A stretch of DNA of 64,000 nt from a virus: IMG/VR virus record IMGVR_UViG_3300049988_000263; one strand, written 5' to 3'. Position numbers and translations under genes: made by a program. A model generated the notes under the pieces. That model made no database searches. It was not told the DNA's origin and was given only the letters and a program-made list of their open reading frames with translations. How positions within the stretch are numbered: position 1 is the stretch's first letter; each line of letters opens with the position of its first letter. Shown here one piece after another: positions 1 through 64,000 of the stretch.

Positions 1-339
1 GACAACCGCGCTCACCGAGATGTCCGAGTTGCGACGCTGCTGGCGCTGCGAATGGAACTCGTTGAAGATGTCATCGAAGCCGAACGGACCCTGGTGGGCA
101 CGAAGATCAAACTCGAAATCCCCACCCGACTGCGGACGCGGGTTTAGCGCCTCGGCCCGCTTCTGGGGATCGCTGAGAATCTGGTGGGCCTCATTGATTT
201 CCTTGAACCGAGCCTCGGCCGCCTTGTCACCGGGATTCTTGTCCGGATGCCACTGAAGGGCCAGCTTGCGGAACGCCGCCTTGATCTGTTCCGGCGTTGC
301 GTCGCGTGACACGCCAAGGGTCACAAATGGGTCGTTCAT
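1..339 (-). CDS. dnaJ: DnaJ/Hsp40 J-domain protein (3' end outside window)
   Basis: Hand translation from ATG at 339: [55 protein letters not shown]; HPD motif followed by a G/F-rich stretch. Confidence 0.9.
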
Positions 340-415
340 AACAACTCTCTGAAAACAATTGAACCCTGATAGCACCAATTGCTACCAGGGTTCAATTAAT
401 TCAAAGACGCTTTAC

Positions 416-769
416 TTAGTGCCCGGCGACAACTTCACTGCGAGAATCGGAAACGTTCTTCAAGTATACGACGACCTCTTTCTGCTCGCGGATGTACCGC
501 TCTAGCTCGTTCAGGTTCAGAGCGAGGTTCTGGTATCCCTTTGGAGTCATCGCGATCACCGATAGCTGCTTGTCCGTGCCGTTCTTCTTGGCCGTCGCGA
601 TCAGCTTCTCAAGCTCCTTCACGTTGTAAACCTTAAACTTCACGTCCCGCATCACAACGGGCTGTGGAGTCGGAACGGGAACAGCCGCAAGCTGCATCGG
701 GGCAACCTGCTGGGAATTCTGGCAACCCGCGACGGATAGCGCGAGCAGCATGGCAAGGATCGGCTTCAT
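416..769 (-). CDS. Outer-membrane lipoprotein, o-spanin (Rz1-like)
   Basis: Lipobox LSVAG-C, Pro-rich segment, overlaps the i-spanin-like gene by 4 nt. Confidence 0.65.
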   Translation of the reverse strand: MKPILAMLLALSVAGCQNSQQVAPMQLAAVPVPTPQPVVMRDVKFKVYNVKELEKLIATAKKNGTDKQLSVIAMTPKGYQNLALNLNELERYIREQKEVVVYLKNVSDSRSEVVAGH

Positions 770-1182
770 GGTTGGGTCAATGCCTCCAGGCGAGAGAACG
801 TATCCTTGGTCGCCTTGTTGATATGATTCTCCAACACCTTGGGATGCTTAGCCCCAATCTTGTCAAGATCATATTTGGTGATCTTCTTCTGTTGTTCAGC
901 AGATTCGGTGCGAATCTTGGTGAGATTCTGGATCATCTGCTGGGAGTGCTTGATGATCGCCGCCTGATCCTTCTGAATCATCTCAGCCTGAATCTTCATC
1001 TGCTCGATCTGGAACTGCTGTACCGCGATCTCAGCGGCCAAAGCGTTCTTATGCTTGATGTCGAAATACGCGTACAGACATACGCCGAGAATGGTCACGA
1101 GAGCGACCACGCCAATGATGATTTGGGACTTATACTTGTCCAGAGTTAGGGCCATTTTGGCTTTGAGAAGAGCGTACAACAT
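766..1182 (-). CDS. i-spanin (Rz-like): N-terminal TM plus coiled coil
   Basis: TM IIIGVVALVTILGVCLYAYF then Q/E/K heptads; start placed 5 nt after CTAAATA. Confidence 0.6.
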   Translation of the reverse strand: MLYALLKAKMALTLDKYKSQIIIGVVALVTILGVCLYAYFDIKHKNALAAEIAVQQFQIEQMKIQAEMIQKDQAAIIKHSQQMIQNLTKIRTESAEQQKKITKYDLDKIGAKHPKVLENHINKATKDTFSRLEALTQP

Positions 1183-1231
1183 GTAGATATTTAGGGGGCA
1201 TCCGGCCCCACATCTACTCACATAGAATCAC

Positions 1232-1259
1232 TTGAAATTCTGACGGATCGGCGTATTAT
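1232..1259 (+). promoter_or_regulatory. Early-type promoter variant
   Basis: TTGAA-N13-GGCGTATTAT matches the repeated TTGAC-N13-GGTGTATATT motif. Confidence 0.5.
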
Positions 1260-1265
1260 CGGGGT

Positions 1266-1562
1266 ATGACGAAAATTCCTCTCCTACGCGAATGGGTTGA
1301 GTACGACGAGTTCGCACCTTGGCGACGTCAAATCGACATTAACCGGCTCGATCGGGAGAGTATCCACGCGGTGCTACGCGATACGCTGAAATCGGAGTAC
1401 CGGGACTGGCTCGATCTGCACACGCCCGGCTATCAGGTTTGCTGGTTCGAGATCATTATCCGCAATCCAGCCGAGGCGTTCGCCTTTCGGATGCGCTGGG
1501 GCGGGACGGTAGGGACTCCCATGAGACCTCCGCGCACGCATGGAGAGCCCATTCAGATATGA
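1266..1562 (+). CDS. FKxRW-family small protein (with C-terminal extension)
   Basis: IRNPAEAFAFRMRWG followed by 18 extra aa. Confidence 0.75.
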   Translation: MTKIPLLREWVEYDEFAPWRRQIDINRLDRESIHAVLRDTLKSEYRDWLDLHTPGYQVCWFEIIIRNPAEAFAFRMRWGGTVGTPMRPPRTHGEPIQI

Positions 1563-1843
1563 GCAAGCTTTCTGAGGCATGGCGGCGCGCCAAAGGGGCC
1601 ATGCAGGTCGGTCTTCACGGACGACGCTACACGGATTCCCGGCGCGGCTTGATTTATGCGGTCGATGTGCTGTTCACCGCACGTGAGCCCGAGGCGGCAC
1701 GATTCGAGTGGTGCGAGGAGAACATCACCGGGAAGTTTTCGACCATCTCGATGGGGCGGCATCCCACACTGGTTGCCTATCGGCTGAAATATATATTCTC
1801 GAATCCTGACGACGCGTTCGCTTTTAAGATGAGGTGGGGGTGA
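1559..1843 (+). CDS. FKxRW-family small protein
   Basis: Ends FSNPDDAFAFKMRWG; start overlaps the previous stop. Confidence 0.8.
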   Translation: MSKLSEAWRRAKGAMQVGLHGRRYTDSRRGLIYAVDVLFTAREPEAARFEWCEENITGKFSTISMGRHPTLVAYRLKYIFSNPDDAFAFKMRWG

Positions 1844-2073
1844 TGCACTATCTGACCCTGGGCTGGAAACATCGAACAAAATGGTACAGCCACGGCGTCC
1901 CCATGATCTCGATGGAGCCGAACGAGGACGTTCGCGGTTGGGCGTGGGAGCAGGGTATCCGCTACACGATCAAAATTGTCTCGTGGGAAAACAACGACCA
2001 ACTTTTCGCCGCCCTCTGGATCGGCTTCTATACGGACGATGACGCATTCGCTTTCAAGATGAGGTGGGGATGA
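1843..2073 (+). CDS. FKxRW-family small protein
   Basis: Ends FYTDDDAFAFKMRWG; TGATG coupling. Confidence 0.8.
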   Translation: MHYLTLGWKHRTKWYSHGVPMISMEPNEDVRGWAWEQGIRYTIKIVSWENNDQLFAALWIGFYTDDDAFAFKMRWG

Positions 2074-2330
2074 TCGGCTTTCGTATCCATTACACCATGA
2101 TGATCAGGGTTGTTGCGAACGTCTGTATTCTCACGCGCGGCGAATACATGCATTTCAAGCGGAAAGAAGGGTGGTACTACGAACTCGATGAGACCCTTCG
2201 GGCATGGTTCTATGAGCAAGAGATTCGCCCGATCCTTTACATCGTGAAGAACTCTCAAGGGCTGCTCGAATTGTGGGTCCGCTTCCAAGACGATGCCGAT
2301 ACCATGGCATACAAACTGCGCTGGGGCTGA
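2070..2330 (+). CDS. FKxRW-family small protein
   Basis: Ends FQDDADTMAYKLRWG; ATGA coupling. Confidence 0.8.
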   Translation: MIGFRIHYTMMIRVVANVCILTRGEYMHFKRKEGWYYELDETLRAWFYEQEIRPILYIVKNSQGLLELWVRFQDDADTMAYKLRWG

Positions 2331-2602
2331 TGATGAAATTCAAACACCTAGGGCCACAAACGGATTTTCTCGGGTATCCCCATGCGTTCGCCATCCCCGG
2401 TCATGTGTTCAGCCATTCCCACGTGAATGAGAACAGCAAAGCGTTCTGGGCCGGGGTCACATGGTGCGTGGAGCAGTTTGGGGAGGAAAACCAGGGGAAT
2501 CTCTATCACTCCGGCACATGGACGATCTCCGCGCCTCAGGTGCCGAGAATCCTGTTCCGGGACGCCGAGGACGCGTTCGCGTTCAAAATGCGCTGGGGTT
2601 GA
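2330..2602 (+). CDS. FKxRW-family small protein
   Basis: Ends FRDAEDAFAFKMRWG. Confidence 0.8.
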   Translation: MMKFKHLGPQTDFLGYPHAFAIPGHVFSHSHVNENSKAFWAGVTWCVEQFGEENQGNLYHSGTWTISAPQVPRILFRDAEDAFAFKMRWG

Positions 2603-2658
2603 CCACTTTCGGTCAACCAAATTCTCCTCTACAGGTTGGACCCTGATAGGGGAGACAC

Positions 2659-2988
2659 ATGGAAAACACGCTGGAATGGACCGAATCGGTTCCGCGCAAC
2701 AAAGCCGAGACTAAGGCGTTCTCCCGCCCAATCGTTACTTTGACCCAACAGGTGATTCGGTTCAAGCTCGTGCTTACCCCGGAGCGCTTCAAACGCCATC
2801 AACAGGCAATGCAACAGGTTCTGGGACGCTCCTACGCGGAGAACCTAAAAATTACGAAACCCTGCGTACGGGATAATCGCCATACCTACGGAGTCACCGC
2901 TTTGATTCTGTCCAGCGCGGTGCCATTATACGAGCGTCTGACAGGGTTCAAACTGATCCAAGATGAAATCGAAACCCGTGATTCGTGA
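2659..2988 (+). CDS. Hypothetical protein
   Basis: SD GGAGA upstream; 109 aa. Confidence 0.6.
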   Translation: MENTLEWTESVPRNKAETKAFSRPIVTLTQQVIRFKLVLTPERFKRHQQAMQQVLGRSYAENLKITKPCVRDNRHTYGVTALILSSAVPLYERLTGFKLIQDEIETRDS

Positions 2989-3436
2989 GCGATCTCTTAT
3001 CGATCTCCCTCAGGAGTTCGGGTTCGACGGCCTCAAGCTTCTCAAGCAGCCAAGGCCGAACGCTCAATGGTGGGCCAAGGCGGACGAGCAGGTCCGAGCC
3101 CTCTGCATCGACGAGCAAGCAGTCCTCCTTGGAAGCGGGCTGGTCGCCAAAATGGATTCCGCGCAGGGCTGGATCAGCGCAAGCAGCATCGACGTGCTGA
3201 CCCAGGAAGAATACCAAACCCTCCTGAATCGACTGCCTCACACAAAGAGTGAATCCCTTTTCTGCGAAAACGTAGAAACCATTTACTTTACCACGATACA
3301 ATCATCCCAAACGGTTGTCGGGATTCTCTCGTACATGTATGGTGATCTATCTCGGGCCAAGGTCTATGCAAGCAGCAATGCCGGATCGACCAAAGTGGCC
3401 AAAGCTATCGCGCAAATACCACGTTTTTCCTTCTGA
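2963..3436 (+). CDS. Hypothetical protein
   Basis: 157 aa ORF in an operon-like run. Confidence 0.55.
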   Translation: MKSKPVIRERSLIDLPQEFGFDGLKLLKQPRPNAQWWAKADEQVRALCIDEQAVLLGSGLVAKMDSAQGWISASSIDVLTQEEYQTLLNRLPHTKSESLFCENVETIYFTTIQSSQTVVGILSYMYGDLSRAKVYASSNAGSTKVAKAIAQIPRFSF

Positions 3437-3447
3437 ATTGGATCATC

Positions 3448-4116
3448 ATGCTGACAATCGCCTTCGCCGACATTCATGGACGGCGGGACCTTCTCGAAAA
3501 GATGCTCAGCACGATCTCCGCCTACGTGGGAACGCGTGAGCACCAAATCATCGCGCTCGGCGACTATGTGGATCGCGGCCCCGACTCCAAGGGGGTACTC
3601 GACCTCCTCATGACCCGCCCAGATATCATCAAGCTCCGGGGTAACCACGAGGGCATGATGCTGGCCGCCCAACAAGGGCGCTTCTCCGAGGTCCGGCACT
3701 TCGTCGATAATGGCGGCGGCGCCACCTGCAAGAGCTTCGGCGTGGTTGCTCCTCATACGATCCCAGAAGAGTACTTCGACTGGATCAGAGAGAACACCAA
3801 GCTGTATCACGAGGACGCCCGCCGGGTGTACGTCCACGCGGGCGTGGGTTGGCGTGAGCCCGATATGTCGAAGCAGCCCGAGCAGTGGCTCCTGTGGATT
3901 CGGGACGAATTCCTCCTCCGCACCGAGCCGTTCTTCAAATACATCGTCCACGGGCATACCCCGAGCCACAGCCGCAAGCCGCACATCGATCAACCCGAGG
4001 TGCTGTCCAATCGGTGCAATCTCGACACGGGCGCATACTTCACAGGCGTCCTCACCGCAGCGGTGTTCGATGACTCCCAGGATATGCCGCTGGAATTGCT
4101 CACCGTTACGCTCTGA
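3448..4116 (+). CDS. Metallophosphoesterase (PPP/lambda NinI-like Ser/Thr phosphatase family)
   Basis: Motifs ADIHG, LGDYVDRG, LRGNHE, VHAG, VHGHTP, NLDTGA. Confidence 0.92.
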   Translation: MLTIAFADIHGRRDLLEKMLSTISAYVGTREHQIIALGDYVDRGPDSKGVLDLLMTRPDIIKLRGNHEGMMLAAQQGRFSEVRHFVDNGGGATCKSFGVVAPHTIPEEYFDWIRENTKLYHEDARRVYVHAGVGWREPDMSKQPEQWLLWIRDEFLLRTEPFFKYIVHGHTPSHSRKPHIDQPEVLSNRCNLDTGAYFTGVLTAAVFDDSQDMPLELLTVTL

Positions 4117-4181
4117 GCTTACTTGGACTTGACGTTTATCTAGAACCGCGTACATTGCGCGCTCCCCAACAGGAGCGCGCA

Positions 4182-5108
4182 GTGGTAATCAACATCGAAA
4201 GACTGCTGAGCGCCAGCCGGACCACCCACGCGAAACTCGCCCAGGAAACCCACTGCTACTGGTGCGAGGAACTGTTCAACGACGAACACGTCTATGGGTC
4301 GAACCCGACCATGGATCACGTCATTCCGCTGGCCGATCTCGGACCCCGTACCGCCGCGTTCAATCTCGTCCGAGCCTGCGGGTTCTGTAATGGACTGCGC
4401 GGGCACGCCCACGTGTACGAATGGGAAGTCGTCGTACATGACTTCGTCAAACCATACCGGCGCGATCTCCCCGGTATGGCCCAGGCTCTGGCCCAGGCAG
4501 AAGGCTTCCGACGATACGCGGTGATCGTGAAAAGCATCGCCGAACGCCAAGCCATCGAACAAGTCGAAGAAGTCTCGATCCGCCGTTGGTCAGTCGATGA
4601 CGCCGCCTCAGAATTCAACGTCTCGCTCAAACGGCTCCCGAACGATTACGGGATCAACTGGTTCGAGTTCCTAAAAAGCATGATCCATACGGTCAAGGTG
4701 GATCAGATGAGCGCCGCCACCTCTCCGGTCTGGACCAACGCGGGCCTCGACCTGAAGATCAGCCGCCATGCCCGCCATGGAGCGCTGCTGGACGGCGATC
4801 TCGCCATGGTCACCCCAACGGAATGGAGAATCCTGAAGACGTTCAAAGACGCTCCAGAAGCCGTCCGCTTCCGAACAGCGGTCGGTGATGGGAATGTCTA
4901 CATGAACCTGCTCAAACTCGGCCGAGATCGAATGGGTATCCTTCTGCATCGGCCTAACCGGACCAAACAGGAGGCGAAGAACCTCTTCCTCTACGGAACG
5001 AGCGGAGCCGCCGCCCTGCGAATCCACGCGTACGCAACCCAAGAAATCATCCATCCCCTGTTGATGGAGCAAAAAGAGGTTGACACGCGTTTAGGGGTTC
5101 CTGCATAA
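4182..5108 (+). CDS. HNH nuclease-domain protein
   Basis: CYWC...MDHVIPL...NLVRACGFCNGLRG; GTG start after AGGAG. Confidence 0.75.
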   Translation: MVINIERLLSASRTTHAKLAQETHCYWCEELFNDEHVYGSNPTMDHVIPLADLGPRTAAFNLVRACGFCNGLRGHAHVYEWEVVVHDFVKPYRRDLPGMAQALAQAEGFRRYAVIVKSIAERQAIEQVEEVSIRRWSVDDAASEFNVSLKRLPNDYGINWFEFLKSMIHTVKVDQMSAATSPVWTNAGLDLKISRHARHGALLDGDLAMVTPTEWRILKTFKDAPEAVRFRTAVGDGNVYMNLLKLGRDRMGILLHRPNRTKQEAKNLFLYGTSGAAALRIHAYATQEIIHPLLMEQKEVDTRLGVPA

Positions 5109-5111
5109 ATA
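5080..5111 (+). promoter_or_regulatory. Promoter of the Ser/Gln leader
   Basis: TTGACA (5080) and CATAAATA (5104). Confidence 0.7.
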
Positions 5112-5116
5112 AAATC

Positions 5117-5212
5117 ATGATCGTCCTGAGTTCACAGCAGCAGTCCCAACAGTCGTCGTCCTCATCGAGGGCGCGGGGTTCTGTGCTGGGCGTGGAAGAG
5201 ATTGCTTTGTAA
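5117..5212 (+). CDS. Attenuator leader peptide, Ser/Gln-rich (MIVLSSQQQSQQSSSSSRARGSVLGVEEIAL)
   Basis: 9 Ser and 5 Gln codons in 31 aa; followed by a terminator; upstream of Ser/Gln tRNAs. Confidence 0.8.
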   Translation: MIVLSSQQQSQQSSSSSRARGSVLGVEEIAL

Positions 5213-5239
5213 GCGAATCCCAACCACGTTTAGGTTCAG

Positions 5240-5269
5240 ACCCCGGTGCGAAAGCAGCCGGGGTTTTTT
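5240..5269 (+). terminator. Attenuator terminator 1
   Basis: ACCCCGG-TGC-GAAA-GCA-G-CCGGGGT-TTTTT; the 5' arm is also complementary to 5174-5183. Confidence 0.85.
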
Positions 5270-5294
5270 ATTGCCAAATTCAGGAAGAATCACA

Positions 5295-5612
5295 ATGAGT
5301 TACCGAAATATCAACATCGACGGCCGACAGTGGCGCTTCAAGATCGGACGATCGTCCGTCCATCTTCGCGACCCGGACGGCAAGGGACAGGTGATCCCCA
5401 AGATCGAGATCACCCGTTACCGCCAGAGTCCGCGCAAGGAGATCAACATCGATCTGCAAGTGCACCGGGATGATCCGAAGAGCTTCCTCGACGCGATCAG
5501 TCGATGCTCCGATGCTCTCGCGATCATCGAAGAAGAGACAACATTAGGTCCACGTGACATTCGTCACTGGATCGAGAATCGACGCACGACTACTTCGATC
5601 TACAGAAACTAA
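5295..5612 (+). CDS. Hypothetical protein immediately after attenuator 1
   Basis: MSYRNINIDGRQWRFKIG...; AGGAAGA upstream. Confidence 0.6.
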   Translation: MSYRNINIDGRQWRFKIGRSSVHLRDPDGKGQVIPKIEITRYRQSPRKEINIDLQVHRDDPKSFLDAISRCSDALAIIEEETTLGPRDIRHWIENRRTTTSIYRN

Positions 5613-5644
5613 TCTGAAAAAGATCGAAAATAGTACTTGCAACA

Positions 5645-5890
5645 CCCCGTTCGATGATCTAGGTAAGGGTCATCGAACGGGGCACGGACCCTACCAACGC
5701 CTTAGGGTCCATAAACATCAGCCAGAGGGGAAACCCCCTGGAGGTCCGCGAGAGCACCGTCCGGGGTCAAGCCGATAACAGGCGAGTACCGGAAGGCCAT
5801 GGAGCGGGTGGCCAAACATAAGGAAGGAGTGAGGGTCATGGGTACAGCAGGGCGGGGCGCCCATCCCTAAGTCGGGAAAGCCTCAACAGA
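5645..5890 (+). ncRNA. Putative structured ncRNA before the tRNA-Ser cluster
   Basis: No credible CDS; 16-bp hairpin 5645-5682, GGACCCT/AGGGTCC, CCAG-GGGG-AAA-CCCC-CTGG and GGCCA/TGGCC hairpins. Confidence 0.45.
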
Positions 5891-5901
5891 GAGTGTAGCG
5901 C

Positions 5902-5990
5902 GGACGGGTGACCGAGCCCGGCTTAAGGTAGCGGTCTTGAAAACCGCCGAGGGTGAAAGCCCTCCGTGGGTTCGAATCCCACCCCGTCCG
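5902..5990 (+). tRNA. tRNA-Ser(UGA)
   Basis: Cloverleaf, loop CTTGAAA, long variable arm, G73; no encoded CCA. Confidence 0.95.
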
Positions 5991-6038
5991 CCCTACACTT
6001 TCACGATCCAGCGGAGATTTGCTGAGGTCGTAACAAGA

Positions 6039-6159
6039 ATATCAGAATCGCGTGACTGAGAGGCTTAAGGTTGACGCAGATAGATTGTGACCCGAAGGTG
6101 TCTGCAACACCGCGTGAAGGGAGCAACCGCAGGCTCGAATCCTGTCGCCTTTCTGATAT
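6039..6159 (+). ncRNA. tRNA-like RNA with expanded anticodon arm
   Basis: Ser/Leu-type D-loop ACTGAGAGGCTTAAGGT, T-arm GCAGG-CTCGAAT-CCTGT, acceptor pairs 5/7, closing stem ATATCAG/CTGATAT. Confidence 0.55.
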
Positions 6160-6165
6160 ACCTAC

Positions 6166-6251
6166 GGAGTCTGGGCAGGATGGTAATGCAGCGGTTTGCT
6201 AAACCGTACAGCCGAAAGGCTGAATGGGTTCGATTCCCATAGACTCCGCCA
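6166..6251 (+). tRNA. tRNA-Ser(GCU)
   Basis: Cloverleaf, loop TTGCTAA, variable arm, GCCA end. Confidence 0.95.
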
Positions 6252-6303
6252 AAAAATAAGTATCACGCCTTACAAAATGCGTGGTAGATTAGTATTTGCG
6301 CAG

Positions 6304-6392
6304 GGCGAGTTGGCGGAGTCTGGCTGATCGCGAACGATTCGAAATCGTTTAGACCTGAAAGGGTCTCGGGGGTTCGAATCCCTCACTCGCCG
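6304..6392 (+). tRNA. tRNA-Ser(CGA)
   Basis: Cloverleaf, loop TTCGAAA, variable arm. Confidence 0.95.
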
Positions 6393-6416
6393 CGCTAAAT
6401 TCTATATGTTTTTGAG

Positions 6417-6507
6417 GGACAGGTGGCTGAGTTGGCTTAAGGCGCGCGCCTGGAAAGTGCGTGTACGTGAAAGCGTACCCCGAGTTCGAATCTCGGTCTG
6501 TCCGCCA
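6417..6507 (+). tRNA. tRNA-Ser(GGA)
   Basis: Cloverleaf, loop CTGGAAA, GCCA end. Confidence 0.95.
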
Positions 6508-6570
6508 AAAACATATAGATAGTAAATGAGCTAATTTCTATTATTCCTGCATATTGTAGGAATTTTAGAA

Positions 6571-7038
6571 GTGAATAGAAAACCCAATTGTAGTTGTTCT
6601 GTTTGTAGTACTGAAATATACAGAAGACCGATTCAAATTGAAGCAGGTCCAGTTTTCTGTAGCTCAAAATGCCATGGGTCAACGACGAGAAGACCTCCGG
6701 GTAAGTGCGCAAACTGCGAAGCGGAGATTTCAGGAAAGAGAACATATTGTTCTAAGTCTTGTGCTACGCATAGTAAAATTGGACTGAAGTACAACAAGGG
6801 TAATCCCGCGCTGTATTACAGTTTGAAGCTTAGGGTTGATCTTGCGGAAGCTCGCGGTGGAAGCTGTGAAATCTGTAGGAATGATAACTTCGCAATTCTA
6901 CAAGTCCATCACCTCATTAGAAGGTGTGATGGAGGCGGGGATGAGCATAGTAATCTTCAGCTTCTTTGTGCAAACTGTCATGCAGAGCAGCATAGGGGTA
7001 AATTTACATTCGATATGTGGAAAGAAAAGAAAGAGTAA
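6571..7038 (+). CDS. HNH homing endonuclease within the tRNA cluster
   Basis: Several CxxC motifs; LQVHHLIRR...NLQLLCANCHAEQH; AT-richer than flanks. Confidence 0.85.
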   Translation: MNRKPNCSCSVCSTEIYRRPIQIEAGPVFCSSKCHGSTTRRPPGKCANCEAEISGKRTYCSKSCATHSKIGLKYNKGNPALYYSLKLRVDLAEARGGSCEICRNDNFAILQVHHLIRRCDGGGDEHSNLQLLCANCHAEQHRGKFTFDMWKEKKE

Positions 7039-7053
7039 CGAGAAGTGTTTTGC

Positions 7054-7127
7054 TGAGGGATCATCTAGCGGTAGGATAGCGGTCTCTGACACCGTTCACC
7101 TTGGTTCGAATCCAAGTCCCTCAGCCA
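7054..7127 (+). tRNA. tRNA-Gln(CUG)
   Basis: Cloverleaf, U1, loop CTCTGAC, GCCA end. Confidence 0.93.
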
Positions 7128-7155
7128 AACACTTTACAAGACAGCAGTAATTCGC

Positions 7156-7226
7156 TTGGGATTAGTTTAACGGTAGAACTAAGCACTCTGAATGCTTCAG
7201 TCGTGGTTCGAATCCATGATCCCAAG
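7156..7226 (+). tRNA. tRNA-Gln(CUG), second copy
   Basis: Cloverleaf, loop CTCTGAA. Confidence 0.9.
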
Positions 7227-7243
7227 CAAATTACTGTTTTAAT

Positions 7244-7285
7244 GTAGCCAGGGCAGCGATGCTCTGGCTACAATCGTTTCATGAC
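7244..7285 (+). repeat. 42-bp direct repeat copy 1 (11-bp hairpin + ATG)
   Basis: GTAGCCAGGGCAGCGATGCTCTGGCTACAATCGTTTCATGAC, identical to 7541-7582. Confidence 0.95.
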
Positions 7286-7544
7286 GATCCCCGACAATCT
7301 CCCGCTGATCCAGTCTGAAAAGACGGCGCCGACCGACGATCCACTGTTCAGCGATTTCGCTTATGGGTTCACCCTCGACGATCGGCACGCACAGCTTTAC
7401 GAATGTGTCGCGTGGTGTGCCGAGCGATTCGGAACGTGCAGCAAGAACGGAAGTTGGTTCCTGAACGCCGTTGGCCGGTATGGGACCGCGATCTGGTTCC
7501 GAGATTTCAACCACGCGATGGAGTTCAAGCTCACATGGAAGTAG
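7281..7544 (+). CDS. FKxRW-family small protein
   Basis: Ends FRDFNHAMEFKLTWK. Confidence 0.8.
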   Translation: MTIPDNLPLIQSEKTAPTDDPLFSDFAYGFTLDDRHAQLYECVAWCAERFGTCSKNGSWFLNAVGRYGTAIWFRDFNHAMEFKLTWK

Positions 7545-7582
7545 CCAGGGCAGCGATGCTCTGGCTACAATCGTTTCATGAC
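7541..7582 (+). repeat. 42-bp direct repeat copy 2
   Basis: Identical to 7244-7285. Confidence 0.95.
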
Positions 7583-7823
7583 CATCCGCTTCATCGTCCG
7601 CGACCCCGATACGCTATGGTACAACCACGATATCCGTCGATTCCGGTTCGGATTCATAGATGTTTCTGCGGTCTTATACCGGGAGGATCAGCGAGAGATC
7701 GAGATGTGGTGCCAGGAGCATATCGGTGAGTACGGTGCCAAGGGGCTGTGGTACACGCATGATGCGACCTTCTGGTTCGTCCACGAGGATCACGCGATGG
7801 AATTCAAGCTGCGATGGTTCTGA
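7578..7823 (+). CDS. FKxRW-family small protein
   Basis: Ends FVHEDHAMEFKLRWF. Confidence 0.8.
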   Translation: MTIRFIVRDPDTLWYNHDIRRFRFGFIDVSAVLYREDQREIEMWCQEHIGEYGAKGLWYTHDATFWFVHEDHAMEFKLRWF

Positions 7824-7825
7824 AC

Positions 7826-8092
7826 ATGAACCAATATCGTATCCAACTTCCTCTGATCCGCGCCGAGATCGTTAACCCAACGGGTGAGCGATTCTACAAC
7901 GGGTTCTCGTATGCGTTCGACCTATACGATCAGCACGCATCGTTTAAGGACGTGATCGCGTGGTGCGAGGAGCGATTCGGCGCGGACGATCCCGAGGGGC
8001 ATTGGATGACCGAGACCAACACGATGGCGACCGTCGTCGTATGGTTTCGCGAGTCCGCCGAGGCGATGGAGTTCAAGCTCAGATGGGCGTGA
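7826..8092 (+). CDS. FKxRW-family small protein
   Basis: Ends FRESAEAMEFKLRWA. Confidence 0.8.
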   Translation: MNQYRIQLPLIRAEIVNPTGERFYNGFSYAFDLYDQHASFKDVIAWCEERFGADDPEGHWMTETNTMATVVVWFRESAEAMEFKLRWA

Positions 8093-8304
8093 AGCCGAGA
8101 ATCTGTCCGACGACTTGCCCTAGACCTGACGGGTTCGAGTATGGATTCTATGCACCATACGCGGACGACGTAATGGTTTGGGAGCATGAGGTGGTCCGCT
8201 GGTGTGTTGCGCGATTCGACAGGCGTGAGTGGTTAATTTTGACTCATATCATTTGGTTCAAGCACGCAGATCACGCGATGGAGTTCAAGCTGAGGTGGGT
8301 ATGA
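8089..8304 (+). CDS. FKxRW-family small protein
   Basis: GTG start overlapping the previous stop; ends FKHADHAMEFKLRWV. Confidence 0.8.
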   Translation: MKPRICPTTCPRPDGFEYGFYAPYADDVMVWEHEVVRWCVARFDRREWLILTHIIWFKHADHAMEFKLRWV

Positions 8305-8576
8305 GCGTCGATCGCCACTTGGAGATACACATGTCTGGTGAGAGGCAGATTCGGTTCTTCCCTCTGCCGGAGACGGGCTACAAAATCTCACCCTTCCCGT
8401 ATGCGTTCACCACTGTAATCACGCAGGAGAATTACCAATCTTACAGGGACTGCCTGGATTGGTGTATCGAGCGATTCGGCGGCCCGGATTTCGAGAACAC
8501 GTGGTACATTCACGACGTGACGCTTTGGTTCAACGATCCTGTCCAGGCGATGGAGTTCAAGCTCCGCTGGGTCTAA
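8301..8576 (+). CDS. FKxRW-family small protein
   Basis: Ends FNDPVQAMEFKLRWV. Confidence 0.8.
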   Translation: MSVDRHLEIHMSGERQIRFFPLPETGYKISPFPYAFTTVITQENYQSYRDCLDWCIERFGGPDFENTWYIHDVTLWFNDPVQAMEFKLRWV

Positions 8577-8581
8577 CTGAG

Positions 8582-8609
8582 TTGACAGATTGTTTTTTCG
8601 GTGTATATT
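8582..8609 (+). promoter_or_regulatory. Early-type promoter
   Basis: TTGAC-N13-GGTGTATATT. Confidence 0.75.
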
Positions 8610-9200
8610 AGTTCCATCAACAGCGAGGAATTCCAGATGCATACGACGGTCATCGTTCAGGACAGCGGCGACACCAAGGTGATGATCGACAACGGCTTTC
8701 ATCCGAACGTTATCGGGATTCGTCGAGCAAATCAGCATTACCTTTCGGAAACTCCTTCCGATTGGACATTAATTTCCAACGCCTTCCATTCTAATTCGGA
8801 AGAGTACGAATTTGAGATTTCTTTGGCCGTAAAAAATCGGAAATTTCTTCCAGTTCTTTTCTGCGATCATAAGACGATCAACGATTTTTTCGATAGCTAT
8901 CCCGATATGATTGAGACAATTCTCGGCGGGAAAGTCGTCAAGCACAAACAGGTTGAGGTGACGGTCGCCTATGTGATCGCGGCTCGTCTGTCATACGCAA
9001 TTCGTCAAATCGAAGACGAGAAGGCGGCGGCAGTCGCCACGGACAATGCCCTGACGCATATGGTCGAGTCTTACCAACCCGAGGTTGTCATCGATTTCAT
9101 TCGCGGCCTAGGCTATGAGGATCGCCCGTATCTTGCCGGAGACCGGTCGCATCGGGCGTACTCGAAGTACAGCATGATGTTCGACGGCATATTCAACTGA
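8601..9200 (+). CDS. Hypothetical protein (true start probably the MHTTVIV ATG)
   Basis: About 185-199 aa ORF after the promoter; GAGGA SD. Confidence 0.6.
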   Translation: MYISSINSEEFQMHTTVIVQDSGDTKVMIDNGFHPNVIGIRRANQHYLSETPSDWTLISNAFHSNSEEYEFEISLAVKNRKFLPVLFCDHKTINDFFDSYPDMIETILGGKVVKHKQVEVTVAYVIAARLSYAIRQIEDEKAAAVATDNALTHMVESYQPEVVIDFIRGLGYEDRPYLAGDRSHRAYSKYSMMFDGIFN

Positions 9201-9210
9201 AGTTCTCCTA

Positions 9211-9492
9211 TTGAAAGGAATTAAACCCATGTATATTTCCTCATTATTCGTCACGGTTATGCTGACTTCGGTCTACGCGGCCTCCTACAAGCCCGGTCCT
9301 GCCAATTTTCGGGTTGATCCTCGTTCGATCGTGACGATTTTTCCTGCGCTTGAGTGTCCAACTCCTGTCAAAGAGATGGCGAAGAACTGTTCGTGGCTGC
9401 GAACGAAGGACGGAAAATCCGAGCTTGTTCTTGGTTCGCCCGAAGAGATTGAGCAGAACATTCGGGCGCAACTGAAAGAGATGAAGGAATAA
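9211..9492 (+). CDS. Small secreted/membrane hypothetical protein
   Basis: Signal-peptide-like N-terminus, two Cys. Confidence 0.5.
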   Translation: MKGIKPMYISSLFVTVMLTSVYAASYKPGPANFRVDPRSIVTIFPALECPTPVKEMAKNCSWLRTKDGKSELVLGSPEEIEQNIRAQLKEMKE

Positions 9493-9498
9493 GCTCAG

Positions 9499-9780
9499 AT
9501 GGGCATGATCGACGAGGAGCCGAAGCCGTTAAGTGAGATTCACGATCCCGAGCATCTTGCGGATGCTCCCACGGGGTTCGTTCACGGGTTCTATCCGTTT
9601 GTCCATGCCGATTCGGGAATGGCGTACGAGACGTACCTTGAGATTCGTCAGTGGTGCAAAGACCATTTCGGGATCGAGGGTAACTGGCCTGGGCACCAGT
9701 GCGCGTGGGAGGAGAATCGTAGTGGAATCTGGATCAGGAATCCGACACACGCGATGGAGTTCAAGCTCAGATGGCTTTGA
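9499..9780 (+). CDS. FKxRW-family small protein
   Basis: Ends IRNPTHAMEFKLRWL. Confidence 0.8.
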   Translation: MGMIDEEPKPLSEIHDPEHLADAPTGFVHGFYPFVHADSGMAYETYLEIRQWCKDHFGIEGNWPGHQCAWEENRSGIWIRNPTHAMEFKLRWL

Positions 9781-10013
9781 AGTTCGTTGAAGTCTCGCGG
9801 GACACTTTTATCCATCCGTTCCCAACCGGCTACCACTACATGTTCTTCGCCAATGCGTTCGCGCACAACTATGATATTTGGGAGGAAGCCCGTCGCTGGG
9901 GTGTGGCTCGGTTTGGGCCGGATGATCCGGATGCGGAATGGTTCTCCCATAATGGGCGGATGTTGTTTCGCCGGTTGGACCATGCGATGGAGTTCAAGCT
10001 TCGCTGGTGTTGA
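9771..10013 (+). CDS. FKxRW-family small protein
   Basis: Ends FRRLDHAMEFKLRWC. Confidence 0.8.
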   Translation: MALKFVEVSRDTFIHPFPTGYHYMFFANAFAHNYDIWEEARRWGVARFGPDDPDAEWFSHNGRMLFRRLDHAMEFKLRWC

Positions 10014-10039
10014 TGTATTTCTGAATACGAGTATATTCG

Positions 10040-10264
10040 TTGGACCATCAAGGGGATTTTCCGATGTACGCGGCGACCGAACATAAGATCACATTCGGTC
10101 CGTTGAGGATCAACGGGGAGTACCCGGTATATCTGGACGACGTCCTTCGTGGCTGGGTTGCCCGGCACTTCTCAAGCTGGGCGTACGGCTACCTACCGGG
10201 GGAGCGGATGGTCGGCCACGAGCATTCCCAGATGGCCGCCGCAGAGGCGCTGATTGAGCGCTAA
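10040..10264 (+). CDS. Hypothetical protein
   Basis: Fills the gap between family genes. Confidence 0.45.
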   Translation: MDHQGDFPMYAATEHKITFGPLRINGEYPVYLDDVLRGWVARHFSSWAYGYLPGERMVGHEHSQMAAAEALIER

Positions 10265-10265
10265 T

Positions 10266-10505
10266 ATGCCGCTTCGATTCACACCAATTCCCACAATGTT
10301 CCTCGGTGGGGGCGTGGACATATTCCCCTATATGTTCTCCATCAACGTCTCGTATGAGAACTATCTGGAGTACGAGGCGTGCCTGAGGTGGTGCATCGAG
10401 CGGTTCGGTGAGCCGGACCTTGCCCAGCACTGGTACATCTGCGACTCGATGTTCTTGTTCAATCGTCTCGACTACGCGACGGAGTTCAAGCTTCGATGGG
10501 TCTGA
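10266..10505 (+). CDS. FKxRW-family small protein
   Basis: Ends FNRLDYATEFKLRWV. Confidence 0.8.
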   Translation: MPLRFTPIPTMFLGGGVDIFPYMFSINVSYENYLEYEACLRWCIERFGEPDLAQHWYICDSMFLFNRLDYATEFKLRWV

Positions 10506-10741
10506 ACGTCTACCAGCGTGACCCGGATGACTATCATCACGGGCTCTATATGATCCCTAAGGAATTCCCACACGTATTCCTGATTGAGGTCAGTTGGCCG
10601 GACACGCATGCGTCGATTCGCGATTGGTGCGTCGCGCATGTGGGTGAAGCTGGGCTTGCGCAGGATTGGTGCTACAACTCGGCATCCATCTGGTTCCGGC
10701 ATGCTCACCATGCGATAGAGTTCAAGCTCCGTTGGACGTAG
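10496..10741 (+). CDS. FKxRW-family small protein
   Basis: Ends FRHAHHAIEFKLRWT. Confidence 0.8.
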   Translation: MGLNVYQRDPDDYHHGLYMIPKEFPHVFLIEVSWPDTHASIRDWCVAHVGEAGLAQDWCYNSASIWFRHAHHAIEFKLRWT

Positions 10742-11363
10742 GGTGGCGCGGCGGCGGGTACGCGGATGGTGTATCCTTGGGGAAGAAGTCTCCAAGCTGC
10801 TGGATCACGACAGCCCTCGGGATCACCTGGGTGCTCCGACCTCCGACCATGCGTCCCATAAAGACGCCATGGCCGTGACCGCCAGAGTGGTAGATTTCCC
10901 ATTCTTGGTCTTTGTACTGGACAATTTTACCTACATAGTGCTGTTTCCAATGGCGGCCATCATAGGCAATCCTATGGGGCTTCCAGCTATTCCAGAACGC
11001 GAATGCTTCATCGCTCACGCTCGTTGCTGGGACCAGATACCCGCCTTTGGACTCGCAGTACTTCTCTACGGCATCGTACAATGCGCGGGCGACGCCTTTA
11101 CGGCGATACTTCTCATCAACAACCGATTTGTAAATGTGAAAAACGCGCTCACCTTTCTCGTCTACATCGGTGGGCGATCCCATAAAAATGGCACCGCCGA
11201 TCTTCTTACCACCGAGACGGGGTGATCCATTGTAAGCCCAGATAGATTGGTAGCCATCCTCGACTATCACAAGATTCTTCTCAGGCGTGAAGTCTTTATA
11301 CGTTCGAGATTTTGGCTTCTCAACGTCTTCGTTTAGGTGGTAGGCAAAGTCATGGTATCGCAT
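10722..11363 (-). CDS. GNAT-family acetyltransferase, late gene
   Basis: Motif A VVDEKYRRKGVARALY; start MRYHDFAYHLNE placed 5 nt after GTAAATA. Confidence 0.7.
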   Translation of the reverse strand: MRYHDFAYHLNEDVEKPKSRTYKDFTPEKNLVIVEDGYQSIWAYNGSPRLGGKKIGGAIFMGSPTDVDEKGERVFHIYKSVVDEKYRRKGVARALYDAVEKYCESKGGYLVPATSVSDEAFAFWNSWKPHRIAYDGRHWKQHYVGKIVQYKDQEWEIYHSGGHGHGVFMGRMVGGRSTQVIPRAVVIQQLGDFFPKDTPSAYPPPRHPTSNGA

Positions 11364-11405
11364 GACCCTATTTACAAAATATCGGGATTTGGCTAATAAT
11401 TTCGT

Positions 11406-11654
11406 ATGACGAAAGCCCTGCTTAAGATGGCATCGATCCAGATTGACTCCAACCATGGGGCGCCTGTGGGGTTCCCGTTCTGCTTCTTCTGCCCCCTGTA
11501 TATCGACAACATCCGGGAGTTCGATGAGATACTGGACTGGTGCCGATCCCGTCATGGAGAGGACGGACCTGACGAGGACTGGTACGAGCGGTATGGAGCG
11601 ATCTTCTTCCGCCGAGAGGACGACGCGATGGAGTTCAAAATCCGATGGGGGTAA
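11406..11654 (+). CDS. FKxRW-family small protein
   Basis: Ends FRREDDAMEFKIRWG. Confidence 0.8.
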   Translation: MTKALLKMASIQIDSNHGAPVGFPFCFFCPLYIDNIREFDEILDWCRSRHGEDGPDEDWYERYGAIFFRREDDAMEFKIRWG

Positions 11655-11896
11655 GGGTGATCGAATTGTCACCGGAAGTCCGCCGGGGCTACCACATTGG
11701 TTTTCCCGAGGGGTTCGATCACGGTTTCCATGTGGTCACCGAGACTATGGGGAACGATGAGGCAATCCCGCATTACGAATGGTGCGTGGAGCGGCATGGA
11801 GCAAGCGGCGGGGCATTCCTGTTCACCTCGCACAACTGCGTATTCTGGTTCCGCGACGCGGCGGCGGCCTTCGAATTTAAGGTCCGCTGGGCGTGA
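11645..11896 (+). CDS. FKxRW-family small protein
   Basis: Ends FRDAAAAFEFKVRWA. Confidence 0.8.
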   Translation: MGVRVIELSPEVRRGYHIGFPEGFDHGFHVVTETMGNDEAIPHYEWCVERHGASGGAFLFTSHNCVFWFRDAAAAFEFKVRWA

Positions 11897-12168
11897 TCGG
11901 GGTCGAGGAGGGTGTGTTCCACCCGCGATTGCCTCGTTACGTCCGTAGGATGCCCCCATTGAAGAGGGAGCGGCATCTACGTGGGCAGGTACCCCGGACG
12001 TTTCGATTTCGTGTGAACACGAGCCAACTGCATTGGTCTTCTTCCGATCAAGCCCAGCAGATTATTTGGTGTCGTACTAACGGAGTCCAGGGTTGGGCGA
12101 GGCGGGGCTTATCCTTCTTGTTTGATCGAGAAGTCGATGCGGTGGGGTTCGTGATGCGGTGGGGTTAG
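11893..12168 (+). CDS. FKxRW-family small protein
   Basis: Ends FDREVDAVGFVMRWG. Confidence 0.7.
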   Translation: MIGVEEGVFHPRLPRYVRRMPPLKRERHLRGQVPRTFRFRVNTSQLHWSSSDQAQQIIWCRTNGVQGWARRGLSFLFDREVDAVGFVMRWG

Positions 12169-12584
12169 CGCCACTGTGATGGCGACGTAAATCCGTCAGA
12201 CATCGTCTTCACGGCAGGTCCGACCCGAAGGCTATCCATGTACGCGACCAGACCACGCCGATTGTCGAACACCTGATAGGTCATGGCATTGTCCTTGAGG
12301 GAGAATCCGACATAACGAACATCCTTCAGTCGTGGCGCGAGGACTTCGTCCAAGGCCAGGAGGCGAAAGCAAATCGCCCCAAGGCAGTTAATCATTGTCT
12401 CGGACGCCTCCATATCCATGCTACCCGAATACATGCTAATCCAATAGTCGTGGTTATTCTCGGGGGCATCCTTGAACGCGAACTGGCTGATATCATCGAG
12501 AACATCTCGGCGTATCTTGGCCTGATACACGACGCGCCCAAACGGCTTATGCTGGCTGAATCCAAAGTGCACAAAATTTGACAT
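12165..12584 (-). CDS. Hypothetical protein
   Basis: GAGGAGA SD; 139 aa. Confidence 0.6.
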   Translation of the reverse strand: MSNFVHFGFSQHKPFGRVVYQAKIRRDVLDDISQFAFKDAPENNHDYWISMYSGSMDMEASETMINCLGAICFRLLALDEVLAPRLKDVRYVGFSLKDNAMTYQVFDNRRGLVAYMDSLRVGPAVKTMSDGFTSPSQWR

Positions 12585-12701
12585 GGGGTTTCTCCTCTTT
12601 CAGGAAAATTACCCCGTAGGGATCAGGTGCGTCCATATTTTTGTGACTTGCAATCCTCACAAATAGATGTATATTGGTGCAATCGGTTCAGGGGGATTCA
12701 C

Positions 12702-13262
12702 ATGGCCAACCATTGCAAGACGGTTTCGATTGTCTCTCTGATCGAGAAGGTCAATGCGTTCTGTCTGAATACGGCGGACGACATGAAGGCGGAGCGTGTG
12801 GCGATGGCGAGTTTCCTCGCCGACATCCTGCACCAGAACAACGTCTACGCAGGCTTCGGCTACCTCTACGCCCATCACATGGAGAAGTCCGAGCGCGGCA
12901 CCTCCGTGGGGATCATCTTCGACGAATCTCCCGAGCACAAGCACGTGTATCCGGACGAGTCCCGCGTCTACTACTACGTTGCGCGGAAGCTCGAAGACCC
13001 GGATCGGATTAAGAAGGGCAAGACCATGCCCAAGGGGATGGAGACGATCCGTCTGACTAATGCCCAGGCGAACGTGTTCTTCAACGAAGGACTGCGCCGC
13101 AAGATGCGGGAGTGGCTGGAGGCTCGCCGCTGCTCGATCGTCTACACGGAATTCGAAGATGGGCGTCCTCTCCCTGGTCACGGTGCGGCTGACTTCTCAG
13201 GCTTCACCATCGGTGCGGCCAACCCGAATACGTTGCTCGAATTCAAGCTCGCGTGGTTCTAA
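12702..13262 (+). CDS. Hypothetical N-terminal domain fused to an FKxRW-family domain
   Basis: Follows early promoter variant 12648-12675; ends ANPNTLLEFKLAWF. Confidence 0.7.
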   Translation: MANHCKTVSIVSLIEKVNAFCLNTADDMKAERVAMASFLADILHQNNVYAGFGYLYAHHMEKSERGTSVGIIFDESPEHKHVYPDESRVYYYVARKLEDPDRIKKGKTMPKGMETIRLTNAQANVFFNEGLRRKMREWLEARRCSIVYTEFEDGRPLPGHGAADFSGFTIGAANPNTLLEFKLAWF

Positions 13263-13537
13263 TGGTGGGAATCATGACAGACTCTTCTCGCATCCCTCGG
13301 TTCACCATAGGATCAAGTGCACTTCTTGCAAGGGCAAATCAGGAGTGTGGAGAAGGCATCACATACGTATTTACGATAGAAAGCGCCATATCGATTAAAG
13401 GTTCTTTTTCTTTGCTTGTGGAGGCTAAAGAATGGTGTGATGAAAACCTTAGTAATTACGACTGGTGTTCGTTCTCGTATACGATCGGATTTAGAGATCA
13501 GATGCCCGCCACATTATTTCGTCTCGTTTGGACGTAA
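13253..13537 (+). CDS. FKxRW-family small protein
   Basis: Ends FRDQMPATLFRLVWT. Confidence 0.7.
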   Translation: MVLMVGIMTDSSRIPRFTIGSSALLARANQECGEGITYVFTIESAISIKGSFSLLVEAKEWCDENLSNYDWCSFSYTIGFRDQMPATLFRLVWT

Positions 13538-13887
13538 AGATCATGCATACAATCTGGCAGTGGCGCAATCATGGAGACACCGTCTGGAAGGGGTTGAGCA
13601 CGGAGAAACCCCGCCAGTTCTGGATACAGAAGGAATATCGGGAGATCGAGATTGGTGAGCCCCGGTTCCACTATGAAGCGGAAGAGGTCGGGGCGCGCTG
13701 GCCGCACCGGTTCAGTCTAATCAATTTAGAACCCCGTGATTCATCTTCGTCGCTCAGACTGGTGGTTAAACCGGCCTTACGATGGTGTGAAGAAAACGTT
13801 GACGAAGAAGCGTGGATGCAGGTTTGGGCTAACGTCTACTTCAAAGATTATACCGCTGCGATGGCATTCCGTTTGCGTTGGTGCTGA
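13528..13887 (+). CDS. FKxRW-family small protein
   Basis: Ends FKDYTAAMAFRLRWC. Confidence 0.75.
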   Translation: MDVKIMHTIWQWRNHGDTVWKGLSTEKPRQFWIQKEYREIEIGEPRFHYEAEEVGARWPHRFSLINLEPRDSSSSLRLVVKPALRWCEENVDEEAWMQVWANVYFKDYTAAMAFRLRWC

Positions 13888-13891
13888 TCTA

Positions 13892-14122
13892 ATGTGCTCG
13901 ACCTTCATGGATCAATTCGGTAGAACATTTCGATGCCCCGAGGGGTACTCGTACGGATTCAGCATCACCCACGTGCACCCACCAAGAAGGGGCGAGATGT
14001 TGGACTGGTGTCAGAGGCACTTCGGTCGCGGGAACTCGTATCGACGGTGGGCACATGATGGGAACGCCGTGTTCTTCCGATATCAAACGGATGCGTTCGA
14101 ATACAAGGTGCGATGGCTATGA
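13892..14122 (+). CDS. FKxRW-family small protein
   Basis: Ends FRYQTDAFEYKVRWL. Confidence 0.75.
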   Translation: MCSTFMDQFGRTFRCPEGYSYGFSITHVHPPRRGEMLDWCQRHFGRGNSYRRWAHDGNAVFFRYQTDAFEYKVRWL

Positions 14123-14358
14123 GACGAGGTGAGATGGGCGACGTTCACGGTGAGCCTATGAGCCGGAGGGTCACGATCCTTTTAGTCGCTCTTGTGGCGG
14201 TGGGTGCGTGCTTTCTCGGCCCTATGATCCCGGTGGAATCTGCTTATAAGTCGAGGATGGATTGCGGTGAAGGATTCGTTCTCGTGAGTGGCCTTTACCA
14301 GAATCCGAAATTCGTTTGCGTTGCAGGACATTTACCAAAAGTGGTGCCGAACGAATGA
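14113..14358 (+). CDS. Small membrane protein
   Basis: Hydrophobic VTILLVALVAVGACFLG, Cys pair. Confidence 0.5.
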   Translation: MAMRRGEMGDVHGEPMSRRVTILLVALVAVGACFLGPMIPVESAYKSRMDCGEGFVLVSGLYQNPKFVCVAGHLPKVVPNE

Positions 14359-14567
14359 AAATCACGGTGATAGAGCGGCGTGACAATAATACCTCGTACT
14401 TCTTCATCGGAAGTATTGCAGCGATCTCGAATCAAGAGGAAGAGGTCGAGCGGGTCAGAGAATGGCTCGCCGACAACCTCAGACCTAACAAGTATACGTT
14501 GCGGGTAAACCTTCTCTGGTTCGAGGATGATCGCGACGCCTGTGCGTTCAAACTGGTGTGGATGTGA
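14355..14567 (+). CDS. FKxRW-family small protein
   Basis: Ends FEDDRDACAFKLVWM. Confidence 0.75.
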   Translation: MKITVIERRDNNTSYFFIGSIAAISNQEEEVERVREWLADNLRPNKYTLRVNLLWFEDDRDACAFKLVWM

Positions 14568-14842
14568 TGCGGACGTTCAAGGATATCCAAAACGACGATG
14601 CAACCACGGTGATCCATCCGGCTGACCCGTGGTCGCTTGCGGTGTTTCAGGCGATGAAGAGCGCACTGGAGGCCGAAGCGGAACTCGACAAGGCCCTGTC
14701 CGACCCTGCCCTGAACTACACGGGGCAGTACGAGGCGATCGACTTCCACGGAGGCAAGGAGATCGCGTTCAATCGCGCGGTGGACCATCTCGGTTCGACG
14801 ATCACCAACATGGTGGTTGCCAAAACCAAAGAGATCAGCTAA
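14558..14842 (+). CDS. Hypothetical protein
   Basis: 94 aa, coupled to the previous gene. Confidence 0.55.
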   Translation: MDVMRTFKDIQNDDATTVIHPADPWSLAVFQAMKSALEAEAELDKALSDPALNYTGQYEAIDFHGGKEIAFNRAVDHLGSTITNMVVAKTKEIS

Positions 14843-14921
14843 ATAGGTTTGATGACCTACGCGATCCACCAACGACAAACGGCCTGAAGACTTCGTCCCC
14901 TTGGACGAGGTCTGTTTCTGT

Positions 14922-14995
14922 TCGGGGATCGTTTAATGGTAGGACGGGGGATTTTGGCTCCCTTAATGTGGGTTCGACTCCTACTCCCCGAGCCA
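14922..14995 (+). tRNA. tRNA-Gln(UUG)
   Basis: Cloverleaf, U1-A72, loop TTTTGGC, GCCA end. Confidence 0.9.
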
Positions 14996-15331
14996 AATCA
15001 TCTAAGTGTTGTGGCTAAATATCGGTATGACCGATCGTAGCTCCGATATGCGCTATATTCTCTCGCAGGTCCGCCTCCACACCGGAGGAACCGTGGCAGA
15101 GACTACCCGCTCCCCCAACATGACGAAGAAGTCCGCGCTTCAGGGTTTGCCCGCACTGCTCCCGGCCACGCCGGAGAACATCGAGCGCGCGAAGGTGTTC
15201 GCTCTGAAGAAGGACGACGCCGAGGGGATGGCCGAGTACGACGCGAAAGCCGCTGGCGGCTGCTGCGGGTTCTACGACAGACACATCACCGTCCTGGGCC
15301 GCCCAGCCATGATTGGCTGCAACTACGGCCA

Positions 15332-15721
15332 TTGAGGATGCAGGACGGACCATCCCTCGGTGAGTTCATCACCGCTCTTGGTATTGTCGGGATCATCATC
15401 GGCCTATCCTGTATCCTTGTGTACCTGATGTCTGAGTACGTCGATCCCTGGCGGGCCAAGCGGAAAGCTCTCCGGCGGGTCAAGGGCTGGAACGTGGTAA
15501 CGTTGAACCGTAGAGACCTTTCGCGGGACAGTTACTGCGAGAATAAAATGACACCGCATTGGTTTCGACCTGACGTCGGCCTCTGGTGCCTGGAAAACTG
15601 TCAGGGCAATTACGGGACAATCCCAATCTTCGGGGTGTGCGACGCTTACAAGGTGACCGAGCGCAGTTATGCGTTCGAGCGGGTTGATGACGCAATGATG
15701 TTCAAGATGGTCTGGGGATGA
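15332..15721 (+). CDS. N-terminal TM plus FKxRW-family domain
   Basis: FITALGIVGIIIGLSCILVYLM; ends FERVDDAMMFKMVWG. Confidence 0.75.
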   Translation: MRMQDGPSLGEFITALGIVGIIIGLSCILVYLMSEYVDPWRAKRKALRRVKGWNVVTLNRRDLSRDSYCENKMTPHWFRPDVGLWCLENCQGNYGTIPIFGVCDAYKVTERSYAFERVDDAMMFKMVWG

Positions 15722-15795
15722 TTCGCTGTCTTCTTGGATACGATTAGGCTTTAGACGAATCCTAAATACCACGCACGCGTGTTTAGGATCATATC

Positions 15796-17541
15796 ATGTC
15801 CGCTACCCTGGTAATCAAATTCTCTGAAATACTTGCCAACGATGTTGGAGAGGGTATTTCTATTGTCTCGATCGGCGTTCCTACCAACGGAGGAACGGCT
15901 GTTTTAAATTCTGAGGCGAAGACGATCACCTATACTGCGCCGGAAGTGGGAAACTTTGACACTTTCACTTATAAGATTTCCGATCGGTTAAAGCAAACCT
16001 CGATCGCGACCATCAACATCTCAATCAGCGGCGAATCACCAATGGATCGTGAGATCACACTCACGTACCCCGATTATCCCGGTTTGATTATCATTCCGGT
16101 TGATCGATTCCTCCCCGAGGGTTCCGGATCAACGGTTCGTCTTACTTACGTGGGGCCTTCCGTGGTTAATCAAACCAAGGGTACGGTGTTTTTCCAGGCT
16201 GGAGAGGATATCCGATACTTTGTTCCGGACGATCATACGCAGGGCGGCGGGGACGTTATCACGGACGACTATCTTAGCTATACGTTTTCCGATTCATCTG
16301 GAACGTCATTGACCAGAGAACTCCACCTAATCCTGAAAGACTCACCAAGCGCCATTGATGATAATTTGGTTCTACCTGCTAGGAACAGTGCTGATTTTGC
16401 CAGTCAGGTTCAAATCTACAATTATACCCTCCTAGGCAATGACCTAGGTCGCAACCTTTCCGTCTCTGGATTTACGCAGCCAAAGTTCGGAACGATCACT
16501 CCAATGACAAACGGTCAGGGGATCATCTATACGCGGCCAGCCGACCCGACTCCGGTGGATACATTTACGTACACGATCTCGAATCTGAAAGGTGAAGTCT
16601 CAACTGCCAAGGTAACTTTGAGCGAGACCAGTGATGAGGCGGCTGGATTTCCAATAGCTAGAGATGATATCATTCCTCTATCTGGTTCAAGCGCATTTGC
16701 TGAACCAATCAGAGTGCAAATTATTACGCTACTTGGAAACGACACTTATGATGGTTCGGTAAATGTGGCGTTTAGTCCATCTCCAAATGGCGCGGAATCT
16801 TACAAGGATGGTGATGACTTCGTGTACATACCAACGACCCCACCACGTGATGATTTGATCACTTATACGATCACAAATTCTCTTGGAAGGCAGTCAAGCG
16901 CGCGGGTTCTATTCAAAGCTCCAACCAACGCGCCGACGAACCAGTACGGTCGATTCAAACAAATCTGTACGGGACTGATTAGCGATGCGAGACTCGTAAA
17001 TGTTACTCTCGATGCGCCGCCAACTGTCGGTAATATTTTAGTCGCTATCGCGATAACATATCAGGGCGCGCCTAATACGAGATTCGATTGGACTGGTATT
17101 GATCTAAAAAATTCCGTGTTCAACTTCAATCTTGGTGCCGTAACAACGGCATACAAGGTTGTTACATCGGAAGATACTACAGATCGTCGAACTATTCCGT
17201 TTGTTAACAGTGCAGGTACGACTGGATACATTGGAGTATTTGAATTTTCCGGAAATCCAGCAAACCTCAGTGGCTTGTTTGTGGATTCGACAAACGCAAC
17301 CACATACACGCATCAAGAGACCCCTCCGACGAACGGTGCGGTGATCGGTATCGCAATGAGTCCGGCTGGGGCTGGACCGAGCGTGTCGGGGGATGGAGTA
17401 GAGACCGGCCCGCGTGTATTTGATGATCGAACGGGAATCTATCCGTTCTACGCGGAGGCCGCAGCATCCGTGATTGCGGAAGCTCCGCCCTCGACGGGGA
17501 AGGTTCTCGTGTATGCGTCAATGAGCGTAGTCTTTGGATGA
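15796..17541 (+). CDS. Virion/decoration protein with cadherin-like Ig (Big_9-type) repeats
   Basis: Repeats of xxD..LLGND...G.I.Y.P...DTFTYTISN; CTAAATA upstream. Confidence 0.75.
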   Translation: MSATLVIKFSEILANDVGEGISIVSIGVPTNGGTAVLNSEAKTITYTAPEVGNFDTFTYKISDRLKQTSIATINISISGESPMDREITLTYPDYPGLIIIPVDRFLPEGSGSTVRLTYVGPSVVNQTKGTVFFQAGEDIRYFVPDDHTQGGGDVITDDYLSYTFSDSSGTSLTRELHLILKDSPSAIDDNLVLPARNSADFASQVQIYNYTLLGNDLGRNLSVSGFTQPKFGTITPMTNGQGIIYTRPADPTPVDTFTYTISNLKGEVSTAKVTLSETSDEAAGFPIARDDIIPLSGSSAFAEPIRVQIITLLGNDTYDGSVNVAFSPSPNGAESYKDGDDFVYIPTTPPRDDLITYTITNSLGRQSSARVLFKAPTNAPTNQYGRFKQICTGLISDARLVNVTLDAPPTVGNILVAIAITYQGAPNTRFDWTGIDLKNSVFNFNLGAVTTAYKVVTSEDTTDRRTIPFVNSAGTTGYIGVFEFSGNPANLSGLFVDSTNATTYTHQETPPTNGAVIGIAMSPAGAGPSVSGDGVETGPRVFDDRTGIYPFYAEAAASVIAEAPPSTGKVLVYASMSVVFG

Positions 17542-17623
17542 GCTATTTACGCGCCCGTGTAACCGCGCTAGGAGGAGGATAGTTTTCGAGAACGCGGGCC
17601 GAATCGCCTCCCCTCGAAATGAG

Positions 17624-17650
17624 AAAGCCCGCCTGAGCGCGGGCTTTTTT
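17624..17650 (+). terminator. Intrinsic terminator
   Basis: AAAGCCCGC...GCGGGC-TTTTTT. Confidence 0.75.
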
Positions 17651-17727
17651 CGTTCTATCTCTTTCGTATTGGCTTGACGAATTTTTGAATCCGCGTATCT
17701 TTTAGAGATCAACGTGGGAGTCAAATC

Positions 17728-17937
17728 ATGTCCGATGCTCGCAAGGTTCGTATGGTTATCGATCCCCCGCTCACGGTAGAGCAGCGCGCCCGGCTGCGGG
17801 ATGTTGCCCATGGAGACTTGCGCGACTTCCATACGAACGAACTGCTGATCTCCGCAACCGTCGACTACATCGTTGCGGCGTTGGGCGATCCTCGGCGGAA
17901 TCTCACGTTGGTCGAAACCATTCATGGAACCCGCTAA
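17728..17937 (+). CDS. Hypothetical protein
   Basis: GGGAG SD; 69 aa. Confidence 0.55.
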   Translation: MSDARKVRMVIDPPLTVEQRARLRDVAHGDLRDFHTNELLISATVDYIVAALGDPRRNLTLVETIHGTR

Positions 17938-18061
17938 TGAACGAACACACCTACGCGATGGGTCCGAAGGCGGCCATTCGCTTTGAACTGAAGAAGATCG
18001 CCTTTTACGGGGCGGTGTTCGCGGTGGTCTTCACCTACAACTATTTCACGGGGGTGTATCG

Positions 18062-18316
18062 GTGAAGGGATTTTTGCTCACACCCTGGGTGAAGCCGGGT
18101 AAGGACAAGAAGACCAAGGAACCCATTCCGGGTCCCTATTACCTGTGCCCGGTCGAGTTCCTGGGTGAGAACCGCTATCGCTTCGTCGGCGAGGATATCA
18201 CGGTGGATTCGCGTGAGGCCGTGCTGAAGCGCTGCACGGACGAGGGTATTCCGATGTGGCCTCATCCGATGACTCCGGATACGTGCACGTTCCTCCAACT
18301 CGGAGCCGACTGGTAA
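18062..18316 (+). CDS. Hypothetical protein
   Basis: 84 aa, coupled to the next gene. Confidence 0.55.
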   Translation: MKGFLLTPWVKPGKDKKTKEPIPGPYYLCPVEFLGENRYRFVGEDITVDSREAVLKRCTDEGIPMWPHPMTPDTCTFLQLGADW

Positions 18317-18627
18317 TGGCCTGCACCCACTATCACGCTCGAACATGGCGGCAGTGGCGGCATTGGTTCGCCAAGCAGCCGAGCGGAAACGATGTACCAT
18401 GGTTTCCCGGCAGTGACCGCGAGGCTCAGAGCGCCTTGATCCAACGGATCGAGGCGTGGTTCCTTACCGATGAGGCGCACGGTTTGTACTGGTGTACCTC
18501 GACAATGCCCCCGCACGCGACAAGGCACGAGAACGGTACAACTTCGTGCCATGTCGATGAGATGGGGTGGACGTGGCAATTCACCGACCCCGACACGGCG
18601 TTCGCCTTCAAGATGCGGTTCATGTGA
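18316..18627 (+). CDS. FKxRW-family small protein
   Basis: Ends FTDPDTAFAFKMRFM. Confidence 0.75.
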   Translation: MACTHYHARTWRQWRHWFAKQPSGNDVPWFPGSDREAQSALIQRIEAWFLTDEAHGLYWCTSTMPPHATRHENGTTSCHVDEMGWTWQFTDPDTAFAFKMRFM

Positions 18628-18941
18628 TGCAACTGACATCCGAATCCGGCTGGTTCTACGTCACTCTGACACCTGAAGAGACCGATCGATTTTTCGATCC
18701 ATTCGATCCCATGGATCACGAGATGCCAAGTCACCTGCACCGTGCACGGCATCGCTATATCAAGGAAGACATCTACGCGTGGCTGGTCGAAAACTTCGGC
18801 GAGGTCGGCGTATGGATGACCCATCCCGACTTGTGTCCGGTCACGCACCAACCCATTCGATGCTTTGAGTTTTCCGATCAGAACCACGCGGTTCTGTTCA
18901 CAACCATGTGGGCGGGTATGCCCTTGGGAGAACCTACGTGA
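18627..18941 (+). CDS. Divergent FKxRW-family protein
   Basis: YAWLVENFGEVG.W...FSDQNHAVLFTTMWAG. Confidence 0.6.
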   Translation: MQLTSESGWFYVTLTPEETDRFFDPFDPMDHEMPSHLHRARHRYIKEDIYAWLVENFGEVGVWMTHPDLCPVTHQPIRCFEFSDQNHAVLFTTMWAGMPLGEPT

Positions 18942-19858
18942 AAGACCTGAAAATCCTCCAGCGAACCGCCCAGGGCGATGCCGTGGGGGCGGGCTACGAG
19001 TACGTCCCACAGAACAAGGTTCAGCACTTTCACCTGTCGGACGGCTACATCCAGCACGCCAAACACACCGAGATTCGTCCCGGTATGTGGACCGACGATA
19101 CCATGATGAGCGTCGCCGTCGCCTCCTCCCTGTTCGGGACCGGAAACTCCTGGGATATGACGGAGATCGAACGGCACACCCTTCGCCTCGCCGACAACAT
19201 GGTGGCGCTGCATCGGTCTCACTGGACCAAGGGATACTCCTCCGGCATGCTCGCCGCGCTCGATGATGCCGCGCTGGCAGAGGATGCCGGGGGCAAGCGA
19301 TTGTCAGCGAACTTCGATAAACACGGGCGCTCGCAGAACAACGGCTCGGCCATGCGCAGTGCCGCGTACGGGATCGTCCCGGACTTGCATGACGTGCGCG
19401 AACTCGCGACCGCCGGAGCCATTCTGACCCATTCAGGTCTCGGCGTGGAAGGCGCCGTCGTGGTCGCGATGGTCTCGCACTTCTTTGTGTTCGATCTCGG
19501 CACGCAGGAGCAGATGGACGACTTCCTCGGCGATCACGGGTTCGCCACCTACACCACGAGGATGCGTGAGCGTGTGGCGGCCCAGAATGGCCCCCTAACG
19601 TTCCTTTCGGTCACGGCGGCACTGACTGCGATTCGCGAGTCGCGGACGCTCAGCGGGGTTCTGGAGCGATCCATACGGGTGGGCGGGGACGTGGATACGG
19701 TTGCGGCCATCGCGATGGGCCTTGCCGGATCGTGCAACGAGATCGAGGACGACCTGCCCCCGTATATCGACGCGGAGATGCAGCCGGTCGCCGGATTGTC
19801 CGTTAGTGAGATCATCGACCTCGATAAGGGATTAACCAAGCTGGCCTTCACGGTTTGA
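18938..19858 (+). CDS. ADP-ribosylglycohydrolase (ARH/DraG family)
   Basis: WTDDTMM, NNGSAMRSA, GGDVDTVAAIAMG motifs. Confidence 0.9.
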   Translation: MKDLKILQRTAQGDAVGAGYEYVPQNKVQHFHLSDGYIQHAKHTEIRPGMWTDDTMMSVAVASSLFGTGNSWDMTEIERHTLRLADNMVALHRSHWTKGYSSGMLAALDDAALAEDAGGKRLSANFDKHGRSQNNGSAMRSAAYGIVPDLHDVRELATAGAILTHSGLGVEGAVVVAMVSHFFVFDLGTQEQMDDFLGDHGFATYTTRMRERVAAQNGPLTFLSVTAALTAIRESRTLSGVLERSIRVGGDVDTVAAIAMGLAGSCNEIEDDLPPYIDAEMQPVAGLSVSEIIDLDKGLTKLAFTV

Positions 19859-19909
19859 TTTATTGACAAGTCGGTGTATCTTTTGAGAGCCTAATCAGGA
19901 GATACACTG

Positions 19910-20182
19910 ATGCCCAAAGAAAAGGTTGACCCGATTTTTCGGAATCTTACCGGGGATCGCTTGATCGCCGCCAAGGTTTTGTCGGGTCTCTCGCAGTTCG
20001 AGATCATCACCTCAACCGAGTCCGGCAACGTCCACTCTCAGAACTGGATATCCAAGTGGGGACTGTCGGACTTCGTCATCTCGGCTGAGAACGGCCCGCA
20101 TATGTCCACCTGGGTGTTCAAGGTGCCGCGCCATCTCGCCGCGCACGTTCGGGCGATCCTCAACCAGAGCACACCCGCGTGA
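19910..20182 (+). CDS. Hypothetical protein
   Basis: Early promoter variant 19855-19882; AGGAGA SD. Confidence 0.65.
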   Translation: MPKEKVDPIFRNLTGDRLIAAKVLSGLSQFEIITSTESGNVHSQNWISKWGLSDFVISAENGPHMSTWVFKVPRHLAAHVRAILNQSTPA

Positions 20183-20490
20183 GTACGGACACGGTTATGA
20201 GTCCGCGCTTCTCGCATGATCCGGTCGAGGACGTTCAAATCGTGGGCGGACGCAAGCGCTGGGTGTTCGTCTGCTACAATCTCGAAGACATCATCCCGAA
20301 GCACATCCGTCCGTCCGACATCGCCGCGCGGGATCGGAACCGCCTGTTCAAGAGTGTCACCGACTGGTGCTTCGATCAGTTCGGCCCGAGTATCACCGAT
20401 GGGATGGACCGCTGGTGCCATACCCGGCGGTGCGTGATCTTCTACGACCCGACCTTCGCCACGGCGTTTCGAATTCAGTGGTGTGGGTAG
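20179..20490 (+). CDS. FKxRW-family small protein
   Basis: DWCFDQFGP...W; ends FYDPTFATAFRIQWCG. Confidence 0.75.
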   Translation: MSTDTVMSPRFSHDPVEDVQIVGGRKRWVFVCYNLEDIIPKHIRPSDIAARDRNRLFKSVTDWCFDQFGPSITDGMDRWCHTRRCVIFYDPTFATAFRIQWCG

Positions 20491-20518
20491 TTGACATCCT
20501 CCCGTATTGGTGTATATT
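20491..20518 (+). promoter_or_regulatory. Early-type promoter
   Basis: TTGAC-N13-GGTGTATATT. Confidence 0.75.
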
Positions 20519-20544
20519 AAAGACATCAGCACGGGAGACAACAC

Positions 20545-20943
20545 ATGGGCCAGCGCATCGACCGCCTCTTCGCCACCCTCGACGAGGTTCACATCCTCTA
20601 CCATGGGTTCTACCGGAACGTTGAGGTCCGCATCTCCGGGAACGTCGGCTTCTCCGCCCGCGATACCCGGTTGTTCGTGAAGATGTTCTGGAACGGTCAT
20701 CGGATCAACTCCTACACCCGTCCGTTCAACACCATGGCAACCGCGCGCAAGTACGCCCAGCGGATGGCGGAGGAGAATACCCGCATGGCCCTGATTGGGC
20801 GGCGGGACGGCTGGACCGAGCGGTGCGACTACGCCGCTCATATGCCGGACTACCGCAACTATCACGCCGATCGCGGACTGCCCTACTACGACTATCGTCG
20901 CAAGGACGGCCCGGTGATTTACCCCCAGCGCAAGGCGGCCTGA
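20545..20943 (+). CDS. Hypothetical protein
   Basis: GGGAGA SD after the promoter. Confidence 0.65.
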   Translation: MGQRIDRLFATLDEVHILYHGFYRNVEVRISGNVGFSARDTRLFVKMFWNGHRINSYTRPFNTMATARKYAQRMAEENTRMALIGRRDGWTERCDYAAHMPDYRNYHADRGLPYYDYRRKDGPVIYPQRKAA

Positions 20944-21102
20944 TCATGACGATGGCTCAAGCACTCTCCCAGGCCCGCGCCGAAGAGGCCCGCCGCTATG
21001 CCCAGGAGGCCGCCCAGGCGGTCTCCGCGCAATCCTCCGCATATTGGCTCGCGCAAGCCGCTGAAGCCCGTCGTGCTGCCGAAACCTTGAAGGGGAAGTC
21101 TT

Positions 21103-21360
21103 ATGCGTAACCGTCATTTCGAGTCGGATTTTAATCGCCGCCAGCGCAGCTTCGACCGGAGCTTCGCGATCCACCGGTTCATCGTCACCCTGGGGATGAT
21201 TCTGGTGTTCGGCTTCGTCGCCTACGGGTTCTACGAGAACTTCGCCTCGGACAAGTTCTCGCTCCGCAAGGACGAGTACTCGTGCACGGCTTCACATATC
21301 GAAGCGAACCACAACGAGGTGTATACGATCTGTGACACCTATCAGAGAGTTAACCGATAA
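21103..21360 (+). CDS. Membrane-anchored two-Cys protein (paralog of 21360-21644)
   Basis: TM then SLRKDEYSC...ICDTYQR. Confidence 0.6.
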   Translation: MRNRHFESDFNRRQRSFDRSFAIHRFIVTLGMILVFGFVAYGFYENFASDKFSLRKDEYSCTASHIEANHNEVYTICDTYQRVNR

Positions 21361-21644
21361 TGGCCGAGAACCTGACCGCTGACCCGAAGGCACCCGAAGT
21401 CCCCACACGGAAGTTCGACCTACGTAAATCTGTATACGAGACCCGCTATATCCTGCTCGGCACGCTCGGGCTGATCGCGGTCTGCGCGACCATTCTCGTA
21501 GTGTTCAGCGAACGCTCTGCCCTGGTGACCCTTCGGGAGACGGACTTCGCATGCAGTCAACCAGCAGCGACGAATCGCTACCGGTTCGACAAGGTCGAGA
21601 CCTGCAACCAATACACGCGCAAGGTGCCCGTATGGATCAAGTGA
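21360..21644 (+). CDS. Membrane-anchored two-Cys protein (paralog of 21103-21360)
   Basis: TM then TLRETDFAC...TCNQYTR. Confidence 0.6.
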   Translation: MAENLTADPKAPEVPTRKFDLRKSVYETRYILLGTLGLIAVCATILVVFSERSALVTLRETDFACSQPAATNRYRFDKVETCNQYTRKVPVWIK

Positions 21645-21671
21645 AGGAACACCTTCGCTAATCCACGTTTT

Positions 21672-22205
21672 TTGGGGAGGCATACGATGTCTTATTATCT
21701 GTGCGTCGAGGACGTTGGCGAGGAAGTCGCCAACGCGCTGAATCAGTTTCTTGGTGAAACCCTTCCGGATACTGAAGAAACTTCTTACCCGAAGCCGGAC
21801 GTGGTCGCAGGTCTGCGCCCGGTGATGGTGAGCTTCCACCCCACCCTGGACGCCGAGGTGATCGGCCAGATTTCTGAAATCGTTCGGCACATCGACATGG
21901 GATCGGACGAAGACCCGGCGCCGACGCGCGGTAAGGGTCTGAAGCGCGCCCGCGCGGATTTCGCCAGCTTCACGCAGAACAGAGAGTTTCGCGGCGAGAG
22001 CGTCTACCGGTGGTTCTTCGCTCATTCGGAAAAGCTCACGGGGGTTGCCGACGACGCCGCCATGCGGGCGGGATACGCCGCGTATTGGCGGAGCGAGTTC
22101 GAACGGCTTATCAAGTTGATCGAGATGGTCGCGATGGAGCGAGACAACAACGACGATCAATTCTATGAGTGGGAAGCCGCCATGGGGAGCGAGGACGATG
22201 CCTGA
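21672..22205 (+). CDS. Hypothetical protein (start probably MSYYLC)
   Basis: GGGGAGG SD. Confidence 0.6.
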   Translation: MGRHTMSYYLCVEDVGEEVANALNQFLGETLPDTEETSYPKPDVVAGLRPVMVSFHPTLDAEVIGQISEIVRHIDMGSDEDPAPTRGKGLKRARADFASFTQNREFRGESVYRWFFAHSEKLTGVADDAAMRAGYAAYWRSEFERLIKLIEMVAMERDNNDDQFYEWEAAMGSEDDA

Positions 22206-22689
22206 CATCTACATCCGACCGAAAGAGATTCCGTCGTCCACTACGACGATGAGCCCCGCGCTGATCGCGCTGGCGGTGCAGTTGGGTGAGTTCAAGGCGA
22301 TCAGCGGGATCGAGTTCGGCGTCGAAATGCACGACCGACTTCACCTGAAGTTGACCTACTATCTGGACGAGGCGTTCATCGCGCTGCGCCTGAAGTTCGG
22401 TCACCTGTTCGTAGAGAAGCCGCAGGTCGCACAGGCACGCCCGGCACGCCCGGTACCGCCCCCGCCACCGCTGACACGCCCTAAGGTGAGACCGCTCACC
22501 ACGGGTGGAGGCCACGAAATGTGGACGTGGCAGGATCGATTCAGCGGGAAGACCGCTCTTGAGCGGATGGCGGAATCCGAGCGGGAAGAGGCGAGTCGTC
22601 AGCTTCGTGAGATTATGAACACCCAACTCGCCGAGGAGACCTCCACGGGATGGAAGCACAAGCTCACCAAGCGCTTGCTTGGTCGCTAA
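22198..22689 (+). CDS. Hypothetical protein, possibly a divergent FKxRW domain plus Pro-rich tail
   Basis: YYLDEAFIALRLKFG followed by PARPVPPPPP. Confidence 0.5.
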   Translation: MPDIYIRPKEIPSSTTTMSPALIALAVQLGEFKAISGIEFGVEMHDRLHLKLTYYLDEAFIALRLKFGHLFVEKPQVAQARPARPVPPPPPLTRPKVRPLTTGGGHEMWTWQDRFSGKTALERMAESEREEASRQLREIMNTQLAEETSTGWKHKLTKRLLGR

Positions 22690-23145
22690 ACCGGCTAACA
22701 CGATTCTGGTCCGGAAATTCCGGGCCAGCCCAGGCGCACCCGCCGCCTTAGGTATCAACGATGATGCATGGTCACTGCGCGTTTTGCGTCCATCGTGCGA
22801 GAATGCGCCACGAATTGTGCGCCCGCAATGCTGATCCCCAACAGTACCAGGGCGGTCCATGAGGCGCGAAACGCCCGGTTCATTGTACGCTTTGATGTAA
22901 TCATTTTAGTTCCCCCATTTTCGAAATTATTTAGCCTTCGCGGGTGCGAGATTCGTATTGACATTATACGTCAAAACGTGAGAAACCCGAGGTGGGCCAC
23001 GAGAGTGCCTGCCGCTCGCAGACGCAAGTCACGGTGAAACCTCGGACTACTCACGACTCTGACATCGATCTCCCACCCATTCCAGGGCCGGATCGGTAAC
23101 GCGAGCAACCCGTCGATATGGCCCGATGAATGTGGAAGGCGAATC

Positions 23146-23826
23146 ATGTCCAACGTTACCATTCAGTCGCTGAAGACGCTCGCAAAGTCGCTGCGTTCCG
23201 ACACGGTCTCTCACTCCCAAGCGCTCGAAATCGTCGCCAAGCAGAACGGATTCAAAGATTGGAACGCCGCTGTGGCGATGTCCCCGCCGGAGCCGAGCGC
23301 GGCGAGCTTCGACAGCTTCGTTCGGCGGTTTGACGGGATCGCACCAAAGTATGATGTGCTTCGCCCGATTCCTTTTGCCTCGAACCGACCTGAGTACGAC
23401 GAAGTGGTGGCCGAGATTGATGCGGTCTTCCGGGATATGCAGGATGCCGGACGATCCTGGCAGGAGATCGCTGCCTGCATGCGATATGTGGGGTACCATC
23501 TTAGCCTACCCCTGCTCGTTCGGAGTCCAAACTTGGCTCGGTTCACTTTGAGGCACCGCGATCACATCATGAGTGTGAATGTGGAGGAGAACTTCCTGCG
23601 GTTCTTCCCCCATCTGGCCAAGCCCGCTCTGACCGTCCTGTCTTACGGGGTCCTCGTTCAGACTGTACAGAGCATCGTCGCGGAGTTTCCTGGCATCAAG
23701 CACGAAGAGGTCATCGCCAAAATCGACGAGCGCCATCCCAACTCGGATTACAGGCAGCAGTCCGTCGTCCAAATCATGCTCAGGGGGCCGGGCTGGAAGA
23801 ACGAGCCGGGTTGGAAAAAATCGTAG
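23146..23826 (+). CDS. Hypothetical protein with a Glyoxalase_8-like N-terminal helical domain
   Basis: LKTLAKSLR...SHSQALEIVAKQNGFKDWN. Confidence 0.55.
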   Translation: MSNVTIQSLKTLAKSLRSDTVSHSQALEIVAKQNGFKDWNAAVAMSPPEPSAASFDSFVRRFDGIAPKYDVLRPIPFASNRPEYDEVVAEIDAVFRDMQDAGRSWQEIAACMRYVGYHLSLPLLVRSPNLARFTLRHRDHIMSVNVEENFLRFFPHLAKPALTVLSYGVLVQTVQSIVAEFPGIKHEEVIAKIDERHPNSDYRQQSVVQIMLRGPGWKNEPGWKKS

Positions 23827-23833
23827 AACGAAG

Positions 23834-23864
23834 TTGACACCTCGGTTAAGGTCTGAGATAAATA
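23834..23864 (+). promoter_or_regulatory. Promoter of the His leader
   Basis: TTGACA-N17-GATAAATA. Confidence 0.75.
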
Positions 23865-23869
23865 AAGTC

Positions 23870-23920
23870 ATGAACACGCATTCGCATCATCATGTCTCGA
23901 AGGGGTCACACCCGTCGTAA
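23870..23920 (+). CDS. Attenuator leader peptide, His-rich (MNTHSHHHVSKGSHPS)
   Basis: 5 His in 16 aa, three in tandem; terminator and tRNA-His follow directly. Confidence 0.85.
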   Translation: MNTHSHHHVSKGSHPS

Positions 23921-23951
23921 ACGCCGCAAGGCGTGATGCGAATCTGTGTGC

Positions 23952-23982
23952 AACCCCGGTAAGCTATGCTTCCGGGGTTTTT
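23952..23982 (+). terminator. Attenuator terminator 2
   Basis: AACCCCGG-T-AAGC-TAT-GCTT-CCGGGGTT-TTT; 23946-23957 can pair instead with 23902-23911. Confidence 0.85.
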
Positions 23983-24003
23983 CTTTGGTCTTTGGACCAA
24001 TAT

Positions 24004-24079
24004 GGTGGCCGTAGTTCAGTGGTAGAACGTCGCCCTGTGACGGCGAATGTCGCCGGTTCGAATCCGGTCGGCCACCCCA
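24004..24079 (+). tRNA. tRNA-His(GUG) with G-1:C73
   Basis: Cloverleaf, loop CTGTGAC, encoded G-1, C73 and CCA. Confidence 0.95.
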
Positions 24080-24098
24080 AAGTTTTCCGAGGATTCCC

Positions 24099-24650
24099 AT
24101 GAGAATTTCGACCGAGCAGGCGCATGCGTTGTTCGACTGCTTCGAAGACTCTGGGCTTCTCATCGATCCGGACGGGTCCTGGCGCAAGAACTTCCACATG
24201 GAGGTCTCTGTGCTCGGGCATAAGCGCTGGAGCCAAGGCCCGTGGACGCTGATGAACGAGTGGGGCAAGCTGAAGCCTCCTCGGCTGTCGATGGCACCGC
24301 TCGGCGCGTTGTCCACGCCGGAACGCGAGATCGCCGAGGCCGACCGGCTGGAGCGGGTCAACGCGGAGATCGCCCGGATCATGTCGAACGAGCCCGTGCC
24401 GGACCCGGACTTCGCCAAGAGCTTCCCCCGGATCACCCAGGCCGAGATGGAAGCGATGGACGAGGCCCAATGGGAAGCGTTCTTCGACAAAGTCGATGAG
24501 ACCGGCCCCTACATCATCACGAGCCCTCACCGCAAAGACGTGGTGATACTCTCGATCAAGCAATTCGCACGTCTGACAGGAGAAAAACTATGCTGCGAGG
24601 AACTCGAATCATCGACGGAGCCCAGGCCCGACTCTTCACCGACACCATAG
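24099..24650 (+). CDS. Hypothetical protein, possible C-terminal Phd/YefM-like domain
   Basis: FFDKVDETGPYIITSPHRKDVVILSIKQFARL. Confidence 0.55.
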   Translation: MRISTEQAHALFDCFEDSGLLIDPDGSWRKNFHMEVSVLGHKRWSQGPWTLMNEWGKLKPPRLSMAPLGALSTPEREIAEADRLERVNAEIARIMSNEPVPDPDFAKSFPRITQAEMEAMDEAQWEAFFDKVDETGPYIITSPHRKDVVILSIKQFARLTGEKLCCEELESSTEPRPDSSPTP

Positions 24651-25199
24651 AGACGATCCGGAGGTGTCTTCATCGAGGCTGAGTTCGAGGAAATCATCGT
24701 CCCCTCGATTTGGGAGGCGGAGACTTTTCTGGACAAGGTCGGCGACGAAAATCGCCGGATGATGTGGACGTTTCAGGACAAGGGCGAGCGTAACGTCTGC
24801 CTGATCCCGGAGGTTACCGGACTGTTGCAGGAGACGTGGCGGGAGGATTGGTCGAAGCGCTCCAAAACCCGCAACGTCTTCTACGTCCAGCGCTGCTACC
24901 GGTACGAGCGCCCCCAGGCGGGTCGATACCGGGAGTTCACCCAGCTTGGTATTGAGATGCTGGGGAGCCAGGACAGCACCAGGGCAAAGGCGCTCCTACG
25001 GGATTGCCTTGACCGGTTCGACGTGGAATATTCGTTCAACGAATCTGCCAAGCGCGGCCTCTCCTACTACGTGGAGGAGGGGTTCGAGGCGAGCGTGGCC
25101 AAGCTCGGCGCGCAGAAGCAGATCGCGGGTGGAGGGGCCTACGCCGAAGGTGTAGGCTGGGCCATTGGAATCGATCGATTGGTCCTGGCGAGGCAGTAA
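24590..25199 (+). CDS. hisS: Minimal histidyl-tRNA synthetase-like catalytic core with a +1 frame break near 24662
   Basis: AGGAG SD; MLRGTRII...ETIRR then, in the +1 frame, VFIEAEFEEIIVPSIWE; motif 2 YRYERPQAGRYREFTQLGIE; motif 3 GWAIGIDRL; no anticodon-binding domain. Confidence 0.8.
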
Positions 25200-25753
25200 T
25201 GGCTAAGATTGACAGCCACACCGATTTAGATGAGCTTCGGCGGCGTCAGAAGGGTGATCGCGATGCTGAGAGAAATCAGGAGGCCGAGGCGATCTACAGG
25301 AAAGACCTGGGAAACCTCGCCCTTCCGATCCTGAGTATTTTTTCAATTCTCTTCTTCATCATTGATTTTAAGGAGATTCCGTCTTCATCGGGTATCGGAC
25401 TGCTGTTGCTCGCCTCGTGTATCACGTACATTATAGGGTTTGTGCTGGGCACGGCGATCACCATAGGGGCCGTCTGCTTTATCGTCTTGAAGAATCGTTG
25501 GCGCCGACGCCAGGATGATCGAATCCTTAATCTCCATGAAGATGAGCGTGAACATCTGGTCCACTATGCGTACGGTGGAGATCGTCCTCTGGTCTGCCGG
25601 TACATCGTCTTGCGGGACGAGGTGCTGGATTGGGCGAAACAATCCGGAGTCAAGATGGCCGTGCTCACAACGTATCGGAAACAAGGGGACATCCCACTGG
25701 TTTGGTTCAGAAATCCCGAACACGCTGTGGCATTCAAGATGCGTTGGTATTAG
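25199..25753 (+). CDS. TM segments fused to an FKxRW-family domain
   Basis: Two hydrophobic stretches; ends FRNPEHAVAFKMRWY. Confidence 0.75.
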   Translation: MAKIDSHTDLDELRRRQKGDRDAERNQEAEAIYRKDLGNLALPILSIFSILFFIIDFKEIPSSSGIGLLLLASCITYIIGFVLGTAITIGAVCFIVLKNRWRRRQDDRILNLHEDEREHLVHYAYGGDRPLVCRYIVLRDEVLDWAKQSGVKMAVLTTYRKQGDIPLVWFRNPEHAVAFKMRWY

Positions 25754-25762
25754 ATAGAGTTT

Positions 25763-25837
25763 GGGGGTGTAGCTAAGTGGTAAAGCCGGTCGCTCATAAC
25801 GGCCTCATCGCGTGTTCGATTCACGCCACCCCTACCA
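25763..25837 (+). tRNA. tRNA(CAU): Met or Ile2
   Basis: Cloverleaf, loop CTCATAA, ACCA end. Confidence 0.9.
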
Positions 25838-25871
25838 CTAACCATGAATCAAATCTATACTTGCTCCCGCT

Positions 25872-26291
25872 TTGATTCTCGTGAAAGATGATTCGATCAT
25901 CCTATCGGGGTATTCTATGCGCATCGCCATTCTGACGCTTCTCATGTTCACGACCCCGGTGGTGGCCGAGCCAGACTTCTCCGGGCGGTGGGCGGAAAAG
26001 GAAGCCGACTGCATCGGTCAACCCGACATACCCCCGGTGGAGATCACCGCATCCACCTACAAGGGTTACGAACAGTTCTGCGTATTCGAGCGTGTCGATG
26101 CGACCTTCGTCAAGGGGTCGTTCGAACCCGTATGGTGGACCGTCCGGATGCGCTGCAAGGGCGAAGGGGTGACCGAGACGTCAACCTCGGAGTTCCTGCT
26201 TAATCGCGACGGCAACTCTCTTTTCGAGACACCCATTCACAATGGCGTTAGAGGGGATACGATTGCCCGTAACCGTTGCCCCTGGGATTAG
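25872..26291 (+). CDS. Secreted hypothetical protein (start probably MRIAIL)
   Basis: Signal peptide; G.W....DC and Cys pattern. Confidence 0.55.
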   Translation: MILVKDDSIILSGYSMRIAILTLLMFTTPVVAEPDFSGRWAEKEADCIGQPDIPPVEITASTYKGYEQFCVFERVDATFVKGSFEPVWWTVRMRCKGEGVTETSTSEFLLNRDGNSLFETPIHNGVRGDTIARNRCPWD

Positions 26292-26549
26292 ACCGATGAA
26301 TCATACCGACCCTGAATACCAAGCCTATCAGGGCATGAAGAGCGCAATGGAGCGGGTTGCCGTGTACCAGGGCCAGGATGGGCGCTGGTACGCGACGATC
26401 AAGGTTGAGACGGGTATCCATCTGGAGGGGCCATTCGATGCCGAGGACGAAGCTCAAGAGGGTGGACTACGCACGGCGATGCAAAGCTATTGACGGAGTA
26501 AGCAATCGCTGACAAAAGTCAGAGATCACTTAACCGAATAGGTATTTGC

Positions 26550-26855
26550 ATGTCACCCCTGGCCTATTACGCTACGTCGCCGATGTCGATTCTAATCGAC
26601 GATGCCATTCATCGCTCCAAGAAACCCCGCGCGGTTCTCGCAGCGGAGATTGGCATCAATCCGAACATGGTTTCGATGATTAAGCGCGGGACCCACGCCA
26701 TGCCGTGCGAACGAGTTGAGGCGTTCGCCAAAGCTCTGAATATTCCGGTGCGTACGTTGATCGAGGCAGGGATCGCCTCCTATCCGGACAACCAGGGCTG
26801 GCGCGCCATGGGAATCGTTATGCGGATTCGTGTGGCTGATCTTCTCGCCGCATGA
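26550..26855 (+). CDS. XRE/Cro-C1-like HTH protein
   Basis: LAAEIGINPNMVSMIKRG...VEAFAKALNI. Confidence 0.75.
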   Translation: MSPLAYYATSPMSILIDDAIHRSKKPRAVLAAEIGINPNMVSMIKRGTHAMPCERVEAFAKALNIPVRTLIEAGIASYPDNQGWRAMGIVMRIRVADLLAA

Positions 26856-27082
26856 AGTTCGTACCCGATCCGATCCTACGGAATACCCCATGGCAGTCCA
26901 ACTACAAGTACCACTTCGTGGCCGAGTCCAAGAGAGACGCGGGCGAACAGATGTCCGCCGTGATCCGGTGGTGCATCGAGCAGTTCGGACCGCTCGATAA
27001 GGGGCGTTGGTACGCGCAGGGCTGGCGGGTGGATTTCCTCACCCAGGCGGACGCGACGGCATTTCGGTTGAGGTGGGGCTGA
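26852..27082 (+). CDS. FKxRW-family small protein
   Basis: Ends FLTQADATAFRLRWG. Confidence 0.8.
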   Translation: MKFVPDPILRNTPWQSNYKYHFVAESKRDAGEQMSAVIRWCIEQFGPLDKGRWYAQGWRVDFLTQADATAFRLRWG

Positions 27083-27339
27083 TGGGCGGGACCCAACATA
27101 TGAATCGGTACGCGGAGTACTGGATCGAGAATCCTCGGTTCGAGGTTCACGACTACTACGACGGGCGCCACACCCTAATGGTGATCGAAACCCAGGTGGG
27201 CGGTCGGGTCCCGAAGGAATACCTCGACGAGGTCAAGGCGTGGATCATCGATCAACAGTTCCCCGCGTATTTCGTTGGTCAGCGGGTCTCGTTCGAGCAG
27301 GAAGCCCACGCCATCGCGTTTAAGATGAGGTGGGGATGA
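27082..27339 (+). CDS. FKxRW-family small protein
   Basis: Ends FEQEAHAIAFKMRWG. Confidence 0.8.
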   Translation: MGGTQHMNRYAEYWIENPRFEVHDYYDGRHTLMVIETQVGGRVPKEYLDEVKAWIIDQQFPAYFVGQRVSFEQEAHAIAFKMRWG

Positions 27340-27644
27340 CACGCGAGATCGGAGAACCCTGCTTCACCCGCCCCAGGGTTACCCCGCTGGCTAAGCGCTG
27401 CGTGAACGAGATCACCGTCGCCCTCGCTGGAGCCGGAGTCGCCGGGATGTGGCGGATGGTCGATTGGATAGAAGACCCCGACAATGCCTGCCGTGGGGCG
27501 TTCCTGTTCGCCCACCAGAGCGAGGGGTCTCAGGACAGTGAGATGCGCCGCCTCGACGCGGAGAGTTGGCAGTCTGGCAAGGGCATCACGATGCGGTTCG
27601 AGTGCCCTATCACGGCGATGATGGTCAAGATGAGGTTTGGATGA
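27336..27644 (+). CDS. FKxRW-family small protein
   Basis: Ends FECPITAMMVKMRFG. Confidence 0.7.
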   Translation: MTREIGEPCFTRPRVTPLAKRCVNEITVALAGAGVAGMWRMVDWIEDPDNACRGAFLFAHQSEGSQDSEMRRLDAESWQSGKGITMRFECPITAMMVKMRFG

Positions 27645-27871
27645 TCTCGATCACTGACATCGACGGGCACCCGGCTGTCCGTTTCCGCTTGACCTTCGTA
27701 CCGTCCAGCATTGGGTACGGAATGTCCCTGGAGATTCCCGTCGAGATCACCGCGTGGCTAGCCGAGAATGTCCCGAAAGGCCGATATCAGATTCGGCACG
27801 ACCTCTCACACGCTATTGCATCGTTCCTCGACGAGGAACACCGCTTCGCCTTCAAGATGCGGTTCGGTTGA
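27641..27871 (+). CDS. FKxRW-family small protein
   Basis: Ends FLDEEHRFAFKMRFG. Confidence 0.75.
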   Translation: MISITDIDGHPAVRFRLTFVPSSIGYGMSLEIPVEITAWLAENVPKGRYQIRHDLSHAIASFLDEEHRFAFKMRFG

Positions 27872-27966
27872 CCGGAGCCGCACTGGCGCCTGAGGCGAGG
27901 GGGTGAAACCCAAGGCGTCAGGGCGGCACCGGTCTAGGTCGAGCCTAGAGGCAAGCTAGGCGTTTG

Positions 27967-28890
27967 TCACGCATCGATGAAGCGACACTCAAACTCTTGC
28001 GCGAAAGCGCGCTCACCCAGGGCATTCCGTTGCGTCGTGGCCCAGGCTTCATCCCGATCCGGATGGCAATCCCACGGAGCGAAGAACGGCGCGATCCCAT
28101 TCTGCCCACGACCATTGTCATCCACCTGAGTCTGCGACCCCTGCCAGACCTTGTGGAACAGGTCCCCGGTGAAGTTTGGCGTCGAGGTGAGGATGAAACG
28201 TGACGTGGGATTGCCCATCATCACCTGCATGGCATCCCACAGGTCCGGGCCAAGGCTGTGTGAGATATAGGCGAGTTCGTCGATGATCGTCAGCGAGATG
28301 GTCAGACCTCTAAAGGAGCCCGAGCCAGCCGCACGGGCCACGATCCGAGTCCCATTGTCGAAGCAAATCGCACCCTTGTTGTACTCGGTCGTGCCCATCT
28401 GAATATGCGGGGGTAGCTGCTCATAGATGAATCGGATTCGCTCCATGATCTCTAAGGCCCCGGCATATCGAGACGAAATGACCATCACGGTCTTATTGTC
28501 ATGAAATAGCGCGAACCACAGCGCATAGATCGCGATACAGGTGGTTTTCCCCATCTGCCGGGCCATATTCACCACGGTCCGAGGATTTCCCTGATAGAAA
28601 GCAAGAAGATGTTTCTGGAAGGGATACGGTTGGAACTTGATCGAACCCTTCACCGGGTGGTTGACGTGGCAATGCTTGGAGAATTCGAGAACACTTTCCG
28701 ACGCCTTGACGAGGTCCCGCATCTCTTCGAACAGGTAGGACTTCGCGGGTTCCTTCTTTGGTGGCGTGACCGGGGAAATGTAGTCGGCGATCGCGTTGGC
28801 TTTTAGGAACAGATCGTTAAGATTCGTCATTCCGGGATGCAGGCGAATGGCCGCATCGAGTGCGTGAACGCGCACTTGCTTCTTATCCAT
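27967..28890 (-). CDS. T4 gp17-like terminase ATPase domain (no nuclease domain)
   Basis: HPVKG..FQPYPFQ, Walker A MARQMGKTT, Walker B IIDELA, motif III TSTPN; ends at QEFECRF. Confidence 0.85.
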   Translation of the reverse strand: MDKKQVRVHALDAAIRLHPGMTNLNDLFLKANAIADYISPVTPPKKEPAKSYLFEEMRDLVKASESVLEFSKHCHVNHPVKGSIKFQPYPFQKHLLAFYQGNPRTVVNMARQMGKTTCIAIYALWFALFHDNKTVMVISSRYAGALEIMERIRFIYEQLPPHIQMGTTEYNKGAICFDNGTRIVARAAGSGSFRGLTISLTIIDELAYISHSLGPDLWDAMQVMMGNPTSRFILTSTPNFTGDLFHKVWQGSQTQVDDNGRGQNGIAPFFAPWDCHPDRDEAWATTQRNALGERAFAQEFECRFIDA

Positions 28891-28986
28891 AATGGTTTCA
28901 CTTCAAATATACCTGCCGAGTCGTCTCCGCCCGCCACAGGACTAACCCGTCGTCTCCGCAGGCTAGCGCGAATATTTAGTCTGGTG

Positions 28987-29346
28987 TTAAAAACCCACAA
29001 CTTGTACGAAAATCCGTGTGGGCGTGGTCATGAATGCTGCGCCGTTCCACACGCCGCCAAGAAAAATTCCACCAGACGCCGGGCGCAAAACCCATCCGGT
29101 GACCTGGGTGGACGTGTAGGTTCGCACCGTAGCGATCGGAATCGAGTTGATTGAAGTCTCGTTGGATTGCGCCGTCGCGACCACGCTGATCACTTGGGTG
29201 AAATCAGCCGCGTCCACATCGAGCTTCCAGCTACCGTCGCTCGATGAGGTTACCTGACCGGCCCAGATTCGAAACTCTTTTCCTTGAGGTAATGCGACGC
29301 TTGGCGCGGTTACGACTCGGTCTTTTCGAGGAGGATAATAAGACAT
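28987..29346 (-). CDS. Small beta-rich, probably structural protein
   Basis: 119 aa, T/S/V-rich. Confidence 0.5.
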   Translation of the reverse strand: MSYYPPRKDRVVTAPSVALPQGKEFRIWAGQVTSSSDGSWKLDVDAADFTQVISVVATAQSNETSINSIPIATVRTYTSTQVTGWVLRPASGGIFLGGVWNGAAFMTTPTRIFVQVVGF

Positions 29347-29422
29347 ATTCTAGTTAGGGTTTAACATCGCACATAATAACCTATCACAAAAATGTTTTGT
29401 CTTAAAAATCATAAATACATTC

Positions 29423-29539
29423 GAAGTAGATGCTCAATGGTTAAAGTCCATCCCTTGGCAGGCGTCGGGACGGTCCATGAAGGACGAGCTTTGGTTACGG
29501 GGGAAACCCCATCGGGTTCGATTCCCGGCTACCTCACCA
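29423..29539 (+). ncRNA. tRNA-like RNA (117 nt)
   Basis: GAAGTAG/CTACCTC-ACCA acceptor (6/7), D-like GCTCAATGGTTAAAGT, T-arm TCGGG-TTCGATT-CCCGG; starts 5 nt after CATAAATA. Confidence 0.6.
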
Positions 29540-29557
29540 AATCTTCTAAATAGGTCT

Positions 29558-30169
29558 ATGCGCAACTGGATCGACTCCGTCAGGCTTCTGTTCGAGAAGC
29601 ACAAGCGCGAGCCGGTCATGCCGCTCGCAACCTTCATTGCTAGGAATGGCGGACTGGAACTTGATAGCGACGTGGAGGCGGCAGACTTTCATAAGCTGTA
29701 TGTTCCCGGCGCAGGTCCACTGGCACGTAAATCGGGCAAGTCGATCGATGGGTTCTGGCGTGAAGCTTTGGCGGATGCTGGCTTTATCGAGCGTGACGCA
29801 GATGGGTATATCTCCCGCGACATCCGCAACGAACTCTTCGACCTGCTTCACGCGGAGCAGAAGGCTCGCCTGTTCGGGACTCGAATCGCGGGTGAGTATC
29901 ACCACGGCGAGAACGAGGAATTCGCCGAGATCGAGGCGAGCATCGTCGCGGCGGTCAAGCACTACGGATTCCGGGTCGAACCCCATCTGGTCTCGAAGGC
30001 CGCGCTGATCCTCTGGAATGGCCAAACTGATGACCCTCTTGAGGCGTACGAACACGCCGTGATGGCTGAGCCCGAGGGCGAGCCGGAAGCCGCTCACGTG
30101 CCCGCCCAGGCGCCACGAAAGCCTATGCCCGTACCCACACGGGTCTCCGACGACGATCCACCATTTTGA
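29558..30169 (+). CDS. Hypothetical protein
   Basis: Start moved to MRNWIDS because the longer ORF overlaps the tRNA-like RNA. Confidence 0.55.
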   Translation: MRNWIDSVRLLFEKHKREPVMPLATFIARNGGLELDSDVEAADFHKLYVPGAGPLARKSGKSIDGFWREALADAGFIERDADGYISRDIRNELFDLLHAEQKARLFGTRIAGEYHHGENEEFAEIEASIVAAVKHYGFRVEPHLVSKAALILWNGQTDDPLEAYEHAVMAEPEGEPEAAHVPAQAPRKPMPVPTRVSDDDPPF

Positions 30170-30185
30170 TTGACAGACTATCAAA

Positions 30186-30527
30186 TTGAGCTACATTTAT
30201 GGGATGAAGCATGTCTTTGGCCTCTCGCCATTAAACGACGAATCCCAAGAATCCATGGCAATGGTCAGGGATTGCTGGCCCCATAGGGTGGCCTGCGTGA
30301 ACCCGCTCGGGGATGGCGTCAGCCCGGCCCACCAATTCTGCGTCGATCGGTATGGCCCATGTGCGAGCGTTGTCGAGTGGGCCAAGGATAAGGGACAAGC
30401 GCCCGAGCGGGTTACGCTGGATACCGATCTGACCTGGGTAAATACTGGCCGGTGCTTCTACTTTCGTAACGCCGATCAGGCGTTCGAGTTCAAGCTCGCC
30501 TGGGGACAGCCCGATTATGATTCATGA
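30186..30527 (+). CDS. FKxRW-family small protein
   Basis: WVNTGRCFYFRNADQAFEFKLAWG. Confidence 0.75.
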   Translation: MSYIYGMKHVFGLSPLNDESQESMAMVRDCWPHRVACVNPLGDGVSPAHQFCVDRYGPCASVVEWAKDKGQAPERVTLDTDLTWVNTGRCFYFRNADQAFEFKLAWGQPDYDS

Positions 30528-30807
30528 ATTCTGGATCAAACGGAAACGGAATCAATCTCGTGTTGCGGTTCGGTTCAGCAACACCATCTGGACCAACATG
30601 GTCCGGTACTCGGCGCCGTTCAGTCACGAGACCCCCGTTCACCTCTGGTGCGAGGGACAGTTTGGACCCTGCGGGAGCCTCGTCTTAGAGGATAAGCCGT
30701 TCGAGAAGGTATGGCTCGATACCGACCGTGCCTGGGTGAACACAGGAGCGTTCTTCTGCTTCAAGGACCCCAACCACGCGTTTCATTTCAAGATGGCCTG
30801 GGTATGA
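30517..30807 (+). CDS. FKxRW-family small protein
   Basis: WVNTGAFFCFKDPNHAFHFKMAWV. Confidence 0.8.
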   Translation: MIHEFWIKRKRNQSRVAVRFSNTIWTNMVRYSAPFSHETPVHLWCEGQFGPCGSLVLEDKPFEKVWLDTDRAWVNTGAFFCFKDPNHAFHFKMAWV

Positions 30808-31127
30808 TCAAAGTGGTGAACATCTCGGCTTGGGCGCGGATGTCTGAGCGAAGCCGCAAACGGGTCAACGCCAGCGATCCGAACCAACAAGTCGCCCTAC
30901 AGTGGCCCCATCGGGTCCCGCACGACCACGCGTTTCGTGATGACGGCTCCGTCGTGATGGATTGGCTGGAGGAGAATTTCGGCCCATGCGGGTCTCAGGT
31001 GTGGCAGGATGCGGATTCCGATCGTATGCTGAACATCGAGACTGACTCCGCCTGGGGCAAGGTCGGTGGCGGCTTCCACTTTCGCGACCCCGATCACGCA
31101 TTCGCGTTCAAGATGCGCTGGGGATAG
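30804..31127 (+). CDS. FKxRW-family small protein
   Basis: Ends FRDPDHAFAFKMRWG. Confidence 0.8.
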   Translation: MIKVVNISAWARMSERSRKRVNASDPNQQVALQWPHRVPHDHAFRDDGSVVMDWLEENFGPCGSQVWQDADSDRMLNIETDSAWGKVGGGFHFRDPDHAFAFKMRWG

Positions 31128-31130
31128 CCG

Positions 31131-31340
31131 ATGAAGTTCGAGTACAGCCGCAAGATCGAGGGGCAGCATCACTTCTGCTGCTTCCCCCAGGGAATGACCG
31201 CAAACGAGAATTTCGTCCGCTTCGTCACCTCTGGCCAGAAGTGGGCCGAGCGGCGTGGGGAATGCGAGCGGGCTGGGCTCTACGTCCTGCTGATCCGGGA
31301 CGACGACCTTGCCATGGAATTCCGTATGAGGTGGTGCTGA
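31131..31340 (+). CDS. FKxRW-family small protein (MKFEY subtype)
   Basis: Ends IRDDDLAMEFRMRWC. Confidence 0.8.
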   Translation: MKFEYSRKIEGQHHFCCFPQGMTANENFVRFVTSGQKWAERRGECERAGLYVLLIRDDDLAMEFRMRWC

Positions 31341-31633
31341 TGGTTAAGATGTTCGAAATTAGAGAAGTTAGAGAAGTGGATAGTCCCGGTTACAGGTTTT
31401 TTTTGAAAGAGCATTGGCCATACTGCGGCGAGATGAACGCTATTTTTTTGATAGATCAGTCTCAGAGGTATCGAGCACAAAAGTGGTGTCGCACGCGATT
31501 CGGAGATCAGGCAAACCGCGAATCAAGCGGTCAGCTTTTCTATAACACGAAGCGCTCCTGGGTTAACGTTCATACGTTTTTCCGCTTCAGAAACGAGAAT
31601 GACGCGTTCGAATTTAAGATGACCTGGGGATAA
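31340..31633 (+). CDS. FKxRW-family small protein
   Basis: Ends FRNENDAFEFKMTWG. Confidence 0.8.
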   Translation: MVKMFEIREVREVDSPGYRFFLKEHWPYCGEMNAIFLIDQSQRYRAQKWCRTRFGDQANRESSGQLFYNTKRSWVNVHTFFRFRNENDAFEFKMTWG

Positions 31634-31692
31634 TGGGAACGCATAATTTTATTATATATCGCGATGACGATTAACCGAAGGATGGCGTACAT

Positions 31693-31920
31693 ATGAGAAC
31701 AACCGAATCACCGCGAACCCTGGTCTACCTCGATCATGTGGAATTCGATTTCACCAATGACGCCGGGGTACGCTCGCGTCGATCGGTCGAATTCCATAGC
31801 TTCCAGTATCTAAACGGGACGATCCTGCTGAGCGCCTGGGACTTCGACAAGAAGGCCCAGCGATCGTTCGACGTCACCAAACTCTCGAACGTCACGGCCC
31901 AACGAGGGCCGCGCTCGTGA
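31693..31920 (+). CDS. Small WYL-like hypothetical protein
   Basis: FDFTNDAGVRSRRSVE...LLSAWDFDKKAQRSFDVTKL resembles the WYL Y....G..R.V.P...C..R...R.F pattern. Confidence 0.5.
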   Translation: MRTTESPRTLVYLDHVEFDFTNDAGVRSRRSVEFHSFQYLNGTILLSAWDFDKKAQRSFDVTKLSNVTAQRGPRS

Positions 31921-32129
31921 AGTTCGAGTACGAGCAAGAGACGCGCTACGGTAAGCACTGCTTCACCTGCTTTGGAACCGATGCGCACTCGCACGACGAA
32001 GTGATCGCGTTCGTCGATGAGGCGGCGTGCTGGGTCGGTGAACAGGGTGGCGGGATTCGCCACCACAGATATGCGATTCTCATCGACTCGGACGACCTCG
32101 CGTTCGAGTTTAAGATGCGGTGGTGCTGA
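31917..32129 (+). CDS. FKxRW-family small protein (MKFEY subtype)
   Basis: Ends IDSDDLAFEFKMRWC. Confidence 0.8.
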   Translation: MKFEYEQETRYGKHCFTCFGTDAHSHDEVIAFVDEAACWVGEQGGGIRHHRYAILIDSDDLAFEFKMRWC

Positions 32130-32380
32130 TGATCACATACGATCGACACCTTAAGAACCGGTCCGCCATGCCTCATCGATTCGAGATCAAAGAATCGTCC
32201 AAGTTGATCCTCGACGATATCGTTGCATGGTGCCAGGAACAGTTCGGGGAACCGTTCCCCGGTCCCTTTTCGGGTCGCCCCGCCAGTCCAGATGAATTGT
32301 GGTGCGGCATGTGGGGAAACGAAGTAATCTTCATCCGACACGACCGGGATGCATTTAATTTCCGCCTGCGGTGGTGTTGA
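32129..32380 (+). CDS. FKxRW-family small protein
   Basis: Ends IRHDRDAFNFRLRWC. Confidence 0.8.
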   Translation: MITYDRHLKNRSAMPHRFEIKESSKLILDDIVAWCQEQFGEPFPGPFSGRPASPDELWCGMWGNEVIFIRHDRDAFNFRLRWC

Positions 32381-32616
32381 TGCCACGCTTCACCTACGAT
32401 TTCGAGAACACAAACTACGCAAGATTCCCGCACGCGTTCTCACTCGTCGGCGAGATTGAGAATCTTCGCATCAAAGATGCCGTCCACTTCGTGACCGAAG
32501 CCGAGAAATGGTGCGCCCAAGCGTTCGGCGAGAAATCCTACTGGCGCTCCAGCATGTTCGTGCTCCGCCTGCACACGGACGACCAAGCCTTCGCATTCCG
32601 CCTGCGTTGGTGCTGA
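32380..32616 (+). CDS. FKxRW-family small protein
   Basis: Ends LHTDDQAFAFRLRWC. Confidence 0.8.
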   Translation: MPRFTYDFENTNYARFPHAFSLVGEIENLRIKDAVHFVTEAEKWCAQAFGEKSYWRSSMFVLRLHTDDQAFAFRLRWC

Positions 32617-32680
32617 AATTTCATCTTGTAATTCGAATTGCACCGGTTATGTAGGCAATACGAATTCACGAGGGCGCCCC

Positions 32681-33130
32681 ATGTACGACTGGTACAAGGT
32701 CCAATCGATCGTCACCGAATCCCTCCCCCGTGATGCACTCCGGCGCCTGCGCGAGATGGAAGCGGAGATCGAACAGGACGTGGAGCGGCAAACCGCATTC
32801 CTCAGCCGGGTGCGCGATCGGATCGACGGACTCACCAAGGTGATCGGTGACGAACCCACCCTCAAGACGAATGACGTTCAGGCCCTGGTGGATCGGATCA
32901 ACCACGAGCCGGATACCCTGCGCAATCAAGTGATCAAGGTGTTGCTCGCAGCAGACTACCCCATGACCCCCAAGGGCGTGAGCGAGTGCATCCCCGGCGC
33001 TCAATACCACGAAGTCTGGCGCGTGTTCTCCAAGCCCAAGAAGGGCATGAAGGCCCTGGTCCAAGAACCTTTCATCAATACGATCGGCTTCGGAAGGGAT
33101 CGACGCTACGAGATTCCGAAGAGCACGTGA
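32681..33130 (+). CDS. Hypothetical protein (coiled coil plus possible wHTH)
   Basis: GAGGG SD; 149 aa. Confidence 0.6.
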   Translation: MYDWYKVQSIVTESLPRDALRRLREMEAEIEQDVERQTAFLSRVRDRIDGLTKVIGDEPTLKTNDVQALVDRINHEPDTLRNQVIKVLLAADYPMTPKGVSECIPGAQYHEVWRVFSKPKKGMKALVQEPFINTIGFGRDRRYEIPKST

Positions 33131-33157
33131 AGGAACAGAAATCTCGTTCGACGGTTA

Positions 33158-33189
33158 TTGACACGCGTTTTGCACTCCCGGTATAAATA
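33158..33189 (+). promoter_or_regulatory. Promoter of the Met/Cys/Pro/Tyr/Phe leader
   Basis: TTGACA-N18-TATAAATA; shares TTGACACGCGTTT with the promoter at 5080. Confidence 0.75.
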
Positions 33190-33194
33190 AAATC

Positions 33195-33263
33195 ATGAAC
33201 ACGATGTGCCGCCCAATGCCGTATTTTCCCACCAAGGGGGCTCAGCCCACCGTGGAGCGGTAA
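33195..33263 (+). CDS. Attenuator leader peptide MNTMCRPMPYFPTKGAQPTVER
   Basis: Same promoter-leader-terminator layout as 5117 and 23870. Confidence 0.75.
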   Translation: MNTMCRPMPYFPTKGAQPTVER

Positions 33264-33292
33264 CACGCGCATATCCATAGGTGAGGTTTCGA

Positions 33293-33322
33293 GCCCCGGT
33301 CGCGAAAGCAGCCGGGGTTTTT
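33293..33322 (+). terminator. Attenuator terminator 3
   Basis: GCCCCGGTCGCGAAAGCAGCCGGGGTTTTT, nearly identical to terminator 1; GAGCCCC (33291-33297) pairs with GGGGCTC (33237-33243). Confidence 0.85.
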
Positions 33323-33435
33323 CTTTGCCTATAGCGTTCCCAAGTCAGACTCACCGAGTCAGATAACGGGGAAGCTGTGTCAGTAATAAAATTTGAGAGT
33401 ACTGAAAATACTTTCAAAAAAATTCAAATTAGTCG

Positions 33436-33464
33436 TTGACACCAAGATCGAGATGGAGGATAAC
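33436..33464 (+). promoter_or_regulatory. Possible sigma70-type promoter for the ncRNA/tRNA cluster
   Basis: TTGACA-N17-GATAAC. Confidence 0.5.
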
Positions 33465-33480
33465 AGGACAACGAAACGAC

Positions 33481-33710
33481 GGAACAAGTAACCGATCACA
33501 TCAAGGCTGGTGTAACGGCAGGATACCCAAAGCGCACCTTCACTCTCGCATCTGAGAGGTCGGATCGCCAGGGCCGAAGTCGAAATACGGTCTGACCGTG
33601 ATAGGCGCCTATCTGATCAGGACGTGCATGCCCGGCATGGAACCGGGAGGTGGGGCCGACTTATAAATCGGATTCCCGATTGTCATCTGATGTGATCGGT
33701 TACTTGTTTC
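33481..33710 (+). ncRNA. Structured ncRNA module A
   Basis: 21-bp perfect closing inverted repeat 33483-33503/33688-33708; GGATACC, GGCCGA, CTGAC motifs. Confidence 0.7.
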
Positions 33711-33713
33711 AGA

Positions 33714-33880
33714 AGAATCGTTGAATGATCTCATAGCTGGGGGCGTAAAAGGTAGGTCACCTTAAGGGCGATTGATGGCCTCAAAGGCCGATACCAAAAC
33801 TGACGCAAAGGAGTTTTAAACTCCTAGGAAAGGTATGAATCCCTTCCCAGATTGACACTATGAGATCATTCAACGATTCT
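33714..33880 (+). ncRNA. Structured ncRNA module B
   Basis: 23-bp perfect closing inverted repeat 33714-33736/33858-33880; GGTCACC, GGCCGA, CTGAC. Confidence 0.7.
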
Positions 33881-33882
33881 AA

Positions 33883-34055
33883 AAGGACGAAGAACAGACC
33901 GTAGTAAAGAGGTCCGGGCAGGACACCAAAGCCACGTAGGCTTAGGCCGATGCCCGCGCTGACAAACAGCGCTTTAGTGGGACGCCATGCATGAAACATG
34001 GAGGAGTCGGCGCAATACCGGCCAAGTCACCTACTACGGTCTGTTCTTCGTCTTT
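33883..34055 (+). ncRNA. Structured ncRNA module C
   Basis: 21-bp perfect closing inverted repeat 33886-33906/34032-34052; GGACACC, GGCCGA, CTGAC. Confidence 0.7.
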
Positions 34056-34288
34056 AAGAGGTAGGTAGTTAACCGTACTTGCACTAAGATAATCAGTTGG
34101 TCACCTCGGATGTGCGCACATCCAGGCCGAAACTGACACCATTCGCTGCGTAAGCAAAGGCTCCAAGGGTGAGACTGATCATCCACCTTTGAAGCTGGCG
34201 GTGGGAGGCAATCTGGCGAGTTTGGAACTCGTGAAATCTGGGTGAGAATCCCAGGTGAGACATGAGTACGGTTAACTATCTACCTCTT
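34056..34288 (+). ncRNA. Structured ncRNA module D
   Basis: 24-bp closing stem (one G-U) 34056-34079/34265-34288; GGTCACC, GGCCGA, CTGAC. Confidence 0.7.
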
Positions 34289-34290
34289 AT

Positions 34291-34374
34291 GGGAGAGTGT
34301 CCCGAGCGGCAATGGAGGCAGACTGTAAATCTGCTGCGTAAGCTTCGTAGGTTCGAGTCCTACCTCTCCCACCA
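34291..34374 (+). tRNA. tRNA-Tyr(GUA)
   Basis: Cloverleaf, loop CTGTAAA, variable arm, ACCA end. Confidence 0.95.
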
Positions 34375-34567
34375 AGAATTACCGAACGGTAATAAAAACC
34401 GTTTATTACCGTTCGGTTATAACGATGCTCGACAGCAGAATGAGGCTGGCGGATGGGAATCCATGGTAGTGCCCACCGTGCCCTTCGGGGATAGGTGGTG
34501 TGATTCCCCAAGCATCGACCAGAGATCGAGACCTGCGCGTTCTGCGGTGCGCCCATGGTCTCGTCGT

Positions 34568-34646
34568 CGGGGTGTAGCTCAGTCAGGTAGAGCGCTCGGT
34601 TTGGGACCGAGAGGATTCGTCAGTTCGATTCTGACCGCCCCGACCA
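34568..34646 (+). tRNA. tRNA-Pro(UGG)
   Basis: C1-G72, loop TTTGGGA, ACCA end. Confidence 0.93.
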
Positions 34647-34714
34647 AAGAATACCGGTAGGAGGAGCACCCGTTCCTCTCTAAGTCGCCCTGCGGATGGA
34701 GGGTAGAGCCAAAT

Positions 34715-34790
34715 GCCTCTGTAGCTCAGTTGGTAGAGCTTTCGATTGAAGATCGAAGAGTCGGCGGTTCGAGTCCGTCTGGAGGCACCA
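34715..34790 (+). tRNA. tRNA-Phe(GAA)
   Basis: Cloverleaf, loop TTGAAGA, ACCA end. Confidence 0.95.
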
Positions 34791-34899
34791 ATTCGTCCTC
34801 CCTGAGTAATTGGGAAGGATAACAGGGTAGAAGTGGGGTTAGATCACTGCAACGTTCGGAACGTTGCAAACTCGGGGCAGCGCCGGGTACCCTGACCAC

Positions 34900-35400
34900 T
34901 TACTGTCGCTTCCGCCACGCGTCTATGTAGGCCATGATCTTGGCCTCGACGAGGTGGCGGAAGCGGGAGTGCCAATATTGGTGATGATTTGGACATAGCG
35001 GGATGAGATTCCCAGGCTCGTTGTTCGAATTATCGCCATCGAGATGATGCACTTCGACGATGTTCTCTTCGTCGCAGACAACGCATCGTTTCGAATGGAA
35101 GTGAAAGCAGGTGGAGCGATACCGGGATTCTTTCCAGTTCGCAGAATCTGGTCCAGAGCGGAAATGGGTGTTTGCGCATCCGTATCCGCAAGTTGCTGAT
35201 GTCTTGTAGTTCTTTATCGGAGAATCGCAGACAATACAGGGTTTTAGATTCGACGGATTCAGGTGGCACGACGCTTCGTGTTTCTTGATGTTACCAAGAG
35301 TTCTTTCGGCAGAACAGTAGCGACAGGCTTCCTTCCGGACAGCCGCTCGGCGCGCTTTCTCAAGATTCTGGTAATGTTGTTCGGATCGATTATAAGACAT
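34900..35400 (-). CDS. HNH homing endonuclease within the tRNA cluster (antisense)
   Basis: CxxC motifs; VEVHHLDGDNSNNEPGNLIPLCPNHHQYWH. Confidence 0.9.
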   Translation of the reverse strand: MSYNRSEQHYQNLEKARRAAVRKEACRYCSAERTLGNIKKHEASCHLNPSNLKPCIVCDSPIKNYKTSATCGYGCANTHFRSGPDSANWKESRYRSTCFHFHSKRCVVCDEENIVEVHHLDGDNSNNEPGNLIPLCPNHHQYWHSRFRHLVEAKIMAYIDAWRKRQ

Positions 35401-35465
35401 GTCAGAGTAAGGCTTAATGAATAAGCATACTCTGACAGATCGGTTGGACTCAGGTCCATAAGTTT

Positions 35466-35540
35466 GGCAGTGTAGCTCAGGGGTAGAGCAGACGACTCAT
35501 AACCGTCAGGTCGGTGGTTCGAAGCCACCCACTGCCACCA
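35466..35540 (+). tRNA. tRNA(CAU): Met or Ile2
   Basis: Cloverleaf, loop CTCATAA, ACCA end. Confidence 0.92.
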
Positions 35541-35546
35541 AGGTTT

Positions 35547-35621
35547 GTTCGTGTGGTGTGAAAGGTTAGCCAGGGCTCTGCAAAAGCTCTTATGACAGTT
35601 CGAGTCTGTCCACGAACTCCA
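35547..35621 (+). tRNA. tRNA-Cys(GCA)
   Basis: Loop CTGCAAA, U73, CCA. Confidence 0.88.
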
Positions 35622-35627
35622 GGGTAT

Positions 35628-35704
35628 CAGCGCGTAGCTCAGTCAGGTAGAGTATCACGTCGGGAACGTGAGGGTCGTTGGGTCGTAGCCAACCGTGCTG
35701 ACCA
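35628..35704 (+). tRNA. Atypical tRNA-Pro (GGG in the standard register)
   Basis: C1-G72, A73, CCA; anticodon loop TCGGGAA (C33, A37); T-loop GTCGTAG. Confidence 0.65.
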
Positions 35705-35750
35705 TTTTTACTAACGGAATCGCCTACCAGAGATTCATCGGATAACTGAA

Positions 35751-35778
35751 TTGACTTTCTTCAGTATCGGTGTATATT
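35751..35778 (+). promoter_or_regulatory. Early-type promoter
   Basis: TTGAC-N13-GGTGTATATT. Confidence 0.75.
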
Positions 35779-36264
35779 TTTGGGATCAGCGATGGAGATT
35801 TCATGTACACGAAGGACACGCTTCTCGATCTTGCCATTCAGAACCAGTCCATTCTCGACGAAATGAGACAGCAGCCGGGCACGACCTGCGACATCAGTGC
35901 CGATGCTCGGCGCGTACGTGACAAGGCCCTCGTTGCCGCCCTGTGGATGGAGCAGAACAATATCGAGGAGATCGCCCACGTCGGGGATTTCTCTTCCTTC
36001 GAACTCAAGAAGGGTCAACAGGTTCGTCTCCGTCGTGGTGCGATTATCTACAGCACGAGCCCGAGTGTCGGGCGGGGCGGAAAAGTGAATACGCTCAATC
36101 GGAAGATCAAAGTCGATTATGTCAACAGTGGGTACATTGACATTTACTCGCTCTACGGATTTAGTGATGATTCTGAAAAATCGGTCCGTAACGGGCAGGT
36201 GAATTGGGCTGGAGCCGGTGGTTACTGGTTCTGGACTGATATCAACAACGTTGAGTTCATCTAG
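35770..36264 (+). CDS. Hypothetical protein (start probably MYTKDT)
   Basis: GGAGA SD after the early promoter. Confidence 0.65.
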   Translation: MYIFGISDGDFMYTKDTLLDLAIQNQSILDEMRQQPGTTCDISADARRVRDKALVAALWMEQNNIEEIAHVGDFSSFELKKGQQVRLRRGAIIYSTSPSVGRGGKVNTLNRKIKVDYVNSGYIDIYSLYGFSDDSEKSVRNGQVNWAGAGGYWFWTDINNVEFI

Positions 36265-36267
36265 TTT

Positions 36268-36476
36268 GGGCGCGAACGCACAGAGTTCGGCGGTGCACCG
36301 GAGAAATGAAGCCGGTTTGGGTAAAACCAGAGGTGTCGGTAAGAGGATAGGGGTATCTTTCGATCCACCCTTGGGCTGTGAGGACCACGGTTCACGGGGA
36401 CACGAATTTCGAACCTGATTCCTGCCCTTCGGGGTGACGCTTTCCTTCGCGGGTTCGAATCCCGTCGCGTCCACCA
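36268..36476 (+). ncRNA. tRNA-like/tmRNA-like RNA with an Ala-type acceptor (209 nt)
   Basis: GGGCGCG/CGCGTCC with G3-U70, A73, CCA; T-arm GCGGG-TTCGAAT-CCCGT. Confidence 0.6.
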
Positions 36477-36494
36477 TTCTCACGCACGAGAAAT

Positions 36495-36737
36495 TTGATG
36501 ATTCGGTTCTTTCCGTTCAGATATGTCGGAGCCAGAAAGGAAGTATTCCCCTGGCCTTATAAGTTCGATTCGGGATTCATCGGGCCTATAGAGGCTGAAA
36601 ACGCAGGCATTTTGATTGTGCATACGTGGTGTGTCGATCAGTTCGGCGAACCCGGTCTACGCTGGGACAATCGCGAGAGTTTCTTTGGCTTCGCTAGTCA
36701 GGTGGACGCGACTGCATTCAAGATTCGGTGGGGTTGA
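36495..36737 (+). CDS. FKxRW-family small protein
   Basis: Ends FASQVDATAFKIRWG. Confidence 0.8.
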   Translation: MMIRFFPFRYVGARKEVFPWPYKFDSGFIGPIEAENAGILIVHTWCVDQFGEPGLRWDNRESFFGFASQVDATAFKIRWG

Positions 36738-36964
36738 TGGGGTACATCGAGGATCGCGACAACCGCCGTGTCCGTGGGGGCGAGGAGATAGCCGACGCCA
36801 TCGCGGACGCGCTCCGTCTGCGTGATCCCCAGGTGGTTTCCCCGGACGATCGTTCTGAGCACACCGAGTACCGTCACGCGATGATGGTGCTGCTCGGCGT
36901 GTTCGAGCAGTTGGCGCGCGACGAGATCAACCAGCGCGAGATGGACCTGTCCTACGACGGTTAA
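36728..36964 (+). CDS. Hypothetical protein
   Basis: 78 aa, coupled to the previous gene. Confidence 0.5.
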   Translation: MGLMGYIEDRDNRRVRGGEEIADAIADALRLRDPQVVSPDDRSEHTEYRHAMMVLLGVFEQLARDEINQREMDLSYDG

Positions 36965-36978
36965 CCATAAATATGCGC

Positions 36979-37350
36979 ATGAGAATGCGCGAGATCATGG
37001 CCCTGGTTGAGAACACTATTCCACGGGTCCTATACCATGCTACGTACGCCCCGTACCTTCCGTCGATCGAGGATCACGGAATCGGTGGGAAGCCCGGCCT
37101 GAAGAACTATGACGCCTCCGAGGATGGCATCGTGTATCTGGCAACCAGCCGGAACGTTGCGGTATCGTACGCGGAGGTGTCCGAGGAGGTGCCGGAGGCA
37201 TTTCTAGAGCAGATCGTCGTCTTGGCCGTGGCGGTCTCTGATCTCGATCCCTCGAAGCTCGCGGCTGACCGAAACGTTCATATGGACGAGCCGGAGCATG
37301 GTCAGACCTTCGAGTATCATGGAGTGATTAAGCACTTCCGAGTTCTATGA
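36979..37350 (+). CDS. Late protein with a possible ADP-ribosyltransferase/Tpt1-like fold
   Basis: LYHATY..YLPSIEDHGI...VYLATSRNVAVSYA; ATAAATA upstream; N-terminus MRMREIMALVE. Confidence 0.5.
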   Translation: MRMREIMALVENTIPRVLYHATYAPYLPSIEDHGIGGKPGLKNYDASEDGIVYLATSRNVAVSYAEVSEEVPEAFLEQIVVLAVAVSDLDPSKLAADRNVHMDEPEHGQTFEYHGVIKHFRVL

Positions 37351-37383
37351 AGGCGCGAGCATATCGGTGAAATGTTGAAGCGA

Positions 37384-38094
37384 TCAAACGTCTGACGGGG
37401 CTCCTATCAGCAATGGCCTGATTGTTTGACTGATGAATCTCATCGACCGTTTGTCAAAACGGCGACGCACTTCAGGTTCTAGATTATTGATAAAGTCTTT
37501 TTTCACGCATGACCGAACCATGAACTCATACAACTGCTGGTCCGTCATGTCCTTGTATTCCTGAAGAATTTCCGGCGAAGCGTATTCGATGATCGACCGC
37601 ACCAAGCGGCGAAATCCTGCGGTTGATTCTACATAGTTTGCTTGGACTTCTTCCGAATTGTTGTAGTATGCGGTTTCCCCACGTTCGTTATAGTCATTGA
37701 CCGAGTTGGCGTACTCACGCCCTTTGCTGAGGTAGTGCGCGTACTCATGGACGAACGTGTCGTGACCTCCCGATCCGAATCTCGTATCTAGGTATTTGGT
37801 ATCTCCGGGTCCTCGCAGGCAGTTGACCAGAATCACGTCATTTCCACCGGCCGTTCCGATACCGCTATGCCCGGTATGGGTGAACACGATGATGAGGCTT
37901 CGAGCGAGGCCGACCTTTGAGCCTCGGATACAGAAATCGCCCTGGCGGACCGGCTGAAGCGCGTCATCGAGATAGGCGGCGTGTTTGGTCAGGTAGTTTT
38001 TGACCGCCTCGTAGGCCGTCTCTGCTTCATCTCGAACCTTGTCGTCCGATGGCTCGTCCTCGTTAAGGACGTTCAAGATATCCCGCATTTTCAT
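37384..38094 (-). CDS. Late protein with a zincin HExxH motif
   Basis: TFVHEYAHYL...EEVQAN; ATAAATA + 5 nt + ATG; N-terminus MKMRDILNVLNE. Confidence 0.65.
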   Translation of the reverse strand: MKMRDILNVLNEDEPSDDKVRDEAETAYEAVKNYLTKHAAYLDDALQPVRQGDFCIRGSKVGLARSLIIVFTHTGHSGIGTAGGNDVILVNCLRGPGDTKYLDTRFGSGGHDTFVHEYAHYLSKGREYANSVNDYNERGETAYYNNSEEVQANYVESTAGFRRLVRSIIEYASPEILQEYKDMTDQQLYEFMVRSCVKKDFINNLEPEVRRRFDKRSMRFISQTIRPLLIGAPSDV

Positions 38095-38146
38095 CTAGGT
38101 ATTTATTTCTTCGCTATTTTTTATTTTAAATAGTATAACTGTATGT

Positions 38147-39202
38147 TTGTATAGAAGGACAAGTATTAAAATGGGAGTTATTTTAAAAGGTAATTTCAAT
38201 AGAAATCTTCGAATGAAGATTAGATTGATTGAAGTGATTCCGAAGGTGGTTTCCCTATTGCTTGGTTCTACTGGCGTATCGAGTATTACTCTGTCGTTTT
38301 TTGAACAGCCTGGGGTGTCATACGAGTACTCATTCGATAATACGACTTGGGTTTCACTTCCGGCAAACAAGATCATCACTGGAGTATCTTCGCAGGTAAA
38401 CTCGGTGAGGGTTCGAGGCGTAAACAAGTACGGTATCGGGCCATCTTCAAACATCGTAGCGTTTTCGATCAATGCGGCACCGGTCTGGTCCACGCCTTCT
38501 GGCTCCATTGGGACGCTACGTCAGGGAGAGAATTTCTCGTATATCTTCACGGCAACGGATTCCGATGGCGTTCAATATTCGATCGTCTCTGCTACTCCGG
38601 CTCTACCTGAAACGGTTGGACTCATACCATCGGCAAATTCTTCAACGCTAGCTGGATATTTTACTTCAGATATTCTTTCTTCACCGACTTGGAATACACC
38701 GGCCGGATCACTCGGTGTGATGGGCAAAGATACGGTTTTCACTACTACTCTCTCGGCAACTGCCGCTGGATCAGCGACGATTCAGAAAATGAATGTTGTG
38801 AATTCATATCTTCCGGCTGGCATCATCCTGTCATTCTCTGGAAATACCGGAACACTAAGCGGAACAACCGATTTTTATTCAGCTAGTCTTGAGCCCGTCG
38901 TGGTTCTCGACGGTCCGATTTGGTCGAATGATGCTGGCTCTCTCGGAACTGCAAGAAATGGTCAATCGATCAGTATTTCGCTATCTGCTGCAAAATCTGG
39001 CAAGACCGTAACATATAGCGTTCTGTCCGGATTTATTCCCGCTGGTACAACCCTATCATCGGGGGTTATTTCCGGAACACTCGACGCTGGAACTTCAACG
39101 GCTACTCTTTCTTCGAATCGAGTTTTTTCGTTTACAATTCGAGCAACTGCTTCGGATGCAAGTTTCACTGATCGTTCTTTCACTTATACCGTTACAACCT
39201 AA
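38147..39202 (+). CDS. Virion protein with Ig-like (He_PIG/FN3-type) repeats
   Basis: Repeats P.W.T..GSLG...SG.LP.G..L...G..SGT. Confidence 0.7.
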   Translation: MYRRTSIKMGVILKGNFNRNLRMKIRLIEVIPKVVSLLLGSTGVSSITLSFFEQPGVSYEYSFDNTTWVSLPANKIITGVSSQVNSVRVRGVNKYGIGPSSNIVAFSINAAPVWSTPSGSIGTLRQGENFSYIFTATDSDGVQYSIVSATPALPETVGLIPSANSSTLAGYFTSDILSSPTWNTPAGSLGVMGKDTVFTTTLSATAAGSATIQKMNVVNSYLPAGIILSFSGNTGTLSGTTDFYSASLEPVVVLDGPIWSNDAGSLGTARNGQSISISLSAAKSGKTVTYSVLSGFIPAGTTLSSGVISGTLDAGTSTATLSSNRVFSFTIRATASDASFTDRSFTYTVTT

Positions 39203-39213
39203 GGATTTCGAAT

Positions 39214-40365
39214 ATGTCTACTTATAATTTTACCGTTCGAGCAACCGATAGCCTTGGTGCGTACGCGGACCGAAACTTCTCGATGACCGTCAACAACACG
39301 AGTGTTGACCGATTTGTCATTACGGGAAGCAGCGCGGTGGCGCATTCTCAGACTGGCCTTCCCGGTTCGTGGGTTATAGAGACGGGAACGTTCGCGGAGA
39401 CCACTGAATTCGTCAACGGCCTCTGGATCAATTACGGTCCTACTCTTGGCCGGGCAATCAAGACGTCCACTGATGCATCGACTTGGAATCTGATCAACCC
39501 ATCATTTCCGAATCCAACCGATAATGGCTATGCTTGGCGTTTCTCTTCGATGGGTCGGATCAAATTTTTCAAAAACAAATGGTATGCCTATGTTCTGTTT
39601 TCCGAACCCCTTGCTAACAGGATTCAGATCACTGAATTCACGAGTTCCGATCTAACAAACTGGACTCAGACGGGTAACGTTAGTGGGACTAGATATTATA
39701 GTACTGAATACGAGAACGAAGTCACAGACGTATTATACGATCCGGGAACCGATACGACGGTTCTTGCCACGGGAATGCGCTACATAGGCTCGGGCAGCAA
39801 CTATATTCCTTTGGGAATGATCTACTCCAAGGTTGGAACCGGCGCATGGAATTGGCGAATGGAGTCGAGTAGTAATACTGTTGTCGGAGCATATAGATCG
39901 GGTGCTATTTCCTTCATCAATGGTTTTTGGTGCGTTAATCTTGGATCACAGCCAACAACTGGCGTATACACGAGTATCGATGGGGTGAACTTTACGGCGC
40001 GTCCACTTCCGAGTGGAGCGACCGGTGTTAACTTCAACACAGGGTCTCTGGTTTATAACGATGGGCGTTTGCTTACCTATATCCAGTCGTCAAGTGGTGG
40101 TTCAACCGGAGTCATTGCATCCAGCTTGAATGGTGGTCGCACGTGGACGCAGTTTTCAACCTCGACACCGGTTTATCAGACGCAACATGCCGTTCGACAG
40201 TGGATGGCAAGTTACGGTGGAGTCATACTTATGGTCAACGGCTCGCTATCGACCAGTGCGAACAACCTCGTAATTTCACAAAACGGTGGTTCGTCCGTTA
40301 CTTCATTTACGATTAGTCCGTCCCTTGGCAACAATATCTATGGGGTTGCCGCTCGTAAAACCTAA
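39214..40365 (+). CDS. Virion/tail protein with BNR-like (SxDGxxW) repeats
   Basis: STDASTW, SIDGVNF, SLNGGRTW, SQNGGSS. Confidence 0.65.
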   Translation: MSTYNFTVRATDSLGAYADRNFSMTVNNTSVDRFVITGSSAVAHSQTGLPGSWVIETGTFAETTEFVNGLWINYGPTLGRAIKTSTDASTWNLINPSFPNPTDNGYAWRFSSMGRIKFFKNKWYAYVLFSEPLANRIQITEFTSSDLTNWTQTGNVSGTRYYSTEYENEVTDVLYDPGTDTTVLATGMRYIGSGSNYIPLGMIYSKVGTGAWNWRMESSSNTVVGAYRSGAISFINGFWCVNLGSQPTTGVYTSIDGVNFTARPLPSGATGVNFNTGSLVYNDGRLLTYIQSSSGGSTGVIASSLNGGRTWTQFSTSTPVYQTQHAVRQWMASYGGVILMVNGSLSTSANNLVISQNGGSSVTSFTISPSLGNNIYGVAARKT

Positions 40366-40405
40366 GAATCATGGGCCGTCTCTAAAGGCGGCCCAATATC
40401 ACCAC

Positions 40406-40433
40406 TTGACTCTCTACCGAATCGGTGTATATT
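40406..40433 (+). promoter_or_regulatory. Early-type promoter
   Basis: TTGAC-N13-GGTGTATATT. Confidence 0.75.
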
Positions 40434-40649
40434 GGAATCATCAGCAACGGAGAGACAGCCATGGCGACCGAGCGTTTCAGCAAGACGAGTTTCCGCGACA
40501 AGCTTGTTCGTCGCATGAATGCGATTCAGGCTGTCCAGAAGTTCAACCCAAACGATGGGTGGAATCAGGTCAAGAATTCTCCAACCGAGCGGGTTGTCGA
40601 GTACGGACGGTACATTGAGCTTCGCGCGCTTATCGACGACCTTAACTGA
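40425..40649 (+). CDS. Hypothetical protein (start probably MATERF)
   Basis: GGAGAG SD after the promoter. Confidence 0.6.
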   Translation: MYIGIISNGETAMATERFSKTSFRDKLVRRMNAIQAVQKFNPNDGWNQVKNSPTERVVEYGRYIELRALIDDLN

Positions 40650-40934
40650 GGAGGGACGAGCGCACCGGGGTGCTGATCGTCCTCAAGGCTCGGGCAGATT
40701 TGTTGAATCGAGTGAACGTGCAGTGTGTGCCGCCTAGATGAAGGTACAATACCATGTTTAAACGTGATGAGAAAAAGGCTTCGACCAAGGCCCTTCAGGA
40801 ATGGCTCTATATGATCAATCTTAAGATTCTCGGGCTGCGCTGGGACGACTACGAGATGAAGCGTTCGTGGGAGGCCGATCGCAAACGTGTTACGAAAATT
40901 CTCGAATCACGGGCGGCGGCGAACGCGGTGTGAC

Positions 40935-40962
40935 TTGACTTCTTCTCTCAATGGTGTATCTT
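40935..40962 (+). promoter_or_regulatory. Early-type promoter
   Basis: TTGAC-N13-GGTGTATCTT. Confidence 0.7.
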
Positions 40963-40987
40963 ATAGGAATCAGCCACAGGAGATCAC

Positions 40988-41390
40988 CATGTCGAACCGT
41001 TACACCGCAGTCGCAAAGTTCGTTGGCGCCCGCGTCAACGTGGTGGTCACCGACACGCAGCCGATGTGCAAGGGTGACCGCACGGTCACCTCGTGGACCA
41101 CGGTTCAGAACATTGACGGCTCGAACCGGTTCATGTTGGACGGCGACGGGTGGACGTTTCTGCCCACGCACAACGAAGCGTTCATGACGGCGCTGCGCGA
41201 GGCTGCGGCACCCCTGTTCGCGCTGGAGTATACCGTGAGTGTGCGTGCGCAGACCCTGGCGAGCCTCCGCCACATGATCGTCCGTCAGATCGGCTTCGTC
41301 CGGAACGCCCCTGGTGAGGCCACCAAGGCTCATTGCGTGAAGGTGTTGCGCGAGTACCTGGGTATTCGTTCACGGCAGATGGCGGCCTGA
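40988..41390 (+). CDS. Hypothetical protein (MSNRYTAVAK)
   Basis: AGGAGA SD. Confidence 0.6.
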
Positions 41391-41620
41391 TGATGCGATA
41401 CCGAGAGGCTGGGTTTCAATGGACAGGGCGCGAAGCTTGTGCAGCCGCGTTCGTCCGCACGAACTCGGGTGAGTCCTTAGAAGAGGACATCGACGCTTTG
41501 TATGGGTTGTATGACTGGCTTGATCATAATTTTGGTTATAAGGGTTGGGATGTTGAGGGGGGAATCATTGGTGTTCGGGATTCGAACAACGCAATGATGT
41601 TTAAGATGCGCTGGTGTTAG
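41390..41620 (+). CDS. FKxRW-family small protein
   Basis: Ends VRDSNNAMMFKMRWC. Confidence 0.8.
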   Translation: MMRYREAGFQWTGREACAAAFVRTNSGESLEEDIDALYGLYDWLDHNFGYKGWDVEGGIIGVRDSNNAMMFKMRWC

Positions 41621-41635
41621 AAAGAACGCGAACCC

Positions 41636-41968
41636 ATGTACTCGATGCCCAACGACATGGTGAACGGGAAGCTCTCCGACCAGAGATTAACGGAGAACTT
41701 TCCGTTTCACGTGTATCTGAACACGGTGAAGAACGGAGCGATCTCGATGGCCATCTACGGTCCTTCGAATGAGATCGCCGAGTGGTTGGACGCAAACGGA
41801 CTCACGAAGGAATCCGGGTTGGCGGATTTTCGGAAGAACATCATTGTGCCGGAGAAAGCGCTCGCATCCCCGTTTAATCGATATGAAACACAGCCGGTCT
41901 ACTGTTTCAAGAACGAGTCGGATGCGATAGCGTTCAAGCTTCGTTGGTCTGGGACGGACGGGATATGA
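41636..41968 (+). CDS. FKxRW-family small protein
   Basis: FKNESDAIAFKLRWS plus a short tail. Confidence 0.75.
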   Translation: MYSMPNDMVNGKLSDQRLTENFPFHVYLNTVKNGAISMAIYGPSNEIAEWLDANGLTKESGLADFRKNIIVPEKALASPFNRYETQPVYCFKNESDAIAFKLRWSGTDGI

Positions 41969-42268
41969 GCGGGTTCCGCAGGCGTTTCAGGCGCCATCTC
42001 ATAATGACCACGTCCGTCTACGTATTGGCGGCGATCCTTGGCGCCGTCGCTGGCGGCGTATACGGGTACTATCAGACCGCTCCGGTGGAGACACGATGAT
42101 CAAGCTTTTCAAATTCTCGACCACGAAGAATCTTGACGAGGCAGAGGATACTGTTAATACTTTCATCTCGACTGAGAACGCTGCTGGACGACGGTGGCGG
42201 ACTGCCGGGCCGATCGTTGTGGAGAACTACACGTTCTACGTGACGTTGATCTGGGATGAATATAAATA

Positions 42269-42394
42269 GGGCACGATGCTTAGGGGTTCAATTCCCCTAC
42301 GGTCCACCATTGGGGGCCGCCCTGGATTGGGATAAAAGCTATCGGATGACGGGCCTGCGCAGCCTACGGGGTTCGAGTCCCCGCGTGTCCACCA
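42269..42394 (+). ncRNA. Nested double tRNA-like RNA (two T-arm + CCA units)
   Basis: Outer GGGCACG/CGTGTCC-ACCA; inner ACGGTCC-ACCA pairs with downstream GGGCCGC; both have G3-U70 and A73. Confidence 0.65.
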
Positions 42395-42410
42395 TCAAAC
42401 TGGAATCACC

Positions 42411-42641
42411 ATGACCTATGCTGGGGCGATCAGCCCTTACTGTTTCCGACGCGTCCCCCAGGGGTTTTCCCATCCGGTGGAGTGTGGACCGCGTACGATG
42501 CTCTCACAGGCCACCGCATGGTGCCGCCAGCACCTTTCCGAGGACCAGTGGTGGGTCTGGGCACAAACACCGCCCGCGAACGTCCTGCTGTTCCGGGACG
42601 CGACCACGGCAGATCGATTCAAGCATGCCCTGCCTGTATGA
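42411..42641 (+). CDS. Divergent FKxRW-family protein
   Basis: AWCRQHL...WW...FRDATTADRFK. Confidence 0.6.
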   Translation: MTYAGAISPYCFRRVPQGFSHPVECGPRTMLSQATAWCRQHLSEDQWWVWAQTPPANVLLFRDATTADRFKHALPV

Positions 42642-42882
42642 CCGAAACCTGTGCGACACGGCCCCAGACGAGGCCATTCGGGTGACCTTCTATCACCGGG
42701 ACGACGTGTTCACGGACATCGCCGATCAATGGCTGGCACAGTACGGCGAGGGCTTCTACGCGCCGATCATCACCGAGACGCTTGGTCTGGTCACGCTGAC
42801 CGACGCGGACGTGGATTTCTACCGAGAAATCGTTTTTACCGATCCGGACACGGCATTAGCTTTCAAGACAAGATTTTACTGA
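42625..42882 (+). CDS. FKxRW-family small protein
   Basis: Ends FTDPDTALAFKTRFY. Confidence 0.7.
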   Translation: MPCLYDRNLCDTAPDEAIRVTFYHRDDVFTDIADQWLAQYGEGFYAPIITETLGLVTLTDADVDFYREIVFTDPDTALAFKTRFY

Positions 42883-42912
42883 AATAAATATTCCGGCAAC
42901 AAGAGGTGCCGG

Positions 42913-43527
42913 ATGATTACTGAGGACAATACGAAGATCAACAAAGCCATTGGTGTCTTAATGGGCCGGATCAAGAAGTCCGGTGAACTCGATAAGCCGA
43001 TCTTCAAGCGCGCTCTACTACATTTGAATCTCGCTAGAACCTTAGAGAATCTTGGTCATACCAAGTTTGCCGAAGCGATGGTCGGGATCGCTCACACGCT
43101 GGTTCACAACGGCGTCCTGGGGAAGACCGATCCGATGGCGAGCCCGCCCGTGGACGTGCCCAGCCTGAACAAGACCATCGGTCTTTGCATGCACGTGATG
43201 AAAGGCAAGGGCGCCTCGACGGACGCAGACAAGGCCACGGCGAAGGAAGCGCTCGGCTACTTCAATCTGGCGAGGACCACGGCGGGCCTCGGCTACGGGA
43301 AGCTCACGCAGTTTCTGATTCGTACGGGAGAGCACAAGCTCGCGCAGATCGACCGGGTCAACCCGGTGGTCCATTATGACGACGATACACCACGACGGGC
43401 GGCTGGGACCAAGGAAACGCCTCCTCGCCCGGCGCCGCCCGCGCATCCCAATCCGATCATTCGCAACTTCGATCGCGCCCGCCACAGTGTGCAGACCGCT
43501 TTGGACAAGTTCGGAATCATCACCTAG
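42913..43527 (+). CDS. Late hypothetical protein with an internal tandem helical repeat
   Basis: KINKAIGV.M...HLNLARTLENLGHTK repeated as LNKTIGL.M...YFNLARTTAGLGYGK; ATAAATA upstream. Confidence 0.65.
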   Translation: MITEDNTKINKAIGVLMGRIKKSGELDKPIFKRALLHLNLARTLENLGHTKFAEAMVGIAHTLVHNGVLGKTDPMASPPVDVPSLNKTIGLCMHVMKGKGASTDADKATAKEALGYFNLARTTAGLGYGKLTQFLIRTGEHKLAQIDRVNPVVHYDDDTPRRAAGTKETPPRPAPPAHPNPIIRNFDRARHSVQTALDKFGIIT

Positions 43528-43567
43528 TCACGTTGACTGAATCTCGTTTTCATCATAATCTTGATGG

Positions 43568-44005
43568 ATGTTTAGTGAACCTATTTTGCTCATCCTATCG
43601 CTGGTTTTCTTGCTGATCGTCGCTGGTTTCGGCGTGCTCAAGGTTGTCGATCGCATTCACCGCAAGCGGCTTTTCGGAAAACTGCGTGCGACTCAGCTTC
43701 GAGAGGAAGCTGCAATGCAAGCGATTTACGATAGGCAGAAGCGTGAGCTTGTCGGAAAATGGCAGGGCGGCGCGATCCTCGATCTTCTGAAGGATGGCCG
43801 ACATGGATTACTCGGGAGTATCGCCGCCCCATCGAACAGCTTTATCCATACGCCTCGGATGACGCGACCTGTTCGGCGGTGGTGCGACAACAACCTCACC
43901 AGCCCGTTTGAGCCGATCTCGTACATGAACGACGAAGAGCGCATCGCTAAGATTTGGTTCGCCGATCCGGACGACGCGTTCGCGTTCAAGATGCGCTGGT
44001 ACTAG
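43568..44005 (+). CDS. N-terminal TM plus FKxRW-family domain
   Basis: ILLILSLVFLLIVAGFGV; ends FADPDDAFAFKMRWY. Confidence 0.8.
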   Translation: MFSEPILLILSLVFLLIVAGFGVLKVVDRIHRKRLFGKLRATQLREEAAMQAIYDRQKRELVGKWQGGAILDLLKDGRHGLLGSIAAPSNSFIHTPRMTRPVRRWCDNNLTSPFEPISYMNDEERIAKIWFADPDDAFAFKMRWY

Positions 44006-44547
44006 GAAAACTGAATTTTAAATTCAAACCGGTGGTCGGGATTCTCGAACAGAAAGATGTATCCGGCGTTGGTCCAGTACTGACCGGGCTCGTCGTTGGT
44101 CCCGCAATGCTCGGATACCCATGCGAGGACTTGCTCGACCGTGAACTGTTCCCGTTTGGGTAGGTTGTGCTGACCCGTAATATAGTTTCGGAAGGTTCGG
44201 TCGTGCCGACTTCCTGAAGAGTCGTATTGCGCCTCCTTATCGACTACGACCATGGAGGCGCGGAAGCGAGCGGCATCCCCCGGCCACATGAACTGGTACT
44301 CGCCGTGATGCGCATCGAGCCAAACTTTTCCCGGCTCGACCGACTCCGTGTACATGTTATGGGCTGGTCCATGGAGGCGTGTGAGCCACGCATCGATCTT
44401 GTCCGTCTCCTGGCGGGAGTCATAGGTACTACGCCCGGCGAGAGCTTCGTCGTCCAAAAATACGACGCTCCCAAACAGGATCGGGGTGATCTTTCGGGCG
44501 TAGCTCGGCTCCCTCCGGGTATCGAAGAAATCCATCGGGTCGTACAT
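44002..44547 (-). CDS. FKxRW-family protein with probable tandem domains (minus strand)
   Basis: Internal FMWPGDAARFRAS and terminal FENPDHRFEFKIQFS. Confidence 0.7.
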   Translation of the reverse strand: MYDPMDFFDTRREPSYARKITPILFGSVVFLDDEALAGRSTYDSRQETDKIDAWLTRLHGPAHNMYTESVEPGKVWLDAHHGEYQFMWPGDAARFRASMVVVDKEAQYDSSGSRHDRTFRNYITGQHNLPKREQFTVEQVLAWVSEHCGTNDEPGQYWTNAGYIFLFENPDHRFEFKIQFS

Positions 44548-44580
44548 TGACTTATTTCCGAATAAGCGTATGTTGATGTC

Positions 44581-44919
44581 ATGAGCAGCATAGACTACTT
44601 CACCTGGGAGATCGAGATGGTGTCTCCGCTTCTGGACCCGGTTGTCCACGATCTCAGGCCGGTCAATGACGGAGAGACCGTCTGGTACGAGGTCCAGGGA
44701 CGGTACGAGCCTGTGATCGAGATACTGACCCAGGAGGGGATCGAGGTCGAAGACATGCCCTACAGGAAGGTGCTGAAGTTCATCCGTGACGTTGCTCGCG
44801 TCTGGATCGAAGAGAATACCACGTCGAAGTCCTATCTGGTCGAGGTCCGGCGGGGCAAGATCGATGCGGCGTTCGCCGATCCTAATGATGCCGTGGCGTT
44901 CAAGATGCGTTTCGGCTGA
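44581..44919 (+). CDS. FKxRW-family small protein
   Basis: Ends FADPNDAVAFKMRFG. Confidence 0.8.
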   Translation: MSSIDYFTWEIEMVSPLLDPVVHDLRPVNDGETVWYEVQGRYEPVIEILTQEGIEVEDMPYRKVLKFIRDVARVWIEENTTSKSYLVEVRRGKIDAAFADPNDAVAFKMRFG

Positions 44920-45194
44920 TGGATAGCGAGGCGGTCTACCATTACGTTGCGGTGAACACTACCCATCTACAGGCTGAGGCGGAGGCCGCTGGGATTACCG
45001 TTCCGCGTCAGGCGGTGGCACCGTACAAGGCGCGATGGGAATGGGACACCATGCTGACGATTGTTCGAGAGTGGCTGAAAAAAGAGTGCGTAGGGGATTC
45101 AAGTGCGTGGATTCAATACGGGAAGGACCGTTTGATTGTCGCGCAGTTCGAAGAACTCGACGGTGCGTTTGCGTTCAAGATGAGATTCGGATGA
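44919..45194 (+). CDS. FKxRW-family small protein
   Basis: Ends FEELDGAFAFKMRFG. Confidence 0.8.
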   Translation: MDSEAVYHYVAVNTTHLQAEAEAAGITVPRQAVAPYKARWEWDTMLTIVREWLKKECVGDSSAWIQYGKDRLIVAQFEELDGAFAFKMRFG

Positions 45195-45918
45195 TTGAAA
45201 AAGTAACTTTTGCCGCTCACTGCGAGCGGATCGAGGCGATCTTCGCCAGCATCTTCGCGGGTCTCCCCGAATGGTCGAAGACCGATCCAGAGATGAAGGT
45301 GGTTCACGACTACATCGGCTACCGCGAGTACGCCGAGGCGGTAGCGAACCTCTGCGCGCTAGCGGCGCGCCACGGCGACTATGGGACGGTTCGCGAACCT
45401 CTCCTGGCGCTCGCCCATGAGATGGGTGAACACGATTTCACGCCCAATTCCCCGATCTCCTACTGAGGCGACTGCGATGAACCTGCGCGATTCCCGATCC
45501 GGCTGGCGTTACACGGCCTATCTGGTGTACCGATTCACGTTCTTCGGGATGCGCGCGGTGAGTGACACCGAGATCGGCAACCTCCCACGGTGGTATCTTG
45601 CGCTGCTTGGAGGACGAGGCAAAAATTCTTCGTGAAACTGTGAATAAATTCGGTGGACAGCGGGCGGACGAGGAAGCCGAATCTCGTATGCATCGAGAGA
45701 TTTGCTAGGTCGTTAGGCGAATCGATTTGAGATTTTAGTGCCTGTTTTCAACAGCCTGACAGGGTACCTGCTCGCGTTTTAACCGTTTTTTAACGCAGAA
45801 AATGTCAGTCGCTCGCCTCCCAAATTTATCGCGATAAACTGCTTGACATGTGCCGGGTTCGGCCATTTGGTATGACTAACCCAAATGCGTAATTGGGTTA
45901 CCACGAAAGGGTACCACG

Positions 45919-46461
45919 ATGACCGCAACGCAAGCTTACGGCCAGCAGGGTTTCATTCCCCCGCAACAGACCACCGCGCAGAAGCCGGTGCAGGTTCTCA
46001 TCCAGCTTCTCCTTTCCACCGCCGGTCTCCCCACGTCGGACCAGCGTGTGGTTACCAAGCGTCAAGTGGACGCGATCACGGGCGGAGACTGGCGCATCCG
46101 CAACCTCGCCGTTGACATGTGCGCGGCCAACCATGACGTGTTCTACGAGCGCATTTCGTCGGGGAAGAACCGGGGTGACCTCTTCATCCCCTCCCCCGAG
46201 AAGAGCCTCGATCGGACCGAGAAGGTCATCACCAAGCTGCACACCAGCCTGGAGCGGTCCTACGGCGTCCTGAAGTCGATCGAGCCCGATCTGTCCCTGG
46301 ACCAGCGGCCCCGTGCCCGCTCGCTCCGGGCTCTGGTCGGCGCGGCGACCGAACTCGTGGCGGCACCCACGATCGCCGAGGCCCACACGGTCGAGACCAC
46401 CCGTGGGGCATCCATGGGCCAGTTCATCTCGGACGTGGCCGGGCGGCGCAAGTGGCGCTAA
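45919..46461 (+). CDS. Hypothetical protein
   Basis: 180 aa with strong phage-like codon use. Confidence 0.65.
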   Translation: MTATQAYGQQGFIPPQQTTAQKPVQVLIQLLLSTAGLPTSDQRVVTKRQVDAITGGDWRIRNLAVDMCAANHDVFYERISSGKNRGDLFIPSPEKSLDRTEKVITKLHTSLERSYGVLKSIEPDLSLDQRPRARSLRALVGAATELVAAPTIAEAHTVETTRGASMGQFISDVAGRRKWR

Positions 46462-46517
46462 TCGACTGACCTGACTAACAGGACCGGCGTGCGCCGGTCC
46501 TGCCCTCTAGAGAGCTT

Positions 46518-49349
46518 GTGGACCTGATGAAACTCGGCGATCTCCAAACCGTTGCGCTCGATGATACCCAGGTCAAGGCTCTTGTGACAGAATGGTTGGG
46601 TGGGGACAACCCCACCCATATGCCTTGGGGCGAGGGGTTTATGTCCCTCTCCAAGGTCTACGACATTTATTTCAAGCCATGGTTGGTCTCGGCGAAGAAG
46701 AAGATCGACGACTCCGGTCTTGCCAAGACCATGCTGATCTATCGCTTCGGCCATGCCCTGGAGGCATTTCCCCACTTGGTGGAGCGGAATGCGCGCGGTG
46801 ACGTGTCATTCAACACGTCTGCGCAATTCGTCGAGAAATGGATCACCGAGGCGAACAACGTGCCCTGGAACTTCGGGGCACACCACGCGGGTGAGATCGG
46901 CGCGCATTTTCTGAAATGGCTCGACCAGACCAGCCCCAAGGATGGCGCGTTCTTGAGGGGGGCCTACGACACCCCGGTGAAGCTGGCCTCGTACTTTAAA
47001 TTTGGGGTGGAGCAGAGCAATCACGTCTCGATCGGCAAGAACCGCCGCCGCTCGTATACGGTGATCCAGCGGGACGACCGTCTGTGGGAATTCTATTCGG
47101 CGCACGGCAACGTTGACGGTCGTACCCTCGTCCAGCATTGGATGTATTCTCGACGGAATGAGGACGTCCCATGGGGGGATGAAATCAGCCCTACCCAAAT
47201 GAAGACCGCGTTCGATGCCTTTTGCACGCGATATTTTGCTGAGGAATTTGGTTCCGATTATCAGTCCGAGTACATCTCGCGCGAGTCTCTTGAAGAGTAT
47301 TTCTTCGAATACGCTCGGGCAGCAGCCAACCTCGATACGTTCAAAGTCGTGCGGTACAAGAAGGGTCCGCACGATCAGAAGTTCAAGTTCTACCATCCCG
47401 AGCGTCATCTTCTCCAAGAGAAGTATGATCTTGAGAACCCTCATCCGCATGGGGAACGGGTCTTTCGCGCGATCATGCTGGAACTGCGCGAAAGACCTAA
47501 TTGCGTTTGGGGATTGTGGCTGAAACTCGATAAGAACCCCGACTTCAAAGTTTCGTACTTCGAAGTCCAGTACGCCCGTCTGAAGCTCTTAGACGGCGGC
47601 TATCTGAGCAACACTGGTCGCCATCAGGGATTGCCGCTCTGGTCGGTGGTCAAACCGTATAGGCAGATTGCTCTGGAAGCGGCGCCGCGCCGTGAACCGA
47701 CCCGGCCGACCATTGTGGCGACGGGTCTGGTTCCGGCGGTGATCAAGCCGAAGGAAGTCGGCGTCAATCTTCCGTCAAAGCCTATTCCGGTGCCACCAGA
47801 GCCTGCTAGGGCAGTCGAGCCCTTACCGGAGCCCAAGGTTGAGACTCCGGCTGTCACGACGTCTCCGAAGGACCCGGAACCGATCCAGGCGGATATCAGT
47901 CGGATCATGTCGATCTCGGAGATTGCTCGCCTATTCAAGGTTGCCCGCCATCACGTTCAGCGGGTAATCGACAAGCATGAACTGAAGCAGCACACAAAAA
48001 CCCGTTTTCACGTCCCGCTCCATTTGATTCAGGAGTACGAGAAGAAGGTCGTACGGACTCTCGTTCCGTCTCATTCGATCGGCCAGAAATACGATGCCGC
48101 AAGGCGGACAATTGCGGCGGATATCGCACGAGCGTTCAACAAGCTCGGCACGATTCCGTCGTATAACGATTACCTTGCCTGGGACGAGCGTTCGCTCGAA
48201 TTCGCCAACAAGGATGCGTTCAATCACTACTTCTCCGATTGGGATGCCGCCCTGATTGTTGCAGGGATTCTCAGGGCACCGGTCAAGCCCGCTCTGGTCA
48301 AGACGAAGCCGGAACGGCCGACGATCTCGATTGCGGCGTCGAAACCAGAGGCTGACTCCGCACCGGAGCCGACCCCGGACCCCCATTTTTGGGATGAGGT
48401 CGAGCTTCGGTCGCAGCAGATCAAGCCTAAGACGCTCGCAGAACTCAAGGCCGAGTACCCTACGATCGACCCCGCCCTGATAACGCGGATGCACGAGCTT
48501 TCCGAGTTAGGGCGCGAAACCGTTCCGGTCACACGACGCTTCTCGGAGAAATGGGAACTCGACCGCGTCTCGAAACAGCTTGCCGAGTTGGATGACGAGG
48601 ACGAGGACGGAGAGACGGGGTCCGTCGAAGCCAAGGTCGTTCTTGAGCCTATCCCGGCCACGCCTGGGCCGCTGCCCGTGGTGATCGAACAGCCCAAGCG
48701 GATCACCACGTCAGGGGATTGGTTCGACGACACCACGCCGTTCGAACCGATCGAGACAGACACAAATACGTTCGACTTCCTTTCCGAGACCATCCAGTGG
48801 AACCCCGTGGACAGCTTCACCAAGGCGGTGGATTTCGAAGTGCTGCGCCTTCCAAACACCTGGGAGGATCGCCAGATCGTGAAGGTTGGAGACTTCGCGG
48901 GGATCAACCTGCTCATGCTCGGTCAGGTGCTTGGCGTGATGATCGCCAACCCTCGGCATCTGTTCTTGATCGAGACGCGTGATGTCGGATATTTCAATAA
49001 TCTCAACGAGATGATCTCGTGGGAGCCCAACATCTTCCTCGGCGTGAAGACGGAGTTTCTAATCGACCATGGGCCGAATCTCCAAGAGCAGCTTCACGCG
49101 TTGGAGCATTCGCAGGCCAAGATACGGTTCATTCACTCGAACCTCGACTCGCACGGAATGCTCAACCTCGACCTGACCCATGTGGATTGGGTGATCGCAG
49201 GTGCTCCATATGAGCACCATGACACAAGCGAGCACAACCTCATCACCCTGGCGGAACGTTGCGCTAAACGAGGGAAGGCGTTCTACTTCAAGGGATGGTA
49301 CGGCCCCCACACGTTGGCGGGGAAGCTCTACCGGGAGGTCCCAGCGTGA
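46518..49349 (+). CDS. 943-aa mosaic protein: HNH-associated repeat plus a degenerate DUF5131/Gp37Gp68-like C-terminus
   Basis: LGTIPSYNDY...FSDWDAALIVAG; C-terminal NIFLGV...VDWVIAG...AFYFKGW. Confidence 0.6.
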   Translation: MDLMKLGDLQTVALDDTQVKALVTEWLGGDNPTHMPWGEGFMSLSKVYDIYFKPWLVSAKKKIDDSGLAKTMLIYRFGHALEAFPHLVERNARGDVSFNTSAQFVEKWITEANNVPWNFGAHHAGEIGAHFLKWLDQTSPKDGAFLRGAYDTPVKLASYFKFGVEQSNHVSIGKNRRRSYTVIQRDDRLWEFYSAHGNVDGRTLVQHWMYSRRNEDVPWGDEISPTQMKTAFDAFCTRYFAEEFGSDYQSEYISRESLEEYFFEYARAAANLDTFKVVRYKKGPHDQKFKFYHPERHLLQEKYDLENPHPHGERVFRAIMLELRERPNCVWGLWLKLDKNPDFKVSYFEVQYARLKLLDGGYLSNTGRHQGLPLWSVVKPYRQIALEAAPRREPTRPTIVATGLVPAVIKPKEVGVNLPSKPIPVPPEPARAVEPLPEPKVETPAVTTSPKDPEPIQADISRIMSISEIARLFKVARHHVQRVIDKHELKQHTKTRFHVPLHLIQEYEKKVVRTLVPSHSIGQKYDAARRTIAADIARAFNKLGTIPSYNDYLAWDERSLEFANKDAFNHYFSDWDAALIVAGILRAPVKPALVKTKPERPTISIAASKPEADSAPEPTPDPHFWDEVELRSQQIKPKTLAELKAEYPTIDPALITRMHELSELGRETVPVTRRFSEKWELDRVSKQLAELDDEDEDGETGSVEAKVVLEPIPATPGPLPVVIEQPKRITTSGDWFDDTTPFEPIETDTNTFDFLSETIQWNPVDSFTKAVDFEVLRLPNTWEDRQIVKVGDFAGINLLMLGQVLGVMIANPRHLFLIETRDVGYFNNLNEMISWEPNIFLGVKTEFLIDHGPNLQEQLHALEHSQAKIRFIHSNLDSHGMLNLDLTHVDWVIAGAPYEHHDTSEHNLITLAERCAKRGKAFYFKGWYGPHTLAGKLYREVPA

Positions 49350-49642
49350 ATCCTACCCTGTCGGTTCCGCTCTACGAACTGATGCGTCTCGCTATCAACG
49401 GGAACCCTCAGGTCTACGGGCAATGGTCCATGGGGGCATTCAACGCCATGATCACCCACCTCCAGAAACACGCCGCAGACCTTCGGCTGGTTCAGTTCGA
49501 TGGCAAGAATTACGAAGAAGCTAAGAAATGGGCGGACAATCAGTTCGGCTCGCATATGGGGGAATGGTACGTGATCAGTCTTGGCTTATTCTTGTTCCGC
49601 AATGATACTGCCGCGACGGCGTTCAAAATCCGATGGGGATAA
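49346..49642 (+). CDS. FKxRW-family small protein
   Basis: Ends FRNDTAATAFKIRWG. Confidence 0.8.
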   Translation: MNPTLSVPLYELMRLAINGNPQVYGQWSMGAFNAMITHLQKHAADLRLVQFDGKNYEEAKKWADNQFGSHMGEWYVISLGLFLFRNDTAATAFKIRWG

Positions 49643-49709
49643 TCGAGAAGCCTTGCCAGGACGCCCTCAAGAACGATCTCGCCGCGACCGCCCTAAAACA
49701 CATTGACGA

Positions 49710-50093
49710 TTGACTTCTTCACGAAAGCGCTTATATTTAAGGAATCAGCGCGAGGGAGGTCGTCTTATGGTTTGTCTTTTGTATGTAATCGAAGACGAAC
49801 GCAATGACGACGATAGTGGTTGGAAGGTCGGAAAACACCTTCAAACCGTATACGCGTCCCTGGATCGGGCTCTCCGCTACATTCGGAGAGAACGTCTTGT
49901 TGAGCTTGCCGACCACCCGATCCGGGTTAATCGATGGGATAACGACCCGCGAAAGCCGTATCAGTATCGAGCGCGCAAGACCACGTACAACCTCATGGAA
50001 GTCTGGGTTATAGAGCGAGCAAAACGCGGCGAAAACGAAAAATGGACCGTAGCTGAACGTTACGAATTGGTAGAGATGTCCGTAGTGGAGTAA
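49710..50093 (+). CDS. Hypothetical protein (start probably MVCLLY)
   Basis: GGGAGG SD; promoter-like TTGAC-N13-GCTTATATT. Confidence 0.55.
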   Translation: MTSSRKRLYLRNQREGGRLMVCLLYVIEDERNDDDSGWKVGKHLQTVYASLDRALRYIRRERLVELADHPIRVNRWDNDPRKPYQYRARKTTYNLMEVWVIERAKRGENEKWTVAERYELVEMSVVE

Positions 50094-50158
50094 TTTTTTT
50101 TCTCCAATACTTTCTTGCGAGCTTCGATCAGCGCCTCGGTATCCCGAACGGCCTGCTC

Positions 50159-50489
50159 GTGCTCCGCCGAGGGATGCGCGGTCGCGATCATGCGCTCCTC
50201 AAGCTGCTGAGCGCGAAGTTCGAGGATCGTGCGATCGATTCGCTTGCGTCGGAAAGGAAGAATCATGGATTGGGCCAAGGAACTGAGAGATCGGATCGAA
50301 CGACTCGACCGGTTCACCGAAGAGTTGTCGCCCCTGCAAGATCGCTTACGGGAGATCAGCGCGAGGCGGAGAGCCGATAAGATCGCCGCATGGGTCGATC
50401 GGTCGGCCATACTCACTCCGTCCCAGGTCTCCGCGTTGGAAGCGGCACTTGGTTACTCCGTCGAGGAAGCCAGTCAAACCCGGCATTAG
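50159..50489 (+). CDS. One or two small coiled-coil hypothetical proteins (50159-50380 frame uncertain; 50265-50489 MDWAKEL)
   Basis: GGAAGA SD before MDWAKEL. Confidence 0.35.
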
Positions 50490-50539
50490 CGGAAATTTCT
50501 TAACACATCGTTCACCCTATCGGAACAGGAGCATTACCC

Positions 50540-51064
50540 ATGGGCTACACGACTGACTTCGACGGCCACATTCAGGTTTCTCCCCCGCTGAACGCGGACG
50601 AGATCGCCTACCTGAAGAAGTTCAACGAGACTCGGCGGATGAAGCGGACCAGTGGCCCGTACTACGTCCAGGGTAGCGGCTGTTACGGCCAGGGTCACGA
50701 CGCCGATATCATCGATCACAACGATTCTGGTGATCAGCCCGGTCTCTGGTGCAAGTGGACGCCGACCGAGGATGGGGCGGCGATCGAGTGGGACGGGGCA
50801 GAGAAGTTCTACGATTCAGTCGAATGGATGCAGTACCTAATCGACCACTTCCTCAAGCCGGACGCGCTCGCCAAGACCCAGACGACGGATGGCAAGCTGT
50901 TCTTCACCTTTCAGGATCACGTCCTCAATGGCGCGATCGAGGCACAGGGCGAGGACGAGGATGACCACTGGTATCTGGTGGTGATCAACAACAAGGCGGA
51001 GGACCGCAAGGCGCTCCCGCCGAAACTAAAGGCCATCGGGAATCGAATGATCCCTTCGGCTTAA
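50540..51064 (+). CDS. Conserved phage hypothetical protein
   Basis: MGYTTDFDG...PGLWCKW...WDGAEKFY...WMQYLIDHFL; AGGAG SD. Confidence 0.75.
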   Translation: MGYTTDFDGHIQVSPPLNADEIAYLKKFNETRRMKRTSGPYYVQGSGCYGQGHDADIIDHNDSGDQPGLWCKWTPTEDGAAIEWDGAEKFYDSVEWMQYLIDHFLKPDALAKTQTTDGKLFFTFQDHVLNGAIEAQGEDEDDHWYLVVINNKAEDRKALPPKLKAIGNRMIPSA

Positions 51065-51103
51065 TCGGATATGGCCTGGGATGGATTCCCAGGCCGTTTT
51101 TCA

Positions 51104-52444
51104 TTATGGGACTGGAATCGCCAGCGGCTTTTCCACGTACAACGCGGTGAATCCGTTAGAAACTACGCGGAGTTCGAGCGAAAATCCGTTCAGGTCGGCG
51201 TAGTCGAGAAACGGCTTTGCGCAGTAGTGATAGGGATTCTGCGGATCACGAAGCTCGTACGAGGGTAGGTCCACAAGAATCAGGACGGGCGTCATCACAT
51301 CGAGCGTCCGCTTGATGAACGCATCGATCTGATTCTGAGCCACGATAAGTCCTTCGCGAATCCTCTTTTCGCGTGAGAGGAAGACGCCGGGTGAAGCCAC
51401 ACGCATACCCTCTTTAATGACCCGCACGATCTCGACCTGCGACAGGCGCCCTGCGGGAGGAACGAACACCAAGGGGAGTGTCGCCTGGGCGCTATGGTCG
51501 GGTCTCGTGCGTAACTTCTGCATGGCCACCACCGATTCGGCAAGTTCGGATTCTGGAGCGGGCGCCGGTATGGGTTTGGGAACTGCCACGGGCGTCGGCC
51601 GGGTTTCGATAAGCAGCGCCTTGGGTTTGCCCTCACCGCCGTCGTAGTCAGACCGGACACGCATCTTGAGCCGCACCAGAGCGGCTTCGGCCGCGTGACG
51701 CTTGAAGATACCGTGGAACGGGTGGTGGGTCTCGTCCAGCATGATCGGGACATTTCGATCCGAGCGCCAGATGAAAGGTCTCTCGCGACCAGTCAGGTAG
51801 ATACGGTGCTCATGCTGTCCCCGGATGGCCTTAGAGACTGCGGTGGTGAACTCCGCATCCAAAGCCTTCTCCATCCGGTCGCGTTCGATCGCCTCGATCA
51901 GTTCGGCGTCCTTTGGCGGCTTACGCTGAACACGCTTGTTGAGGCCCAATTGAAGCTGAAGCTCGTTCACCACATCGTCGGGGACGTAGTTGTTCATTCG
52001 ATTGGCAAGGAACGCGAGGCCCTTTTCATTGATCGAATGGACGTAGTCGTTCCAATGCGAGTTCGCGCGGATGCCAACCTCATCGGTGAAGTGGTAATTC
52101 TTGTAGCATCGCGACATCGTTCCAGTGAACAACCCGCGCTTGCGGTTGTCCTGGCCATCGTCCTCATCGTCGATGCAGATTCCCTCGTCCTTACGACCAT
52201 GCAGGGGAACACGGGCCATCAGATTGCGCTGAAGCGCGTGATTACGAAGCTCAGTCGTGGTCGCAGGCCCAAGCTCTCGCAGGAGCAGCAGCATCACGTC
52301 GATCGTGGTCAGGTTGCGCTCTTGGCTATTAGCCTCGCCCTTCATCGCACGAATCTTACCCGGCTTGACCTTGGTCTTCGAGACACGCGTACGCGGCCCC
52401 TTCCAGTTGGGCGCAAGATTCGATGGCTGGGCGACCGCGAGCAT
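51104..52444 (-). CDS. Hypothetical protein, possible N-terminal wHTH
   Basis: 446 aa; LTTIDVMLLLLRELGPATTTEL. Confidence 0.6.
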   Translation of the reverse strand: MLAVAQPSNLAPNWKGPRTRVSKTKVKPGKIRAMKGEANSQERNLTTIDVMLLLLRELGPATTTELRNHALQRNLMARVPLHGRKDEGICIDDEDDGQDNRKRGLFTGTMSRCYKNYHFTDEVGIRANSHWNDYVHSINEKGLAFLANRMNNYVPDDVVNELQLQLGLNKRVQRKPPKDAELIEAIERDRMEKALDAEFTTAVSKAIRGQHEHRIYLTGRERPFIWRSDRNVPIMLDETHHPFHGIFKRHAAEAALVRLKMRVRSDYDGGEGKPKALLIETRPTPVAVPKPIPAPAPESELAESVVAMQKLRTRPDHSAQATLPLVFVPPAGRLSQVEIVRVIKEGMRVASPGVFLSREKRIREGLIVAQNQIDAFIKRTLDVMTPVLILVDLPSYELRDPQNPYHYCAKPFLDYADLNGFSLELRVVSNGFTALYVEKPLAIPVP

Positions 52445-52515
52445 GTCGGAACTCCGGGAGATGGAACCGCGAATCTTAGAACGAATGGTGAATCGGTCAA
52501 TGAGATAAATACGCT

Positions 52516-53409
52516 ATGCGCGATTTCATCAACATCATCAACGAAGCGGGAGCGAAGGTTGAGCCGTTCGTCCTCGCTCCGGGCCTCGACCCAAAGAACT
52601 ACCAGATCACGGACAGCTTCAAGCAGTTCAAGACTTGGAAGTGTATGACCTACGTCGGTGAAGGTAATGTGAAGAAGGGCGACATGGGTCCGGTCGGTTA
52701 CGTGTGGATTTCCACCGTGGACAACTCGATCATCCCGATCTCTCGTGGTGATGAACACCATACGGGCGGAGACATGGTCGGCCAGATGAATGAACGTGGT
52801 CTATGGCGGATCGACCGGAGGCAGTACATTCCCGTCTGGGGCTACGGTCACAATTACATCTACCATGAAGAAGAGATTCCCCGGTGGATCAACGTGCTTC
52901 AAAAGTTCCTCGCCTGGGGCGGACCAGATGGGATCATGGACGGCGCCAACAGCCTCCGCGATGTCTCGATGACGCTTTCACAGTTTGCCAATTCTGGCGG
53001 TGACATCCGGCTGAAGCCCGGACAGCTTGCCCCGCTCGGGCAGATGTTCTTCGACCTCTACACGCAGTTGAGCCACGCCATCGTAGAGGCGCGATCCGCC
53101 ACGACGAAGACCGGCGTGGCCAAGCCGTTCCAGATCGCCGTTCAGCTTACCGCGTTCCTCACCAAGAACAGCATGACCCTGGACATCGACCACGACATGC
53201 TGAAGGCGATGCCCGGTCAGATTCGAGCGCTCGCCAAGGAAGCCGACCACGAAGGGCTGATGAAGCTGTTCTTCGATTTCGGGCAGATCAAGCAGAAGGT
53301 CCACCACGGCCTGCGCACGTACGATCCCAAGGACGTGTGGTCGGGTCCGAAGCTCAAGGCGTTCTGGGGCGACGTGGCCCTGGCCGCCCATATGCTGGCC
53401 GATCTCTGA
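52516..53409 (+). CDS. Late hypothetical protein, candidate internal virion protein
   Basis: GATAAATA + 4 nt + ATG; N-terminus MRDFINIINE. Confidence 0.7.
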   Translation: MRDFINIINEAGAKVEPFVLAPGLDPKNYQITDSFKQFKTWKCMTYVGEGNVKKGDMGPVGYVWISTVDNSIIPISRGDEHHTGGDMVGQMNERGLWRIDRRQYIPVWGYGHNYIYHEEEIPRWINVLQKFLAWGGPDGIMDGANSLRDVSMTLSQFANSGGDIRLKPGQLAPLGQMFFDLYTQLSHAIVEARSATTKTGVAKPFQIAVQLTAFLTKNSMTLDIDHDMLKAMPGQIRALAKEADHEGLMKLFFDFGQIKQKVHHGLRTYDPKDVWSGPKLKAFWGDVALAAHMLADL

Positions 53410-53655
53410 TCAACCGCACTGCATCTTAAAGTGGAACGCGGCGCCAAAGCCGTTGAACAGATACACCCAGGCATGCTCGTCCTCACGCCGGGTATGCTTG
53501 ACCCCGGTCTCGCGAAGGAACGCATCGACCCGGCCCTGGTCGTGATTCTTCTTCTGCACGATCACCTCGAACGCCTCGACATCGCCCGGACCGAGCGCGG
53601 CGAGTTCGGATATTTCGAGTGAGCGCATCACGCGCAGGCTGTGTTCGTCAATCAT
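53410..53655 (-). CDS. FKxRW-family small protein (minus strand)
   Basis: Ends FNGFGAAFHFKMQCG. Confidence 0.65.
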   Translation of the reverse strand: MIDEHSLRVMRSLEISELAALGPGDVEAFEVIVQKKNHDQGRVDAFLRETGVKHTRREDEHAWVYLFNGFGAAFHFKMQCG

Positions 53656-53748
53656 CGCGGATATTCTAACGAACCCGTGAGTGGATGTCGTATTGTTTCT
53701 ACGCGGACGGGTTGCCTTCTTTCGCAGTTGCGATAGAGCGGGATTCGT

Positions 53749-54210
53749 ATGATTCGAGACCTGCCCCGTGTGGACCGCATTAGACCGCCCCGGAAACGGA
53801 GGCGGCACGGCGCGGTGATCCTGTTAACCTTGTTGAGTCTGTCCGGTGGTGTCGCCTGGGTGCTCGCCCGCGCGCCGTCCGGTCCGGAGGTCACAGTGAT
53901 CCGGGCAGAAACGGTTGGTACGATTCCCGTGGGTATCCCCGCTCCGCTGATCGCACCGATGGCCCCGGCGGTGCTCATACAGCCCCGTACAGCCGCCTTG
54001 GTCGATCCCGATCAAGCCGTGATGGCCAAACCCGCCGAAGCCCGTCCTGGGCCTTCCGTGCGAGTTCCCCCAAGAAGCCTACCGCGCATTGTCCGACACA
54101 CGGTGATTCCGAGAGTGTCACCAAAGGTTAACCAATCTCGCATCACCAGAAAACCACTCGAAGAACGACCAAATAGCCTTTCCCTCCCGTCGTCGCTGTT
54201 GCCTTTTTAG
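53749..54210 (+). CDS. Single-TM Pro-rich hypothetical protein
   Basis: RRH-GAVILLTLLSLSGGVAWVL then a Pro/Ala-rich region. Confidence 0.5.
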   Translation: MIRDLPRVDRIRPPRKRRRHGAVILLTLLSLSGGVAWVLARAPSGPEVTVIRAETVGTIPVGIPAPLIAPMAPAVLIQPRTAALVDPDQAVMAKPAEARPGPSVRVPPRSLPRIVRHTVIPRVSPKVNQSRITRKPLEERPNSLSLPSSLLPF

Positions 54211-54251
54211 TCGTTTTATTGCTTGGTTTCCTTCTAACCATGAGGGCACCC

Positions 54252-54728
54252 ATGCGAGCATTAACCATCATTGCGTCCAGCGTCCTGTTGGGCGGCTGCT
54301 TGAACACGACTGCCCCGGACAGGGAGACCGTCAGCGGCTGGCAGATGCCAATCGAGATTCGGCCGATTTCCTCAACCGGCGGCGAGACAATCATCGAGTC
54401 GTTCGTTCCCGGTACGGGTATCGTTCGGGCTAACGCGAAGGCCATGGAGGCGATTGGCCAGGAGCTTCCGAAGGACCCCGGCCCGAATCGGACGATCGAC
54501 GCGTGTATCGCGGCGGTGATCGGTGAAGCCAGCAAGGTCGGCGCGAAGACGATCGAGGCAGCGTCGGCCGGTCCCGAGCGACAGGCCAAGGGTGGCAACT
54601 ATTTCGCCCCGGTGCGCTTCCGAATCACCTACGTCCGACCGTATGGGTATGACGTTCGGGATGACGCAATGATCTGCGTGACCAAGCCGGATGGGTCGAT
54701 CGTCGATGCGTATATGGCAGAGCGTTAA
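54252..54728 (+). CDS. Lipoprotein
   Basis: MRALTIIASSVLLGG-C lipobox; two further Cys. Confidence 0.7.
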   Translation: MRALTIIASSVLLGGCLNTTAPDRETVSGWQMPIEIRPISSTGGETIIESFVPGTGIVRANAKAMEAIGQELPKDPGPNRTIDACIAAVIGEASKVGAKTIEAASAGPERQAKGGNYFAPVRFRITYVRPYGYDVRDDAMICVTKPDGSIVDAYMAER

Positions 54729-54818
54729 CTACCGCGCGATTCTAGGCTGGACCATCCTCGGTCTGGCCTTCATAGAATGTTGGCTCTGGGTATTGGGGTA
54801 CATTTGAAAGGTCACATT

Positions 54819-55253
54819 ATGCTGACGATTCCCGAGATCGACCCCGAGGTGGTCAAGGCGGTTGCCGATAAGATGTACGGGGGCGACACCGAGAAGGTCC
54901 CCACGACGACGTTGAACGATATTCTCGTCCGAGGCGTCACCCTGAACAGCCGCTACGCGAAGGCGGCCGAACTTAACACAATGCAGATGGTCGTCCTCGA
55001 ACTGCCCCAGGAGATGATCGACCGGATCGCCTCGATCATGTGCGATAGCAAGGCCAGTGACACCTACGAGGTCAAGCTGAGGGTCTGGAACAAGTACGCG
55101 GCGAAGGAGATCGGCAAGGCGATGGAGAACATCCTGCTGCTGATCCGAAACGGTCACAATGGGATCGCTCTGACCGGCACACGCGATGGCGAGCACGTGG
55201 ACATCTTCGCGGACTGGAACGAACCCAACGACTGGAACGAAGCGGACGACTGA
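54819..55253 (+). CDS. Hypothetical protein
   Basis: 144 aa, ends before the terminator. Confidence 0.6.
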   Translation: MLTIPEIDPEVVKAVADKMYGGDTEKVPTTTLNDILVRGVTLNSRYAKAAELNTMQMVVLELPQEMIDRIASIMCDSKASDTYEVKLRVWNKYAAKEIGKAMENILLLIRNGHNGIALTGTRDGEHVDIFADWNEPNDWNEADD

Positions 55254-55272
55254 AATGAAAAGACGACCGAAC

Positions 55273-55302
55273 AAAAAGGGCGCCCCGAGAGGCGCCCTTT
55301 TT
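55273..55302. terminator. Bidirectional terminator
   Basis: AAAAAGGGCGCC...GGCGCCCTTTTT between convergent genes. Confidence 0.85.
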
Positions 55303-55303
55303 G

Positions 55304-55981
55304 TTACTTGTCCGAGAACATCGGCTGGCAGTGCGCTTCCAGCATATCCGGGTAGAGGTCCCACTGCCGCATGGCGAACTTGAACCGAAATCCGTAGCTG
55401 GTCACGTGGCACTTCGAGACACCCGAGGGGACGGCGGCGGCCACGTAGTCGGGATAGAAGATTCCCCCGTGGTGGAGCAGCGACCAGAGCGAATTGAAGT
55501 GATCCTCACGCACCCGGTAGTAGACCGAATTAGCCTCCGTGCAGGGTAGGCCCTCGCATCCCTTGATCGAATGCAGGTTCTGCGACGGGTCAATCTCCTG
55601 CGAGTTCGTCAGATAGACATCCTCGATCTCGTAGGTGATCGCGAACATTCCGGCGTCGAAGAAGAACCGTGCCACCGGAATGGCCACATAGAACGCAGCG
55701 ACCGTGGCGAGGATCATCCCGCCCGCCCGGAGACGGGAGAAGTGTCCCGACCGCCGGTACACGGCCTTGTCCCAGAGGCGCCGGTACTGGCGGAACAGGT
55801 ACAGCCCCGCCCGCCAGATCGGCTTGGTGACCGGGCGGATGACCCGGTCGTAGACCCATCCGAGACCAGACAATACCTGATAGAGAAACTTCAGGAATAG
55901 TCCGATCACCGTGATCCGCTCCGCCGGAGTCGGCGGAAGCGGTATTCTTGTCGGACGCGGTGTACTACGCGGCGGCTGCAT
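55304..55981 (-). CDS. Membrane protein, third gene of the ClpB-like operon
   Basis: Hydrophobic segments; overlaps the ClpB-like stop. Confidence 0.65.
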   Translation of the reverse strand: MQPPRSTPRPTRIPLPPTPAERITVIGLFLKFLYQVLSGLGWVYDRVIRPVTKPIWRAGLYLFRQYRRLWDKAVYRRSGHFSRLRAGGMILATVAAFYVAIPVARFFFDAGMFAITYEIEDVYLTNSQEIDPSQNLHSIKGCEGLPCTEANSVYYRVREDHFNSLWSLLHHGGIFYPDYVAAAVPSGVSKCHVTSYGFRFKFAMRQWDLYPDMLEAHCQPMFSDK

Positions 55982-58160
55982 TCAAGTCCTCCTCGAATTC
56001 TGCGGTAAACTTCCTCAGGTTCGGGTCGTACTTTACCTCAAACAGACCCCGCGCGCCGTGAGTTTCGAGAATACGGTTAACGATGATCGGTTCGAGGTTC
56101 GCCTGGATGAATCCGGGTAGACCACGGGCGCCCATCTTGGCGTCGTACCGCTGGGCGCAGAACGCCTTGAGGTCGTCGTCGTGAAGGTTCGCCCGGATAC
56201 CCTGGTGGGAGTAGGCGCGATCCAGCCCGGTGACTTCGCGACGAACGATGCGCTCGATCGACGGCAGGTGCAGGCGTTCGAAGCCGATGATGTTCTCGCG
56301 ACCTGCGAACCGGTTGAGGAATTCCGGACGGTAGGTCCCTTCGAGGTCGATCATCGCCAGGGCGCTGGCTTCCTCGTGGCCGATCTCGGTGTTGAGGAAG
56401 TGCGGCTGGCCCGTGTTGGTCGTGCAGATGATGATCGATTCGTTGAACTGCGCGACCCGCCCGACGTTGTCGGAGAGTCGGCCGTCATCGAGCACCTGAA
56501 GCAGGATGTTGAACACATCCGGGTGGGCCTTCTCGATCTCATCGAACAGGATGATGCGGCGGCGATTCTTGCGCATCGCGTTCGTGAGGATGCCACCGGC
56601 CTCGAACCCCTCGTAACCCGGAGGGGCACCGATCAGCTTGGCCACCGCGTGCTTCTCCATGTACTCGGACATGTCGAAGCGCAGCAGGGCCTTTTCGTCG
56701 CCGAGCAACGACAGAGACAGCACCTTGGCCACCTCGGTCTTGCCGACGCCGGACGGACCCATGAACATGAAGCTGGCCAGCGGTTTGTCGCCGTTGCGGC
56801 GGCCGATCTTTGAGACCTTGATCGCGTTCGAGACCTTGGCGATGACCGGGTCCTGACCGAACACGCGCCCCCGCAGGTCGGCGTCGAGGCGGCGGAGCGC
56901 ACCGATGTCGTCCTCGTTGAGCTTGTCCGTGTTGATCCCGGTAATGAGCGAGAACTCGGCCGTGACTTCCTTCTCACCGAGCGAGAGGTTCGCGTTGATC
57001 TCCGAGGTGATCGCGTCGAACGAAGCCTTATTCTTGGCGATCTCGCCCTGGTAGAGGCGAATCTTCGACGTGATCTCGGCGACCGGAGCGGACTCGCCCA
57101 TGGCGGCGAAAGCCGCACCAAAGCCGCGACGGGGCTGCTCCTGCTCCACATAGGTGCCTTCGGCGAGCGCCTTCTCGCGCTCCGCCTTAGCCTTGGCTTC
57201 CTTGGCCAGAATGCCGTCTTTCTCCTCCTCCAACGCGAGGATGGCGGTCTCGCCCTCGCGCTGAAGCCGGTAGAGGTGCTTGATCGATTCCTGACGCTGA
57301 GTCCACGTGCGGACTTCCGCGATCAGGCGCTGCTCCAGCGCGGGGCGAGCCTCCGGCGTGGCCGACGCAAGCTCGACTTCCAGCGCGGTAATCGTCGGGG
57401 TGGTCTTGTGCGCGGCCAGCCGGTACGTGGACAGGGCGCGGTCGAGCAGCGAGACGGTCCGGTCGGGCTGGGCGCGCGAGAGGCCGCCTTCCTCGATCGG
57501 ATACTTGCTGGTCAGATCGATGGCCTTGCGGATTGCCGCATCGGTGATCCGGATGTGGTGATGGTTGAACAGCCCTTCGGCGACACCCGCGACGATCTCG
57601 TAGAGGTGTTCGGCGTTCGGCTCCTGCACATCCATGAACGTGTAGGACTCGCGGATATCGGAGTGCCACTTAAGGACGAAGTCGAGGTCGCCGTCGCGGG
57701 TCTCCAAGATCACCTGGGTCTTGTTCGACTTCACCGCGAGCGTGAGCGCGTTGATGAAGTGATTGTTTCCGGACGAACGCGAGGCTTCGATGAAGTCCCG
57801 CGTGTCCTCGATGATCAAAACGGATTCAGGCGTGACGTTGAGTTGCTTGATCAGACGGTCGAATTCCGTCCGGATGGTCTCGGAATTGCCCGACGAGAAC
57901 AGCCCATCGGTGTCGAGCCAGAAGATACGCTTCTCGACGATGTCGAAGGGCGCGTTCGGGTCGTTCTTCATCGCCTGGAGCCCCAGGCAGAGCGCGGTGG
58001 TGCCGACCCCGGCGGGGCCGACGAGGAGGACCGAGTTGGCCTTCTTGCGCACGAGGATCGCCGTGAGACGACGCAGTTCATCGTCGCGGCCGATCAGCCG
58101 GAAGCCGGGATAGCGGTCCAGAAATGCTCCACCGCGAATGAGATGCGTCGCCTCAGCCAT
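55965..58160 (-). CDS. clpB: ClpA/ClpB-like AAA+ ATPase without an N-domain; NBD1 degenerate
   Basis: LIGRDDEL, PDRTVSLLDRA, coiled M-domain, NBD2 GPSGVGKTE, RFDMSEYME.HAVAKLIGAPPGYEG, DEIEKAHPDVFN. Confidence 0.9.
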   Translation of the reverse strand: MAEATHLIRGGAFLDRYPGFRLIGRDDELRRLTAILVRKKANSVLLVGPAGVGTTALCLGLQAMKNDPNAPFDIVEKRIFWLDTDGLFSSGNSETIRTEFDRLIKQLNVTPESVLIIEDTRDFIEASRSSGNNHFINALTLAVKSNKTQVILETRDGDLDFVLKWHSDIRESYTFMDVQEPNAEHLYEIVAGVAEGLFNHHHIRITDAAIRKAIDLTSKYPIEEGGLSRAQPDRTVSLLDRALSTYRLAAHKTTPTITALEVELASATPEARPALEQRLIAEVRTWTQRQESIKHLYRLQREGETAILALEEEKDGILAKEAKAKAEREKALAEGTYVEQEQPRRGFGAAFAAMGESAPVAEITSKIRLYQGEIAKNKASFDAITSEINANLSLGEKEVTAEFSLITGINTDKLNEDDIGALRRLDADLRGRVFGQDPVIAKVSNAIKVSKIGRRNGDKPLASFMFMGPSGVGKTEVAKVLSLSLLGDEKALLRFDMSEYMEKHAVAKLIGAPPGYEGFEAGGILTNAMRKNRRRIILFDEIEKAHPDVFNILLQVLDDGRLSDNVGRVAQFNESIIICTTNTGQPHFLNTEIGHEEASALAMIDLEGTYRPEFLNRFAGRENIIGFERLHLPSIERIVRREVTGLDRAYSHQGIRANLHDDDLKAFCAQRYDAKMGARGLPGFIQANLEPIIVNRILETHGARGLFEVKYDPNLRKFTAEFEEDLNAAAA

Positions 58161-58205
58161 GTGTGTTCCTTCGGTCTGATTGGGGGTCGTCGCTCGAAAG
58201 CGACG

Positions 58206-59888
58206 TTACTTCTTGAGGCCGAACGGCGAGGGCGCCGAGGTCGGGGCCGGAGCACCGTCGCGCTTCACCCCGAGGCCGACTTCCGCGTGAACCGCGATGT
58301 TCTCGGAGATCGACCCCTGAACGTTCGTGGCGAGCCGCTGAAGCTCTTCGAGGTTCTGGCGCATCTCGGCGACCGACTCGCGGGTGATGTTGGTGGTCTC
58401 GTCCAGCACCTCACCGTACGCGGCAAGGCTCTCGATCGAGCGCACGAGATCGTCGCGGGTTTCGACGCCGCCCATGGCGATCTTGATCGCGTCCTGCTGA
58501 GCCACCTTGTCGGTAGCCGACTGCATGCCCTTCATGGTGTCCTTGGCCGCCGCCGACGCCTCATTGAGGGCCGCCGCCGAGACCGACTGGAGAACCGTGG
58601 ACAGGCGATCGGCGACCGAGGCGACACCCTGCGAGTGCATCGCCTTGACCCGGTTGACCTGGGACTCGTTGGCCTCGGCCATCGTCTTGATCCGGATGGT
58701 CTGCGAGGTCAGATCGGCGTAGGTCTGCATCGTGTCGGTCGCCGAAGCCTGGAGAGACTTCAGGTGGGTCTCGATGTTGGACTTCTGGTCCTCGCGGGTC
58801 GTGCGGGTGATCAGGTCTTCCTCGACCCCCTCAGGTGGCAGCAGGGCGGACCGCTTCTCGTGGTTGATCGTCTCGGCGTCCTTCAGGCCCTCGTTCATGA
58901 TCGCGTACATGCGAGTCATGTTCGTGTTGGCATCGCCGAGACCTTCGACCTGCTCGCCCATCTTGTCCAGATGCTGACGAACCGAGCCGACGCGGGCCTT
59001 CGTCGTGGTGACGAAGTTCAGCGCGGACGCGACCAGACGCTTCTGCCGCTCGACGTGCTCGCCCGACGAGATATCGAGAAGTTCACGCAGCTTGTCCTTG
59101 GCGAAGGCAAGCTCGCCGAGCTTGGACGAAGTCTCGTTCCTGCGCTGCTCGATCTCGGAGATTTCCTTGTCCAGAGCAGCCTGCCGGGCGGCCTTCTCCT
59201 GCGAGACGGCGGTCTTCTCGGCGATCTCGACGCGAGCCGCTTCCTTGATCCCACCATACCCCCAGAAGGTCTTCTGCTCGCGAAGCCGGATGATGTCCTT
59301 GGAGAGGCGGTTGAGTTCGTCGGTGACGCGCTGCTCCTCCTCGGTCTTCTCGGCGAGTTCCTTCGCGAGGGCTTCCTCGCGCTTCTTGTCTTCCTGAATT
59401 TCCTTGAACGCATCCATCGTGAGGCCGCCGGTCCGCAGCTTGTAGATGGCGTCGATGATGTCGGTGAGCGGGGCCATCTCGTTATTGAAGTCGAGAAGCG
59501 CCGTGTTGAGGTCGTCGTAGACCTTCTTGAGTTCCGAGAATGCCTCGGTGTCGGTCAGACGGATGATCTCGGTGGCCATCTCCTCGCGAAGCTGCTGGAG
59601 ATATTCCTTGAACGTCTCGAACTCCTTGGCCCGAGCACGGTCCTGTTCCTTGTTGCCGGTCACAGTCCAGGCCACCGTGATGGCCTTCTTCTGCTCTTCC
59701 GGAGACTTGGAAGTATCGCCCATGATCTGGTAAAAGACGTTCGCCGCAATATTAGCGAACCGCGCATCGACCACCTGGGTGGCCTTTGCGGCTGTCTGTC
59801 GTGCCGTCTGACGATTGCGAACGGAATCGTTCAAGACTTCCGATAGATCGGCGCTTGATTTGCGCGAGGCTGAAATACCGCCACTCAT
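58206..59888 (-). CDS. Long coiled-coil protein (loosely TelA/toxic-anion-resistance-like)
   Basis: 560 aa with heptad pattern; GGAG SD; first gene of the operon. Confidence 0.7.
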   Translation of the reverse strand: MSGGISASRKSSADLSEVLNDSVRNRQTARQTAAKATQVVDARFANIAANVFYQIMGDTSKSPEEQKKAITVAWTVTGNKEQDRARAKEFETFKEYLQQLREEMATEIIRLTDTEAFSELKKVYDDLNTALLDFNNEMAPLTDIIDAIYKLRTGGLTMDAFKEIQEDKKREEALAKELAEKTEEEQRVTDELNRLSKDIIRLREQKTFWGYGGIKEAARVEIAEKTAVSQEKAARQAALDKEISEIEQRRNETSSKLGELAFAKDKLRELLDISSGEHVERQKRLVASALNFVTTTKARVGSVRQHLDKMGEQVEGLGDANTNMTRMYAIMNEGLKDAETINHEKRSALLPPEGVEEDLITRTTREDQKSNIETHLKSLQASATDTMQTYADLTSQTIRIKTMAEANESQVNRVKAMHSQGVASVADRLSTVLQSVSAAALNEASAAAKDTMKGMQSATDKVAQQDAIKIAMGGVETRDDLVRSIESLAAYGEVLDETTNITRESVAEMRQNLEELQRLATNVQGSISENIAVHAEVGLGVKRDGAPAPTSAPSPFGLKK

Positions 59889-59974
59889 TTATGCTTCTCC
59901 TAATTGGGGACCGCTGTCATATGCACGTCTTACGGATTTTCGTCAAACGAAAACCGAATCGTGGTTAACCGGAT

Positions 59975-60286
59975 TCATCCGTAGATCATTTTGAAATGGA
60001 ACGCCTGATCTGCATTCACGAAATAATAGCGACTGTAGTAGACCGCCCATGCGCTGCTCCGGAGGATTTTCACGCGCTTTACACCGTGTTGCCGAATATA
60101 GGCGGGCAACCCGCAGTGCTCCTCACACCACGCCATAGCCTCGTCGTGGTACGTTTCGTTGCGTACGGTTGGGGGTGGTCTGACCACCTCATGCGGAAAG
60201 ATCGCCTGAGACACCCATACGATGTTCTCGGGGATGTCGTATTTCAATGTGGTCGCGAGAATGTCGCGATCAGCGCGGTATATCAT
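59975..60286 (-). CDS. FKxRW-family small protein (minus strand)
   Basis: AMAWCEEHCG...W...FVNADQAFHFKMIYG. Confidence 0.75.
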   Translation of the reverse strand: MIYRADRDILATTLKYDIPENIVWVSQAIFPHEVVRPPPTVRNETYHDEAMAWCEEHCGLPAYIRQHGVKRVKILRSSAWAVYYSRYYFVNADQAFHFKMIYG

Positions 60287-60354
60287 ACAAATTCCCTACC
60301 ACGACTCGTTTTGGGTTGACAGACCCGCGAATCCGTTTATATACAAATGCATGT

Positions 60355-60430
60355 AGCGACGTGGCGTGAGTGGATAACCGCAGGCCCGCAAGGTCTGATC
60401 ATACAGGTTCGAATCCTGTCGTCGCTGCCA
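60355..60430 (+). tRNA. Atypical tRNA (GCA anticodon, Cys-like or pseudo)
   Basis: 7-bp acceptor, T-arm ACAGG-TTCGAAT-CCTGT, loop CCGCAAG (C33), weak D-stem, G73, CCA. Confidence 0.55.
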
Positions 60431-60492
60431 AAGAATCACACGAGGCGGACACCTCGTTAGGTCTTGATCTGGACCTATCTTAGAATGTTTAA

Positions 60493-60522
60493 GGCCCGAC
60501 CCCGAAAGGGGCCGGGTTTTTT
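60493..60522 (+). terminator. Intrinsic terminator
   Basis: CCCG-CCCC-GAAA-GGGG-CCGGG-TTTTTT. Confidence 0.75.
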
Positions 60523-60700
60523 GTTGCCTTGAAAGCACACATGGTTAACCTTAATATTGGTCGATAAAAATTGACTCTTTTCAATGCTTTGAATCCAACC
60601 TAAACCGTTAGCATTCAGCCAGAGGTTCGCAGGATTGGTTAGACGAAAACCAAGCGCCTTAGGTCGATTGATAACAACTGGTTCATCGGGGGGATCGAAG

Positions 60701-61318
60701 ATGCGAATTGCAGTCTTGGCCATTGGAATGTGCTTGCTGAGCGCACCGCTGTGTGCTCAAACAGCTTCTAACTCGACGTCATCGTCGGTCTCGAACTCGC
60801 AATCGGGGGCCAGCATCGTGAACAACGCCCCGGCGGTCATCACCTCCAGGGGTGTGAATGAGATCACGGCAAGCGCCTTCGCTCCCGGCCTGACCGCAGC
60901 GGGCATCAATTCGTGTGCCGGTTCCAACTCGGCAGGCGTCGGCGGAACGGGCTTCAACTTCGGCATCGGTGGTACCTACGAGATGGACGAGTGCACGGCG
61001 CGTGCCAACGCTGCCGCACTCGCCGGTCTCGGCCAGGGTCTGGCGGCCCTCGAAAGCCTCTGCCAGAGCCCGCGCATGCGTCAGGCCCTGAACGCCTCCG
61101 GCACCGTCTGCCCGTCGCAGCGCGCCGAGTATCTGGCCGCCCAGCAGCGCGCGAACGAATCCGGGCAACTCTACTACGCCACCGAACTCGCTCAACCGGA
61201 GCCGGTGGTGGTTCGTCCCACCCGCGCGGGTTCCCGTGCGGCCCGCCGCGTGGCGGTCGATGCCCAGGCTTCGAACTCCGGCGCCTCCGTCGCGCAACAG
61301 GCGGCCAGCCGCCGTTAA
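60701..61318 (+). CDS. Secreted protein, Ser/Ala-rich with a Cys motif
   Basis: Signal peptide MRIAVLAIGMCLLSAPLCA; NSC...DEC...LCQ...VC. Confidence 0.65.
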   Translation: MRIAVLAIGMCLLSAPLCAQTASNSTSSSVSNSQSGASIVNNAPAVITSRGVNEITASAFAPGLTAAGINSCAGSNSAGVGGTGFNFGIGGTYEMDECTARANAAALAGLGQGLAALESLCQSPRMRQALNASGTVCPSQRAEYLAAQQRANESGQLYYATELAQPEPVVVRPTRAGSRAARRVAVDAQASNSGASVAQQAASRR

Positions 61319-61434
61319 TTAGACTTTATTCGCCCCCACAGGCGTCATCCTAGTAGGGAAGCAGGGATAGTCTCTGCTTCCCCTCCGGGATGCCACTTCC
61401 AGGCGTCAACTGTACTACCAAAAGGGGAAACGAA

Positions 61435-62031
61435 ATGCGCTCCACCAAGATCATGCTCGGCCTCGCCCTCATCGCGGGCTTCGCTGCTGCCCCGGCCCTC
61501 GCGCTCGACCTGTCGAACGCCGGTCTCCAGAACCTGACCATCGGCACGGGTGGCAACGTCACGAGCGGCAACGCCAATCTGAACAACTCCTCGTCCATCT
61601 CTGGCTCGACCATCGGCGCCACCACGACGAGCACGACCACGTTCGGCAACGGCGTCAACCAGAACCCGGCCGGTAACAGCGGGATCGGCGGCGTGTCCAC
61701 CGGCTTCGCCGAGACCACGGCTCTCAAGGCTGGTGGCGAGGCCATCGCTAACACCAACCTGAATGGTAACGGTTCGATCTCCGGCAACTACAACAACACC
61801 CAGACCCAGAACGGTGGTGGCAGCACCTTCAACACCACGAGCAACCTGAACGCCAACGGCACCCTCAACGGTTCGTTCGTCCGCACGGCCAACTCGAACG
61901 CCGCGACCGGCCTCAACGGCTATTCCGGCTCGCAGATGACCGGTGGTCCGGGCACCGTCTCCAACACCGTGGTCGGCTCGGCCTTCGGCGCTGGCGCCTC
62001 GCTCTCGGGCGGTTCGTCGCTGCGTCAGTAA
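61435..62031 (+). CDS. Secreted low-complexity Gly/Asn/Thr/Ser protein
   Basis: Signal peptide ending APALA; NxNxNxN-type repeats. Confidence 0.7.
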   Translation: MRSTKIMLGLALIAGFAAAPALALDLSNAGLQNLTIGTGGNVTSGNANLNNSSSISGSTIGATTTSTTTFGNGVNQNPAGNSGIGGVSTGFAETTALKAGGEAIANTNLNGNGSISGNYNNTQTQNGGGSTFNTTSNLNANGTLNGSFVRTANSNAATGLNGYSGSQMTGGPGTVSNTVVGSAFGAGASLSGGSSLRQ

Positions 62032-62152
62032 TCTGTTCGGGCGGTGCGACAAGCACCGCCTTGACCAAGTGAGTCGGTCATGCGACTCAGGGGTAGACGT
62101 TCGGGGACGTAGCAACGTGGTGCCCCCCATTATAACTTGCCCCGAATCGTTA

Positions 62153-62183
62153 GGGTGGGTGCCTTCCGGCGCCCACCCTTTTT
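62153..62183 (+). terminator. Intrinsic terminator
   Basis: GGGTGGGTGCC-TTCC-GGCGCCCACCC-TTTTT. Confidence 0.8.
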
Positions 62184-62217
62184 CTTGATCGGGTTAACCA
62201 ATACCCGAATCGCGTAG

Positions 62218-62245
62218 TTGACTGTCTTCGATTCAGGTGTACATT
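62218..62245 (+). promoter_or_regulatory. Early-type promoter
   Basis: TTGAC-N13-GGTGTACATT. Confidence 0.7.
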
Positions 62246-62271
62246 GAGTGCATCGGAATCGGAGTCCCACC

Positions 62272-63198
62272 ATGAAGAATGACGCTCAGGAAACCTTCGA
62301 TCTAATCACCCGAAACATCATCGCGGAACTCCAGAACGGCGTCCGCCCGTGGAAGCAGACGTGGTCCGAGTATGGCGGGTCGGCTCTGCCGAAGAACGCC
62401 CTCACCGGCAAGACCTACCAGGGCGGCAACATCCCCCTGCTCTGGGGCTCGGCCCTGGCGGAGGAGTTCTCCGTCCATAGCTGGCTTACTCTGAATCAGG
62501 CGAAGAAGGCCGGTGGCACCCCGATCGAGGGCGAGGCCCCGTTCAAGGTGGTGAAGTTCGGCTATGCCCCGATCCGCGACCCGAAGAATAAGGAAATTGT
62601 CCTCGCGACGATTCCCTATCTGAAGGCGTTCGAGGTCTACAACGTCAACCAGATCGACTACCTGCCGGACGCCTACTACGACCGTCCGACCCTGAACCCG
62701 ACCGAGCGCAACGCCCAGATCGAGGCGCTGATCTCTGGGCTTTCCCTGAAGATGCGCGAGCGTAAGGCGCCGGGCTACGTCGAGAAGACCGGCGAGATCG
62801 GCATTCCCGCGATGGGGGCGTTCGAGTCCGAGCACGCCTACTACACCGCTCTGTTCAATCTGATCGCCAACTGGTCGCTCGGCAAGGACCGACTGGATGT
62901 GAACCTCCAGAAAAAGTACGGCACCCGTGCGATGGCGTTCCAGGCGATCACCTGCGAACTCGCCTCCGCCTTTCTCTGCGCCCAATACGGGTACGATGTG
63001 ACGGAGTACCGGCACTCGGCGGCGATCGACGTGTGGATCGACGTGCTCAAAAGCGACTCCAAGGCGTTCATGAGCGCCGCCGCCCTGGCTGGCCGGATCG
63101 TCCGGTTCGTCCACGGGGAGGAGAAGCCCAAGCCGAAGCGCGAGAAGAAGGAAGCCGTGATGAAGAAGGCCAAGCTCGCCGCTGGAGCCCACGCATGA
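62272..63198 (+). CDS. ardC: ArdC-like anti-restriction / ssDNA-binding protein
   Basis: ITRNIIAEL..G..PW...P.NALTG..Y.G.N..LLW...WLT.NQA..AGG; C-terminal YA.E..A...AFLCA. Confidence 0.8.
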   Translation: MKNDAQETFDLITRNIIAELQNGVRPWKQTWSEYGGSALPKNALTGKTYQGGNIPLLWGSALAEEFSVHSWLTLNQAKKAGGTPIEGEAPFKVVKFGYAPIRDPKNKEIVLATIPYLKAFEVYNVNQIDYLPDAYYDRPTLNPTERNAQIEALISGLSLKMRERKAPGYVEKTGEIGIPAMGAFESEHAYYTALFNLIANWSLGKDRLDVNLQKKYGTRAMAFQAITCELASAFLCAQYGYDVTEYRHSAAIDVWIDVLKSDSKAFMSAAALAGRIVRFVHGEEKPKPKREKKEAVMKKAKLAAGAHA

Positions 63199-63686
63199 GC
63201 GGGCTCGATCATATGGCCATCCGGGACATCTATCAGATCGAGGGGATGGCGTTGCTCGCTGGATTCGATTGGTTCGGTGGGCATCCCGAACTCGAATCTC
63301 CATCGGAGGCAAACAAAGAGATGGTTCGGGCGGCCTCGGCCTACCGGAAGTGGTTCGAATCTCACAAAGACTGGTTCTCGGACAAGCTTGATACTGAGGT
63401 GATGCAGAGTATCGTCCATCTGATCCAGGCGCACGCCTCAACCACGGTCGTTCGCGATCTACTGATCAAGGACAACCTTTTAATGAAGAACGTCAAGAAC
63501 AAGGCCGATATCCCGAATTGGTACGTCAAGTACTCGATGTTCGACCCCACCATGGGGATGTACGATCCGGAAGAGGCGGAGAACTACTTCCGCCAGCGGA
63601 TGGTGAAACGCTTCAACACGCTGTCCCACTTCTTCGAGACACGCGTAGATCGCAAGAAGAAAAAGATGCATTTGACTTCCTCCTAA
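63195..63686 (+). CDS. Hypothetical protein
   Basis: Coupled to the ardC-like stop. Confidence 0.6.
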   Translation: MSGLDHMAIRDIYQIEGMALLAGFDWFGGHPELESPSEANKEMVRAASAYRKWFESHKDWFSDKLDTEVMQSIVHLIQAHASTTVVRDLLIKDNLLMKNVKNKADIPNWYVKYSMFDPTMGMYDPEEAENYFRQRMVKRFNTLSHFFETRVDRKKKKMHLTSS

Positions 63687-63727
63687 ATCGGCGTACATCA
63701 GGGGAATCAACCGCAGGAGCCCACCAT

Positions 63728-64000
63728 GATCAACCTCAACGCCGTCACGTTCACGCAGTCCGAGGGCCGGTTCACTGCGTTCGCGATGACGTTGAGCGAC
63801 GGCCTCGGTGTCACCGTAGATCGGGTCACCCAGGCTGATGCCTACTCGATCGACATCAAGGTGAGCCAGCCCCTGAGCACCGCGCAGATCATGAAGATTC
63901 TCCTCACCCCGATCGTGCTGGGTGAGACCGCCTACACCTGCGCCCGCATCACCCCTGGGTCGTTCAACGGAAACGCCTACAACGCGCTCGAATTCGACGC
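63728..64000 (+). CDS. Hypothetical protein (runs off the window)
   Basis: Early promoter variant 63672-63699; AGGAG SD; open frame to the edge. Confidence 0.6.

What the first reader, a model, noticed from the sequence alone, without database searches (positions are those of the whole stretch)
36268..36476. 209-nt tmRNA-like RNA with an Ala acceptor but no tag reading frame
Seen: perfect acceptor GGGCGCG/CGCGTCC with G3-U70, A73, CCA and a canonical T-arm. The 5' segment GAGTTCGGCGG resembles the tmRNA GGATTCGACGG element. The ~150-nt interior has no ORF ending in an ALAA-like tag in any frame I read. Inference: a mini-tmRNA, SmpB sponge or alternative ribosome-rescue RNA.
Basis: partly seen in the sequence, partly recalled or inferred. 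Interest (0 to 1): 0.66.

Follow-up and report, generated by a model that had tools for sequence, protein, structure and literature searches.

The report
Knotted alanine tRNA mimic, RNA-repair linked
This giant-phage gene makes a real, uncatalogued 209-base RNA shaped like an alanine tRNA whose codon-reading loop is tied into a knot with a large extra domain; it is not a tmRNA, and the same RNA family sits beside bacterial RNA-repair genes, so it probably protects protein synthesis when tRNAs are attacked.

Summary
Observation confirmed: 36268-36476 has a 7-bp acceptor with G3·U70, A73, CCA, a canonical T-arm and no tag frame. The tmRNA reading is not supported: the 'tmRNA-like' 5' segment is the loop of a full tRNA D-arm, followed by an anticodon-position stem, both absent from tmRNA and filling SmpB's site. 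No Rfam family matches. I found about 25 distinct relatives (about 180-255 nt, 47-65% identical): jumbo-phage tRNA arrays (seven cultured Brevundimonas phages, 277-608 kb metagenomic phages, a Pararhizobium array) and proteobacterial RtcR/rsr/YrlA/rtcB RNA-repair operons. In a 20-sequence alignment 92% of cells pair and 20 of 27 pairs change on both sides. The 10-18-nt 'anticodon' loop has no anticodon and forms a covarying pseudoknot with a 100-170-nt variable-arm domain. Tested carriers mostly keep a separate tmRNA. Best reading: an alanine-chargeable, non-decoding tRNA mimic acting in the response to tRNA damage, probably as decoy or repair partner (inferred); tagless ribosome rescue is the main rival. 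Expression and charging are untested. The scan noted this family before on other DNA (e1-4039814; probably e1-5338900).

The parts
36268..36476 (+). whole RNA gene, 209 nt, CCA encoded
   Evidence: 135 bits, family model R2; the window is in the training set
36268..36274 (+). acceptor 5' strand; G3 of the G3·U70 alanine identity pair
   Evidence: pairs 1-3 and 7 invariant, pairs 4-6 compensatory in 20 sequences
36278..36296 (+).
   Evidence: stem sequence varies with pairing kept in all members
36297..36316 (+). anticodon-position arm: 5-bp stem, 10-nt purine-rich loop without an anticodon
   Evidence: compensatory G-C to U-A change in a related contig
36303..36307 (+). 5' strand of pseudoknot PK1, in the anticodon-position loop
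36317..36330 (+). hairpin H4 with the conserved GUA-A-rich 6-nt loop, start of the variable domain
   Evidence: 5 of 5 pairs compensatory, 95% paired
36330..36444 (+). large variable-arm domain closed by P5 (36330-36337 with 36436-36444), with P6 (36345-36351 with 36414-36422) and a dispensable inner arm (about 36369-36399, absent in the short type)
   Evidence: P5 and the inner arm were read by eye and from single folds
36357..36361 (+). U-rich strand, possible partner of the H4 loop (pseudoknot PK2, only partly supported)
36406..36410 (+). 3' strand of pseudoknot PK1
36424..36435 (+). hairpin P9; here capped by a UUCG tetraloop in place of the 8-nt loop of most phage members
36449..36465 (+). 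T-arm with G49·U65 and G51-C63
36466..36476 (+). acceptor 3' strand with U70, discriminator A73 and CCA
35751..35778 (+). sigma70-like promoter match (10 of 12) upstream of the preceding ORF; likely source of the precursor (inferred)
   Evidence: consensus match only
35803..36264 (+). 153-aa ORF of no known family ending 3 nt before the RNA; neighbour only, not conserved beside relatives

Best explanation
The gene encodes a non-decoding tRNA mimic that belongs to the translation-damage response. Shown here: a standard-order cloverleaf (acceptor, D-arm, anticodon-position arm, T-arm) whose anticodon-position loop is enlarged and base-paired into a 100-170-nt domain inserted at the variable arm; alanine identity elements under selection; two genomic homes, phage tRNA arrays and bacterial rtcR/rsr/YrlA/rtcB operons. 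Inferred: it is cut from a longer transcript like a tRNA (RNase P at G1, trimming to CCA), charged by host AlaRS (which ignores the anticodon), and carried by EF-Tu. With no exposed anticodon it cannot read codons and offers no normal cleavage site. Most likely job: a cleavage-resistant stand-in for aminoacyl-tRNA that binds and diverts tRNA-attacking enzymes (anticodon nucleases, toxins that act on charged or EF-Tu-bound tRNA), or presents them or RtcB/Rsr with a scaffold, while real tRNAs are repaired or, in phage infection, replaced by phage copies.
For: Covariation: 91.8% of cells paired, 20 of 27 pairs change on both sides, 0 of 500 shuffles and no slid register reach this. PK1: best loop-to-interior duplex lies at one structural position in 19 of 20 members; 11 distinct duplexes pair at 55 of 55 positions; held-out members L175 and L174 keep it. 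G1-C72, G2-C71, G3·U70, A73 invariant in the 20 aligned while pairs 4-6 covary, also in members found by patterns that did not include the acceptor. A model trained on tRNA-array members only scores the operon members 46-82 bits, tRNAs at most 35. All 13 near-full-length copies found outside tRNA arrays lie within about 0.9 kb of rtcB or rsr, 9 of them within 21-55 nt; the Moraxella bovis copy follows a sigma54-like promoter divergent from rtcR. RtcR is activated by cleaved tRNAs, and a decoy role was proposed for the co-encoded YrlA (PMC7790460). 3 of 5 carrier phages encode TROVE/Ro60 and 3 of 5 RtcB; such phage genes counter attacks on tRNA (PMC7824862).
Against: No expression, charging or binding data. 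In phages it is not next to rtcB or Ro60, and neither lies in this 64-kb window. Most rtcB loci lack it: 0 of 30 alphaproteobacterial and 0 of 46 other loci scanned. Two relatives beside rtcB have G3-C70 and G73 (L174, L176), so alanine identity is not absolute. A pure anticodon-nuclease decoy would not obviously need charging. Operon members are related by descent, so 13 loci are not 13 independent events.
Confidence: 0.42

Rival explanations
1. Tagless, SmpB-independent ribosome rescue: the alanyl-RNA enters the A site of ribosomes stalled by tRNA loss or by a cut decoding centre; the knotted anticodon arm replaces SmpB or the codon-anticodon pair, the peptide moves to alanine and the complex drops off. 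An RNA counterpart of PrfH, which partners RtcB in other operons.
For: Selection on AlaRS and T-stem elements; G49·U65 and G51-C63 favour tight EF-Tu binding (own knowledge); the large domain leaves the body where tmRNA helix 2 and long variable arms do (own knowledge); position beside rtcB like prfH (PMC9304027); none of 5 bacterial carriers has PrfH above cut-off.
Against: No known RNA triggers EF-Tu release without codon pairing or SmpB; carriers keep a full tmRNA; PrfH is absent from most genomes, so its absence in 5 is weak; two relatives lost G3·U70.
Confidence: 0.22
2. Cis-acting processing or regulatory element: the tRNA-like fold is cut by RNase P and 3' nucleases to mature or stabilise the rtcB or rsr message, or senses damage and controls the downstream gene.
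For: Often 21-55 nt before the rtcB or rsr start codon.
Against: Also found after rtcB (L174) and inside phage tRNA arrays between tRNA genes with no protein gene beside it; processing alone would not conserve G3·U70 or the pseudoknot.
Confidence: 0.12
3. Non-ribosomal alanine donor or a Ro60-bound effector RNA (a new Y-RNA-like class), handing alanine or the bound protein to a partner enzyme.
For: Chargeable end, bulky protein-binding-like domain, co-location with rsr and YrlA.
Against: No conserved transferase neighbour; the Ro60-binding motif of Y RNAs (PMC4201824) is absent from 19 of 20 members; 2 of 5 carrier phages show no TROVE gene.
Confidence: 0.14
4. Derived tmRNA or SmpB sponge, like the TLD-only RNA of phage DS6A.
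For: Alanine acceptor and T-arm; a TLD-only phage RNA that inhibits tmRNA is known (PMC4131195, PMC11915505); one carrier phage encodes SmpB.
Against: [quoted passage not shown]
Confidence: 0.06
5. Ordinary tRNA-Ala with an intron, or a decaying tRNA.
For: The 5' half is a recognisable tRNA half; some copies are broken (L086, L088, L089).
Against: The insert is in the variable arm, not the anticodon loop; no excision yields a 7-nt loop with a conserved anticodon (loops are 10-18 nt and unrelated); no intron family matches; compensatory changes run through the insert; Kabachok and L034 carry a separate tRNA-Ala.
Confidence: 0.04

Closest known systems
tmRNA (ssrA; Rfam RF00023, RF01849, RF04321) and TLD-only forms (phage DS6A, mitochondrial tmRNA)
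   Same: G3·U70, A73, CCA, T-arm; no decoding anticodon; large domain attached 5' of the T-arm; pseudoknots
   Different: has a D-stem and an anticodon-position stem, no tag frame, no GAC connector, half the length of tmRNA and nearly three times the TLD-only form; carriers keep their own tmRNA
YrlA / bacterial Y RNAs (Rfam RF02553; PMC4201824, PMC7790460)
   Same: tRNA mimic encoded in rsr-rtcB operons under RtcR and in phages; often the direct neighbour
   Different: YrlA is circularly permuted with a closed acceptor loop and a Ro60-binding stem; this RNA has normal tRNA order, free acceptor ends with encoded CCA, no Ro60 motif and no RF02553 match
Class II tRNAs (Ser, Leu, Tyr, Sec) with long variable arms
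   Same: complete cloverleaf order with an expanded variable region
   Different: variable region of 100-170 nt with a multibranch fold; anticodon loop enlarged and paired away; alanine identity
PrfH-RtcB ribosome rescue and repair module (PMC9304027)
   Same: a tRNA-shaped factor encoded beside rtcB
   Different: PrfH is a protein release factor; a shared mechanism is only a hypothesis
T4 species 1 and 2 RNAs (rnaC, rnaD) and similar stable RNAs of phage tRNA clusters (own knowledge, not tested)
   Same: non-decoding CCA-ended RNAs in phage tRNA arrays
   Different: no sequence match to any T4-like record in the phage collection; no known link to RNA-repair operons

Membership tests
tmRNA | Ala acceptor (G3·U70, A73, CCA) and T-arm | tested here: met
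tmRNA | no D-stem and no anticodon arm (space taken by SmpB) | tested here: not met
   D-stem and anticodon-position stem in all 20 members
tmRNA | tag reading frame with resume codon and stop | tested here: not met
   no conserved frame or Ala-ending stop in any member
tmRNA | Rfam or ARAGORN match | tested here: not met
   11.8 of 47 and 14.4 of 47 bits; ARAGORN none
tmRNA | SmpB binding, trans-translation | not testable with these tools
   SmpB gene in 1 of 5 carrier phages is only circumstantial
TLD-only tmRNA (DS6A type) | little more than the TLD, about 65-80 nt | tested here: not met
   about 180-255 nt with D-arm and knotted domain (PMC11915505)
YrlA / Y RNA | encoded near rsr or rtcB | tested here: met
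   bacterial members; not met for this window
YrlA / Y RNA | circularly permuted tRNA-like domain (T before D, closed acceptor) | tested here: not met
   standard order with open acceptor
YrlA / Y RNA | Ro60-binding motif near the 5' end; RF02553 match | tested here: not met
   motif in 1 of 20, inside the acceptor; RF02553 hits only the neighbouring RNAs
intron-containing tRNA | removal restores a 7-nt anticodon loop; group I/II or BHB intron | tested here: not met
AlaRS substrate | G3·U70, A73, G2-C71, G1-C72 | tested here: met
   invariant in 20 aligned members; lost in two further relatives
AlaRS substrate | measured alanylation | not testable with these tools
   needs an assay

The most novel reading that the evidence does not exclude
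An RNA-only, tagless ribosome-rescue factor: an alanine-charged tRNA mimic whose pseudoknotted anticodon arm does the work of SmpB or PrfH on ribosomes stalled by ribotoxin damage, used by bacteria together with RtcB and borrowed by jumbo phages to keep translating while the host destroys tRNA or rRNA.
Probability: 0.18. Interest if true: 0.9.

Novelty: new variant of a known kind. Interest (0 to 1): 0.66.

Why it matters
It adds an uncatalogued structured RNA family to two well-studied settings, RtcR-controlled RNA-repair operons and jumbo-phage tRNA arrays, where standard annotation leaves a blank. What the tRNA mimics of repair operons do, and why phages carry non-decoding tRNA-like genes, are open questions; this RNA has a free chargeable end, a covariation-backed fold and cultured carriers (seven Brevundimonas phages, Variovorax sp. 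UC74_104, Eleftheria terrae), so decoy versus ribosome-rescue models can be tested directly. A compact 190-230-nt knotted tRNA is also a good structure target.

Tried and rejected
No whole genome is held for the window, so its own rtcB, Ro60, SmpB or tmRNA content outside 64 kb is unknown. No RNA holder listed among sequencing runs: no evidence either way on expression. First two viral patterns found nothing; most pattern hits in metagenomes and genomes were chance matches in coding DNA, and L011, L035, L055, L057-L059 were ordinary tRNAs or tmRNA ends. BLAST of the window RNA finds only T-arm matches; none in E. coli genomes. No relative of the upstream ORF in viral contigs and no protein conserved next to the RNA in phage loci. 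Not found in 150 relatives of Pararhizobium, 150 sampled Alphaproteobacteria (only 15 candidates scored per genome), three other Moraxellaceae rsr loci, or phages Phosso, XacN1, CcrPW, CcrRogue and LR756511. A D-loop/P9-loop pseudoknot seen by eye was dropped: the short type keeps the P9 loop without the partner. PK2 is only partly supported. The partner-swap control for PK1 is biased because strands were chosen by pairing; the positional agreement and held-out members are the fairer tests. G3·U70 was built into patterns, so those members do not count for its conservation. Literature searches found no description, but Burroughs and Aravind 2016 and the Sim 2020 review could not be read. One protein search failed on a strand slip.

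Full report
Observation. No reading frame ends in an alanine-rich tag. ARAGORN and Rfam at gathering score do not call it; the best tmRNA scores are 11.8 and 14.4 bits against 47 and come from the T-arm. Alone it folds no better than shuffles (z -0.27), so homologs were needed.

Setting. The window carries 16 tRNA genes and a terminase whose best match, at 42%, is the 469-kb Sinorhizobium phage Phosso; the best-matching runs are leaf metagenomes, two of which may be its source. It is therefore most likely a jumbo phage, probably of an alphaproteobacterium (inference). The RNA follows a six-tRNA block and a 153-aa ORF of no Pfam family, 3 nt after its stop, with a sigma70-like match upstream of the ORF. 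Contigs from other samples align over the RNA and stop at its ends with unrelated flanks, and one carries a compensatory G-C to U-A change in the anticodon-position stem: the RNA is a bounded, selected unit.

Family. An unannotated T-arm hit led to a 218-nt homolog between tRNA-Ser genes in seven Brevundimonas phages. Pattern scans added copies in tRNA arrays of 113-608-kb contigs (L010, L022, L024, L033, L034, L036, L056, L060) and in a His/Pro/Leu/Tyr tRNA array of Pararhizobium sp. BT-229. A divergent copy (L054, 53 bits with a model built from the array members) lies in Moraxella bovis, 44 nt before rsr (Ro60) and divergent from rtcR, behind a sigma54-like promoter. Walking from rsr gave a copy in Variovorax between three Y RNA-like genes and rtcB. 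Context-blind searches then found it in 7 of 300 genomes of that family, 3 of 400 of the class, an Eleftheria plasmid and further relatives. These score 46-82 bits with the array-only model, ordinary tRNAs at most 35, and L091 combines motifs of both groups. All 13 near-full-length copies outside tRNA arrays lie within about 0.9 kb of rtcB or rsr, 9 within 21-55 nt. The converse is not true: none of 76 other rtcB loci scanned had it, so it is an accessory of a minority of operons. Identity to the window copy is 47-65%.

Structure. Every member has acceptor, a 3-5-bp D-stem with a GG-containing loop, a 4-7-bp anticodon-position stem, hairpin H4, a large domain and the T-arm. In 20 sequences 91.8% of cells pair and 20 of 27 pairs change on both sides, above all 500 shuffles and all slid registers; acceptor pairs 1-3 and 7 are invariant while 4-6 covary (the structure came from the same alignment, which favours it). 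The anticodon-position loop is 10-18 nt, purine-rich, with no common triplet. Its best complement anywhere in the 100-170-nt interior falls at one structural position, just before the 3' strand of P6, in 19 of 20 members, and the twentieth can pair there too; 11 distinct duplexes pair at all 55 positions with changes on both sides at all five pairs; two members found later keep it. In the window this joins 36303-36307 with 36406-36410. A second knot between the H4 loop and a U-rich strand is partly supported. A short type (188-192 nt) lacks the inner arm, and the window copy has replaced the P9 loop by a UUCG tetraloop.

Not a tmRNA. tmRNA's tRNA-like domain lacks the anticodon arm and SmpB fills that space (PMC8012679); here RNA helices fill it. 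There is no tag and no GAC connector. Two of five carrier phages have a full permuted tmRNA elsewhere and a third a partial match; all five bacterial carriers tested have a normal tmRNA; one phage of five has SmpB. The known TLD-only RNA of DS6A (PMC4131195, PMC11915505) is far smaller. Not an intron-containing tRNA: no excision gives an anticodon loop. Not YrlA: that RNA is permuted and carries a Ro60 motif (PMC4201824), absent here.

How it most likely works. Shown: fold, identity elements, contexts. Inferred from established tRNA biology (own knowledge): processing by RNase P and 3' trimming, charging by AlaRS, which does not read the anticodon, and EF-Tu binding helped by G49·U65 and G51-C63. 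RtcR operons are switched on by cleaved tRNAs, and their YrlA was suggested to inhibit the anticodon nuclease competitively (PMC7790460); jumbo phages carry tRNAs, ligases and TROVE proteins against attacks on host translation (PMC7824862), and 3 of 5 carriers have TROVE and 3 of 5 RtcB, though not beside the RNA. I therefore favour a charged, cleavage-resistant decoy or repair partner (0.42). Tagless ribosome rescue, an RNA counterpart of PrfH (PMC9304027; PrfH absent in 5 carriers), is the main rival (0.22). Against over-reading alanine: L174 and L176 have G3-C70 and G73, and several copies are broken.

Novelty. No Rfam 15 family and no paper in the searchable library describes it; two relevant reviews could not be read. 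Earlier notes of this scan reported the Brevundimonas copy (e1-4039814) and what is probably the same family in repair operons (e1-5338900); I reached the operon link before seeing the second note, and these notes are not independent support. Verdict: real RNA gene, new structural variant of non-decoding tRNA mimics, function inferred; interest 0.66.

Noticed in passing
window 42269-42394 (+): Second uncalled RNA-like element with a G3·U70 acceptor, T-arm, A73 and CCA (126 nt); it contains another T-arm plus CCA ending at 42309, like a nested or permuted pair. Scores only 26-31 bits with the family models, so not a member.
   Followed up: partly
window about 29423-29539 (+): T-arm, acceptor-like strand and CCA ending at 29539, not called by ARAGORN or Rfam.
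   Followed up: no
window 24759-25199 (+): Short histidyl-tRNA-synthetase-like ORF just after tRNA-His; 54-66% identical ORFs lie in the tRNA arrays of L010 and Pararhizobium L026, which also carry the RNA.
   Followed up: partly
window 34900-35400 (-): HNH endonuclease-like ORF inserted between tRNA-Phe and tRNA-Met.
   Followed up: no
window 30186-32616, 36495-36737, 41333-42882 (+): Many 70-150-aa ORFs ending in a similar F-K/R-x-R-W motif, a large paralogous family; the one tested has no Pfam match.
   Followed up: no
window 35628-35704 (+): tRNA-Pro(GGG) called by ARAGORN but below Rfam's gathering score; its T-loop is atypical.
   Followed up: no
L003:1437-1857 (Xanthomonas phage XacN1) and L007 about 1500-1790 (Caulobacter phage CcrRogue): Permuted tmRNA genes not annotated in GenBank: called by ARAGORN in XacN1, seen by eye with an Ala-Ala-ending tag in CcrRogue.
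   Followed up: partly
L086 about 1501-1800; L087:1501-1755; L088:1501-1662; L089: Altered family copies: a roughly 70-nt palindromic insertion in the T-loop, a short repeat expansion, an internal deletion that removes the PK1 partner, and a 5' remnant.
   Followed up: partly
L026 (Pararhizobium sp. BT-229, G001:C3 near 200-202 kb): Chromosomal array of 15 tRNAs limited to His, Pro, Leu and Tyr, with an rtcB-like gene about 70 kb away on the same contig; probably a mobile island.
   Followed up: no
L076, L077, L078, L080 downstream of rsr: Arrays of three to five Y RNA-like repeats in Moraxellaceae and Labrys, most below Rfam's YrlA threshold; one Labrys unit has an alanine-like acceptor strand.
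   Followed up: no

What the first reader, a model, noticed from the sequence alone, without database searches (positions are those of the whole stretch)
42261..42394. Nested, cross-paired double tRNA-like RNA with two Ala-type acceptor ends
Seen: after TATAAATA the order is GGGCACG, T-arm 1 (AGGGG-TTCAATT-CCCCT), ACGGTCC-A-CCA, TTGG, GGGCCGC, ~45 nt, T-arm 2 (CGGGG-TTCGAGT-CCCCG), CGTGTCC-A-CCA. The first 5' strand pairs 7/7 with the second 3' strand, and the second 5' strand pairs 6/7 with the first 3' strand (circularly permuted). Both give G3-U70 and A73. There is no canonical D or anticodon arm. Established: G3-U70 is the AlaRS identity element, and alphaproteobacterial tmRNA is permuted and two-piece. 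Inference: a tmRNA/tRNA mimic or decoy yielding two chargeable ends.
Basis: partly seen in the sequence, partly recalled or inferred. Interest (0 to 1): 0.72.

Follow-up and report, generated by a model that had tools for sequence, protein, structure and literature searches.

The report
Two-headed alanine tRNA-like phage RNA
A 126-base gene in a large uncultured phage belongs to a conserved, apparently undescribed family of small RNAs found in big phages; it folds into two tRNA "top halves" with swapped strands, each ending in the signals for carrying alanine, and probably mimics the bacterial ribosome-rescue RNA (tmRNA) or alanine tRNA.

Summary
The element (window 42269-42394, + strand) is one of at least 10 distinct members of an RNA family. 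I found the others in viral and metagenome contigs, always on the same strand inside dense tRNA gene arrays of large phages. It is single-copy in two complete megaphages of 345 and 453 kb.

Covariation supports the nested, cross-paired fold. 96% of cells pair, 15 of 27 pairs change on both sides, and 0 of 500 shuffles match. The rival side-by-side fold fails at the discriminating positions. Both acceptor ends keep G3-U70, A73 and CCA.

Neither ARAGORN nor Rfam calls the element. There is no conserved tag reading frame. The complete phage genomes carrying it encode no SmpB. No bacterial genome matched the search pattern.

The closest known RNAs are TLD-only mini-tmRNA (phage DS6A), permuted two-piece tmRNA, and the RNase P-cleaved tRNA-like core of M. 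smegmatis YrlA. It meets the membership criteria of none of them.

The most likely mechanism is inferred, not shown. The RNA is matured like a tRNA at both G+1 sites into two pieces held together by swapped acceptor strands. It is then alanylated and acts as an anticodon-less tmRNA/tRNA-Ala mimic.

The scan has no look-alike sequence on other DNA.

The parts
42261..42268 (+). TATAAATA, a promoter-like motif (T4 late-promoter consensus) that abuts the RNA's first base
   Evidence: The ATAAATA core occurs 9 times in the window against 2.3 expected, with 0 of 100 shuffles reaching 9. At 6 of 8 + strand sites the downstream feature starts 5-6 nt after the motif. Here it abuts G1, so a transcript from it would lack most of strand A. 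This is unresolved. The other family members have no such motif.
42269..42275 (+). 5' strand of outer acceptor stem A (GGGCACG)
   Evidence: It pairs 7/7 with 42384-42390 including G3-U70. Positions 5-7 covary across the family (helix 1).
42276..42281 (+). 6-nt joint (AUGCUU; family consensus A-K-G-Y-W-K)
   Evidence: Its length is fixed at 6 nt in all 10 core members, and A8 and G10 are invariant.
42282..42298 (+). T-arm 1 (5-bp stem, UUCAAUU loop), stacked on inner stem B
   Evidence: helix 2: 96% paired, with 2 pairs changed on both sides.
42299..42309 (+). 3' strand of inner acceptor stem B (ACGGUCC) plus discriminator A and CCA
   Evidence: It directly follows T-arm 1 as in a tRNA. U70, A73 and CCA are present in all members, including those retrieved by a pattern that did not require them.
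42310..42313 (+). Linker UUGG between the inner CCA and the next G+1, a presumed spacer removed by RNase P and 3' trimming
   Evidence: Across the family it is 3-5 nt, A/U-rich and variable in sequence, with U at -1 in 7 of 10 members. It resembles the inter-tRNA spacers of the same arrays.
42314..42320 (+). 5' strand of inner acceptor stem B (GGGCCGC)
   Evidence: It pairs 6/7 back to 42299-42305 with G3-U70. Position 7:66 is mismatched in every member. Positions 4-6 covary (helix 3).
42321..42329 (+). D-loop-like motif CCUGGAUUG, carrying a conserved GG shortly after strand B
   Evidence: Rfam's permuted and cyanobacterial tmRNA models align it to their UGGUUU element. The GG is conserved in the family.
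42336..42350 (+). Conserved block AAGCUA-YGG-N-GAC, resembling the tmRNA GG..GAC element that precedes helix P2
   Evidence: It is conserved in 9 of 10 members. It is also present in a single-acceptor mini tmRNA-like RNA at L185:1417-1522. The resemblance to tmRNA rests on my own knowledge and was not confirmed by a model score.
42351..42366 (+). Small hairpin (GGGC / 7-nt loop / GCCU) plus one A, occupying the position of a capped tmRNA P2 helix
   Evidence: helix 4: 92% paired, with 3 of 4 pairs changed on both sides.
42367..42383 (+). T-arm 2 (5-bp stem, UUCGAGU loop), stacked on outer stem A
   Evidence: helix 5: 100% paired, with 4 of 5 pairs changed on both sides.
42384..42394 (+). 3' strand of outer acceptor stem A (CGUGUCC) plus discriminator A and CCA
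   Evidence: This end was not required by the H1 search pattern, yet NNNGUCC-ACCA is present in 9 of 10 members.

Best explanation
This is a genuine, conserved small-RNA gene of large phages. It folds into a four-way junction made of two tRNA 'top halves' (an acceptor stem stacked on a T-arm) whose acceptor strands are swapped. The first 5' strand pairs with the last 3' strand (head A, stacked on T-arm 2). The second 5' strand pairs back onto the first 3' strand (head B, stacked on T-arm 1). Each head carries the alanine identity set: G1-C72, G2-C71, G3-U70, A73 and an encoded CCA.

Shown here: the fold, its conservation and covariation, its restriction to phage tRNA arrays, and the absence of a tag frame.

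Inferred: it is transcribed with the neighbouring tRNAs. RNase P cuts before both G+1 residues, the outer one and the one after the 3-5 nt inner spacer. Exonucleases then trim to CCA. This would give a roughly 41-nt piece and a roughly 81-nt piece that stay together because each acceptor stem is built from both pieces. Host AlaRS would charge one or both ends.

The RNA would then act as an anticodon-less, tag-less mimic of the tmRNA tRNA-like domain or of tRNA-Ala. It would engage host factors that recognise that shape (SmpB, EF-Tu, AlaRS). The most likely outcome is to block or bypass host trans-translation during infection, as engineered TLD-only tmRNAs do.

My odds for each step: real structured RNA family, about 0.95; tRNA-like maturation of the outer end, about 0.8; cleavage at the inner junction, about 0.55; alanylation of at least one end, about 0.6; an SmpB or trans-translation role, about 0.3.
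For: Structure. RNAalifold on a plain MAFFT alignment predicts exactly this fold, with 16 of 27 pairs compensatory. On the model-based alignment 96.3% of cells pair, against 75% in shuffles and 38-54% in slid registers. 15 of 27 pairs change on both sides, and 0 of 500 shuffles match on any of the five measures. In the rival cis fold the acceptor helices pair only 64-67%, and positions 5-7 are mostly unpaired.

Family. There are 10 distinct sequences at 50-96% identity. They score 84-132 bits with model R1, and the next-best hit scores 54 or less. The element is the only part of window 37-47 kb that aligns to other members' loci.

Context. All other members lie on the same strand in tRNA arrays, often 2-7 nt from the neighbouring tRNAs. 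The element is single-copy in two complete megaphages.

Identity elements. The outer UCC-ACCA is conserved although the H1 pattern did not require it. The inner one is conserved when a pattern does not require it.

Processing precedents. Phage permuted tmRNA genes with 4-nt CCA-to-G+1 spacers exist (L005 and L006; PMC9004378). The sealed 7-bp acceptor of M. smegmatis YrlA is cut by RNase P in vivo and in vitro, gains CCA, and the two halves persist (PMC4201824). The inner linker is variable, A/U-rich, and has U at -1 in 7 of 10 members.

Function precedents. Phage DS6A carries a TLD-only tmRNA, and a similar TLD-only molecule strongly inhibits tmRNA, perhaps by titrating SmpB (PMC4131195; PMC11915505). 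That minihelices carrying G3-U70 are AlaRS substrates is established knowledge, recalled rather than tested here.
Against: There is no direct evidence of transcription, processing, charging or protein binding.

The tmRNA kinship is weak by score. RF04321 gives 20.3 bits against a threshold of 47, RF00023 gives 8.2 bits, and ARAGORN makes no call.

The complete phage genomes carrying the element encode no SmpB, so any SmpB link depends on an unknown host.

No variant was found with the two halves encoded apart. Such a variant would have been the cleanest genomic evidence for a two-piece RNA.

In this particular phage a promoter-like TATAAATA abuts G1. A transcript from it would lack most of strand A.

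Why a decoy would need two heads is unexplained.
Confidence: 0.5

Rival explanations
1. One-piece RNA. The inner junction is never cut. T-arm 1 plus the sealed inner stem would be a structural or protein-binding module inserted into a standard-order mini tmRNA-like RNA, whose only free and chargeable end is the outer one (head A with the GG..GAC block, the capped P2-like hairpin and T-arm 2).
For: If the segment from T-arm 1 to strand B is removed, the remainder reads acceptor - AUGC.. - CUGGAUU.. - GG.GAC - hairpin - T-arm - acceptor - ACCA. That is the layout of a standard-order TLD-only RNA. L185:1417-1522 has this layout and the same conserved block without the insert. No split-gene variant was found. 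S. Typhimurium YrlA and D. radiodurans Yrn1 are not cut at their sealed stems (PMC4201824).
Against: An uncut loop gives no reason to keep A73-CCA and G3-U70 invariant while the adjacent 3-5 nt vary in length and sequence. The junction is indistinguishable from inter-tRNA junctions in the same arrays. A seven-position acceptor stem on a T-arm is the feature that made M. smegmatis YrlA an RNase P substrate.
Confidence: 0.25
2. In this phage the abutting TATAAATA is the working promoter. The RNA would start near C42274, stem A could not form, and only the inner permuted head B would be functional. T-arm 2 and the last CCA would then be vestigial.
For: The motif is enriched in the window. Elsewhere in the window it is followed at +5 or +6 by leaderless ATGs or by the 5' end of another tRNA-like RNA.
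Against: Stem A pairs 7/7 here and covaries family-wide. The outer G3-U70, A73 and CCA are intact. Upstream genes lie on the same strand, so read-through precursors are plausible. The motif also doubles as the last codons of the upstream ORF. No other member has it.
Confidence: 0.1
3. A YrlA-type Y RNA, meaning a Ro60 (Rsr) partner whose tRNA-like core has the order T-arm - sealed acceptor - D-arm inside a terminal stem.
For: The inner module has the same topology. One megaphage carrying the element encodes a TROVE protein. Y-RNA-like modules were noted elsewhere in this window.
Against: The terminal stem has no GNCGAA Ro60-binding motif. Instead it is a second Ala-type acceptor with its own T-arm and CCA. 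RF02553 does not hit the locus at E up to 10. It gives only sub-threshold hits in the carrier genomes, none at the element's position in the three records I could map, though a 20-bit hit in the L152 contig may overlap it. TROVE is absent from the other complete megaphage, and in the first it lies about 100 kb away.
Confidence: 0.06
4. A bona fide tagging tmRNA, one-piece or two-piece, with a very short tag.
For: An A-rich run followed by a conserved GCU recalls a resume codon. In the window the frame reads Ala-Ile-Gly-stop. Two-residue tags are reported in some bacteria (PMC11915505).
Against: Reading from the conserved GCU, stops fall at different places or are absent before the 3' end in half the members. 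No peptide has a degron-like end. There are no pseudoknots. Neither ARAGORN nor Rfam makes a call.
Confidence: 0.03
5. Non-functional debris: decayed tandem tRNA-Ala genes, a tRNA 3' fragment kept as a phage attachment site, or a chance arrangement.
For: Tandem tRNAs give partial matches to model R1 of up to 54 bits. One member (L273) has a degenerate outer 3' end.
Against: Compensatory changes occur in five helices across sequences down to 50% identity. The element is an island of conservation between otherwise unalignable phage DNA. Cross pairing beats cis pairing in every member. Chance expectation in the window is 0.00.
Confidence: 0.02

Closest known systems
TLD-only ('CDS-less') mini-tmRNA, e.g. 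mycobacteriophage DS6A (PMC4131195; PMC11915505)
   Same: Phage-encoded. It has an Ala-type acceptor (G3-U70, A73, CCA) and a T-arm, with no anticodon arm, no tag reading frame and no pseudoknots. A GG..GAC-like element and a short capped helix precede the T-arm. A likely mode of action (titrating SmpB and inhibiting tmRNA) has experimental support for engineered TLD-only RNAs.
   Different: Those RNAs have a single acceptor end in standard gene order. This family has two, with swapped strands and a second T-arm. Rfam tmRNA models do not reach threshold here.
Circularly permuted two-piece tmRNA (Rfam RF04321, RF01849-51), including phage-borne copies (Melnitz and pelagimyophages, PMC9004378; L005 and L006 here)
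   Same: The inner module has the gene order T-arm - 3' acceptor strand - ACCA - short spacer - 5' acceptor strand - UGGAUU-like D-loop element. The expected maturation uses tRNA-processing enzymes to give two base-paired pieces. Some phage copies also have 4-nt spacers.
   Different: There is no coding piece (no tag frame or pseudoknots). The helix that clamps the two pieces is itself a complete second Ala-type acceptor with its own T-arm and CCA. The model score is 20.3 bits against a threshold of 47.
tRNA-like module of YrlA Y RNAs (Rfam RF02553), especially M. smegmatis YrlA (PMC4201824)
   Same: It has a permuted tRNA-like core with a T-arm followed by a sealed acceptor stem. The M. smegmatis RNA, whose stem is 7 bp, is cut there by RNase P, gains CCA and persists as two halves. 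That is direct precedent for the proposed inner cleavage.
   Different: There is no Ro60-binding motif and no consistent Ro60 gene. The CCA is encoded rather than added. Alanine identity elements are conserved. The terminal stem is a second acceptor. The model is below threshold.
tRNA-Ala acceptor/T-arm minihelices (classical AlaRS substrates)
   Same: Each head is a 12-layer stack of acceptor stem and T-arm carrying G3-U70 and A73-CCA. This is the minimal unit known to be alanylated (established knowledge, not tested here).
   Different: Those are laboratory constructs with one head. This is a natural gene joining two heads through a 6-nt joint and a roughly 46-nt conserved middle.

Membership tests
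tmRNA (SsrA; RF00023 / RF04321) | Ala-type acceptor stem: G1-C72, G2-C71, G3-U70, discriminator A73, 3' CCA | tested here: met
   Present twice in the window. Near-invariant across the family, the only exception in the correct register being the outer end of the degenerate L273.
tmRNA (SsrA; RF00023 / RF04321) | T-arm directly preceding the 3' acceptor strand, and no anticodon arm | tested here: met
   There are two T-arms with covarying stems. Neither ARAGORN nor RF00005 finds a cloverleaf.
tmRNA (SsrA; RF00023 / RF04321) | D-loop analogue (UGGAUUCGAC-type) followed by helix P2 | tested here: inconclusive
   CUGGAUU after strand B aligns to the model's UGGUUU. A conserved YGG-N-GAC block plus hairpin precedes T-arm 2. 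The similarity is short and unscored.
tmRNA (SsrA; RF00023 / RF04321) | mRNA-like domain: a resume codon and a conserved tag reading frame ending in a stop | tested here: not met
   No frame is conserved. Stops are at variable positions or absent.
tmRNA (SsrA; RF00023 / RF04321) | Pseudoknots flanking the tag frame | tested here: not met
   The middle is only about 40-46 nt and holds one small hairpin. No further covarying helix was found.
tmRNA (SsrA; RF00023 / RF04321) | Detected by the curated models or by ARAGORN | tested here: not met
   RF04321 gives 20.3 bits against 47. RF00023 gives 8.2 bits against 47. ARAGORN makes no call in the window or in any member locus.
tmRNA (SsrA; RF00023 / RF04321) | Binds SmpB and is alanylated | not testable with these tools
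   SmpB is not encoded by the two complete carrier phages. The host is unknown.
TLD-only mini-tmRNA (DS6A type) | Little more than one tRNA-like domain, in standard gene order, with a single acceptor end | tested here: not met
   There are two acceptor ends with swapped strands and two T-arms. The single-head relative L185:1417-1522 fits this description better.
Permuted two-piece tmRNA | Gene order T-arm - 3' strand - CCA - spacer - 5' strand, matured into two base-paired pieces | tested here: inconclusive
   The gene order is met for the inner module. Maturation into two pieces could not be tested. There is no coding piece.
YrlA Y RNA (RF02553) | Ro60-binding terminal stem with a GNCGAA(N)G motif | tested here: not met
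   The terminal stem is GGGCACG/CGUGUCC with ACCA and contains no such motif.
YrlA Y RNA (RF02553) | Encoded next to a Ro60/TROVE gene | tested here: not met
   TROVE is found in 1 of 2 complete carrier genomes, about 100 kb from the element. It is absent from the other.
YrlA Y RNA (RF02553) | Reaches the curated model score | tested here: not met
   There is no hit at the locus at E up to 10. Carrier genomes give 30 bits or less against a threshold of 69; none of these hits lies at the element in the three records I could map, and a 20-bit hit in the L152 contig may overlap it.
tRNA (RF00005) | Cloverleaf with D-arm and anticodon arm | tested here: not met
   ARAGORN and RF00005 make no call at the locus, although they find 16 and 15 tRNAs elsewhere in the window.

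The most novel reading that the evidence does not exclude
Both junctions are matured and both ends are alanylated in vivo. This would be the first natural RNA with two aminoacyl-acceptor ends: an obligate two-piece 'two-headed' tRNA mimic held together only by reciprocally swapped acceptor strands. Large phages would use it as a bivalent ligand for host tRNA-Ala/tmRNA machinery, for example two SmpB molecules or both active sites of oligomeric AlaRS. A more radical possibility, at roughly 0.05 on its own, is that it acts on stalled ribosomes as a tethered pair that donates two alanines in succession. That would create a template-free C-terminal Ala-Ala degron.
Probability: 0.3. Interest if true: 0.92.

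Novelty: new variant of a known kind. Interest (0 to 1): 0.74.

Why it matters
Phage tRNA arrays are usually read as codon-usage or anti-defence spare parts. This family shows they also hold conserved RNAs that standard annotation tools do not call.

This one combines two features previously seen only separately: the TLD-only tmRNA mimic and the circularly permuted, RNase P-matured acceptor. Together they form a strand-swapped molecule with two alanine-type ends. If the ends are charged, it would be a new class of aminoacyl-RNA and a natural test case for how AlaRS, RNase P, EF-Tu and SmpB read minimal tRNA shapes. If it blocks or rewires trans-translation, it adds a compact phage counter-measure against host ribosome rescue.

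It also gives a ready covariance model (R1) and simple DNA patterns for annotating the family in large-phage genomes.

Tried and rejected
Standard detectors. ARAGORN and Rfam at gathering thresholds make no call at the locus. The best permissive Rfam hit, mascRNA/menRNA at 25.3 bits, is a generic T-arm-plus-stem match to a eukaryotic family and was disregarded.

Source and relatives. There is no DNA similarity to deposited phages in near or distant mode, and no whole genome is held. Protein synteny through the 204-aa neighbour found no relative in IMG/VR. In the protein collection it gave only 100%-identical copies from three other samples, plus one 45%-identity relative whose contig ends before the syntenic position. 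That yields no covariation information.

Searches that went wrong or found nothing. An exact 25-mer search in IMG/VR found nothing. My first double-architecture pattern had the wrong spacing (8 N instead of 7) and cannot count as a negative. It only turned up tandem tRNAs and roughly 90-nt single-head mini tmRNA-like genes. The D-loop-anchored pattern was mostly chance hits plus three true permuted phage tmRNAs. The search for split variants, with piece 1 not followed by piece 2, found none. The H1 pattern found no double element in one genome from each of 185,579 prokaryote species, only ordinary tmRNA 3' ends and tRNAs.

Structural checks. The cis (side-by-side minihelix) fold was rejected. 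No conserved tag ORF was found. No extra covarying helix was found in the middle region or the joint. Thermodynamic stability is no better than shuffles (z about 0), as is usual for tRNA-like RNAs. The 52-aa ORF at 42256-42414 and the 19-codon ORF from the ATG at 42276 were rejected as coding, because selection is on base pairs and the joint is AGGTAT in L184.

Literature. The held supplement text of the 2025 tmRNA database paper contains no family sequence. This is uninformative because the database itself is not held.

Expression. No RNA holder is listed among runs holding the locus.

Full report
WHAT IS THERE

The window is part of a large, tRNA-rich phage genome. It has 16 tRNA genes, a T4-type terminase and many small ORFs. 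It has no DNA match among deposited phages, and no genome is held for it. Identical copies occur in leaf and silage metagenomes.

The finding lies in a 141-nt gap between a 57-codon ORF, whose TAG stop ends at 42269, and the next ATG at 42411.

The segments are strand A (5') at 42269-42275, a 6-nt joint, T-arm 1, strand B (3') plus ACCA, a 4-nt linker, strand B (5'), a 46-nt middle, T-arm 2, and strand A (3') plus ACCA ending at 42394. A pairs 7/7 and B pairs 6/7. Both have G3-U70 and A73. The cis combinations pair only 4/7. ARAGORN and Rfam at curated thresholds call nothing here.

IS IT MORE THAN CHANCE?

In the single sequence, the only discriminating evidence for cross pairing is 5 of 6 pairs at positions 5-7. 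By my own estimate that is roughly p = 0.03, which is suggestive only. The decisive evidence is comparative.

A pattern describing the architecture matched 114 IMG/VR loci. Most were tandem tRNAs. A subset showed the same arrangement with different stem sequences.

A pattern anchored on the first half (H1) was very specific. It gave 11 IMG/VR hits, 36 metagenome hits and 14 prokaryote-genome hits. After inspection this yields 10 distinct family members: the window, the L136 group, L209, L152, L184, L248, L254, L256, the L262 group, and L273, whose outer 3' end is degenerate. There is also a divergent variant, L195:7523-7637. All 14 prokaryote-genome hits were ordinary tmRNA 3' ends or tRNAs.

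RNAalifold on an unguided MAFFT alignment returns the nested fold, with 16 of 27 pairs compensatory.

On the model-based alignment, 96.3% of cells pair. Shuffles give 75% and slid registers give 38-54%. 15 of 27 pairs change on both sides, and 0 of 500 shuffles reach the observed value on any of the five measures.

The rival side-by-side fold pairs only 64-67% in its acceptor helices. At positions 5-7, 6 to 9 of 10 sequences are unpaired.

Covariance model R1 separates members (84-132 bits) from everything else (54 bits or less).

Members are 50-96% identical to each other. The window's copy is 54-72% identical to the rest. In 10 kb around it, the element is the only stretch that aligns to the other members' loci.

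ASCERTAINMENT

My patterns required some of the conserved features, so I checked them crosswise. H1 did not specify the outer 3' end, yet 9 of 10 members end NNNGUCC-ACCA. A pattern that left the whole inner acceptor, CCA and linker free recovered only the same IMG/VR members, and all of them carry the inner UCC-ACCA. The covarying positions were never specified in any pattern.

ANATOMY

Head A is stem A stacked on T-arm 2. Head B is stem B stacked on T-arm 1. In each head the 3' acceptor strand follows its T-arm with no gap, as in a tRNA.

Stem B has a mismatch at position 7:66 in every member.

The joint after strand A is always 6 nt, with the consensus A-K-G-Y-W-K.

After strand B comes a GG-containing CUGGAUU-like motif. 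Rfam's permuted-tmRNA models align it to their D-loop element.

Before T-arm 2 there is a conserved block, AAGCUA-YGG-N-GAC. A 3-4 bp covarying hairpin and a single A follow it. This layout recalls the tmRNA GG..GAC element and a capped P2 helix. That comparison rests on my own knowledge of tmRNA and is not confirmed by any model score.

The same block occurs in a single-head mini tmRNA-like RNA, L185:1417-1522, which lies between tRNA-Ala genes. Rfam does not call that RNA as tmRNA either.

No tag-like reading frame is conserved. No further helix is evident.

CONTEXT

Every other member lies on the same strand inside a tRNA array, often 2-7 nt from its neighbours. In L184, for example, it sits between tRNA-Ala and tRNA-Pro.

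The inner junction (ACCA, then 3-5 variable A/U-rich nucleotides, then GGG) is indistinguishable from the inter-tRNA junctions in those arrays. U occupies position -1 in 7 of 10 members.

The element is single-copy in two complete megaphages of 345 and 453 kb. Those genomes encode no SmpB and no true tmRNA. Only one of them encodes a Ro60/TROVE protein, about 100 kb from the element.

HOW IT MOST LIKELY WORKS

Shown: this is a conserved, structured RNA with two alanine-type acceptor/T-arm heads, embedded among co-oriented tRNA genes.

Inferred: it is transcribed and matured with the tRNAs. RNase P would cut before both G+1 residues, and trimming to CCA would follow. Three things support cleavage at the inner junction:
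- A73-CCA and G3-U70 are conserved next to a linker that varies in length and sequence.
- Permuted tmRNA genes with 4-nt spacers exist in phages (PMC9004378).
- The sealed 7-bp acceptor of M. smegmatis YrlA is cut by RNase P in vivo and in vitro, gains CCA, and its halves persist (PMC4201824).

The product would be a 41-nt piece and an 81-nt piece, with each acceptor stem built from both pieces. Minihelices carrying G3-U70 are known AlaRS substrates, which is established knowledge. One or both ends are therefore probably alanylated.

For function, the only experimentally grounded analogy is the TLD-only tmRNA. Phage DS6A encodes one, and a similar engineered molecule strongly inhibits tmRNA, perhaps by titrating SmpB (PMC4131195; PMC11915505). 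I therefore favour a tag-less tmRNA/tRNA-Ala mimic that blocks or bypasses host trans-translation, but I put the odds at only about 0.3. Why it needs two heads is unexplained.

A LOCAL WRINKLE

In this phage, and in no other member, a TATAAATA motif abuts G1. The ATAAATA core is enriched in the window at 9 sites against 2.3 expected. At six other sites the downstream ATG or RNA 5' end lies 5-6 nt after it.

If this copy fires, the transcript would begin near C42274 and could not form stem A. A full-length precursor would then need read-through from the upstream genes on the same strand. This is unresolved.

COMPARISON WITH KNOWN FAMILIES

The element works like, but does not qualify as, any of the following:
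- **tmRNA.** It has no tag frame and no pseudoknots, and it scores below threshold with the models.
- **TLD-only mini-tmRNA.** Those have one head, and this has two.
- **Permuted two-piece tmRNA.** The inner gene order matches, but there is no coding piece, and the clamp helix is itself a second acceptor.
- **YrlA.** The topology matches and it supplies the RNase P precedent. However, there is no Ro60 motif, no consistent Ro60 gene, and the model is below threshold.

Full-text searches found no description of a double-acceptor, strand-swapped tRNA-like RNA.

Within this scan there is no look-alike sequence on other DNA. That note led me to test the YrlA rival.

LIMITS

No transcription, processing, charging or binding data could be obtained. 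No RNA run is listed as holding the locus.

Family membership was ascertained with exact DNA patterns, not with a full covariance-model search of the collections. The family's true breadth is therefore unknown.

VERDICT

This is a real, conserved and apparently undescribed RNA family of large phages, and a new variant among tRNA/tmRNA-like RNAs. The structure is well supported. The mechanism and function are inferred.

Noticed in passing
window 29423-29539 (+) and L130:3216-3335 (-): A second, different tRNA-like RNA shared by this phage and its 45%-identity relative. It begins 4-5 nt after ATAAATAC and opens with a 5' strand, AUGCUC and a T-arm-like hairpin. That hairpin is a perfect T-arm in L130 and degenerate in the window. 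It ends with a T-arm, a 3' strand and ACCA. It shares the opening module with the double-acceptor family (R1 scores 49.6 and 50 bits) but has no inner CCA.
   Followed up: partly
window 36268-36476 (+): A 209-nt RNA with acceptor GGGCGCG/CGCGUCC (G3-U70), A73, CCA and a canonical T-arm. Rfam tmRNA scores only 10.8 bits (threshold 47) and ARAGORN makes no call. So this phage carries at least three different Ala- or tRNA-like non-cloverleaf RNAs.
   Followed up: partly
L185:1417-1522 (+): A single-head, standard-order mini tmRNA-like RNA between tRNA-Ala genes in a 578-kb phage contig. It carries the same GCUACGGCGAC - hairpin - A - T-arm - GUCC-ACCA block as the second half of the double-acceptor family. 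It may represent the ancestral or sister form.
   Followed up: partly
L195:7523-7637 (-): A divergent double-acceptor variant. Both stems pair 7/7 with G3-U70 and ACCA, but the joint is 14 nt and contains a UAUGGAGA motif, and the middle is shorter. It lies in a 30-tRNA array. The architecture therefore extends beyond the core family.
   Followed up: partly
L122:2759-2856 (-), L124:4136-4232 (+), L125, L127: Roughly 90-nt single-head Ala-type tRNA-like genes (GGGGAUG ... CAUCUCC-ACCA) lying 2-3 nt after a tRNA-Tyr-like gene in several viral contigs. This looks like another mini tmRNA-like class in phage tRNA arrays.
   Followed up: no
L005:3313-3339 region, L006:9160-9187 region, L035: Phage-borne circularly permuted tmRNA genes with only a 4-nt spacer (TTAT) between CCA and the 5' acceptor strand. 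Downstream sequence looks like a tag frame ending in an alanine-rich stretch.
   Followed up: no
window 5105, 23858, 29411, 33183, 36967, 42262, 42884, 52505 (+): The ATAAATA motif is enriched and almost entirely on the + strand. Three sites also have TTGACA 18-19 nt upstream. At six sites an ATG or an RNA 5' end follows after exactly 5-6 nt, which suggests leaderless transcripts from two promoter classes.
   Followed up: partly
L136:435-508 and L136:12366-12441 (+): ARAGORN calls two tRNAs with anticodon CUA (labelled Pyl) in a lake phage contig that also carries the double-acceptor RNA. They may be amber-suppressor tRNAs, which would hint at TAG recoding in that phage.
   Followed up: no
L273:1217-1340 (-): A family member whose outer 3' strand and CCA are degenerate (CCCTGAC-CAAT in place of CGTGTCC-ACCA), while head B and the middle are intact. 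It could be a decaying copy, an assembly error, or a natural inner-head-only form.
   Followed up: no
record behind L184 (345-kb megaphage), about 332.4-332.9 kb (-): A 521-aa open frame with a TROVE (Ro60) domain in a complete megaphage with terminal repeats. It lies about 100 kb from the double-acceptor RNA and the tRNA array.
   Followed up: no
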